Assembly: GCA_033442325.1 (NCBI GenBank)
Contig: JAWQFM010000015.1
Coordinates: 188,843 to 252,842 of the forward strand
Direction: 5' to 3'
Source of the DNA: Salpingoeca rosetta
Taxonomy: Eukaryota > Protista > Choanoflagellata
Length of the DNA stretch: 64,000 nucleotides
Part shown: piece by piece, positions 1 through 64,000 of the stretch
Numbering within the stretch: the first letter of the stretch is position 1
Layout: each line of letters begins with the position of its first letter
The notes under the pieces: model-generated
Database searches by the model: none
What the model was told of the DNA's origin: nothing
Seen by the model: only the letters and a program-made list of their open reading frames with translations
Position numbers and translations under genes: made by a program

Positions 1-3000
1 TCGCTTGCACAGCGCATCGCCGAGGACGTGTGCTTCTCGCTCGATGGCGCGCCACCCCCAGCAGGCGCCAGTGATGGTGATGCACAGGGGGGCGCTGTGG
101 CCGGTGGCGAGGAAGCCGCCGTTGAAAGGGCCACTACCACCACCGCCACCATTCGAGACGGTGAACGGAACAGCAACAACGGCTCACGTGGTGGTGGTGG
201 TGGTGATGCACATGATGGTGCAAGCAGCGACACTCCCTCCCAACAGCAAGAACAGTCCCAGGCAGCGGTAGCAGCAACACTGGTGGAGCCTCGCCCACGC
301 CTGCTGCAGGCGTTTCTGCTGGACACGGAGGCCAACCCCGCACGATCCTATGCTGTGCATCGACTTGTGGAGCGGTGGGTTGAGGCCGGTCTGTACATGG
401 ACGCGTACATCTTCTACTCGGCGACAGAGGGCACCACTGCGCCCATCACGCACGACCGCCTGCTGGAGGCGTACATTCGCTTTGACAAGCAGGCGCAGTA
501 CCAGCTGCCCGACTATGTGCGCCGGTTCCAGAACAAGGTGCTGGGTGCCCAGGTGCTGCTGGAGCACTTGCACGTGCTGTCGATGAAGGATACGCTTGAC
601 CTGCTCCACCTCTTCCATGAGCACCTGTCTGAACTGGCCAGCAGCGTGGAGCGCGTTGATGCCGCCATTGTGTCGTGCACACATGCACTGCACGTGCAGC
701 AGCTGCGGGCAACGGCAGCTACCATCAGTCGCCGCCTTGACCAGATGCGCTCCTTGCAGAAGATTATGGTGGCGTGCGAGGATCTCTTGCCCTCGTGGCA
801 GTCGCTTGTCCGCGTTGCAGCGCAGAGCCGTGTTGCTCGCGACGTGGCTGCAGGCAGTGACGGTGGCGGCATGTGTGCGGGCGCGGGTGCCACGGACCGG
901 TGCCTTGCCAAGTGTGGGTATGTGCCCGTGGCCACGTGCGATGCCCGTGACTGCTTGAGTGTGGGCGACACGACGTCCACCTTCGCCCGTGTGGGTGCTG
1001 GACGCAAGGGCCTACAGGCCTTGCCTGGCACAGGGAAGCGGGGAGCGAGTGCGTGCGGTCCCGGGATCGGCAGTGAAGATGCTGGTGTGGGCGCGAGCGA
1101 GCGCGAGTCGATGGATGACCTGCAGAACCTGATTCTCTCCACGCTGTTGAAACGGCACGAGTTGGCGCTGGCGAAGGAGTGGGCAAAGATGCACGACAAG
1201 GACCAGAAGGTGGTGTGGATGGGCCACATTGACAACATGCTGCAGCAAGGGCAGGTTGAGCGCGCCAAGGATGAGCTGGGCGGGCTGCCGGCTGCTGTTG
1301 CACTGGAGACGAGCTACGCCCTCCTGAGGAAGATGTTGCTGGATCGAATCGACAAGCACCACCACGACCGCCGCCACCGCCAACACCAACAGCAGCAAGT
1401 GGCGGGTCAGCGGTCCCAGTCGCGGTCCTCTGGTGCAGCGTCCACGTCAGCGGCCGGCAGCGTGGTGTCGAGTTCGTGGCGCTCGGGCACGACACATGAG
1501 GGCTACGCGTCGTCGTCAGTTGTCTCCTCATCACGCGCCAACGGCACCTCTGGTGTGTCCACAAGCGTGGGCATATTCACAGCACCACACGGCAGCGGCA
1601 GCGGCAGTGGTGGTGGCGGTGGTGGCACACGCACGCACTCGTCGGCTGCCTCGGGTGTATCCATGTCGTCCACGACGGCAGCAAGTGAGAGGCGATCGGG
1701 CGCTGGCAGTCGGGGCACAAGCAGCGGCGTGCACTCTGTTGCGCCTTCAAGTGTCCACGTCCACGGCGGGCAAGGCGCCCAAGGAGATCAAGGCAATGAA
1801 GGTGCAGGCAATGGAAATGACGGCAATGGAACGAAGCGGAGGCTGTTTGGGCGGTTGCGCAGGCTGGGCAGACGCAAGGGCAGAGGAGGAGGAGGAGGAG
1901 GCAATGGTATCGATGAGAGTGATGTGCATGGGGACGAAGGCGAAGGCACTGGCAGTGACAGTCCCGGTGTTGCAAGTGAGGTTCAGCAGGGTGTCCCAAG
2001 CGATGGAGAGTGGGTGCGTGTGGAGCAAGAGGAAGGCCGGCTGGTTCGCGCGCCATATCTCAAAGGCCTGCTGATGCTGTGCGATTTCCTACTTGAGAAC
2101 GCGCCCACATCGACACCAAAGAAGAAGAAGAAAGCAGCGAAAACGGCGACAGACACGGCTGCAGCACCGACTGCAACGCGTGAGGGCGCCCCACACAATG
2201 GTGTGGAGTCGACCGCGTCTCCTTCCAGAGTGCAGAGCGACAAGAAGACCCACAGCACCGCAGCAGCAAAGGGAGCAAAAAAGATAGCGCCCGGCAAATC
2301 GTCCACGTTGCGCTCCACGCCCCCATCACCGCCATCGTCGTCGTCAGCAGCAGCAGCAGGTGGTGGTGGCGAGAGCGTTGATTTGGCGCGGGTGCGTGAG
2401 AGCCGGGTTGTGCTGACAATCTTGGTGACGGTGCCCATGCGTCTGCGCGCATGCCTGCTGCCACTCACTGCCTCTGCGCCGCGCATGGTGGAGCAGCTGC
2501 TTGTGCTGAGCGAGACGCGCGTCGTCGCCACGGTGCTGGGTGCACTTGACAGCAAGGCGCGTGCGCTGGCGCTGAGCATGGACGGTCGAGATGACCTCAA
2601 GTACAACCTGCCGTGCATGCCTGCGGAGGAGGTGGATGCGTGGGAGTCGTCGTCGTTTGCATCGCACAGCGGCGTGAGCACAAGCAGCATCGCCACACCC
2701 GCTCGCAGCACAAGCAGTGGCGCTGTTCGCGACAGACGCACCCCACAACAACAACAACAGCAGCAGCAACAGCTGTCGCAGTCACAGCAGCCATCGCAGT
2801 CTGGCAAGAAGGGGCGAGCGCGCAAAGAGCCCCAGGTGACCATCTACGGCATGCCGCCGGCACCGACGGAGACAGCAGACGCAGCGCCCGCAGGGCCCTC
2901 TCCTCGGCAGCAGCGCATTGATCGCGCTGTTGCGTCGTGTGATCTGCTGCTGTACTACGCACGCAAGGCGATGAGCGTGGGGGAGACCAGCACTGCGCTG

Positions 3001-5991
3001 CTTGGGATGGAGCGGCTTGCGCCCGATGTGGCGAGTGCAGGCGACGGCTCTAGCCAGGCCACCATTACGCCGTCGACACCGGCCTGGGGGCGTGGCAGCG
3101 GCGGCGGTGCTTTTGGTGGAGGACGTGTTGTGGAGGAAGAAGAGGAAGAGGAAGAAGAGGAAGGCGGGTTTGATACGGACACTGAAGGGTTTGAGGTTGT
3201 GCGCCGGGGCAGAGTCGATGAAGCTGGCCAGAGCATGTATGCCGACGAGTATGGGCACATGATGGTGACGTTGGACGAGCGGGTGCGCGTTGCGTTGGAG
3301 ACACGCGAGCAAATCGTGCGGCGACGGCGGTTTGAGTACATGCCCCACCCGGACTTTGTGCTGTGCTCGATGCTGCTGGACATGCACCCTGACGCGGCCA
3401 AGACGGCGCAGTTCTGCCTTGATCTTGCCCACGACCTGTCGACGCTGCTTGTGCGCGGGCTTCGCGTCGACCTGTACTCGCTCACCACCTCCATCTACCA
3501 GCTGCTGTACATGGCGCGCGTCAAGTTCAACAAGGTCAACGACGTGGAGCGGGACGCCGTGTCGCAGGTGCTGCTGCGCCGCGCGGAGCTGCTTCGCTTC
3601 CTGGTGGCCAGCAACGTGCATCGCCGCTTCCTGCTCTCGCTTGACGCGTTGGCGCGGCCGGAGTGTGTGCGCAGGCTGCAGCTGCGCCTTCTCAAGCAGA
3701 AGATGTTCAGTCTCGCGTGCAGGGTTGCACTCAAGTGCCAGGTGAGTTGTTGGTGATGGTGGTGGTGGTGGTGGTGGGATTGTGTATGTGGTGGTGGGGT
3801 TGTGATGCTGTGTGGTGTGTCCTTCTGTGCTGCTGTGATGCTTTGTTTGCTGCCTTGTCTCACACCCAATTTCGGCCTGCTGTGCTGACGCCTTCACGAC
3901 GCTCTTTGCACACTGGTCATGCTTCGCCACACACTCCCATTCCCCCACACTGCCCAACAATTCTCCCTCCCGTCTTATTGCCGTGCTTCAGGTGGACGAC
4001 ACGGATGCGCTGATGCAGTGGGGCATTGAGCTCCTGCGCGTGCGGTCGTACGACGAAGCGCGCGAAAAGCTCGATAGCGCATTACGCAAGACAACACGGA
4101 AGCCCAAACACTTGACGGACATCTTGCGTCATCTTGAGCAGGCGCCCACGCTTGAGATCCAGCCGCCGGGCGACGACAGCGGGGACTTGGCGTTTATGTG
4201 TCAAAACCTGCGACAACTCGCACAGACAGCAGCAGCGCAGCGCAACCGCGGGGGCGATGTGGGTGGTGGTGGTGGTCGGAGACAACGCAAGGCGACAAGC
4301 AGCAGCAACGGCAACAGCAAAAACAGTCGTGGCGGTGGTGGGGTGACACGCTTACCGGCTGATGCTGAGGGCCCGCTGGCTCTTCGTGCAGAGACACACG
4401 GGCGTGTGAGCATGACGAGTCACTTGAGCAGGCAGCAGCTGCTGCTGGCGCGCCACCTGTGCACGCAGGCGTGCAACTGCCCCGACAAGCTGCTTGAGTT
4501 TTACGTGAAGCACGGGCTGTACGATGCGGCGGTGCGGATGGTGCTGCATGAGCGGCTCGACCCGTCCCTCTTCCACGAGTTTGTGCTGTATCCCGTGCTG
4601 TCGACACGGCGCCTGGCCGGGACGGTTGGGTTTGAAGAGTGCGCGACCGACCTCGACGCGCTGCTGCAGTGCATGGAGCTTGAGGCTGCGCCCCGGACGA
4701 AACACGGCCTGGCGAAGACGGAGGGGCGGCGGCGGTGGTTGCCATATGTCCGCGTGTCCTGTCACCGGCTGCAGGATAGGCTGCAGGTGATGTACAAGTT
4801 GCAGCTGTTTGCGGACGACCACGTGAGCGCGGTGTCGACGTGCGTGGGTTTTGCCACGCAGGCCGGGCTGAGCATGCACCAGCGCACGCAGTGGTACGAG
4901 CAAGCGGAGAAGCACCTGGAGGTGGTGGTGTCTGTGGACAAGGCGGCGTTATCTGCACCGCCACCGCCATCGCCGACGCGCTCGCGCACTTCCGGCGGAA
5001 CCATGTCCAGCAGCAGCGTGGCTTCAGCCGGCAGCGGCAGCAGTGTTGGCGGTGTTGGCAGCACGACTGCGCGCACTGCTGGACTGAGCCATCCTGGGAC
5101 GGCACGGTCGCGGGAGGAGGTGACGCTACTGCAGGCGAAGGTGCAGTGGCAGCGGCTGGCGGCGACGGTGTTCAACGAGCACATGCAGGCCATCCGAGAC
5201 AGCGGGGAGGGCCGGATGGAGGACGTGGAGAAGCTCATGCAGCTGAACGTGTTCAAGTCTGTGGCGATGGCGCGGCAGCTTGCCATTGAGCTGCTGTGTC
5301 GCTCCACCGCGAGCACAGGCGTCATCTTCAAGAACGTCCTGTCCATGATCCGACACCTCAAGCTCGGCATGTGGGAGGTGTTTTCCAGCACATGCAACCG
5401 TCTCGCCTCCGAAGCAGAGGTGTGTGTGGTGGGGGGGGGGGAGGGGGAGGGAGGAGAGGGAGGAGAGGGAGAAAGGGGTTTGTGTGTGTGTGTGTGTGGA
5501 AGGGTGTGTGTACCAACATTTGTGTGTAACAACACATACACGATCTTTCAAACGTTTCACGTGGTGTGCACACCTTGCTTTCTCACATGAACCTACGCCA
5601 CCCTTGCTTTGTCTTCCTCCTCTTCCTACTCCTCCCTCTTTGTCGATGATAGACTGCGCGGCTGAAGGAGCTGTTGGACCGGATGAAAGGCGTGATGACG
5701 GATACGAGTGCGCTTGACAAGCTGCTGCGCCTGTGCGCGACGGTGTATCTGAAGCGGCACAACTCGCAGGGTACGGCGCATTTCTTCGTGAACCGCATGT
5801 TCTCGGACAACTTCAAGGTGACGACGCTGCTTGAGCTGGACATGGCGCGACAGGCGTACAAGGCGGCGATTGAGAGCGCGGACAAGGTGACGAATGTGCG
5901 GCGCGTGCTTGCTGCTGCCCTGGCCCTCAACAAGAACGCCACCATCACCCGCTGCCAGACGTGGCTCAAGAACCATGCACCAGCAGAGTAG
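1..5991 (+). CDS. ZFYVE26: Spastizin (ZFYVE26/SPG15)-like protein, 5'-partial; exons <1-3741, 3992-5419, 5653-5991
   Basis: FEYMPHPDFVLCSMLLDMH...LLYMARVKF...LSLDALARPECVRRLQLRLLKQKMFSLACRVALKCQ|VDDTDALMQWGIELLR...AREKL parallels the spastizin C-terminal region (YEQAPSASLC...SLDQIL...RLRNQLL...AWGMACLK...AREKF). GT-AG introns 3742-3991 and 5420-5652 join three ORFs in frame. Confidence 0.8.
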
Positions 5992-6119
5992 TGTGTGTGT
6001 TGTGTGTGTGATAGTGTGTGATAGTGTGTGATAGTGTGTGATAGTGTGTGATAGTGTGTGTGTGTGTGATAGTGTGTGTGTGTGTGATAGTGTGTGTGTG
6101 TGTGATTGTGATAGTGTGA

Positions 6120-6189
<70 letters not shown>
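5992..6189. repeat. (ATAGTGTGTG)n-like / (GT)n microsatellite directly after the stop codon
   Basis: Seen directly in the sequence. Confidence 0.9.
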
Positions 6190-6347
6190 AAATCAAAGGA
6201 TGGAGTGAAAACAGCAACTAATGGCCACAAGTGCTTCACTGAATCAACACCCGCTTCCATTATATTCGTATTAACTCAATTCACCCCTTTTTAACCGTGT
6301 CCGAGTGGTCTTAGTTTTGCTTAGCCATCACGAACCTAGAAAGGGCG

Positions 6348-6447
6348 NNNNNNNNNNNNNNNNNNNNNNNNNNNNNNNNNNNNNNNNNNNNNNNNNNNNN
6401 NNNNNNNNNNNNNNNNNNNNNNNNNNNNNNNNNNNNNNNNNNNNNNN
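6348..6447. other. Assembly gap (100 N)
   Basis: Run of N. Confidence 1.
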
Positions 6448-6553
6448 GAGTGTCTTGTACGTCCACGCACTTGGTGGGCCACTCTCAATCACAACTTTGT
6501 CAAACAGCCCGTTGCTGCACGTGGGGTTGCACGCGTCACATGATGGCGACGGT

Positions 6554-6693
<140 letters not shown>

Positions 6694-7377
6694 TTTGCTC
6701 GTCTTGCTCCCTGCTCCTGCTTGTTTGTTTTTGCCAGCAACGAAAATTTGGTTCGACTATTGTTAGAAGACGTACATAAAATTCTCGCCGGAAGCACACC
6801 AAGACAGGAGAAGCGAAGGAGGAAGCAAAACAACAACCAACACCAACATGAGCGACGATTGGGAGTGAGTCGGTTGTGTGATGTCTTGTGTTTGTGTTGT
6901 TGAGAGACTCTGTGCATGTGTGTGTGTGAATGTGTGTGTGTGTGAATGTGTGTGTGAATGTGTGTGTGTCGGTGTGTTGTGTGTGTGTGATGTGTGCTGT
7001 GCTAGGAATGGATTGGTTGTGTGATTGAGACAGGTCTTTCTGAAGGGACACCACAGCCCATGCTCACGACGAACATACACTTGCCGTGCGCTGCGCGAAT
7101 GGTTGTTGTGCTCACCACAGACAGGAATCGCGGCCGTCCACGGCCAGCAGCCGGCGCCAGCTCATGGCAAAGAAGCGCGGATCGGTGCGTGCGTGTGCAT
7201 GTTTGTGCTTGTTTGTGGTGTGCTTGTGCGTGTGCATGTTTGTGCTTGTGTTTTTGCGCTTGTGCGTGTGGTGTGCGTGCGTGTGCGTGCGCGTTTGTGT
7301 TGGTGCCCTTCTTGTGGTCAACTCGATTCTATGCGATGCGGTTGTGTGAGCAGAAGAAGAACCAGCCAGGGCTGATC

Positions 7378-10855
<3,478 letters not shown>

Positions 10856-11023
10856 AGGCTGACTCAACGTTCCACAACGAAACCATCACCATCACCACCA
10901 GCACGCTTGCTTGCTTATCTTGCGCCACAGACACACACTGATGCTTCCCTTTCGTTTGCTTTTCTTCTGTCCATTTTCCAATGAAAGCCAACAAGCAAGA
11001 AAGTGAGAGTGAGAGAGGGTGAG

Positions 11024-11091
<68 letters not shown>

Positions 11092-11451
11092 GAGAGGAAG
11101 CGTTAATGCAAATCACACCCATTACGCGCATTCGTCATGTGTGGTGGCGAAGTGTCCCCTGATTGAAGGTCCTACTTGCTGTTTGTCAGTTTTTTTGGGG
11201 GTGCACTCGTTCCGCGCATTCCGAATGAACGTATTGAATGGATGCTCCAAACCCACCACAGACAGCATACAACTGCAACGACAGCACCAACCCCTTGCCT
11301 TACCCCGAACCAACCAACCAATCAACCAATCAACCAGCCAACGCTTCTTGCTATCATCCCCAACAGCACAACACACAGACAGACGAAGGAACATCAACCA
11401 ACGCACAGCTGTCAAGGCAGCGACAACAACAGCCAACAAGCCAACAAGAAG

Positions 11452-11618
11452 ATGGGAGCGTGGGTGTTCTTCGATGAGCTTGTGCTCTCCGGTACGTTGC
11501 TCGACGGCTTGTCAAGCACGGGCGCATCAACCATGTGTGTACGTGTGTGTGCTGTTGTTATCACTTTTTTTTCTGCTCGTAGCTTCCTGTATCATCCACC
11601 CAACAGCTCGGCTCACTC

Positions 11619-11672
<54 letters not shown>

Positions 11673-11979
11673 CAGTCATCGTGTTGGTGGCAGTGGGGTT
11701 CTGTGTCATTAGCGGGATTTCCATTGGTGTGAAGCACAAGCTGAAGCACACACTGTGGACATGGTCTCACCTTGGACCCTGGTGGTACATCGGCGGGCTA
11801 ATTGTTATTGGCGTCACCTCCATCGGCTTCCAAAGGACAGGCACCGCGACCACCGCATGCAGCGTAGGTGGTGTTGATGTGTTTTAGGTTGCTGCGTGGA
11901 GTTGATGTTGGGGCGCTGAGCACCACGCCGGAGGGGGGATGCACCTGCGATTGCGGGTCTTTGCACAATGTGCTCTCAT

Positions 11980-12017
<38 letters not shown>

Positions 12018-12755
12018 ACACACACACACATGCACGCACACACACACTCACACACTCACACGCTCACGTTCACACACACTCACACACTCACACGCTCACG
12101 TTCACACACACTCACACACTCACACTCACCCATACACCATACACGCACATGCACACGCGCAGATCAATGGGGCGTTCATGTACATTGGCGTGGCCATTGC
12201 GGCGTTCTCGTGCCACCACTTGCTGGTGCATCACACGCTGTCGTGCGTGTGCGCGCAAACCTGGGCCCCGCCAGCGTGGGCGGCATGGCTATTTCGCCAC
12301 TTTGTGCTGCTGCACCACGTCATCACATGCGTCCTGCCCATCTTGCTGGCGGCCGCAATGAATGCGGTGGATCCGGCCGTGTTCGCCACCGCAACCACGT
12401 GCTCCTTCAACACACGCGCTGGCGCCGCCTTCATTGGGCTGGTGCCCCTCTTCTTCGTGGCACTGAGCATGGTGCTGCTTGTCGTCCTGCACATGACCCG
12501 CAGCACGACCGCGGGCTGGGTCAGCCGCAGCCACGCCGCCATGTATGCAGTCCTTGGCAGCTTGCTTGCGTTGCAAATCGGCACCATTCACGCCCTCAAC
12601 AGCACGCCCACGTCAGAGTGGCAGGTCATTCACATCACCGCATTCATCGTCCAATCGGTGCGTGTGCTTGTGTTTGCTGGTGTGTGTGTGTGTGTGTGCT
12701 TGAGTGTGTGTGTGTGTGTTTGAGTGAGAGAGAGAGAGAGAGAGCGAGAATTCAT

Positions 12756-12787
<32 letters not shown>

Positions 12788-13724
12788 GCTGATGTAAGCA
12801 GCAGCGTCTACGTAGCTGTTTCGATGCCTTTTGTGTTGCTGCTTATCACCGTGATTTTTGACAACCGTTCTTGCCTTGTGTTGCACAGTGCTTGGTGTTG
12901 GTTGTGTCCACCATCTGGACCATGGCGCCCGTCTCCCGTCACCAACAGCGCGCGTACGTTGCTTGCTTGCAAACACCCACTGTTGCAGCATGAATGTGGT
13001 TGTCATTTGAAATCAACGTCTGTCACTGCTTCATACACACTCAAACAAACACACTCAAACACACACTCTCAAACACACACACACACACAAACGCACTCAA
13101 ACACACACTCTCAAACACACACACACACACACACGCAAACACTGTCTCTCTCTCGTTGACGTTTCTTGTTCACAACTTGCTTGCATGCATGCGTGGCCAC
13201 GTGTACGCCTGCAGGAGCATTGAGGGAAAACGAGGCGGTAAACGCAGCCAGCACACGTCTGCTGCTTCAGTGGATCACCGCACAACAGCCGTGGGCTCAC
13301 GTCAGGCCTCATGTACGCTTTGCAATCCTGAGCTGCTTCCCGTAGACTTTATGTTTCACTCATGTTTGTTGATGAACAGGTGTCTGTGGGCATTTGTGAT
13401 GACTCACACGCGCATCACTAATCGCACACACACACACACACACATTGTTCACTCACTCACTTACTCACTCACTCACTCACTCACTCACTCACTCACTCAC
13501 TCACACACTCATTCACAGATTTGATGGCCAACAACGGTGCGCCAGAGACGAACGACGATCTTCCATTTGAGTGGGACGACGCAGCGTCCACCCCCTCGTT
13601 CAACAGCAAACTCAGGTGTGCTAAGAGACCTACGTTGCAGTCATGTTGTTCGTTACTTGTGCAACTGTTGGTTTGTCATGCCTGCACCCGCACTTGTTGC
13701 CGCGAAAACACACACACACACACA

Positions 13725-13823
<99 letters not shown>

Positions 13824-14328
13824 GCCCACTTTTGTGACAGCGCCGAACCGGCCGCCGTATGAGAATGTGGCGTGTGGCTCTGGCCTCAGCCATCACATTG
13901 ACGGGTACACGCCCATGTCCACCCCGAAACCGATGCCTGCTGTTGGCCCCCGGCCCGTCGCACCACCAAAGAAGCCTGTTCGCCGACACCGCGTGAAACA
14001 GCAGCAACAGCAGCAAATGGGTGTGCAGGGCCCTGAATATGCGTCGTCTCCACTGCATGCTGAAGAGCATTCAGACGGCGCCGTGTACTATGCAATGAAC
14101 GAGCTGCCGCGGCCACCGCCAGCAGCAACCGCGTACGCAGGAGCTGGGACAGCAGCAGCTCAGCAGCAGCACGCGGGCGGGGTGGCACTATCGCCTTATG
14201 TTCCGATTGAGATGACGCGGCGGGATGCTGCGGGTGTGCGGCCCATTCACCTCCCACGCCCCGCACAGCAGAAGCCGCTCGTCATCACCGAGCGCATGTC
14301 GCCCACAACCAGGAAACACCAGCTGTAG
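11452..14328 (+). CDS. 7TM protein, class-B/adhesion-GPCR-like, no ectodomain; exons ~11452-11491, 11676-11863, 12163-12657, 12889-12953, 13215-13312, 13519-~13615, ~13841/13890-14328
   Basis: The spliced product has 7 hydrophobic segments, Cys at the start of TM3 (TACS|INGAFMY), TM4 CVLP, an ECL2 Cys (TTCSF), TM5 FIGLVP and TM7 FIVQS|CLV. The phase of the last intron is unresolved. Confidence 0.65.
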
Positions 14329-14432
14329 CGCAACTTGTAATGTATGACGAGTGAGGGCGAGGGGGATGAGGATGAGTGAGATGAGGGTCTGCTTGATTGA
14401 GTGATTGAGTCTGTCCATGTGTCTATGTGTCT

Positions 14433-14537
14433 GTACATACAAGCAAACGCGTGAGCGTGTGTATGATGTGAAGGGAGACGGAGACGGTACATACAAGCAA
14501 ACGCGTGAGCGTGTGTATGATGTGAAGGGAGACGGAG
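14433..14537. repeat. 51-bp direct tandem duplication, period 54
   Basis: gtacatacaagcaaacgcgtgagcgtgtgtatgatgtgaagggagacggag at 14433-14483 and 14487-14537. Confidence 0.9.
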
Positions 14538-15233
14538 GGAGACGGGGACACTGAGACAGGGAGAAGGAGGCAGGGAGACGGGGACAGGGAGATCAACCTT
14601 ACGCACACACACACACACACACACCATCACACAGCCATCACACACACACACACAACCATCACACACCATCACCCCAACCCCGCGTGCCTTGCCAACGAGC
14701 GAAATTTGGCCATATCTTTCAATGAATGCTTTGTTGATGCGGGAATACGCAACAACGCAACGCGGAAAAAGGGCCACGCCCAACAAACACACACGCACAC
14801 ACGCAAGCGAAGAAAGCGAAGAACCCCCCAAGACGCCATTTCCCGCACGCCTGTTGTGACGACCAATACCGCGAAGCAAGCGAAGGCACGGGAACGTCTT
14901 TGCGCCACTCACCACCATCATCAGCATCGGATACAGCACGCCATTTCTTGAGCTCCCCGACCTTCTCTCTCTCTCCACAAGAACACCAACACCCAGAACA
15001 ACGCGCGCGTGTGTGGACTCGAGTCCCCTCCGAAAAGTGCTTGCTCACCACACAAGAACACCCGCGTTTTGCCTGCAAGAAGCAAAGCAACCACAGCAAC
15101 CACAGCAACCACAGCAACCACAGCGAAACGAGCACCAGACGAGCAGCAGTCTTCACAGCAGCAGTCACCGCAACACACTCCCACGCAGAGGGTTCTTTCT
15201 TTTTGCTGTCTCCGAGTGTATCTCGCCTTGACC

Positions 15234-18850
<3,617 letters not shown>

Positions 18851-19786
18851 TCGGGTTGCGACACGTGCTGAGGGTTTTGCGCAGTGCGGTTGTGGTCTGT
18901 GTTCTGTGGCTGGTCCCTCCAGCCACCCATACGCTGCCCTCTTCCAGCCTTTACCTGTTCAAATTGATCCTTGTGCGTTTCTCCCATGTTTTTCCCATGA
19001 TTTCCTGCTTTTTCTCGACATATCGAACCTGTACCTCAACTGTACCCTATTGTGCTGTACCGCAATGGTCTCACCTGTCATGTAATGTTGACGACATTCC
19101 TTCGTGTCACCTGTTCCTGTACTTCCTTATGGATTGCTTGCTTGTGTACTCTGTTCGTTGACGCTGTGGATCGTGGTGGCTTCTTTTCTCTCGTCTGTAC
19201 ATGTCTTGTCTTGGCCTCTACGTGTCTGGTGGACTGCTTGCGTGATGTGAGTGTAGGCGCTTCAGCAGCCGGTGCCGCCGTGCAAGCCAGCTCACCCACG
19301 CTGCTGCTGCACGCTTGCGCTCGCGCGCATGCATGTTCTTGTGTCAGTGTCAGTACAAACAAAATGGCGCGCGTGTGAGTGAGTGAATAAGTGGGTGTCT
19401 AGAGGTGTGTGTGTCGGTGGTGTTCAAGCTTCACTGACAATGCGTTGATGCACAACGACTCTCCAACGCAACCGACTCAACGCTCCAACGCAACCGACAC
19501 AACGCGACCACGTAAACGCAGAAAAAATAGATGAAATTTTGCAGCAAGCTGGTTACCGCCCACAAGCTGTCACGTTTGACGTTTGACACTTCCCCGAAAT
19601 GGTCGCTTTCGTGTCCATCTTTGAGAGTTGTCGCCAAGCCATTTTTTCCTGGTTTTCGCCCAGACAAAAAGTTCCTCATGCCAATCCAGCTTGCTTGTGT
19701 CGCCATTTCCACCCATCTCTTGTGCGTTTGGTCGTTTTTGATCCTTCCCAGCACCGCCAGCAACAAGCCCAGTCAAGCTACCAAGC

Positions 19787-19828
<42 letters not shown>

Positions 19829-20018
19829 GCGGCAAGCAAGCCAGCAAGCCATATCTGCCCGCCTCCTTGGAGCGATTGCAAAGGTAAGTCAGAAGCACGC
19901 ACGCGGTGTTCTGGTTTGTGAGCGTCCTCAGAAGTGATGGGGGGACAGGAAGGTGTTTGTCCTGATCAGGACAATTGCGTGGATCGAAATCCTCACCTCC
20001 GGACACACACACACACAC

Positions 20019-20056
<38 letters not shown>

Positions 20057-20125
20057 GCACACATGCACACACACACTTTTCTTTGAGCTCTCAGAATAAT
20101 ACACTGCTGCGTCATTATCACGACC

Positions 20126-21060
20126 ATGTCCTGCTGTCCACGCAAGCCGGCTGACCGCGTCGCGCGCATGAACCCGCAGCAGCTGCGGAACTGGCTTCAT
20201 GCAGAAGGCATGGCGCGCCAAGCCGACCTCCTCGACTCTGTCTCCGGTGGCGTCCTTGTGCGCAGCGTGTCCCAGGATCCTGCTTGGCTCACCACCAACC
20301 GCAACATGCCAGCGCATCTCAGCGAGACGCTGCTGGATGCGCTTGGGCTCGATCCCGCCCCTTCACCGAAAGCAGCAACGCAGCTCAAGCAGCTGGAATT
20401 GGACGCTCTTGACGCTGATGATCGCCCGCAAGCGCAGCCAGCTGGCCGTGTCGTGCTGACCGCGTGGGACGATGATGGAACGCCACAAGCTCGCGACAAG
20501 AATGCCACAACGCAGCCGGATGCAGCTGCGATTGGACCAGACTTGCAGCCCGCGGTTCTGGCGCTCGAAACCTGCGAACTCCCTGAGCCACCCGCGACAG
20601 ACAAGTCCTCATGGGGCAAAGTGCTGCGCACGACAATCGGCACCGTCGTCCGCAAGGCCGTGCCCACAATGGTGGAGAAGGCAGCAGAGAGCCTCCCGTT
20701 TGGGTCCCTCGCCGTGACACTGTGCACGCAGACGGTGGCTCGCGTGTCCCAGATGAAGGAGAATCGAGCACTTGCGGAGGAGCTGGCCCGCCGGGCCCGC
20801 AAGATCTCCAAGCACGGCCGTGTGCTCCTCGTGTACTTCCAGGCAGAAGACAGCCCTGACGGGCTTGAGGAGGCGGAGGAGCTGAGCGAGCACACGTTCT
20901 GCTCATTGCGCCTCGTCGTTGACGCCCTCAAGCCCGGTGTCAAGAGCCGTATCCTGCGCTTTTTGAGCTGCGATGACATGGCAGATGGGTTCGCTGAGGC
21001 AAACAAGCGCATGATGGACGCCGTTGGGCTGGTCAACCTCATCTACAACAGCACGCAAGC

Positions 21061-21107
<47 letters not shown>

Positions 21108-24100
21108 TACGGTCAACACCACCAGCAGCAGCAGCAACCGTGCGCTGGAGGTTCTGCATCAGTGCAAGGCACAAGCAGATGCCGTGGCGTTTTGGAGGGA
21201 CAACTGCTTTGGCGACGAGGTCAGCGTGCTTCTCTTACTGTCAGCGCTTAAGAGCTGGGTCCGCCGATCTGGCCACGTCCGCGTGTCGGCAGCGCTCCAC
21301 CTGGCAGACATCCCGGAGCTCTATGCCTTCTTTGCTGGCAAACGCAACCGCGAGACTACGACAGTGCACCACTTTGCCGACTTTCTCGGCGACGCAGCGT
21401 CGCTCGCCCATGCACTGTCGCCTTACCTGCCAGGCGATGAGAACCGTGAGCATGAGGAAGCAACAACAGCTACGACCACAGCAACTGCAGCAACAGCAGC
21501 AGCAACAGCACCCAAGACGGGTCAGCAGCCCCGCCGCACCCCAAGGCGCGTGACATCGCTTCGTCAACCAGCCTTCACGGCAGAAGGAGACGACGACACC
21601 GCCCTCAACGTCCACCTGCACGAGGCCCTGCAGCCTGTTGACTTTGGACAGGATCTGGTGAAGCATCAGAAGGCGTTTGCAGAAGGCACGCGCGAGTGGG
21701 TGTTTGACGCCTTTGAGACGTGGGCGCGGAAACCAAACACAGACCAGGACGCCCGCGTGTTCTGGGTGGAGGGAACGGGCGGGCTCGGCAAGTCGGTCAT
21801 TGCCGCCCAGTTTGTGAAGCGGTACGCTGACGGTACCTCGTCGCACAGCACGTCAGACAGCACGCGACCGCTCCTCGCAGCCCACTTCTTCTGCAAGCAC
21901 GATCACGCAGACCGCAATGACCCGCGCAAGGCCATCGCCACTCTCACCTTCCGCCTCGCATCGCAGCTGCCTTCGTTGCGGCAGAAGTTGCTGGACATTC
22001 TCAAGGACGAGGAGCAGCGGGACAACTTTGTTGCCCACGCGCACGGCACCAAGGGCAGTGTGGGTGACGCGTTTGACGTGCTGCTGGCCGACCCACTGCG
22101 CGAGGCACTCGACAACCGTGACACGCACGACGGCGACATCTTCATCCTGGTTGATGCGCTGGATGAGCTGCGTGATGGCAACAGCCGTGCACAATTCCTT
22201 CGCCTTGTGGGCAAGCAGCTGCCTTCGCTGCCACCGTGTGTTCGCATCATCGTCACGTCCCGCCCGGAGGAGGACATTCTTGTGTTCTTCAAGAACCTCA
22301 ACCCGTTTAAAATCGACAAGCAGGATCGACGACAGCGCGAGGATCTGGAGCTGTACACGCGGCAACGCATCGTGGACGGCACCAGCCTACACAAGCTGTC
22401 GGACGCAGACAAGGACGCCGTTGTGAAAGCGGTCGTTGACAGAGCGGATGGCGTGTTCCTCGCCGTCGCCTTGGTGGCACGCGCCTTGGAGGAGCTGGAC
22501 GAGTCTACCAAGCAGCCATTAAGGCCAGCGGATGTCGACGCTCTGCTCGCCAGCTCTGGCGGCAGCATCGTTGACGGCACGTACACGGAGACGCTGGACC
22601 GCATTCAGACGCGACTCAACCAGGCAGCCACTGGTGAGGAGGGCGTTGACGAGGAGGTGCTGGCAGCACTCCAAGGCACCCTGCACAACGTGCTGGCGGC
22701 GATTGTGGCTTCCCGCCAGCCACTGCACGTGGAGGATTTACACGAGCTGTGTGGTGGTGATCGGGTGCAGAGCAAGGCGCTGACGAAGCGGCTGCTAAGC
22801 GCGCTGTCGCTTCTCTTCTCCAGCAGCAGCAAGCACGACGTGATTGAGCCCCTGCACAAGACCGTCAACGACTTCCTCACGGACAAGGACCGCGCTGGCG
22901 CTCACTTTGTGGATGTGCGGGAAGGCCACGCCATCCTCACTCGTGCGTGCCTGCGCGTGCTGCAGGACCGAGGGCTTCTGAGCGGATCACGTGATCTGTT
23001 GGCGCCAGGCAGTGGCGTCCTGGACGAGCCCATTACCAAGTATGCGCTGGAGCATGGCCACATGCACTTGTACGAGTGTGCACGAGCGCTTGCAGACAAG
23101 GCAACAGGCATCGATATCAAATGCCCTCGACGGGCGGGCTCGGCAAGTCGGTCATTGCCGCCCAGTTTGTGAAGCGGTACGCTGACGGTACCTCGTCGCA
23201 CAGCACGTCAGACAGCACGCGACCGCTCCTCGCAGCCCACTTCTTCTGCAAGCACGATCACGCAGACCGCAATGACCCGCGCAAGGCCATCGCCACTCTC
23301 ACCTTCCGCCTCGCATCGCAGCTGCCTTCGTTGCGGCAGAAGTTGCTGGACATTCTCAAGGACGAGGAGCAGCGGGACAACTTTGTTGCCCACGCGCACG
23401 GCACCAAGGGCAGTGTGGGTGACGCGTTTGACGTGCTGCTGGCCGACCCACTGCGCGAGGCACTCGACAACCGTGACACGCACGACGGCGACATCTTCAT
23501 CCTGGTTGATGCGCTGGATGAGCTGCGTGATGGCAACAGCCGTGCACAATTCCTTCGCCTTGTGGGCAAGCAGCTGCCTTCGCTGCCACCGTGTGTTCGC
23601 ATCATCGTCACGTCCCGCCCGGAGGAGGACATTCTTGTGTTCTTCAAGAACCTCAACCCGTTTAAAATCGACAAGCAGGATCGACGACAGCGCGAGGATC
23701 TGGAGCTGTACACGCGGCAACGCATCGTGGACGGCACCAGCCTACACAAGCTGTCGGACGCAGACAAGGACGCCGTTGTGAAAGCGGTCGTTGACAGAGC
23801 GGATGGCGTGTTCCTCGCCGTCGCCTTGGTGGCACGCGCCTTGGAGGAGCTGGACGAGTCGAGCAAGAAGAGGAAGTCCCTCACACCGGCGGATGTTGAT
23901 GCTCTGCTCGCTGGGTCCGGAGCCAGCATCGTTGACGGCACGTACACGGAGACGCTGGACCGCATTCAGGCGCGACTCAACCAGGCGGCCACTGGTGAGG
24001 AGGGCGTTGACGAGGAGGTGCTGGCAGCACTGCAAGGCACCCTGCACAACATGCTGGCGGCCATTGTGGCCTCCCGCCAGCCGCTGCGCGTGGAAGATCT

Positions 24101-26861
24101 ACATGTGCTGTGTGGTGGTGATCGGGTGCAGAGCAAGGCGCTGACGAAGCGGCTGCTAAGCGCGCTGTCGCTTCTCTTCTCCACCAGCAGCAAGCACGAC
24201 GTGATTGAGCCGCTGCACAAGACCGTCAACGACTTTCTCACGGACAAGGGGCGCGCTGGCCCTCACTTTGTGGATGTGCGGCAAGGCCACGCCCTCCTCG
24301 CTCGCGCATGCCTGCGCGTGCTGCAGGACCAAGGGCTTCTGAGCGGCTCACATGGGCTGTTGGAACCAGGCAGTGACGTCCTGGACGAGCCCGTCACCAA
24401 GTACGCACTGGAGCATGGCCACATGCACCTGTGCGAGTGTGCACGAGCGCTTGCAGACAAGGTAACAGGCGAATCAGGGCATGGCACCGACACTGAGGCC
24501 AGCGCTGCTGTTACTGCGAGTGCTAGGCAGAGCGTCGAAGCGTGGAGCGAAGTGTTGTTGCAGCCTCGTCGTGGGGACGATCCAATGTTGGCGCAATTCA
24601 CTGGCACGGGTGTATCGCCAACGGAACGCGAGGCAACGGCAGCCATGGCGCAGTGGCTGCTGCTGCAGGCGTATTCTGCAGAACGTGGACGGCCCCTCAT
24701 GAAGGAGCTGGCCGAGCTGGCCACAGCCCTGCTCGGTGTGGACAATGACATGTATCAGTTGCTTGATGGCACAAGCTCCCTTTTCGGAGAACACTGGGCG
24801 CCGAGGCTGAGTGAGGATGAGGCCTTGCGACGTGGAGCTGGTTGCTTCCTTGGTGGCATACCGTTGCAATCACACTGGTTCGCTTCACAGGCGCAGCGAA
24901 CACTGGCACGAGCAGCAAGAACGAATCGCTGCCTTCTGCGCATTCCGAAGGTGCTTGCCCGCAGCCCCTGCAAGTTGGTCATCACTGGACACTCGAGTGA
25001 GGTCACCTCTGTTGGGTTCAGCCCTGATGGAACACGTGTGGTGTCTGGAAGCCATGACCAGACGGTGCGGGTGTGGGACGCACGGACGGGAGAGCAGCTG
25101 ACACAATGCGAGGGGCACACGTTTTCTGTCACCTCAGTTGGGTTTAGCCCTGACGGGAGGCGTGTGGTGTCTGGGAGCAGTGACAAGACGGTGCGGGTGT
25201 GGGATGCGAGGACGGGCGAGCAGCTGACGCAGTGCGAGGGGCACACGAGTCGTGTCAACTCGGCTGGGTTCAGCCCTGATGGGACGCGTGTGGTGTCTGG
25301 GAGCGGCGAGACTTACGGGAAGAACGACGACAACACGGTGCGGGTGTGGGATGCGCGGACGGGTGAGCAGCTGATGCAGTGCGAGGGGCACAGAATTTGT
25401 GTCAGATCGGTTGGGTTTAGCCCTGATGGGACGTGCGTGGTGTCAGCTGGGGGCACAACTGTTCATGAGCCCGATTATTCATACTCCTGGGTGGAAGTCT
25501 CGGGCGTGGGCATGAACATCCGAATCTGGGACGCATGGACGGGAAGACAAACCCAAGAGCTGAAGGGGCATTCTCTCCCCGTCACTTCGCTTGCGCTGAG
25601 CGTTGATGGAACGCGTATCGTGTCAGGCAGCGAAGACCATACGGTGCGGGTGTGGGACGCACGGACGGGAGAGCAGCTGACGCAGTGCGAGGGGCACACA
25701 CGTGTTATCCAATCAGTCTCACTGAGCACTGACGGGACGCGCATCGTGTCTGGAAGCAATGACGAGACAGTGCGCATTTGGGACGCGACCACGGGTGCAC
25801 AGCTCGCCCAGCGCGACGGGCACACAAGTGGTGTCTCCTCGGTTATGTTCAGCGCTGACGGGACGCGCATAGCGTCTGGGAGCTCGGATGGCACGGTGCG
25901 CGTCTGGAATACGTTTGTGAGTGAGGATGTCGATCGGTGCGGCAGATATGCCTCGCATGTGAATGTGGTTCGTTTCAGCCCTGATGGGACGCGCATCGCA
26001 TGTGGGAGCAGGGACGCCACTATTCGCATTTTAGATGCTGTCACGGGGGAACAGTTGGGCCGGTGTCACGGCCATTCTGGAGAAGTGACCTCAGTGGCAT
26101 TCAGTCCTGATGGAGAGCACGTTGTGTCTGTTGGAGGAGAGGAAGATACAGGCGAGGAGATTTTGCATGTGACACCACGAGACAACACAGTGCGTATCTG
26201 GGACACGCGAACTGGGAAACAGCTTGCTGAGTGCCAGCACCAATGCGCTTGGGATGAGTGTTTCACGTCAGTCGCATTCAGCCCTGATGGAACGCGTGTG
26301 GTGGCTGGGAGCAGTCACACGACGGTGCGCATCTGGGACGCACGGACGGGTGAGCAGCTGCATCAGTGCAAGCGGCACACGGATTGGGTCACCTCAGTTG
26401 GGTTTTGCCCTGATGGGACGCGTGTGGCGTCTGGGAGCGATGACAAGACGGTGCGGGTGTGGAATGCACGTAATGGCAAGCAGCTGTCAAAGTGTAAAGG
26501 ACACATGGGTCGTGTCACCTCGGTTGCCTTCAGCCCTGATGGGACGCGCGTGGCGTCTGGGAGCGATGACAAGACGGTGCGGGTGTGGAATGCACGTAAT
26601 GGCAAGCAGCTGACACTGTGCGATGGGCACACGCGTGGTGTCTTCTCGGTTTCATTTAGTCCTGATGGGACGCGTGTGGTGTCTGGGAGTCGTGACAACA
26701 CAGTGCGAGTATGGGACGCGGGCAGCGGGGCACAGCTCATTCAAAAGGACACGTACATTGGCAATGTCAATGTGGTTCAAGTAAGTGCTGATGGGACACG
26801 TATTGTATCTGGGAGCGCTGACAACACCGTGCGGGTGTGGGATGTGGAGACGAATAAGTGA
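20126..26861 (+). CDS. NLR-like NACHT-WD40 (HET-E/NWD-type) locus, no coding introns seen, split over three frames (20126-~21105, ~21061-23109, 23130-26861); disrupted as assembled
   Basis: Motifs GTREWVF, Walker A GTGGLGKS, AAHFFC, Walker B ILVDALDE, RIIVTSRPE, GVFL and LHKTVNDFLTD, followed by 14 GH...SPDG...SGSxDxTVRVWD repeats. Confidence 0.9.
21057..21106 (+). repeat. (CAG)n tract at the first frame switch of the NLR-like gene
   Basis: Reads poly-Q in the upstream frame and poly-A in the downstream frame. Confidence 0.9.
21775..24470 (+). repeat. Tandem duplication of the NACHT region, 21775-23109 and 23130-24470 (offset 1355)
   Basis: The first ~730 bp appear identical (matching ORF translations in several frames). 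The remainder is diverged. A 20-nt non-matching linker lies at 23110-23129. Confidence 0.95.
24988..26858 (+). repeat. Array of 14 WD40 repeats (mostly 126-bp units) with high DNA-level similarity
   Basis: Recurring agccctgatgggacgcgtgtggtgtctgggagc...acggtgcgggtgtggga blocks. Confidence 0.95.
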
Positions 26862-27598
26862 TGCGGTTGGCTGTCTTGAGTTTACTGGCCTTTTCCATGC
26901 CACCCAGCTCGGCAATCATTCCAAAAGCATGTTATGTTACGTTGTTTCTTAGTTGACTTGCGCGTTTGCTTTCTGGTCGTTTTCGTTTGCTGTGCGCCTT
27001 TTGTTTGCTGTACGCCCTTTGTTTCCTGTACGCTTGCAGCTTTTGAGTCCCTCTGTTTCTGTTTCATCTGTCGTTTCCTTCCTAGTACTTTCCTACGACA
27101 TACTGACATGTAAGTCCACAATCCAATCCGGTCCCCATATGTTCCATCCAGCCATTCGTTCTTTGTTTGGTGTGCGTCTTTCTTGTGGGGCTCGAGATGT
27201 TGTATTTGCGAGCAATCATCATCACATCACAACGCAAGCGTGCTGCACATCCCCTTGTTCTCCTTGTGCTAAGCCCCCTCCAGTCCACAACCGTGCTTTA
27301 AGTACATAGTTGAGTGGTGTGACAAGTGTGACACATCACGTCACAAGCCAGAAACGCAGCCACAAACACACACTCCTCAACACAGTCCCAGAGCAGAGGC
27401 CCACCACACACCACACCGAGAGGACAAAGCCAGAAGAGAAGAGAAGAGAAACAGGAGTGGCAGAAGAGGAAGGCAGAAGGAAGCAAAGCCCTCAAAGCCC
27501 TCACACCAAATAGCCTAACAGCAAGCCCAGACAACCAACTCTTCACTCACTCCTCCTCTGAACCAATCCCCAACAACGAACAAACCAGCAAGGGAAAG

Positions 27599-27694
27599 AT
27601 AGCTGCGTGGTTCACGGTTCGGGATGTGCGGCGACAGCTGGCGCAGCTCGGCCACTACAACGTCCCGACGACGTACTCAGCGACTTTACACAAG
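27599..27694 (+). pseudogene. Possible degenerate first exon of a HYLS1-like (centriole) gene
   Basis: Restoring one base at ccc 27664-27666 gives AAWFTVRDVRRQLAQLGHYNVPDDVLSDFTQ. It begins with ATA where ATG is expected and is followed by a GT donor and a (GT)n tract. No convincing second exon was found. Confidence 0.35.
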
Positions 27695-27758
27695 GTGTGG
27701 TAGGTGTGTATTTTGTTTGTGTGAGTGTGTGTGTGTCTGTGTGTGTGTGTGTGTCTGG

Positions 27759-27790
<32 letters not shown>

Positions 27791-28211
27791 CTGTGTGCGC
27801 AGGCACATGAACGCCCTCCACTGACACGTGACATTGCTGTGACTCACATCGCGTCATGAGCGTCAGCCCTTGTTCCACATCATTCCTCCAATGTACACAT
27901 CATCATCGCCTTTCCACCATGATGCACGCCGCTAAGTAAACCACCACCGATACACATGCATAGCTCAAGACAGCACACCAACACCACGCAGTTCCTCTTT
28001 CTCTCCCCTCTCTCCATCTCCGCCTCCGTCCTCCGTCGTCCATGTACATTCGTTTACTTGCAAGACACGTGGGCTATCTGCCGGTTATGATTACACGAAG
28101 GGAGATGAATACCAATGGCGGCGGGACTCCTGATCAAGGAAGATAAAGCAGAAAGAGAGAGTGAGAACGAGACTGCAAAGGTGAAGCAAACTGTGGACAT
28201 CATCACCACCA

Positions 28212-28779
28212 TCATCGTCTTGCGGTGCGGTTGTCATCATGGCTGGGCCGGGACTTCTTGTGCTTTGGCACAAACACCTCCTGTTGCTGCAAATACGCGC
28301 CCAGTACGGTACTGACGACGATCCCACAGCCAATGAACAGGCCCGCGCTCGCCAGTCCAATCGCTGCAACAGGTGGTGAGGGAAGGGGGGAAGATGAGAG
28401 GTGATGAAGAGGGATGCGCATATGTGTGTGCGTGCGTGCGTGCGTGCGTGCTTGCGTGCGTGCGTGTGCGTGTGTGTGTGTTTCGCATACTGTGGCGCTC
28501 ACCAAAGTACATGCCGGACTTCTTCACGCTCGTGGACAGGTCGTCGAAGCTAGTGAGAGGTGAAAGGTGGTGGGAGACGTGGGAGACATGGTGAGAGGTG
28601 AAAGGAGTGTGCAAGACAGCTACGCAGACAGCGAGACAGTTACAGAGGCAGTAACAAACACAGCAACAAACACACAGACACAGTCAGACACAGACAGACA
28701 CACGCACGCACAGAAAACAACAAACACAGACACAGACACACACAGACACACGCACACACACAGACACACACACAGACAC

Positions 28780-28817
<38 letters not shown>

Positions 28818-28946
28818 GTCGATGACGCTGCCTGCGAGGGATACGAATGGGGACTTGAGAGAGTCCAGATCGGGTAGCATGCGTGTGCCGTCGCCTTCCT
28901 TGATGAAGGAGAGCTCACTCTTGCTCAGAAAGTCGCCCACTCCCAT
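28212..28946 (-). CDS. Small (~113 aa) single-pass membrane protein; exons 28946-28816, 28549-28491, 28363-28212
   Basis: Phase-consistent GT-AG splicing gives MGVGDFLSK...GERHTIGLASAGLFIGCGIVVSTVLGAYLQQQEV...ARR*. Confidence 0.7.
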
Positions 28947-29100
28947 GTCTGCTGTCTGTGTTCAGTTGTGTTGGTGCACTGTTGTCTTCTTTCTGCTCCT
29001 CGTCAACTTTGTGCAATTGGCGCATTAAAGGAGCATCGACTCACGTACGTTGCTGCTCACACACAGTAGATTCGATGCACATTTATTCACAACCACGACG
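28947..29100. promoter_or_regulatory. Probable bidirectional promoter (small membrane protein / UQCC2)
   Basis: Divergent ATGs separated by only 154 bp. Confidence 0.55.
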
Positions 29101-29904
29101 ATGTCGAACGCGGCAAAGACGGCAAAGGTGTTGGAGGCGCTTGTGGCGCGGTGGCCTCGCATTGCGGGCCGCGACGGCCGAAGCATCGCAGAGAAGCTCA
29201 CCTCCGAATACAAGACGCGCATGGTCAAGGCAGCCAGCGGCGAAGACGTGCGTCTGTGTGTACGCCTGTGTGTGTGTGTGTGTGTTTGCGCATGTGTGTG
29301 TGTGTGTGTGCGCGCATGTGTGTTTGCATTTGCGCATGTGTGTTTGCACATGTTTGCGCTTTCAACACAACATTGCGTGCACGTTGCGTTCCTGCTCCGC
29401 CGCAACTATCTCATCTCCGCACACACTTACACTGTAGGCGTGGGCCGTGAAGCGGGAGCTGCAGGCCATTGAGGATTTGCTCGAGGACAAGTTCAGCAAA
29501 GAGGTGCGTCCTGTGTGTCGCCGTTGACTATGGAGTGATATTGCGCGGCAGCCTCCGTTCCTGCTTGTTGTGTGTGTGTGTGCTTGTATTCTTGCCCTCA
29601 CGTGTGCTGCCGCTGTTGCTGCTGCTGTTGCTGCTGTTGTCCAAACAGTTCCCACGCCAGGAGAACACCAACTTTTCCGGCGACCTTGGGCGCAAGTGGG
29701 GCTATTCACAACTCTCATCAGGTACAGCATGTCATGTGTGTTTGTGTGCCTGTGCGTGTGTGCTGCAAGTTTACTGCGTGCTTTGTGCTCCTGCTCACTT
29801 TCACCTGCTGTTTACTTTGTGCCCTCTTTGCAGATGCACAAAGCGAGTTCAACAAGGAAGGCTTCTTTGCGCGCATGATGAAGCGGAAGCGCCCAGCATC
29901 TTGA
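29101..29904 (+). CDS. UQCC2: UQCC2/Cbp6-like complex III assembly factor, 4 exons
   Basis: LVARWPRIAGRDGRSIAEKL...ELQAIEDLLEDKFSKE|FPRQENTNFSG...LSS|DAQSEF matches the UQCC2 pattern (EEWP...GRDL...YPRPRDTSFSG...LSTD). Confidence 0.7.
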
Positions 29905-29911
29905 GTGTGTT

Positions 29912-29967
<56 letters not shown>

Positions 29968-30172
29968 CTGTGTGTCTCTGCCGCTCCAAACCCTCCGCCT
30001 CTTCCTCTCTCTGTTTCTGAGAAGTTCGCGCCACGTCACGACATGCGACGTTGCGACCTTCACTTGTTCATAATAACTTGAGCTTTGAATGCTTTCATCG
30101 AGAGGGCTACTTGGGATTAGTGAACATTGTTTGTTTGTTTGTGTGCACACGCGTGCATGTTCCCTTGTTGGT

Positions 30173-35208
<5,036 letters not shown>

Positions 35209-35350
35209 CTCGGCGATATCCGCAGGTGTGTTTCACGACAGCACAAACAGTTTCAAGCAAAGTAATGAAGAATGGTGGAAATCTTATACTAATTGTCGTG
35301 CCACAACAACAACACAAACCACAAACCACACCCACCCCCCAAGATCCAAA
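35209..35350. promoter_or_regulatory. Probable bidirectional promoter (NAA35 / secreted propeller)
   Basis: Divergent ATGs separated by 142 bp. Confidence 0.55.
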
Positions 35351-36616
35351 ATGATCGCCGCATCGAGATCGCTCCTGCTGCTGTTGCCGCTTGCGGTGTT
35401 GTTGGTGTGCGGGCTCTGCTTGCAAGCACCACTAACGTATGCGAGCCCTTCACCTCCTTCACCCGCTTCACCCCCTTCACCCCCTTCACCCGCTTCACCC
35501 ACGGTCGGGAAGGACGCGGCCGGAAACCTGCACATCAACACGACCTTTGACACGACGGGTGCGACCGTGTACGTGAACGGTGTGGATCTGCTGGACGAGC
35601 TGGCAACGCTGCGCCGCGAGGTGCGCGCGCTGCGCGACACGTTTGGCTGCAGGGTGTTCACCTACGACGTGACGACGTTTGCGTCGCTCAGCGGCGGCGA
35701 CAAGTGGTGGGGCGCCGTGCATGCCAGGAACGACAAGATCTTCGGCGTTCCGTACGACGCCACCTCCGTCCTCATCATCGACCCGGCGGCCAACACCATC
35801 GACACCACGTCCATCAGCGGCCTGGCGTCTACGGAGGGCAAGTGGTCCGACGGTGCAGAGGCACCCAACGGCAAGGTCTACTGCGTGCCGCAGTATGCTG
35901 GCGCTGTGCTCATCATCGACACGGAGACCTACGCCGTGGACGTTGGCACCCTCGGCGGCCTGAGCGGCAAGTGGCAGGACGCCGTCCTCGCCAACAACGG
36001 CAAGATCTACGGCATACCCTCGAGCGCCGCCAGCGTGCTAGTCATTGACCCAACGAGCAACACCACCGACACAACGTCCTTGCCCGTCCTATCTGGCAAC
36101 AACAAGTGGGGCGGCGGCGTGCTGGCTGCCAACGGCAAGATCTACGCGGTTCCATTGGGCGAATCCTCCGTCCTCATCGTTGACCCTGAGGCCAACACCG
36201 TTGACATCACAACCATCTCCGGCCTGCCGAGGACCACCTCGCCCAAGTGGTGGAACGCCGTGCTTGCAAGCAACGGCAACATCTACGGCATCCCATACTC
36301 GTCGTCTGCCGTGCTCATCGTCAACCCAGTCACCGATGCGGCCGATTGGACCACGCTGGCCGGCCTCCCCACCACAACCGGCAAGTGGTTTGACGGCGTG
36401 GAGGTGTCCGACGGGCGCATCGTGGCCACGCCCGACAACGCAGACTCCATCTTGGCCATTGACACCAACGCCAACACCACGTCCACTGCCACCTCCGTCT
36501 CCTCGTCTCAGTTCAAGTGGCTTGGCGCCGCAAAGTCTGCCGCCACCGGGCTTGTCTATGGCGTCCCATACGACAGCACGTCCGTCCTCATCATCAACCC
36601 AGACTGCGTCGTGTGA
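35351..36616 (+). CDS. Intronless secreted protein: signal peptide, SP-rich linker, cubilin-N-like/coiled segment, 7 KW-repeat beta-propeller
   Basis: Signal MIAASRSLLLLLPLAVLLVCGLC, then seven KWxxAVLAxNGKIYxxPxxAxSVLIIDP units; GC3-rich codon usage. Confidence 0.88.
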   Translation: MIAASRSLLLLLPLAVLLVCGLCLQAPLTYASPSPPSPASPPSPPSPASPTVGKDAAGNLHINTTFDTTGATVYVNGVDLLDELATLRREVRALRDTFGCRVFTYDVTTFASLSGGDKWWGAVHARNDKIFGVPYDATSVLIIDPAANTIDTTSISGLASTEGKWSDGAEAPNGKVYCVPQYAGAVLIIDTETYAVDVGTLGGLSGKWQDAVLANNGKIYGIPSSAASVLVIDPTSNTTDTTSLPVLSGNNKWGGGVLAANGKIYAVPLGESSVLIVDPEANTVDITTISGLPRTTSPKWWNAVLASNGNIYGIPYSSSAVLIVNPVTDAADWTTLAGLPTTTGKWFDGVEVSDGRIVATPDNADSILAIDTNANTTSTATSVSSSQFKWLGAAKSAATGLVYGVPYDSTSVLIINPDCVV

Positions 36617-37351
36617 GAAGGCAGTTCGTTTGGCGATGTAAGGCGGGGGAGAGGTTACGAACAGCTACTTCCCTCTGCTGCTCTTTCTTCTTTCGTTATG
36701 TCACAACATTAATTCCGTGCTTCCTGTTTGCTTGCTTGCGATTATGTTACACATTACAATTATGTCACTTTGCAGTTGCCCAACTGCCGTTGCCTTTCGT
36801 TTGCTTTGCTTGCTTCCTTTTCTGTGTTCAACGCACTCTGCACGCGCCATTCCCTGGCTCGCAACTCTCCCCTTTTCTCTCCCATCTCCCCTTCCCTCCC
36901 TCTTTCTTTCTGTCCTTGAGTCAGACAATGCTTTATTTCTTTCGGGCTATGTACGATGTTGGGTTGTTACATTACAATACACGTTGACAGACAATACACG
37001 TACACGTTGACTCAGTGCACTTGCGTGCGACATGAGCGAAACATGACTTGAATGCGCTACGCACAGCAGTAAGCAAGGTGTAAGTCAACAACAAGAAGAA
37101 AGAACATGCAACGGGAAGCGGGGATGGAAAGCACTCGGTGCGGTTAGTGGTTGGTTGTGCCTGGTCAGGTAGGTGTTGTGATGGAGTGATGTGGTGCACG
37201 ACGCACACACACGCATACAAGGTTAATCATACTGGCCAAATTAGTACCCGAAGAAGACAAGAGAGAGAAGAGGGGGAAGAAGCAGAAACAGCCATGTGAG
37301 CTGTGCCGGCATGATACATGCTCGTGCAGGTCATGTCAGAAGAAATGGAAG

Positions 37352-37353
<2 letters not shown>

Positions 37354-37417
<64 letters not shown>
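37354..37417. repeat. (GA)n microsatellite
   Basis: Seen directly. Confidence 0.95.
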
Positions 37418-37420
<3 letters not shown>

Positions 37421-37527
37421 GGACGCGTGTGCGCGTCCGAAAGGCGGACTTGAAGGGAAAAAGCATTCGAAGGTGCGATGGGACGCGTTCGTTGATGAAC
37501 ACGTGTGCGACGTTGTCGTCGATGCCC

Positions 37528-37664
37528 TCAGAAGACGCACGACTGCTTTCTGGTCACGGGCACTTTGCCGCGGCGGCTCGCCAGCTGTTTCTGCTGTCGC
37601 AATCTGAAGGTTGCGTGGAGGGGGGGGGGGAATCAAGGTGGGATGCATGTGAGAATCGCGCGTG

Positions 37665-37718
<54 letters not shown>

Positions 37719-39426
37719 AGACACAGACACAGACACAGACACAGACAGACAGACACACACACACACACACACACACACAAAACAACATCCCTCACCCCTC
37801 CCTCTTTTCCTGCAGACGTACTCTCGCTCGAGCTGCTGGACGCGGTCGAGGGCCTCCTTCAGCTGCGTGCTCGTGTCGGGGTCAGGGTCCGGCCGCAACA
37901 GCTCGCTCTTCAGAATGTCAGAGGTGGTCGGCCGCTCGCCCGGCTGCTCAGAGAGCATTGCCATGACAAGGTGGTTGAACTTGGACGAGTAGCCGGCAAG
38001 CGGTGGCGGGCTGTCGCGCAGACGGTGCCACTCTGGCCCGTTTGCAGCGAGCGGCACGAGGCTGGCGAGCTCGTACATGGTGCAGCCAATGGAGAACACG
38101 TCCGCCTTGGACAGATCGCGGTACTGGCCCTTCAGCACCTCCTGTATCAAGAAACGGTCGACGTGAGGGTGTGGGTGAAGTGAGAGGGGAAGCGAGTGAG
38201 TGAGTCCTGAACAAAAGCAGCTTCATTTGCACGGCAGGTCGTAGCACAGACACACAGACACAGACATTCAGTCGCACACACACACACACAGACACACACA
38301 CACATTCACACACACACACACACACACAGCAACCTTGCCACTCACGCGTGCGAGGTATCTGCTGTCGCCCTCTTCTGCCGACTTGTCATCGCGGCGCGTC
38401 ACCAGTCCAAGATCGCCGAGCTTAAACGACACCTTCTTCAGCACACCACTCCCAGCAACATGCGCCTCCTGTGCATGTGCATGTGTGTGCTCTGCGTCCA
38501 CGATGATGTCAGCAACATCAACGGCGTCGCCCGCATCGCCCGCATCCGATGTCCCGCACGTCGTCACCGTCGCGCTCTCGGGCTCAAACACGTCGTCAGC
38601 GCTGCCCACCGTACTCGTGCTCGTAATCACACCCAGACCACTGCTGTTGGTGCTGTTGGTGATGGTGTTGTCTGCGTGTTCGCGCGGCATGAGCGGGCGG
38701 CGCGCCATCATGGTTGCTGTCGCCGTCTTGCCAGCACTGCATGCGGAAGCAAACGCATCGCTATGGGTGCCAGCAGCACGGCTGCTATCATCATTTCCGC
38801 CACCAAACAGCTGCAACCGGCCCCTTCGCCCCTGCTTCTTGGCTGCAGCAGTGTCGGTAACCGTGGCATTCGCGGTGGCAGTGGCGGTAGCACCGATGTT
38901 GCTGTTGGTGCTGATGGCGTCTGTGTTTGCGTCACCCTTCGCGTTGTTAATAGTGGACACGCCGAGACGGGACATGGTGCCGCTGACAGAGCCGCCACCT
39001 TCACCATCACTCCCGCTCTCTCCAAACACAGACTCCAGGTCTGAGGGCAGCGTGCCCGACGTGTTGAAGCTGTTGGACCCGCTGCTGTGCTCATCATGCT
39101 CGTGCGCACCGTCATCTTTACCACGAGCACCCTCCATCGTTGCTGTCTGCTCGTCATCCTGGTGCCATCCCCGCAGTCGTGAACGGGACCGTGAACGCGT
39201 TCCCCGGCTCAACCCACGACCCCTCCTCTCCTCCTCATCACCATCGTGGCTGTTGGTGGTGTTGTCTGCGTCCTCCTCATCAGTCAGCTCAACATCCGTC
39301 GACTCATAACCAGGCTGCACCGCAGCGTCATCCGCCGTCATTGACATGCGCTTGTCAAGCTGTGCGTGTGGGTGTGTGCGCGCGTGAGTGTGTGAGTGTG
39401 TGAGTGTGTGTGTGTACATGTGTGTG

Positions 39427-39465
<39 letters not shown>

Positions 39466-40449
39466 ATATGTGCGTGCACATGTGTGTGGGCGTGTTGTGA
39501 TGAGCGCAAGAAAAGAAAAAAAAAGTAGCAGCGCCACGCATCCTCCTCCTCCATCCTCCCCACCACTGCTTCAACAAACCTTCCGCCGTGCCCGTGCGGC
39601 CTGCCGCGGTTTCGCCACGCGCCCAATCGGCTCCTCGTACTTGATCAGGATGTTTGCGGGCTTGATGTCCATGTGCACCAGCTTCAGCCGATGTAATGCA
39701 TGTGTGCCCAGTGCCTGAACATGTGTGTGTGTGTGAGTGTGAGTGTGAGTGTGAGTGTGAGTGTGTGTGCTCGTACATGATCAAGTGCAAACGGACAATA
39801 CCACGACACCACGACACCACCACCTCCTCCTCCTCTTGCATTGCAGCAAACAGGGACGCACCAGGTGTTTGAGGATGACGAGGAGCGTGTGCTCGAGAAA
39901 GGGCCTGTTTGCGCGCCTGTGGTCATCAAACAGCTTGGCCAGGGTGCCGCCGTCACAGTACTCGTTCTGGATAATCATGCGATTGTCCTCCTCCCACGCG
40001 GAGAAGTAGCGCACAATGTACGGCTGCGCCTGCAGCACCGCATGCGCATACACCTCCCGCAACAGCTGCCGTCTGCGTTGCCAAACAGGTGAGGTGGTGG
40101 GGGATAGGGGCGAGTGAGAGAGAGAGCAATGAATGGCTGAGGAGTTGACTGGGTGGTTCACTTGTGCGCCAGCAAGACACCTCCAGAACGGCTGCTTTCA
40201 AACACGAACCATCAACACAACACGACACCAACCCCACTACCCTCCGTCACTACATCACGCAACTTACTCTTCAGCGAGGCCGGCGATGCGTTTGCGCGAC
40301 TTCTTGATGGCGTACACCATCCCATCTGTCGAGAACATCGAGAAGCGTGAGGGGGGAGTGGTGGCGGAGGTCGGACGCGATCACAAGAAAGGAGAGACAC
40401 GCAACGACCCGAACCAACGACCCGAACCAACGACAACAACCCGCAACCG

Positions 40450-40511
<62 letters not shown>

Positions 40512-41948
40512 ACCGAGCTTGTGTCTGCATTTGTAGACGGTGCCAAAGTCGCCTTTGCCAAGGATGCTCTCCTCAACAAACTCCTCACGATAGCGCCGCA
40601 CAACGCTGAACGTCTGTTGATTATGGTGGCAGCACAACAGCGAGAGACAACACCCACGCGGCAGTCGTGAGCAGTAGCATCGCAAAGCGAGCCACAAGAA
40701 ATCAACAGTGCGCAAACACACACTCCACAACGGCAAACACTTTCACACCCCCAGCCCCCAACCCCACTTATCTCAACACCCAACGTGAACGTGCACCTTC
40801 TTGTGCGGCTGCGGGTTGTTGCGGAGCAGCGGCTGGGAGTCGTCGTGCCCGCGCTTGCCCTTGGTGCGCGGCGTAAACGGGTTGACGTTGGCGTGGTTGG
40901 TGTTCTGGTCGTCGCCCTCAGAGGCAAGCACCACGCTGTTGTTGCGCATGAGGACACCTCGTCGTGCACGGTGCAGCAGGCTGCGTGGCGTTGCCGGCTG
41001 GTTCCGCAACTGGATGTGCGAGTCCTGCTTCGACAGTGGGATGGGGGAGTGCGGGGTGGCTGCAAACGTGCCTGCCGTCCCCAGGGACAGCAGCGCCGTG
41101 TTGCCCACACCACGCGCTGTGGCATCGCGTGGGTGGAGGTGTTGGCGCCCGGAAAACGCGGTGTCAATGTGGTCCGGGCTCGTCGCACACACGCGCATGG
41201 CTGCTGCTGTCGGTGTTGTTGGTGGGATTGCCATCGAAGGTGCGCAGAGGTTCGGCCGCGGCCGCGGTGAGCGCATGGCAAACGCTGCGCGCGGGCCCTT
41301 GCGTGCCGGTGACGGCGGCACCTCCGTTCGCGGCGGGCACGGCGATGCTGGCACGTGCGCCATCGAGAACGTCATTGTCGTCGTTGGTGGCGGGGGCGGC
41401 GATGATGCGGTGTCGTCAAACCCAAGCACCGGCCGCGGACGGGGCGGGTTCGGGGAGCGCGGCACAGGCATGGGCCGCCGCCTACGCGCAGAGTCGCGTG
41501 GTGGCGTGTGCATGCCCTCGCTAAACTCGAGGAAGGACGAGCTGTTCAGGTCGTCACCACCAAAGTCGCGGGAAAGCAGCAGCGCTGGTGGGGTGCGCGG
41601 CTCCTCAGCGTCAACGCCAACGTCGACAGTTGTTACTGCTGATGATGTTGGTGGTGGTGATGGTGCTGTTGTTGTTGTTGCTGTTGTTGTTGCTGTACTT
41701 GTTATGGCTGGAGTGGAGGTTATTGCATGGCTGCCTTGGCTGAATGATAACCTGCCTCCTCCTTGAGGTGACGAAGGCACCCCTGTTGCGTGATGTGCGT
41801 GTGAATGAATACACAAGTGGAGTCATGACGCGGTGAACAACCAGCCTGCGAGAACAATGCAACAAAGCGACACTGCAACGGCACAAGCAACACGCAGCAC
41901 CTTGTTCTCACCTTCGTGGGTGCAGTTGTTGAAGTTGGGCTCTGCCAT
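37528..41948 (-). CDS. WEE1: Wee1 kinase, multi-exon
   Basis: RYREEFVEESILGKGDFGTVYKC, YAIKKS, LREVYAHAVL, VRYFSAWEED, QNEYCDGG, LVHMDIKPANI, FKLGDLGLV, EEGDSRYLA, KADVFS; NVNPFTP motif in the N-terminal region; ends RKQSCVF*. Confidence 0.95.
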
Positions 41949-43073
41949 GATCGCCTGTCGTGCGGTGGTTGCGAGTTGTGTTTGTTGTGTGTGTGTGTGT
42001 TTGTTGTGTGTGCGTGTGTGTGTGTGTGTTTGTTGTGTGTGCGTGTTTTGTGTGTGTGTGTGTGTGCGTGAGTGTGCGTGAGTGGAACAGTGCCCATTTG
42101 TGTGAAGATGTGTAGACTGATGAATGGAAGGAGCAGCAATGACAGATGGGCGATAGCCCACTCAACGCATGTGTACCGCCACCACCTGCACCACACCCAG
42201 CCAGCCAGCCTGTTCGTGCATGTTCTTCAAACAAGTGCAAAAGGCTGACCAACCAACGCCACACCACTCGGTCGACCGTGCACCCACAGCATGTAACGGT
42301 TTCTGCCACCATCCCAACCACGCACACATACACATACAGACTGCGCCAGACCAACCTATGCGCGCGAAACACGGAGGTGATGGTCAGAAACGGCGCACTC
42401 GACTTGTGCGCTGGCTGGTGCTGATGGTGTTGCTGCTTGGCAGCCTCAACAAAGACAGGAAGCAACGAGAGGCGGCTCCCCAACCAACACAGCTCAGCAA
42501 ACAGTTGCACGACCAAGCTGGTGATGGAATGGGTGTGCGCAGCTCGCTGCTGGTGGCTGCTGGTGGCTGCTGTTGTCTTGGTGTTGTGTTGGTCTGTTGT
42601 CACAGGTGTTGTTGATTGTGTCAAAGGGTGCGGCAGGTGTTGAGACAGCTTGCTTGCTTGGCGTGGAATGCAATCGACGCGAGGCAACTGCCACAAGCAA
42701 CAAAGGGGGCGACGCACAAGAACGAGCCACCAAAGAAGGCTTGCTTGCAGCTGCTGGCAGCCAACAAAACAACAAAGGGAGAGAGAGGTTGGATGGGAAA
42801 GCTCTGCACAACAAACACACACACGCTCGCAGCACAAAACAGAAGGGGACGGTCAGGGCACGACAACAGCTGCGGCTGTTCGAGTTTTCGGCGGGAATGC
42901 TCAACGGTCACCGAACATGAACATTGATTGAAATCATACATAAAGCCCGTGACTACTGTATTTGATGCAAGTCACTTCAAAACCTGCAACTTGAGGGCAG
43001 CATTGCAATTGGCAAAACACACCCGGCACGCTTGCAAAGCGTGGTCGGCAACAACGACAACAAAGGAGAGAGC

Positions 43074-43809
43074 ATGGCGCAGCAGCGTGCTGGCAGTGGT
43101 GGTGGTGGCAGTGGTGGTGGCGCAGTGTTGATGGGGTTGCTGCAGAAGGTGGTGAAGACGCCAGCGCTGGTGCATGATGTGGATGTGGAGGAGGAAGTGG
43201 CGGGTGTGTTGAAAGCATACGCAGAGGAGCTGCTGGGCAGTGGACAGGAGGAAAAGGCCCTGTGGCTGTACTCGAAGACATGCAGCATGTTTCGAGCGTC
43301 GTGGCTGCTGCGCCATGACTTTGCGCTGACCCTGTACCGGGCGAGACGGTGGTCCGACGCGCTCGCCCTGTTAGAGGAGTGCATGCAGTTGGCGCCGGAG
43401 GAGGCCTGCATTGTGGAGTCACACGAGAACATTGTCAACCTCGTTGTGGAGCGCTGGCACTTTCGCATGCTCAACGACAAGCAGCGCAACGTGGCGTACC
43501 GCAATGCATTGCAAGCGGCAGTGGCCGAGAGGCTGGCCACAGGCTCCACGTGCACCGTGCTGGACATTGGGGCGGGCACCGGGCTGCTCAGCTTGTATGC
43601 CCTGGAAGCAGGCGCAACCGCCGTCTACGCCTGCGAAATGAACGCGCCAATGGCAGAGGTGGCCCGCGCATGCATCCGTCAACACCAGCAAACACAGCAG
43701 GAGATGAAACGGCAGGAAAAGAAGGAAAAGAAGGAACAGGGGCAGCGTCTGCAAGACAGAAAACAGCAACAACAACAGGAACAACAGCAGCAACAGCAAC
43801 AACAACAGG

Positions 43810-43906
<97 letters not shown>

Positions 43907-46626
43907 GCAACAGCACCAGCAGCAACAGAAGCAAGGGCACTCAGCCATGGCTGGGAGCTCAGGCATGCCTCATACCGATCATGCCAGCTCACGAGACGAT
44001 CACACAGATGAGTGCAGCCGTGCGTTTGGCGACGCCAAGATCCATGTGCTGCAGAAGCACTCGGGTGCGCTGTGCATCGGCGAGGACCTGCCAGAGAAAG
44101 TGGACATTGTTGTGACGGAGCTGGTGGATGCCGGGCTGCTTGGCGAACACATCCTGCCCGTCTTGGCGGACGCACGTGCGCGCTTGCTGAAGCCAGATGG
44201 CGTCATCATCCCTGACCACGCCCATCTCTACGGCGCAGTCGTCAGCAGCACGGATCTCAGCACGCGGTGCCGCGCGACGTTTGCGGGTGGCGCGATGGTG
44301 CTGGAGGCAGGTGACATGTACACGTGCGAGAACTTGTCGCTCGTGGACCACACGATGCTGACGCCACCCGTGTATCTCGGCACAGTGCCACTCAGCCCAG
44401 CAGCTGGTGTGAGCGGACAGAAGTTTCATGTGCCGGTCACAGCGCTCGCCACGGGCACGGCGCACGCCATTGTGACCTGGTTTGATATGCAGCTCCTCAA
44501 CACCAGCGACTGCAGCAGCGCGTTGGGCGAGGACGTTGATGGCAGGGGTGATGATGATGATGATCATGATCATGATGGTGGTGTTGCTGGGAAAGAAGAA
44601 GAAGATATTGTGTTGGAACCGCAGCGTGCACAGCTTCGTCGTGGTGAAGATCAAAGAGAAGCTGATGTGGATGATGGCAAGTGTCGTGACGGACTCGAAC
44701 ACCACCATGTGCAGGAGAGACTACAGACACAGCAGCATCCGGAGGGAAGCAGGCCGTTGACACACGTGAGCACATCGCCCGGGCGCGGGCTGTGGTGCGG
44801 CTGGGACCAGTGCGTGCACTTCCTGCCGTCTTCACCAGCAGTGACAGCAGGGGAGGCATTGTTGTTAGATGTTTCGCACGATGGCGACACGGTTTCTGCC
44901 CGTTTGCGTCGTGACAGCACGCCGGATCACAGCACGTTGCACCACGGCGGCGGCGGCGATACCAACAGCAGCGCTGATGCGAGCACGAACCACAGTGCAC
45001 GTGTTGTGATGGCTGCGATGGGGGAGGCAGACATGGCCGCAGCCAACGATCGCTTGTACCACGAGGTGCTGGTCCGTGGCGTGGCCCGAGACCAAGTGCG
45101 AGGTCGACAACAACAACAACAACACCGCTTGGATGTAGTTGCGTACGTGTGTCGGGCGTGCTCAGTGCTGCCGCTGATGCACAGGAAACACGCGAGCACG
45201 AGAAGTGGGGAGTGTGTGGTTGTTGTGGACGATGGAACGCACGTGCTTGACCCAGACGATGGAGACGAACACGAACAGCTGCAGCACGCAGCCACACATG
45301 ATGGCGATGATGATGGTGGTGATGGCGATGGTGATGGTGATGGTGATGGCGATGGTGATGGTGATCGTGGCGCACTGTGTGCGTGCTCTTGCAAAGGCGG
45401 TAAGCACAGACGAAGGAAACGACGACAACGCATGAAGAACACCGTGACATCGGCCGCCAACGAGAGCGATGGCAATGAGGCTGATGATGATGATGATGAT
45501 GATGACGACGACGACGACGACAATGGCAACGATGGTGGTGATGGCGATGGCCGGGGTTGCCATGATGATGACGATGATGATGGTGTTGTGCCTGCGTCTT
45601 CACCTGGTGGCCGCTGCTCGAGCGTGGTGAAAGCGTGCGGTGGGGGTGTGTTGCGGGCGGCGTGGGAATTGGAGTATGACACACCGCTTTCGGGCCGTGT
45701 GTTCACGGCTCCGTTTGAAACACAGGATAGGCAACGGCTCACGACAGCAGCACATGCGCTTGCACGCACGATCGTACACATGTGCACTGCGACAAAACAG
45801 CAAGCGAAAGGCGATGGGATACAGAAGGTTCACGGCAATGACAGCGATGGTGGCAAGGACGAAGATGATAAGGAAGCAGAAGAAAAAGAAAGCGAAGGAA
45901 TGGAGAGTGGAGGAACCTGTGCACGAGAAGCGGATGATGATGATGAACACACTGGCCGAGCTGCTGTGGTGTGGGAGGCGCTGGAGCCTTCGGGCGTGTT
46001 GCGTGCGGGTGTGCTGCCATACCTTGAGCAGCTGCTGCGCACGCTCGGAAAGACGGGCCATGGAGACGGGCGGGATGGGGAGGTGGAGGAGGGAGGAGGA
46101 AGTGCCGTCGATCATGGTGGTGGTGATGACGACGACTGCGAGGACACGATCAACAGGCACCAGCTTTGTTGTGATGATGATGATGATGATGACAGCAGTG
46201 GTGGTCGTGAGGGAAACAAGGAACGAGCGGCACACGTGCCACCATTTGGTGCTCAGCCACGCCTGCTGTATCGCCAGCAGCCGTCGCTGCGTGTGCACGT
46301 CAGTCCGTGGCGCGTGGACGTGTGCATATTGCCTGTTGAGAGCGAGTACCTGTGGCACTGCAACAACCTCAACGCAGCTCACACCATGATGGACCTTGAG
46401 CCGTTTCACCGCTTCCGCGTGCGTGTGTACAAGGACATCGTGCTCGACAAAGTGCCGCACATACCATTGTGCACGGCACTCACCCTCCCGCTGCTGCGCA
46501 TTGGCACCAGCGATGATGATGGCGATGGTGATGGAGATGATGATTGCGATGGTGAAGATGACGGTGTGGGACGGGACGAGGGAGAGATGGTCCATGATGC
46601 CGTTGAACAGCAGCAGCAGCAGCAGC

Positions 46627-46718
<92 letters not shown>

Positions 46719-46747
46719 CGGCAGTGCACAGGCACACACACATACGC

Positions 46748-46805
<58 letters not shown>

Positions 46806-46848
46806 CGGCAGTGCACAGGCACACACACATACGCACAACAACAACAAC
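43074..46848 (+). CDS. PRMT9: PRMT9-like arginine methyltransferase (TPR-like plus methyltransferase modules); one long exon whose 3' end runs into the gap
   Basis: NLVVERWHFRMLNDKQRN, VLDIGAGTGLLS, VYACE, DIVVTELVDAGLLGE, HAIVTWF and CGWDQ are characteristic of PRMT9. Confidence 0.85.
46608..46848 (+). repeat. (CAA)n tracts interrupted by two copies of a 30-bp unit (RQCTGTHTYA), period 87
   Basis: cggcagtgcacaggcacacacacatacgca at ~46719 and ~46806. Confidence 0.85.
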
Positions 46849-47186
46849 NNNNNNNNNNNNNNNNNNNNNNNNNNNNNNNNNNNNNNNNNNNNNNNNNNNN
46901 NNNNNNNNNNNNNNNNNNNNNNNNNNNNNNNNNNNNNNNNNNNNNNNNNNNNNNNNNNNNNNNNNNNNNNNNNNNNNNNNNNNNNNNNNNNNNNNNNNNN
47001 NNNNNNNNNNNNNNNNNNNNNNNNNNNNNNNNNNNNNNNNNNNNNNNNNNNNNNNNNNNNNNNNNNNNNNNNNNNNNNNNNNNNNNNNNNNNNNNNNNNN
47101 NNNNNNNNNNNNNNNNNNNNNNNNNNNNNNNNNNNNNNNNNNNNNNNNNNNNNNNNNNNNNNNNNNNNNNNNNNNNNNNNNNNNNN
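46849..47186. other. Assembly gap (~338 N)
   Basis: Run of N. Confidence 1.
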
Positions 47187-47234
<48 letters not shown>

Positions 47235-47706
47235 TGTGTGTGTGTGTGTGTGTGTGTGTCTGTCTGTGTGTCTGTGTGTCTGTCTATCCATCTGTCTATC
47301 CATCTGTGACTTTTCGACACTTGCCAGCTCATGCACACCACACTATCCGCGTGTGCAGTTGTCATGAAATCGCCCCAATCAAGAGTTTAGAACTGAGTTG
47401 AACTGGCAACAGACCGAGTTGGGGCAAAATAAACGAACAAAACAGAGCAGACGCACCAGCAGCGACTGCGACACAGAGAGATCACAACAGATGATGAAAG
47501 GAAAACAAAACAAAACAACCCAACTTCACACACTCATATGTGCACACACACACGCACACACACCCACGCACGCACCCTCCTTTCTTCACTCTCTCCCTCG
47601 CAACACGTCCAAGGGCAGCACGCATGCAACAAGACGCAAACCCACACGCAACACACATGGCCATGATGAGATGATCATGTCGAAAACTGGAGCCTATGGA
47701 TGGAGC

Positions 47707-48643
47707 CTACTTCTGCTTCTTTGCATTCTTTGCCGCGTTCTTTGCCGCGTTCTTTGCCACGTAACTCCGGATGTAGAAGTTCATGAACAGCGCAATCATC
47801 GTCACCATGTACGTGATGTTGGCCTGGTGGTGGCGTGGACACGTGAGGGTGGCGGGAGGAGGTTTGAGGGTGAGGTGGGGGTGAAGAGAAGCGGAAGAAC
47901 AACAGGTGGCAGCACGCAAGATGTGGACATGATGCAGAACAAGACGGTTTTGATTTGAAGTGCATGTGCGTGTGAGCGAGTGCGTTCACAGCACAGCATC
48001 ACAACACAACCCAGAACGACGCATAACAAGCACATGCATAACGCAACACACAAAGCCACATCCACAGCAGGGTACGCACCCATCCCATCCACTCGAAGAA
48101 GTTGCAGTTGCCTGCCCTGACTTCGTAGACGGCGGTGGATGTGGTGAAGAGCACAAAGAAGAACTGCGCCAGCTGCAGCTGTGTCAGGTACCGCTTCCAC
48201 CACAGATATGGCCGCACCCGCGGGCCCAGCGCAGCCAGCATGTAGTACGAGTACCTGATGAGTGTGGATGAGTGTCAGTGTGTGTGCGTGTGTGCGTGTG
48301 TGTGAGTGAGTAAAAGGGTGTGAAGTTGTGTGTAGCTGTGTGTAGTTGTGTGTAGTTGTGTGTAGCTGTGTGTAGTTGTGTGTAGTTGTGTGTAGCTGTG
48401 TGTAGTTGTGTGTATGTGTGTAGCTGTGCCCCCCAACACACACACACACATCCACCACCAGAGCCATATCACCGCACATGATGACGTGGATGCAGGAGTT
48501 GATGGCTGCAGAGTAGCACGACTGGCCCCCTGGCGCCCAGCGCGTGCCCATCCACCACAGCGGGAACATGGTGGAGTGGTGGTACAGGTGCAGGAACGTC
48601 ACTTGGTTGTCTTTCTTCCGCAGCACAAAGAACAGCTGGCAGT

Positions 48644-48730
<87 letters not shown>

Positions 48731-49060
48731 TGAGCAAAGGGGCAAACAATCAAGTGCAGTGCCTAAAGGACATCTCACAACAACAGCACAGCACAGCAAT
48801 CCCAACGAACACACAGCACATCAGAAGCATGCAAATCGTAATACCGTGTCCAAGAATTCAATGCACTTGCTGAAGTAGAACCACCACACGCCCTTGGCAA
48901 GCTGCGAGGAGAGCGAGAAGAAGGCAAGTCAGCACGTGAACAACTCATGAAGTACACTAATGTGCTTACACACATGCACACACGCACACACACCTGTGCA
49001 TGCACCTATACACAGCACACACACACACACACACACATATACCCAGCACACACATACACC

Positions 49061-49093
<33 letters not shown>

Positions 49094-49312
49094 ATCAACG
49101 CACCCTCAGCGAGTTCTCGTTTGTTGGATCCTGGTTGACTGGCGCGCACCACAGGCTCATCTTCTCGGCAATGATGTTGCGGATCAGCTGCAATGCACAT
49201 GCAAGCAAGACAGTGACACATAAGGGTACACGGTGAACCCGTCGTCATGACACGCACTGACATTCCTGCATCTGAGAGCTAGCTCCCTCTGTCCCTCTGT
49301 CCCTCACTGACG

Positions 49313-49357
<45 letters not shown>

Positions 49358-50149
49358 ACACACACACACACACAAACACAAACGCACATGCTACCCCACG
49401 CTCCCTTCCGTTGTTCCCTTGCCCGCTGCACACCTCGTATGCGATGTAACCGTTGAGGGCGACGACGAACATGTTGTAGACGATCAAGACATACTTGAGC
49501 TCGAATGGCTTGCGATCTGGATGGCATCCAAAGCACACAGTACAGCGATGTTGCCAGATGTGAGCCCATCGTCATAGTTGCGAGTATAGTTCATCCACAC
49601 CACACTGATCACATCCACCACACAAACCAGCCAGAAAGCACGTGATGGAATGAACCCCCAAATCAACGCCAACAACCAACGCCAGCAAAGCAATCCTCAC
49701 ACTGCTCCCTTTCCGACCCTCAACCCCACTCCCTCCCTCCCTTGACTCTGTGCCTGTACCTACCCTTCATGTAGCTCTGGCCAAACTTGATGATGAGCAG
49801 GTACATCGCAGACATGGCCAAGGTCGGCACGGGCGACGACATGAGCAGCCAGTCGCTCGTCCTTGGATCTGTCCACCCACAAGACGAAAAAAAAAAAAAA
49901 GCAAGCGCATCATGAGCGATACATGCGCAATGCCGAGCAGGCAAGGCTGCTTCATCACTGGGTTCACAAAGCTCACCTCTCAATCCTAACCACAATCCCA
50001 CGTCGCGCCACCTTCTCTCCACCACCCACGCTCATGCGCTCACTCGGTTGCGCAACCGGTGCCGCCCACCGCCATCACTCACCGGCGTTGGTCATCATGT
50101 AGTCGTAGAACTCCATGATGGCGTCCATGGGCCACATGGCAGCAGCCAT
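47707..50149 (-). CDS. ELOVL4: Very-long-chain fatty acid elongase, ELOVL4-like, 8 exons
   Basis: [27 protein letters not shown]|[26 protein letters not shown]|[26 protein letters not shown], and a C-terminal KKQK ER-retrieval motif. Confidence 0.93.
48324..48427. repeat. Intronic 10-bp minisatellite (TGTAGYTGTG)n
   Basis: About 10 copies inside an ELOVL intron. Confidence 0.85.
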
Positions 50150-50512
50150 CTTGGTCGATGAGGCAGTGAACTGGCACTGAAGCGAGTAAGGGAGGGGCTG
50201 CGACTCACACACACACACACTCGCACACGTGTTGTTGGTTGTTGGCGGGTGCACTGGCTGGCTGGGATTTTGTGGGCGTCGCTGGCTGGGCACAAGCTTG
50301 GTTGGATTGAATTTACCACACGAGCGGTGTTGAAGTGGTAAAACAAGGTTTACCACGGAATCAGGTGATTCTGAGGTGGTGGATTCAAAATGCGTGCGCA
50401 CACTAAAGTAAAATGTGTGCGAAACATATACTGTTTCAGTAATGCGACAGGACAAACTGTAGATTCCCCCACGTTTTCCCCCTTCTTCCCGCGCGCTGCA
50501 CACCGAGCCACG
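50150..50512. promoter_or_regulatory. Probable bidirectional promoter (ELOVL / squalene synthase)
   Basis: Divergent ATGs separated by 363 bp, with an AT-richer core. Confidence 0.55.
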
Positions 50513-53032
50513 ATGAGCGCTCTCGCCGCCTCCCTCACCCACCCCACAGAGCTCTTCCAGTGCGTGCCTCTGTGTGCATGTGTGTGTGTGTGTGCATGTG
50601 TGTGTGTGTTGGAAACTCTTCCTGTCTCCCTCACTGTCTGCCTCTTCTTGCCTCTCTCTCTCTCTCCCTCTCCTTTGCCTCGCTCCATCTCACTGTTGTT
50701 CGACTACCCTCACCACGATTCCTCTCACCGCGATTCCACTCACTGCACACGATTTTGTCAGGCTCATCAACTTCCAGTTCTTCGGCGGCAAGGAGCGCCT
50801 GTTCCCTGCCCGCGCAGAGGTACTTTCACCTGTGTGCGTGTGTATGTTGGGATTGAGATTTTGTGTCATGCCACCGATTGACCTCGCCGCTCATGAAGCA
50901 CGTCGTGTGTACTGGACTGTAGCTGGAGAACACGCCGTCCATGCGCCGATGCGACTACTATCTCTGCCGCACAAGCCGCAGCTTCTCCGCCGTCATCCGT
51001 GCCCTTGACGCGGAGCTCAGGTGTGTTGTTTGTCTGTGTATGTCTGTGTGCGTGTGTGTGTATTGCGTTGTGAGTGTGAGTGTGTGTTGTGTGAGTGTCT
51101 GTGTTGTGAGAATACGGAGAAAGTGAAACACGCCCCAAGCTGCACGTGTCTCCTTCCTCCCACCTTCACGCACACACACACACCTTCACGCACACGCACA
51201 CACGCACACACTCGCACACACACACACACGCACACAACCGACCATTGCAGGCCAGCCATCAGCATCTTCTACCTTGTTCTGCGCGGCCTGGACACAGTTG
51301 AGGATGACATGTCCCTGGACAAGAAGCTGAAGCACAAGCTGCTGACGACGTTCCACGAGAAGCTGTACGATCCCCAGTGGAACTTTGATGGCAGCGGGCC
51401 CAACGAGAAGGACCGCGACCTCCTCGTCGAATTCCACGTGGTTCGTTGGTGTGTGTGTGTGTGTTTGATTCTGTGTGCGGCTGCCATCTCTCTCCATCGA
51501 TCTCTGTGCAGCCATATGTCTACTTTTACTCCCATCCTTCTTATGCGTGCCCCATGCTCACCCCTCTCCTCCCACCGACCCCCCCCCCTTCCTGGTGCGC
51601 AGGTGACACAGGAGTTTCTTGCGCTGGACAAGAAGTTCCAGGTAGTGATTGCCGACATCTGCAAGCGCATGGGCCACGGTATGGCAGAGTTTATCGACAA
51701 GACGGTGGAGACGGTCGACGACTACAACCTGTACTGCCACTACGTCGCCGGGCTTGTTGGCATTGGCCTGTCGAAGCTGTTCTCGGCCTCTGGGCTGGAG
51801 AGTGCGGAGGTTGGCGTGGATGAGGAGCGGGCCAACAGCATGGGCCTCTTCCTGCAGAAGACAAACATCATCCGCGACTATCTCGAGGACTTGGAGGAGG
51901 GCCGCACGTGGTGGCCGCGCCAGGTACCACACGGCAACACGTTTGCCTGCGTGTGTGTCTGTGTGTGTGTGTCTGTATCTGTGTGTGTGTGCTTTTGTGT
52001 GTGTGTGTGTGTCTTGTGTGTGTGTGTGTATCTGTCTGTGTGTTTGTGTCTTTCTGCCTGTCAGTGTGTCCCTGTGACTCCACGCCCGTATGGCACCACG
52101 CCCAACAGCATCACCTCTCATACCAGCCTCCCAACCCCCCCCCCCCACAAACAACGCCTCTCCCCTTACGCTCCCCCCTAGGTGTGGAGCCTGTATGGGA
52201 CGAAGCTGAGCGACTTTGCGTCGCCCGACTGTGAGGCGGGCGGGCTCGCGTGCCTCAACCACCTCGTCGCCGACGCCCTGCAGCACGTGCCAGACTGTTT
52301 CGTGTACATGTCGCGCCTGCGCACGCAGAGCGTGTTCAACTTCTGTGCCATCCCGCAGGTGATGGCCATTGCTACGCTCGACCTGTGCTACAACAACAAG
52401 CAGGTGCTCAAGCGCAACGTGAAGATCCGCAAGGGCACGGCCGTCTCGCTGATGATGAAGGCAACCTCCCTCGCAAACGTCATTGACATCTTCGTCTCCT
52501 ATTCAAAGAGCCTCCAGAGCCAGGTGCTGCGGCTGAACTTTGTGCGTGTGTATGTGTGTGTGTGTGTGTGTGTGCTTTTGTGAGTTTGTGTGTGTGTGTG
52601 CGCGCGCGAGGGCGTGGGTGTGTGTGTGTGTGCTTTTGTGAGGTTTTTGTTTGTGCGTTTACGACGTGTGCAAGTGAGCGTGTGCACATGCGAGAAGAAT
52701 GCCACTTTCTTTTTGTTGTTTTGTTCACACCTGCCCGCCCACCTTCCCCAATTCCATCACCACCACCACCACCACCACGTATGCGCGCGTACGTGCAGGG
52801 CGTGACGACGGACCCGACATACGGCAAGCTTTCGAGCACGCTGGACACCATCTTCAAGCGGGCCGAGCAAGCCAAGACCATGGCCGCAGCCACAGACAAC
52901 CTGCGTCACACCCGCACAGAGGCCCAGCAGGCGCTCGTGCTCTCGCCATCAGTCACCATTCCTGTTGGCATTGCGCTCGCAGGCCTTGCAGCATACTACT
53001 ACACGCGCCACACGCAAGCGCCCAAGCCCTGA
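50513..53032 (+). CDS. FDFT1: Squalene synthase, 7 exons
   Basis: TSRSFSAVI, FYLVLRGLDTVEDD, YCHYVAGLVGIGLS, MGLFLQKTNIIRDYLED, FCAIPQVMAIATL, VKIRKG, and a C-terminal membrane anchor. Confidence 0.97.
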
Positions 53033-53396
53033 GCCATGCCACGCCTTTCGTTTCGTTGTTAGCATGGGAGCGAGCGTGTGTGTGTGTGTGTGTGTGGTTG
53101 TGTGTGTGTGTGTGTTTGGTTGTGAAGGGAGTGTGTGCCATCTGCTGCCTACAAACGATGCTGTGATTGGGATTGTGGTTGTGCTTGTGACTGTTCATTT
53201 TTTGATGCCGACCTAACAAAACAGTGAATTAAAGCTGATGCATGACGGAGTGAAGTGCGTGACATGCGGTGTGACATGATGTTCTGAAGAGTGAGCGGCG
53301 AAGAGTGTGAAGCGAAACTCTGTGAGGTGCGCAGTTCGTCACATCGCTGCCTTGACACAAGCGAAATATGACAATCACACCTATCAATTTTCCGCA

Positions 53397-54189
53397 ATGA
53401 TGACGGCAAAGAGGAAGAGGAGGAAGGACAGCCGCAACAAGAGCCACAGCAGCAGCGATGGCAGTGGTTCTGCTGCGACACGCTGGCAAGGCTGGCTGAA
53501 CACTGGCCTTGCTGTACTCTGTGAGTGAGGCTGTGAGGCTGTGAAGCTGTGTGAGTGAGGCTGTGTGTGTGTGTGTGTTTTTTTTTTTGCTTTGCAAGTG
53601 TGTGTGTGTGTGTGAAGGAGAGCGAAGACGCCGTTTGTGCGAGTGTTTGCCTTGTGGAAAGGTCGCAGACAACAGCCCGCTGACATGTTGTGCCTCAACT
53701 GTTTTGTCAACCTCTTCAGGCATCGCTGCAGCCGCCATCTGTTTGCCGTGAGTGATACGCACAAACGCGTGCCAACACGCACATGCTCATGCGCATGCAC
53801 TTGCACACATGCACATGTACTTGCACACGACACACTCACATGCGCACGCATGTGTGCTGTTGTGCAGCCTCGCCGTTCGCCATCTTCACGAGCAAGCCCG
53901 CTTCTTCTCCGCGCTCACAACGACCGAGAGGGAAATTTCCTTCACATCAGAGCAGGTCTGGGTCACACCGTGTCATGGTTGTGGTTGTGGTGGCTCATTG
54001 GAGTCACAGCTTCTTGTTTGTTCTCATGCTGCAATGTATTGCTGTGCGGCATCATCCACCCTCATCTTGCGTCTTCGTGTCAATGCATATCCAGGCCATG
54101 TACTATGCGTACTTCAAGAAAGCGCTGATGACAATCGAAGATACGCCAGGCATGCTCCCCACCAAGATCATGGCAGCAATCAATGTCAG

Positions 54190-54255
<66 letters not shown>

Positions 54256-54541
54256 AGGGAGCACCAGTTGCTACCACTTCTTCCAACTGCTGCTTCCCTA
54301 CCCGAATGCGACCGGAAAGCTCACACGCTGCCTTAATATTTGATAATGTGTTGAGAAGGCGTTCGTGCACGACACGCGCATTGAGCATCCGTCCAGCGTC
54401 AACGCTCTCCAGCGCTTCAATGTCTACCCTGAACTTGTCATTGCCACAGCCATGCACATCTGGCGCAGCGTCCATGCCTTCATCTGGGGAGAGCAGCCAC
54501 AGCAGACCTGCATGCAATGTGCGCGCGTGCGTGCGTGCGTC

Positions 54542-54610
<69 letters not shown>

Positions 54611-55371
54611 ATGCCACCTTCCCGCTCATCTGCAACCCCGCACTCTCTGCTATCCGCCAGTACCTGGGCATGTGCTTCAAGTTCACCCCAATGCATTGTT
54701 TCTTATCAGATCAACAGGCTGGCGGCTCAACATACATGACGTGCACGGGCGCAGCCGTCCCCATTTACTTCTACATCAATGTAAACACGTGCTTTGCTCT
54801 GTTGTGTGTGTGCGTGTGTATCTGACATGTGTTTGATATGTGTTCGCCACTTGCATGCGTGCCACATCACGAATATGGATTCACCAAATGAACCACGTTG
54901 CTTGCATGCTCGCGTGTGATTTCAGTCTGTGTTTGGCCTCCAAAGTCTCGCCATCGCCTCCCTCCTCTTCCTCGTGTGGTGAGAACACACCTGCGCCTGC
55001 TTGATGCTGCTGAAAAGCACGACCGTCCACCCGTTCATTGCCGGCGGTGAACAGAACTGCCGTTTTCATTTCACACTCCGCCTCACTTGCACACACGCGT
55101 GGTGCTGGCCATAGGGAGGTGTCTGGCAACAGCGCGTGGAGCGTCATCGCCGCAATCATCTTCATCGCCGTCAACTTTGACGAGGTGCAGTGCACTCCAG
55201 CGACGCAAACAGCGCATCCATCGTTGCACAGTCTTGCTCCGTTCCAGCTCACAAACATACACACGCACACGCACACGTACACGTACACAAGCGCTTTGGC
55301 TTGAAGTGGTTTCCCCTACCATTCACTCACTCTCCCTCTCTTACTCACTCACACACACATACACACACACA

Positions 55372-55414
<43 letters not shown>

Positions 55415-55928
55415 ACGTGCATGTGGTGCAGATGACACGCGTGATGTGGGGACCGCCACTACGAGAGAGTTTCGGATTTCCGTTTTGGATGGCACAAGTT
55501 GCCCTTATCACACACGCCCTGCGGTCAGCTGATGTGCTTTGATGTGATGTAGTATGAGATTTCGTGCTGTGCCATGCACTCGCGTACCCATAGATGAACA
55601 TATTGTGCACACAGCAACCCCAAAGGAACCCCCCCCCCCACACACACACAGCACAGCACACATACAGCACTCGTCACGCTCAACACGACAGCATTTGATT
55701 CCAAATGCAGGCAGTACAGGACACGCGTGCCCTCGGCCTTGATGGCCGTGCACGTGTGTCTCCTGGTTGCGTTTGCTGCGTCGTGGCAGTTTGCTCCCTT
55801 CGCCCTTGCTGTGCAGATGTGTGCGCTTGCTCTCCTCTTCGCCCTCGGTGCTCTCCCACGGCCGCTCCTCGTCGCTTTTGCCTCCTCCCAGGTGGGCGCC
55901 TCGTTGTGTTTGCGTGTGTGTGTGTGTT

Positions 55929-56004
<76 letters not shown>

Positions 56005-58189
56005 GTGTGCTTGTTGATTGTGTGAAAAGATGTGTTTGTACGGGTACGCATGTGTGTATATATGTATATGTATGTGCTGATATGCAACCCTGCCTGCCTT
56101 CGTTGTCCAGCCTGCAGTTGGCTTCTATGCATCATTTTCCTCACACACGAGTGCGCACTCAATCACGCCATGTAGACGCTGGCGTGGGGCATTAGCATTG
56201 CACTTCAGTTCTTCAACGCGTTCATGATCACATCCGCTTACACCGCCACCATTATCGGTGTGATGCAATTGCACATGTCGGCTTGCGCCTCGCTGCTATG
56301 ATTGACTTGTTGCTCATTAGCCTCACGAAAAGCGCGCACACGTGGCTGAATTGTTCTTGCTTTGTACTCACCACAATTAACACACACGCGCGCGCGCACT
56401 CAACACTCACACTCACACTCACACTCACACTCACACTCACACTCACACCCACGAAAACACACACACAAACACACGCTCACACGCTCACAAACAAACACAC
56501 GCAGGGTTGTGGGTGTCGGTGATTGCACTGCCGCTGCCGGATGGACGCGTGTGGCGGTTTCTTCGGTTCCCGCTCTTCCTCATCACCACTGCAGCAGCGA
56601 AGGCGGCGCCCACCCTCCTCCTCAGCCACCAGCAGGACGTGCGTGCAAGCGCTGTACTGTGTTTTCCCCGGTCACAGCCCTACCGTGACACACACGCACG
56701 TGCACGAATATCAATGCAAACCACATGCACATGCATGCAACCCCCATAATCACCACATCAGGCATGATGATGGCACTCACTCATCCCTTCACTTCCCCCC
56801 TCCCATCTATTTGTTGTGACAGAGTCACGTGCTGGACATGCTCAAGGCAAAGTTTCGGCTGGCACCCGGCACATTCCACACGAAACTCTACACGTGTGCC
56901 AGCGCTTTCGACTTTCTACCAGCGGTGCGCGCCGTGTAGAGAGGGAGCGAATGTGGGTGTGTGGGTGTGATTGTGGGTGTGTGTGTGTGGGGGGGGGGGG
57001 TGTGGGTGGGTGTGCTTGTTCGTAAGCGCGTGTTTCGTTGTTTGTCTGTGTCGTTGCGTATGATACGTTCACGTTGATTTCTGTGTGCACCTGTGCAGGA
57101 AACGTATTGGCGGTTCACCACTTCGCTTGTGCTGCCACTGGCAGTGATTGTTGTTGCTGCGAGTGGAATTGCGGTTCGTTTTGCTTGCACTCTACGCGCT
57201 TGCATACGCACGTGTGCCTGTGTTTGTGTTGTACACATGTGTGTGTGTGCTCTTGCGCGCATGCTCAAGTGCAAGCCAGACCACGACTGCTCTATTCCTC
57301 ACACGCACCACCTGCTCGGCAACACCTTTCGACCAAACACCCAACACAACAGCAACTGCGTCGCTTGCTGCGCAGTGACAGCAACGGTCACGCCACCTCC
57401 ATCACCGCTGGTCTGGAGAGCGCGCGGTTGTTTGCAGCCGTCATGGTGAGACAAAACGCTTCGCAATCGTGATATTGTTGAGCAGAGAGAACAGTCCTCT
57501 CTTGCTGGCGGCGGAGATGTTTATAGGGGTGACGAGATGTGTTTTGTTGTGCTGTGTTGTGCTGTGTGTTGTATGATGGGTGATGCATCATACAACACTG
57601 CCCTGAATACAGGTCTCACCATGTTTCCTCCTCCACATGCACGCGCTGCTGTGTTCGCTGCAGGCGTGCGGGTTTTTCGTGCTCGCGGTGCTGGTGATGC
57701 GCCTGAAACTCTTCGCCACGCCGCTCGTCATCGTCATGGCCTCTGTCGCGTTCTCGCCCGAGGTGAACACAGCAATTGCGTGTGATGTTGTAGTGGCAGC
57801 GTGAGGGGGTGCGTGCACATGGGCCTGGACGTCGTGTGTGCGGGTTTTGTTGGCACTCGTGCTCGCACTCGCAACTGACACATGTACACGCCCGCGCTCG
57901 TTCACGAACACCAGGCCGTGCGTCAAGTGCTGACACGACCATTCATGTTTGGCATGGGGACAGCTTCGCTGCACAAAGCCATCAGCATCGGCCTCATCTC
58001 AGGTGCAAAGCACAACAACACACTTAACGTGCACTTGAACAAGCGCACGCACGGTCAGGCACGCTCTAAACCTCACCACCCTCTCACACTGCTCCTTTGC
58101 CGACAGCTGTGCTCTTCAACGGATATGGACACGTGTCGCGCCTTGCATCGAAGCAGGGTGAATTCAACGACGCAAGCACACTCGAGCTG
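53397..58189 (+). CDS. DPY19L: DPY19-like tryptophan C-mannosyltransferase (GT-C), multi-exon, 3'-truncated as assembled
   Basis: EREISFTSEQ|AMYYAYFK, IEHPSSVNALQRFNVYPE, TRVMWGPPLRESFGFPF, WQFAPF, LYTCASAFDFL, MRLKLFATP, GEFND. Confidence 0.9.
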
Positions 58190-58224
58190 GTACGTGACGA
58201 TGAATGGCGACTGCAGGCACAGTC

Positions 58225-58301
<77 letters not shown>

Positions 58302-58427
58302 TGAGTGTGTGTGTCTGTGTCTGTGCGTGTACGTGCATCGCTTCCATTCCGATTTCACGCACACGCACACACACGTACTGCCAGGTGCGATTCGCAAACA
58401 CACACGTGTGCAACTGCTTGAACGCAC

Positions 58428-60738
<2,311 letters not shown>

Positions 60739-60802
60739 CCTCTGCGTACACACACACAAAAATTATGGTCCTTCGCGCGTTTTGGGCGCTACACTCAGGC
60801 AA

Positions 60803-60870
<68 letters not shown>

Positions 60871-61647
60871 CGCCCTCCAACACCATCCACCTTCTCAATA
60901 TGTCACGACACGCTGACACCGATTTGGGCACAATCACTGTAGTATTTCATCACAGGCGTTCGCTACGACATGTGCACACCCAGCAAACGATGCACGAATC
61001 AGCGCGCAAGAGGGCATGCACACAAGCAGGTCGACAGCACCCAGCAGAGCGACGGGCAGACAAGAAATGGGGGTAACGCTGCCGTCGTGCCGCTGGTGGC
61101 GAGACGCGGGGATGATGTGAGGTCACGAGCAATGGCAACAGAAACACAAACAAACGCGTGGGCGATCAAAGGCAACTGGACAAACACAGAGATACACATG
61201 CTACGTTCCAAGCATGAACACATAACAACAGAAGCAATCACGCGTGTCATGCACACGAGCAACGCAGAGAGAAGAAGGCAGGTCAGCGAGACTACACCAA
61301 TTGGCGATGAAGCGACACATGTGCATGTGGGTGCGATGAACACAAACTTGCACTTGCCACGCACAAACATGCATACACATTCAACGCAAAGCAAAGATCA
61401 TCACATCACCAACCACCACTTCCCAACTTTAAATGCACTGCACAGCGACACAGGACACGCGGCAACACGACACAAGCGGCGAATAGCAGCAGTAACACAG
61501 CAAGAAGCAGCAACACATGCAAACACATGTGCACCATCTGCCATGCCGTAGCCGCCAATCCTTCAGCCAAGCAAGCGTCGCAGGATCGCACGAGCGGCAA
61601 ACGAGCGAGCACGAGCACGAGACGAGGTGAGGTTGGTCGCGCAGGCC

Positions 61648-63693
61648 TCAGGCTGTGGACTCCTCCTCCTTGGCCGCGGCGCTGCTGCCGGGCGTGCTGA
61701 CAGCAACAGCGGTGCTGTCGTCCCCAGCACCGCCCTCAACCGCAACAGCAGATGTCGACGCCTCGGGTGTGGCATCAGTTGTGGCGGGGGCGGGGGCGGG
61801 GGCGGTGTCCGCCCTGTCCGCAGCAGGCGCAGCCGTGGCAGTGGCGGTGTCCGTCGTTGTGGCGGGGGCTGGCGCAGCTGTCTTGAAGTCGCTTGGGATG
61901 GCGACAGCGACAGTGGTGTCCTGGCCGCGGGTCGGGTCGTACACGTAGATGCGCGTCTTGTCGTACCGCCGCTGCCGCCGCTCACGACGCTCCCGGCGGG
62001 GCTTGCCCTGCAGCCAAGACGTGTCATTGTGTCAGTAAGCAATTCCGACGTAGGCATCAATGCGCTTCACCAGATGCACAAGACGCGCAAACAGAAGCGC
62101 AAACGCAACACATGTACACACAAGCAACACAAAAACAACAAACAAATGCACAAACACACACACACACAAAACAAATGCACAAACACAACAAACAAACACA
62201 CACACACAAACAAACAAGCAAACAAACAAACAAACAAACACACAAACATACACACAAACAAACAAATGCACAGCAGGAACACGAGCTCGCACACCTTCTG
62301 GCCTGCATCTGCGCCCTGGCCCTTCTTGCCCTTGTTCTTGCGACCCTTCTTGCCCTTCTTGCCGCGCTGGCCCGGCAGCGCGTCCTCGTCGCCCTCACCA
62401 GCATCGGCCGCCGCCTTCACGGGGTCTGGCGGCGCAACCGTCTCAACAACGCCGCTGCTCGACATCACAATTTGCCGCCGTGGGCCCGTCGGGGCAGGCG
62501 CAGCCGTGCTGCCGGTGTCATCGTTGTTGTCGTCTTCCTTGCCGCGGGACTTGCGGTTGCGGCGGCTCTTGCCCTTCTTCTTCTGCCCGGGCAGTGGCGC
62601 CTCGCCGGCCTCATCTGCTGCTGCTGGTGCTGTTGTTGTTGCTTGTGCTGTTGCTGGCTGCTGACCCTCTGCCGCCTGCTTCTCCTGCTGCTTCGGCTTC
62701 TGCTTGCGCTGTTTGCGGGTCTTCTTGCTGCCCTCACCACCCTGCTGCTGCTGCTGCTGTTGGTCGACAGCAACGTCCTCCACGCGATCCTCCTTCGACG
62801 ACAGCGTGATGTGCTTCTTCGGGCCCTGCTGCTGCTGTTGCTGCTGTGGTTGTTGTTGCGCGTCGTATGCGTCCACGGGTCTGCCCTGCGGCGCCTCATC
62901 GCCAGCAGGACCGCCACGGCCCCGACCGCGACCACGCCCACGGCCCCGCCCCATCGGCCGACCACCGGGGCCACCGGGGCCACCTGGACCACCAGGGCCG
63001 TACCCGCGCCCGCGCCCGTAAGGGTAGCCGCGGCCCCGTCCAAAGCCGCGTGGCATGAACGAGGGCAGCTCCTCGTCAAACTGGCGCGCGTCAAAGGAGA
63101 CCTCGCGCATGCGCGTGTCAATCTCCTGGATGGACTGCAGGCGGTCGCGCGCAAGCTTCAGCGCAGACTCCGCAAGCACAAACGCCCGGTCAACGCTCTC
63201 CTGCCACATGAAACGGTTGAGTGTGTGTGTGTGTGTGTAGTGAGTGAGTGAGTGAGTGAGTGAGTGAGTGTGAGTGAGTGAATGTGAGTGTGAGTGAATG
63301 AATGAGTGAGTGAGTGTGTGTGAGTGAGCAAGGTGTACGCCACTCGTGCGCTATCTGTCACGGCGAGTGTAGAACAATATGCATGAGTGCGTGCGTGTTA
63401 CCTGTGAGCCGATCATCTCGGCGCCCTCGCCGTCCCTGATGCGGATGCGCAGGACGCCCGACTGGTCAATCAGCCGCTGGATCGTCGCGCCGTTCTTCCC
63501 AATAAACGGGCCAATGTCTTGCCTGCAAGCCAGGGATATTTGGGGGGGGGGGAGGAAGGAAAGGTGCAGTGAGGGATGTGGGTGTGGGAAGGCGAAGGCG
63601 TTTACGAGGAGCGAGCGACCATGGGTGGGGGGAAGAAAGACGCACAGACACGAGCAACACAGGCACACGACAACACCAACAACAAGAAATCCC

Positions 63694-63767
<74 letters not shown>

Positions 63768-63958
63768 ACATGCATCAAACGTACTCGTCGAGCGGGAAGA
63801 CGCGCTTGACAATGGTCATGGCGGCGGTGGCGTAGTCGAGGCCCTCCTTTGTCTTGGCACGCACCATCACCGACGCCGATGAGCCCGCAGGGTCGCGGTT
63901 AATCACCACCCGGTCAACCTCGGGGTGCGACTCCACGTGGCTCACGTAGCTGCCCTTC
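61648..63958 (-). CDS. FXR1: FMR1/FXR-like KH plus RGG RNA-binding protein, 5'-partial (continues beyond the window)
   Basis: IGPFIGKNGATIQRLIDQSGVLRIRI resembles FMR1 KH2 ([26 protein letters not shown]). It is followed by IGSQ|ESVDRAFVL...QEIDTRMREV (GTKDSIANATVL...QIDEQLRQI) and an RG/RGG-rich box. Confidence 0.75.
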
Positions 63959-64000
63959 TGCTCGCACGTGCGCAGGCACCAAAGGGAATACAAGCATTGT

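Follow-up and report, generated by a model that had tools for sequence, protein, structure and literature searches.

An architecture in which a HeLo-like domain is followed by a NACHT and a WD40 array is common among the fungal NLRs (Dyrka et al. 2014, PMC4986451). In basidiomycetes the MLKL-like and Goodbye-like domains are putative killers, and the MLKL-like ones carry one more helix at the N-terminus and a short one that separates h3 from h4 (Wojciechowski et al. 2022, PMC9815663). For the choanoflagellate Salpingoeca rosetta there is a published census of proteins that combine NACHT with WD40, ANK or TPR repeats (Yuen et al. 2014, PMC3879445; Richter et al. 2018, PMC6040629); these papers conclude that choanoflagellates have no bona fide NLRs, and they describe no N-terminal effector domain. 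The S. rosetta locus analysed here had been presented in the original prediction as a receptor with a domain combination not known from elsewhere, a claim that the frequent HeLo-like, NACHT and WD40 order of fungal NLRs contradicts. The locus is a member of a small family of choanoflagellate NLR-like proteins, but this copy is broken at two sites. Judged by NACHT-plus-repeat counts, the census genes are the same genes as this family, which supplies the choanoflagellate NACHT-repeat proteins with a candidate executioner of the kind found in fungal NLRs, plant helper NLRs and animal MLKL.

The fungal HeLo-like, MLKL-like and Goodbye-like NACHT–WD40 NLRs are like the family in the order of bundle, NACHT and WD40 repeats that are highly alike within an array, and they also form paralog families with turnover. 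The resemblance to the basidiomycete MLKL-like and Goodbye-like domains extends to a helix before h1, a short helix between h3 and h4 and an h1 that is not at the terminus. Unlike the fungal proteins, the choanoflagellate family matches none of HeLo, Helo_like_N, SesA and Goodbye in Pfam, has a conserved bridge of ~100 aa between the bundle and the NACHT, and has acylation motifs, an LPEPP motif and sometimes a SAM domain upstream; its host, as the original prediction held, is a choanoflagellate.

Within the window (the whole stretch of S. rosetta DNA that was analysed, 64,000 nucleotides), all peptide strings quoted in that prediction were found on the + strand at 20126-26861. Three ORFs, each in its own frame, cover the locus: 20126-21553 (ORF1), 21184-23172 (ORF2) and 23076-26861 (ORF3). 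The domains are as follows.

20126-20137, + strand: MSCC N-terminus, a candidate S-acylation (palmitoylation) signal read from the sequence
20153-20350, + strand: SAM-fold domain, aa 10-75
20351-20536, + strand: disordered linker, aa 76-137 (pLDDT 33-64), not conserved in paralogs
20537-20692, + strand: two helices before the bundle core, aa 138-148 and 160-178 (model 1), with the LPEPP motif at 20579-20593
20693-21058, + strand: four-helix-bundle core, aa 190-311, with a conserved basic patch at 20786-20821
21139-21440, + strand: conserved bridge domain (FW..GF .. ETVT..RF), conserved in 11 relatives
21685-22269, + strand: NACHT copy 1, NPHP3_N type (Pfam)
21772-21795, + strand: Walker A, GTGGLGKS, agreeing with GxxGxGKS/T
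22138-22167, + strand: Walker B, IFILVDALDE, agreeing with hhhhD(A/G)(L/F)DE
22684-22947, + strand: winged helix after NACHT copy 1, TANC1-like (HTH_TANC1 25.8 bits, cut-off 27)
24975-26858, + strand: 14 WD40 repeats in two propellers (Pfam, 14 stretches, E 4.9e-139)

The N-termini of relatives read MFGCCG, MFSCCG, MGICYS, MGGKFS or MGGGCS, and by comparison with known consensus motifs N-terminal acylation is possible, if putative, in this family. The SAM-like segment proposed for aa 10-75 has the five-helix SAM fold, but the Pfam scan finds no SAM family (SAM_1/SAM_2) at E<=0.1. Most family members do not have the SAM. SARM1 and TIR-1, death effectors whose oligomers are SAM-driven, differ in having a tandem SAM pair and a TIR domain, whereas here there is a single SAM and no TIR.

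The whole helical segment, aa ~138-311, corresponds to 20537-21058, and the LPEPP motif within it is kept in more than 12 relatives. The helices of the core are h1 (192-207), h2 (214-240), h3 (244-268), a short helix (275-279) and h4 (285-310); h1 has a face of small residues, and the basic patch belongs to h2. No better reading of aa ~190-311 is at hand than an MLKL/HeLo/RPW8-like identity, which, if unproven, is probably right. The proposal finds support in the Pfam scan, in which MLKL_N is the top sub-threshold match (15.5 bits vs a cut-off of 27, E 0.013), and in the language-model neighbours of two different members, which are MLKL_N, RPW8, SesA and Goodbye, mainly from fungal clusters. 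It did not find support in profiles above cut-off or in Foldseek. None of PF22215, PF14479, PF17111 and PF05659 reaches its curated cut-off, no family of this set other than MLKL_N was matched, and MLKL_N appears at E<1 in just 2 of 20 family members. Searching PDB sequences with the family profile did not retrieve MLKL, and neither model reached E<=0.001 in Foldseek against the PDB, where a match to MLKL or HeLo had been expected; the entries ranked highest there are nuclear-receptor proteins or various helical ones, at rmsd >10 Å. In the second AlphaFold model, that of the isolated domain, h1 and h2 are fused into one long helix. With this model the VIA wide search returned generic bundles only, among which vinculin-tail, FAT and talin match equally well, and the atlas shape search returned bacterial helical proteins only (TM<0.52). 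A search of the family alignment against a 5.8-billion protein set, which covered short proteins only and is uninformative because of its word prefilter, gave nothing at E<=1. The only MLKL_N match genome-wide, on C7 (24.1 bits), lies in low-complexity, microsatellite-like translated DNA and was treated as spurious.

Compared with the MLKL N-terminal domain (PF22215; PDB 4btf, 6ux8), the bundle thus scores under the cut-off, and it also differs in position and control. It is preceded by 190 residues, whereas the MLKL bundle starts at residue 1; MLKL, HeLo and CC domains stand at the extreme N-terminus, while h1 here begins at aa 192, after the SAM, the linker and two helices. In the choanoflagellate proteins it is the NACHT–WD40 part that would regulate the bundle, in MLKL the pseudokinase together with RIPK3, and killing is only putative for the choanoflagellate bundle. 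The plant proteins NRG1 and ADR1 (RPW8-type CC-R; PDB 7l7v) and the plant MLKLs (PDB 6ka4) are set apart by NB-ARC and LRR in place of NACHT and WD40. At the sequence level the bundle has no match to plant RPW8-type or MLKL proteins, and the match of the bundle model to NRG1 draws on the two upstream helices.

In the bridge domain, F18, W19 and F79 are invariant across 11 relatives. The suggestion that this segment is EF-hand-like was not borne out: Pfam searches of 11 members and PDB profile searches return neither an EF-hand nor any other family, and both candidate EF loops read as lacking acidic ligands. The language-model lead for the bridge is a calponin-homology domain (0.87, below the trustworthy level). 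The predicted NACHT and the two-propeller array of 14 WD40 repeats, by contrast, are both recovered by Pfam. NPHP3_N (PF24883) scores 89.4 bits against a cut-off of 24.8 (E 3.7e-25) and NACHT (PF05729) 27.5 bits against 26.7; eight relatives also have NACHT/NPHP3_N profile matches above cut-off, and HTH_TANC1 is above cut-off in relatives. The WD40 units are 126 nt long, with a DNA identity of 60-83%, and make up the direct-repeat families D1 and D2.

These domains bear on a different reading, in which the helical domain is a generic adaptor unrelated to MLKL/HeLo/RPW8 and the family a non-immune STAND scaffold, for example in cilium, collar or cytoskeleton signalling like NPHP3/TANC, with no cell-death role. 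The NPHP3_N type of the NACHT, the TANC1-like winged helix, NPHP3-type TPRs in one relative, the weak calponin-homology lead and the equally good fit of the second model to vinculin-tail, FAT and talin bundles are all in its favour, as is the fact that the MLKL evidence is all sub-threshold. However, fungal NLRs also have an NPHP3_N-type NACHT, and four independent, individually weak kinds of evidence (Pfam top match, language-model neighbours of two members, VIA top natural matches and the atlas shape search) converge on the MLKL/HeLo/RPW8 superfamily. The family also has traits typical of immune receptors, namely paralog turnover, gene fragments and very similar WD40 units with a few variable positions. 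We therefore consider a generic adaptor unlikely, although a reading to be taken seriously.

The search for intact paralogs in choanoflagellates, which had been put forward as a check, was successful in the S. rosetta genome. Single ORFs of the same architecture, of 1661, 2084 and 2385 aa, are found on other contigs, which indicates that the architecture itself is real. Intact paralogs lie on C4 and C23, and in one of the intact paralogs, XP_004987796.1, the bundle takes up aa ~130-285. It is common to the relatives, and its order is an acyl motif (often present), the SAM (in some S. rosetta members), the bundle with extra N-terminal helices, the bridge, the NACHT, the winged helix and the two WD40 propellers. 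The genome also contains a gene with SAM and bundle only (PTSG_10743), and a 5'-truncated family fragment lies 113 kb from the locus. Among 1.84 billion clusters only 28 belong to the bundle family, and no source other than S. rosetta and Barroeca monosierra is named. We find it an evenly balanced proposition that this is a choanoflagellate-centred family of NLR-like STAND proteins, of which the locus is a once-working member, now broken, and whose intact members are membrane-perturbing receptors.

The paralogs have effector, NOD and repeats in one uninterrupted reading frame. The locus does not; the idea of a sensor, switch and executioner in one chain thus applies to the paralogs and fails here, where three frames are separated by two lesions. 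Their parts are as follows.

21059-21138, + strand: break 1, (CAG)15 at 21062-21106 plus 32 nt, with a -1 shift of the coding frame inside
21776-23110, + strand: duplication copy 1, starting inside the Walker A codons
23111-23130, + strand: 20-nt filler at the duplication joint, whose ATG at 23121 shares the frame of ORF3
23131-24471, + strand: duplication copy 2, the NACHT from the P-loop on with its winged helix, running straight on into the WD40 array
23170-23172, + strand: stop codon closing the ORF2 frame, 40 nt past the filler

At break 1 the coding frame passes from frame 2 to frame 1, in or directly after (CAG)15. The ORF1 frame is conserved to 21058, and frame 1 is conserved from 21139, where a family motif stands ahead of FW. 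Owing to this -1 frameshift beside the CAG tract, bundle and NACHT are no longer coupled at the locus as assembled. ORF2 runs for ~640 codons without a Met and is therefore not translatable alone; it needs ORF1. An intron bridging the break was rejected, as the right-phase GT..AG pairs span just 20-29 nt, which is implausible. Programmed -1 ribosomal frameshifting on the tract might also fuse ORF1 with ORF2. The ORF2 frame is exactly the -1 (GCA) frame of the tract, which reads as polyAla in frame 1, and is open from 20998; for human polyglutamine disease genes there are reports of -1 slippage on long CAG tracts. This tract, however, has only 15 CAG units, the paralogs need no frameshifting, and the second lesion would be left uncured, which makes this explanation extremely improbable.

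The second lesion is a tandem duplication with an offset of 1355 nt, which is not divisible by three. The duplication is out of frame, so that the NACHT occurs twice and its first copy runs into the stop at 23170-23172; the second copy begins inside Walker A and has no preceding strand. The first NACHT is thereby uncoupled from the WD40 array at the locus as assembled. Over their first 730 nt the two copies do not differ at all, and over the other ~600 nt they are ~90% identical. Between the diverged halves dN/dS is 0.28, which shows that they derive from selected genes.

As assembled, the locus cannot yield a full receptor chain. Most likely it is a recently inactivated gene of a birth-and-death family, a pseudogene call that refers to one assembly. 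A misassembled intact gene is the less likely alternative: the organism would have a normal family member of ~1750 aa, and the frameshift and the duplication would be scaffolded-assembly errors. The window contains N gaps, which means that the assembly is scaffolded, and repeat tracts and exact repeats of 730 nt are classic assembler trouble spots. Apart from the two lesions, ORF1, ORF2 and ORF3 are clean, and ORF1 and ORF3 are otherwise stop-free. Moreover, none of four sampled junction words of the duplication joint occurs in the listed public runs, although 13 of these runs contain other parts of the locus. On the other hand, the contigs of run X10 contain both diverged halves free of differences, 22793-23050 among them, and show 21775-22505, the identical 731-nt piece, at about double depth ending exactly at the repeat borders. 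A 20-nt filler is not normally an assembler invention, and among annotated proteins of 694-2207 aa the protein search turned up none from the locus. Three RNA runs show hardly any expression of the locus; their depth of <=1 is too thin to probe lesions or splicing, and they showed no joints. We therefore regard an intact gene as rather unlikely. In read pile-ups at 22655-22850 and 24034-24230, the reads match at 95-99% and have a loose end that matches the C23 paralog.

Alternatively, ORF1 may be used alone as a SAM and bundle protein, comparable to PTSG_10743, with the NACHT–WD40 part dead or separately used from the ATG at 23121. ORF1 begins at a start codon and is closed by a stop at 21553, the filler supplies the ATG in frame with ORF3, and the few RNA reads of run X15 matching at 99% or more fall mostly on 20094-21472. 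Against this, an RNA depth of <=1 does not establish expression, the ORF1 tail beyond the CAG tract is out-of-frame sequence, and a product of ORF3 from 23121 would lack the strand preceding the P-loop. Separate use is thus improbable, and recent inactivation remains our preferred reading.

On the model of MLKL, the RPW8-type helper NLRs of plants and the HeLo-like NLRs of fungi, we infer that intact members are lipidated, sense a ligand, oligomerise and damage membranes, and we infer any necroptosis-like killing likewise. Pre-targeting of the bundles to the membrane would be the work of the acyl anchor and the basic patch, to which self-association of the SAM may add. A trigger may be bound by the variable WD40 surface, upon which the NACHT would exchange nucleotide and oligomerise, clustering the N-terminal bundles at the membrane; the clustered bundles could then perturb the membrane and cause ion flux or lysis. 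We tentatively suggest, while doubting that it will hold in full, that choanoflagellates keep working single-chain NLR-like receptors whose acyl-anchored MLKL/HeLo/RPW8-type bundle kills or depolarises the cell on WD40 triggering. If this is true, the STAND switch with a four-helix executioner known from fungi and plants was already present in the holozoan stem, and animals lost or split this design and retained MLKL under kinase control. Confirmation would place STAND-controlled regulated lytic death in the closest relatives of animals. S. rosetta is open to genetic manipulation, so that the intact paralogs allow a direct test of the idea. The copy at this locus, for its part, mainly illustrates rapid birth and death within the family.

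The gene at 20126-26861 in the window consists of three overlapping ORFs, each in its own frame. The sequences quoted in the original prediction are all on the + strand but are split over the three ORFs and three frames. The features are as follows.

20126-21553, +, ORF1
20126-20137, +, N-terminal MSCC, a candidate acylation motif
20579-20593, +, LPEPP motif
21139-21440, +, bridge domain, located after the bundle and before the NACHT
21184-23172, +, ORF2, with Pfam matches to NPHP3_N (89 bits) and NACHT (27.5 bits) and, just below its cut-off, to a TANC1-like winged helix
23076-26861, +, ORF3
24975-26858, +, 14 WD40 units in ORF3, with 60-83% DNA identity

The predicted NACHT and 14 WD40 repeats are both confirmed by Pfam. 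The WD40 units have a near-identical scaffold (..SPDGTR.VSGS.D.TVRVWDA.TG.QL..) and vary mainly in the three residues that follow GH, in the one between V and S and at the SGS-x-D-x positions, a pattern of variable positions like that of fungal HET-E-type repeats. Insertions are present in three of the units. The window begins with two other long GC-rich ORFs, 28-3756 (1242 aa) and 3983-5590 (535 aa), which have no Pfam matches.

The first frame break is at a CAG tract. The frame of ORF1 agrees with that of its relatives up to 21058, while frame 1, which is the -1 frame, is conserved from 21139 on, where the family motif preceding an invariant FW starts. Between these positions there are (CAG)15 at 21062-21106, read as polyAla in frame 1, and 32 further bases. 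An intron across this break is ruled out, since the right-phase GT..AG pairs are all only 20-29 nt long. ORF2 lacks a methionine for ~640 codons and is therefore readable solely as a continuation of ORF1.

The second break is a tandem duplication of the NACHT. A second copy of 21776-23110 is found at 23131-24471, at an offset of 1355 nt and with a 20-nt filler at the joint, and as a result the first NACHT copy meets a stop at 23172. The repeated stretch begins within the Walker A codons; the copies match base for base over their first 730 nt and show 63 differences over the last ~600 nt. The diverged halves give a dN/dS of 0.28, indicating that both derive from genes under selection. The filler contains an ATG (23121-23123) in frame with ORF3, and a product started there would have the NACHT from the P-loop on, without the preceding strand. 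Words sampled across the joint are in none of the listed public runs, so the joint itself is unconfirmed, and a misassembly of the locus is a rather unlikely alternative. In sequencing run X10 the identical piece has about double depth, its ends coinciding exactly with the repeat borders, and the two diverged halves are found with no differences, which suggests that the duplication is real. We consider it fairly probable that the window locus is a young pseudogene. In three 2026 RNA runs the depth over the locus is <=1, and no splice joints are seen among the reads at this depth. Reads pile up at 22655-22850 and 24034-24230; they are 95-99% alike and their loose end matches the paralog on contig C23, indicating that the C23 paralog is expressed and the window copy nearly silent in those runs. 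The conserved winged-helix segment draws cross-mapping RNA reads.

The proposal of an NLR in one chain thus fails at the window locus, with its three frames and two breaks, but holds for paralogs that are single ORFs. The S. rosetta genome (55.4 Mb, 68 contigs), in which the window is C15:188843-252842, has such ORFs at three loci, the first three listed here.

C4 (L009): single uninterrupted ORF, 1661 aa, domain order as in the family
C23 (L008): single uninterrupted ORF, 2385 aa, MFGCCG start after an upstream leader (L008 2112-)
C4:958k (L015): single uninterrupted ORF, 2084 aa, start MFSCCG
C4:2.49M: 1593-aa ORF encoding the bridge, NACHT and WD40 array and, of the bundle, the C-terminal half
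PTSG_10743: SAM and bundle only
PTSG_12916: bundle, bridge and NACHT with a degenerate P-loop
PH-like protein: only the SAM in common with the window gene
C15:322k (L014, G000:C15:316500-326400): 5'-truncated paralog fragment on the minus strand, 113 kb from the window gene

Paralogs under NCBI names of Salpingoeca rosetta ATCC 50818 are XP_004987796.1, PTSG_10743 and PTSG_12916. As the intact single-ORF paralogs have the same domain order, the architecture is genuine, and gene birth and death are evident in the family. The C15:322k fragment adjoins a 3.7-kb run of N; its winged-helix region is ~90% identical, and its match to the intact paralog starts only at residue 689. If choanoflagellate genes are intron-rich, the single 4.8-7.2-kb ORFs without frame break at L008, L009, L015 and L016 are unusual; CAG (polyQ) tracts of great length are present in several of them.

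Among 1.84 billion cluster representatives, a profile built on five bundles identified only 28 proteins at E<=0.001. Their named sources are S. rosetta and Barroeca monosierra, the remainder being metagenome or Logan assemblies. The relatives have in common the bundle, bridge, NPHP3_N/NACHT, TANC1-like winged helix and WD40 repeats. Of two environmental variants (P0018, P0013), one has NPHP3-type TPRs instead of WD40 after the bundle, and in the other a PH-like segment separates the winged helix from the WD40 array. Many relatives start with MG..C or CC motifs (MGICYS, MGGKFS and MGGGCS in P0004, P0005 and P0014), and these Cys-Cys or Gly2(+Cys) starts suggest N-terminal acylation and constitutive membrane anchoring. 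In the family alignment most relatives have a conserved short helix followed by an L-P-E/P-P-P motif directly upstream of the bundle. This element is kept in >12 members of differing source and could serve for docking or as a lid.

The bundle, the helical domain after the SAM in ORF1, had been predicted to be MLKL-like. The only Pfam match in ORF1 is a sub-threshold MLKL_N (E 0.013, 15.5 bits against a cut-off of 27; residues 201-326 aligned to positions 9-131 of the 142-position profile). An AlphaFold2 model of aa 1-311 from a 23-row alignment has a mean pLDDT of 83.5, and >90 in both domains. Its aa 138-311 form two helices and then a four-helix core in which a short helix separates h3 from h4. 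The layout agrees with that described for basidiomycete MLKL-like/Goodbye-like domains, where an additional helix precedes h1 and a short one follows h3, ahead of h4 (PMC9815663). Designed bundles and dynactin score alongside the best natural structural matches of the aa 138-311 model. The language-model neighbours include an MLKL_N cluster (0.94, 203/256 features) and Basidiomycota, RPW8, SesA and Goodbye clusters, and a Barroeca-type relative has the same pattern. In an ESM Atlas shape search with 139-311 the top matches were plant MLKL kinases, MCAfunc and DUF7032 proteins. Against the MLKL reading, the AlphaFold and Foldseek check expected to return MLKL_NTD/HeLo came back empty, with zero matches in PDB (E<=0.001) for both bundle models, and MLKL was not found with the family profile among PDB sequences. 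In the second model, made from aa 150-311 alone, h1 and h2 are fused as a single long helix, and its matches are generic bundles only. Just 2/20 family members match MLKL_N at E<1. On balance, we regard membership of the MLKL/HeLo/RPW8/Goodbye superfamily as somewhat favoured, and a membrane-damaging function, proposed by analogy, as possible but doubtful. A Pfam MLKL_N scan of the genome gave a sole match, at G000:C7:798254-798625 (L013 4255-4626; 24.1 bits), where the translated strand is low-complexity DNA adjoining CA microsatellites; judged by its sequence, this match is probably spurious.

The bridge domain, previously called EF-hand-like, is conserved in all full-length relatives, in which FW and an F farther on are invariant. 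That label is not supported: Pfam gave no match to EF-hand or any other family, the PDB profile search gave none either, and both candidate loops lack the acidic ligands with which an EF-hand binds calcium. A language-model score of 0.87 for a calponin-homology domain is a lead only.

The domain combination had been thought not to be known from elsewhere, but HeLo-like–NACHT–WD40 is a common architecture in fungi (PMC4986451), and it is therefore not new in kind. Earlier choanoflagellate surveys noted only NACHT and repeats and concluded that bona fide NLRs were absent (PMC3879445, PMC6040629), and no paper describing a choanoflagellate bundle–NACHT–WD40 family was found within the literature searched. 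What appears to be new is the occurrence of such an architecture in choanoflagellates, the added modules (predicted acylation motifs, SAM, LPEPP and bridge domain) and a divergent bundle family covered by no Pfam model. The original observation is thus partly confirmed and its interpretation partly supported, and the family is an interesting variant on a known architecture.

Taking fungal HeLo-like NLRs, plant RPW8-type helpers and MLKL as the analogy (PMC4986451, PMC9815663), we infer that in intact members the WD40 propellers would keep the protein closed and bind the trigger, and the NACHT would then oligomerise. The N-terminal bundles would be clustered at the membrane via acylation and the basic patch of h2, possibly helped by self-association of the SAM, and the two upstream helices may serve as a lid that has to move first. 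The window copy, as assembled, is unable to carry out these steps.
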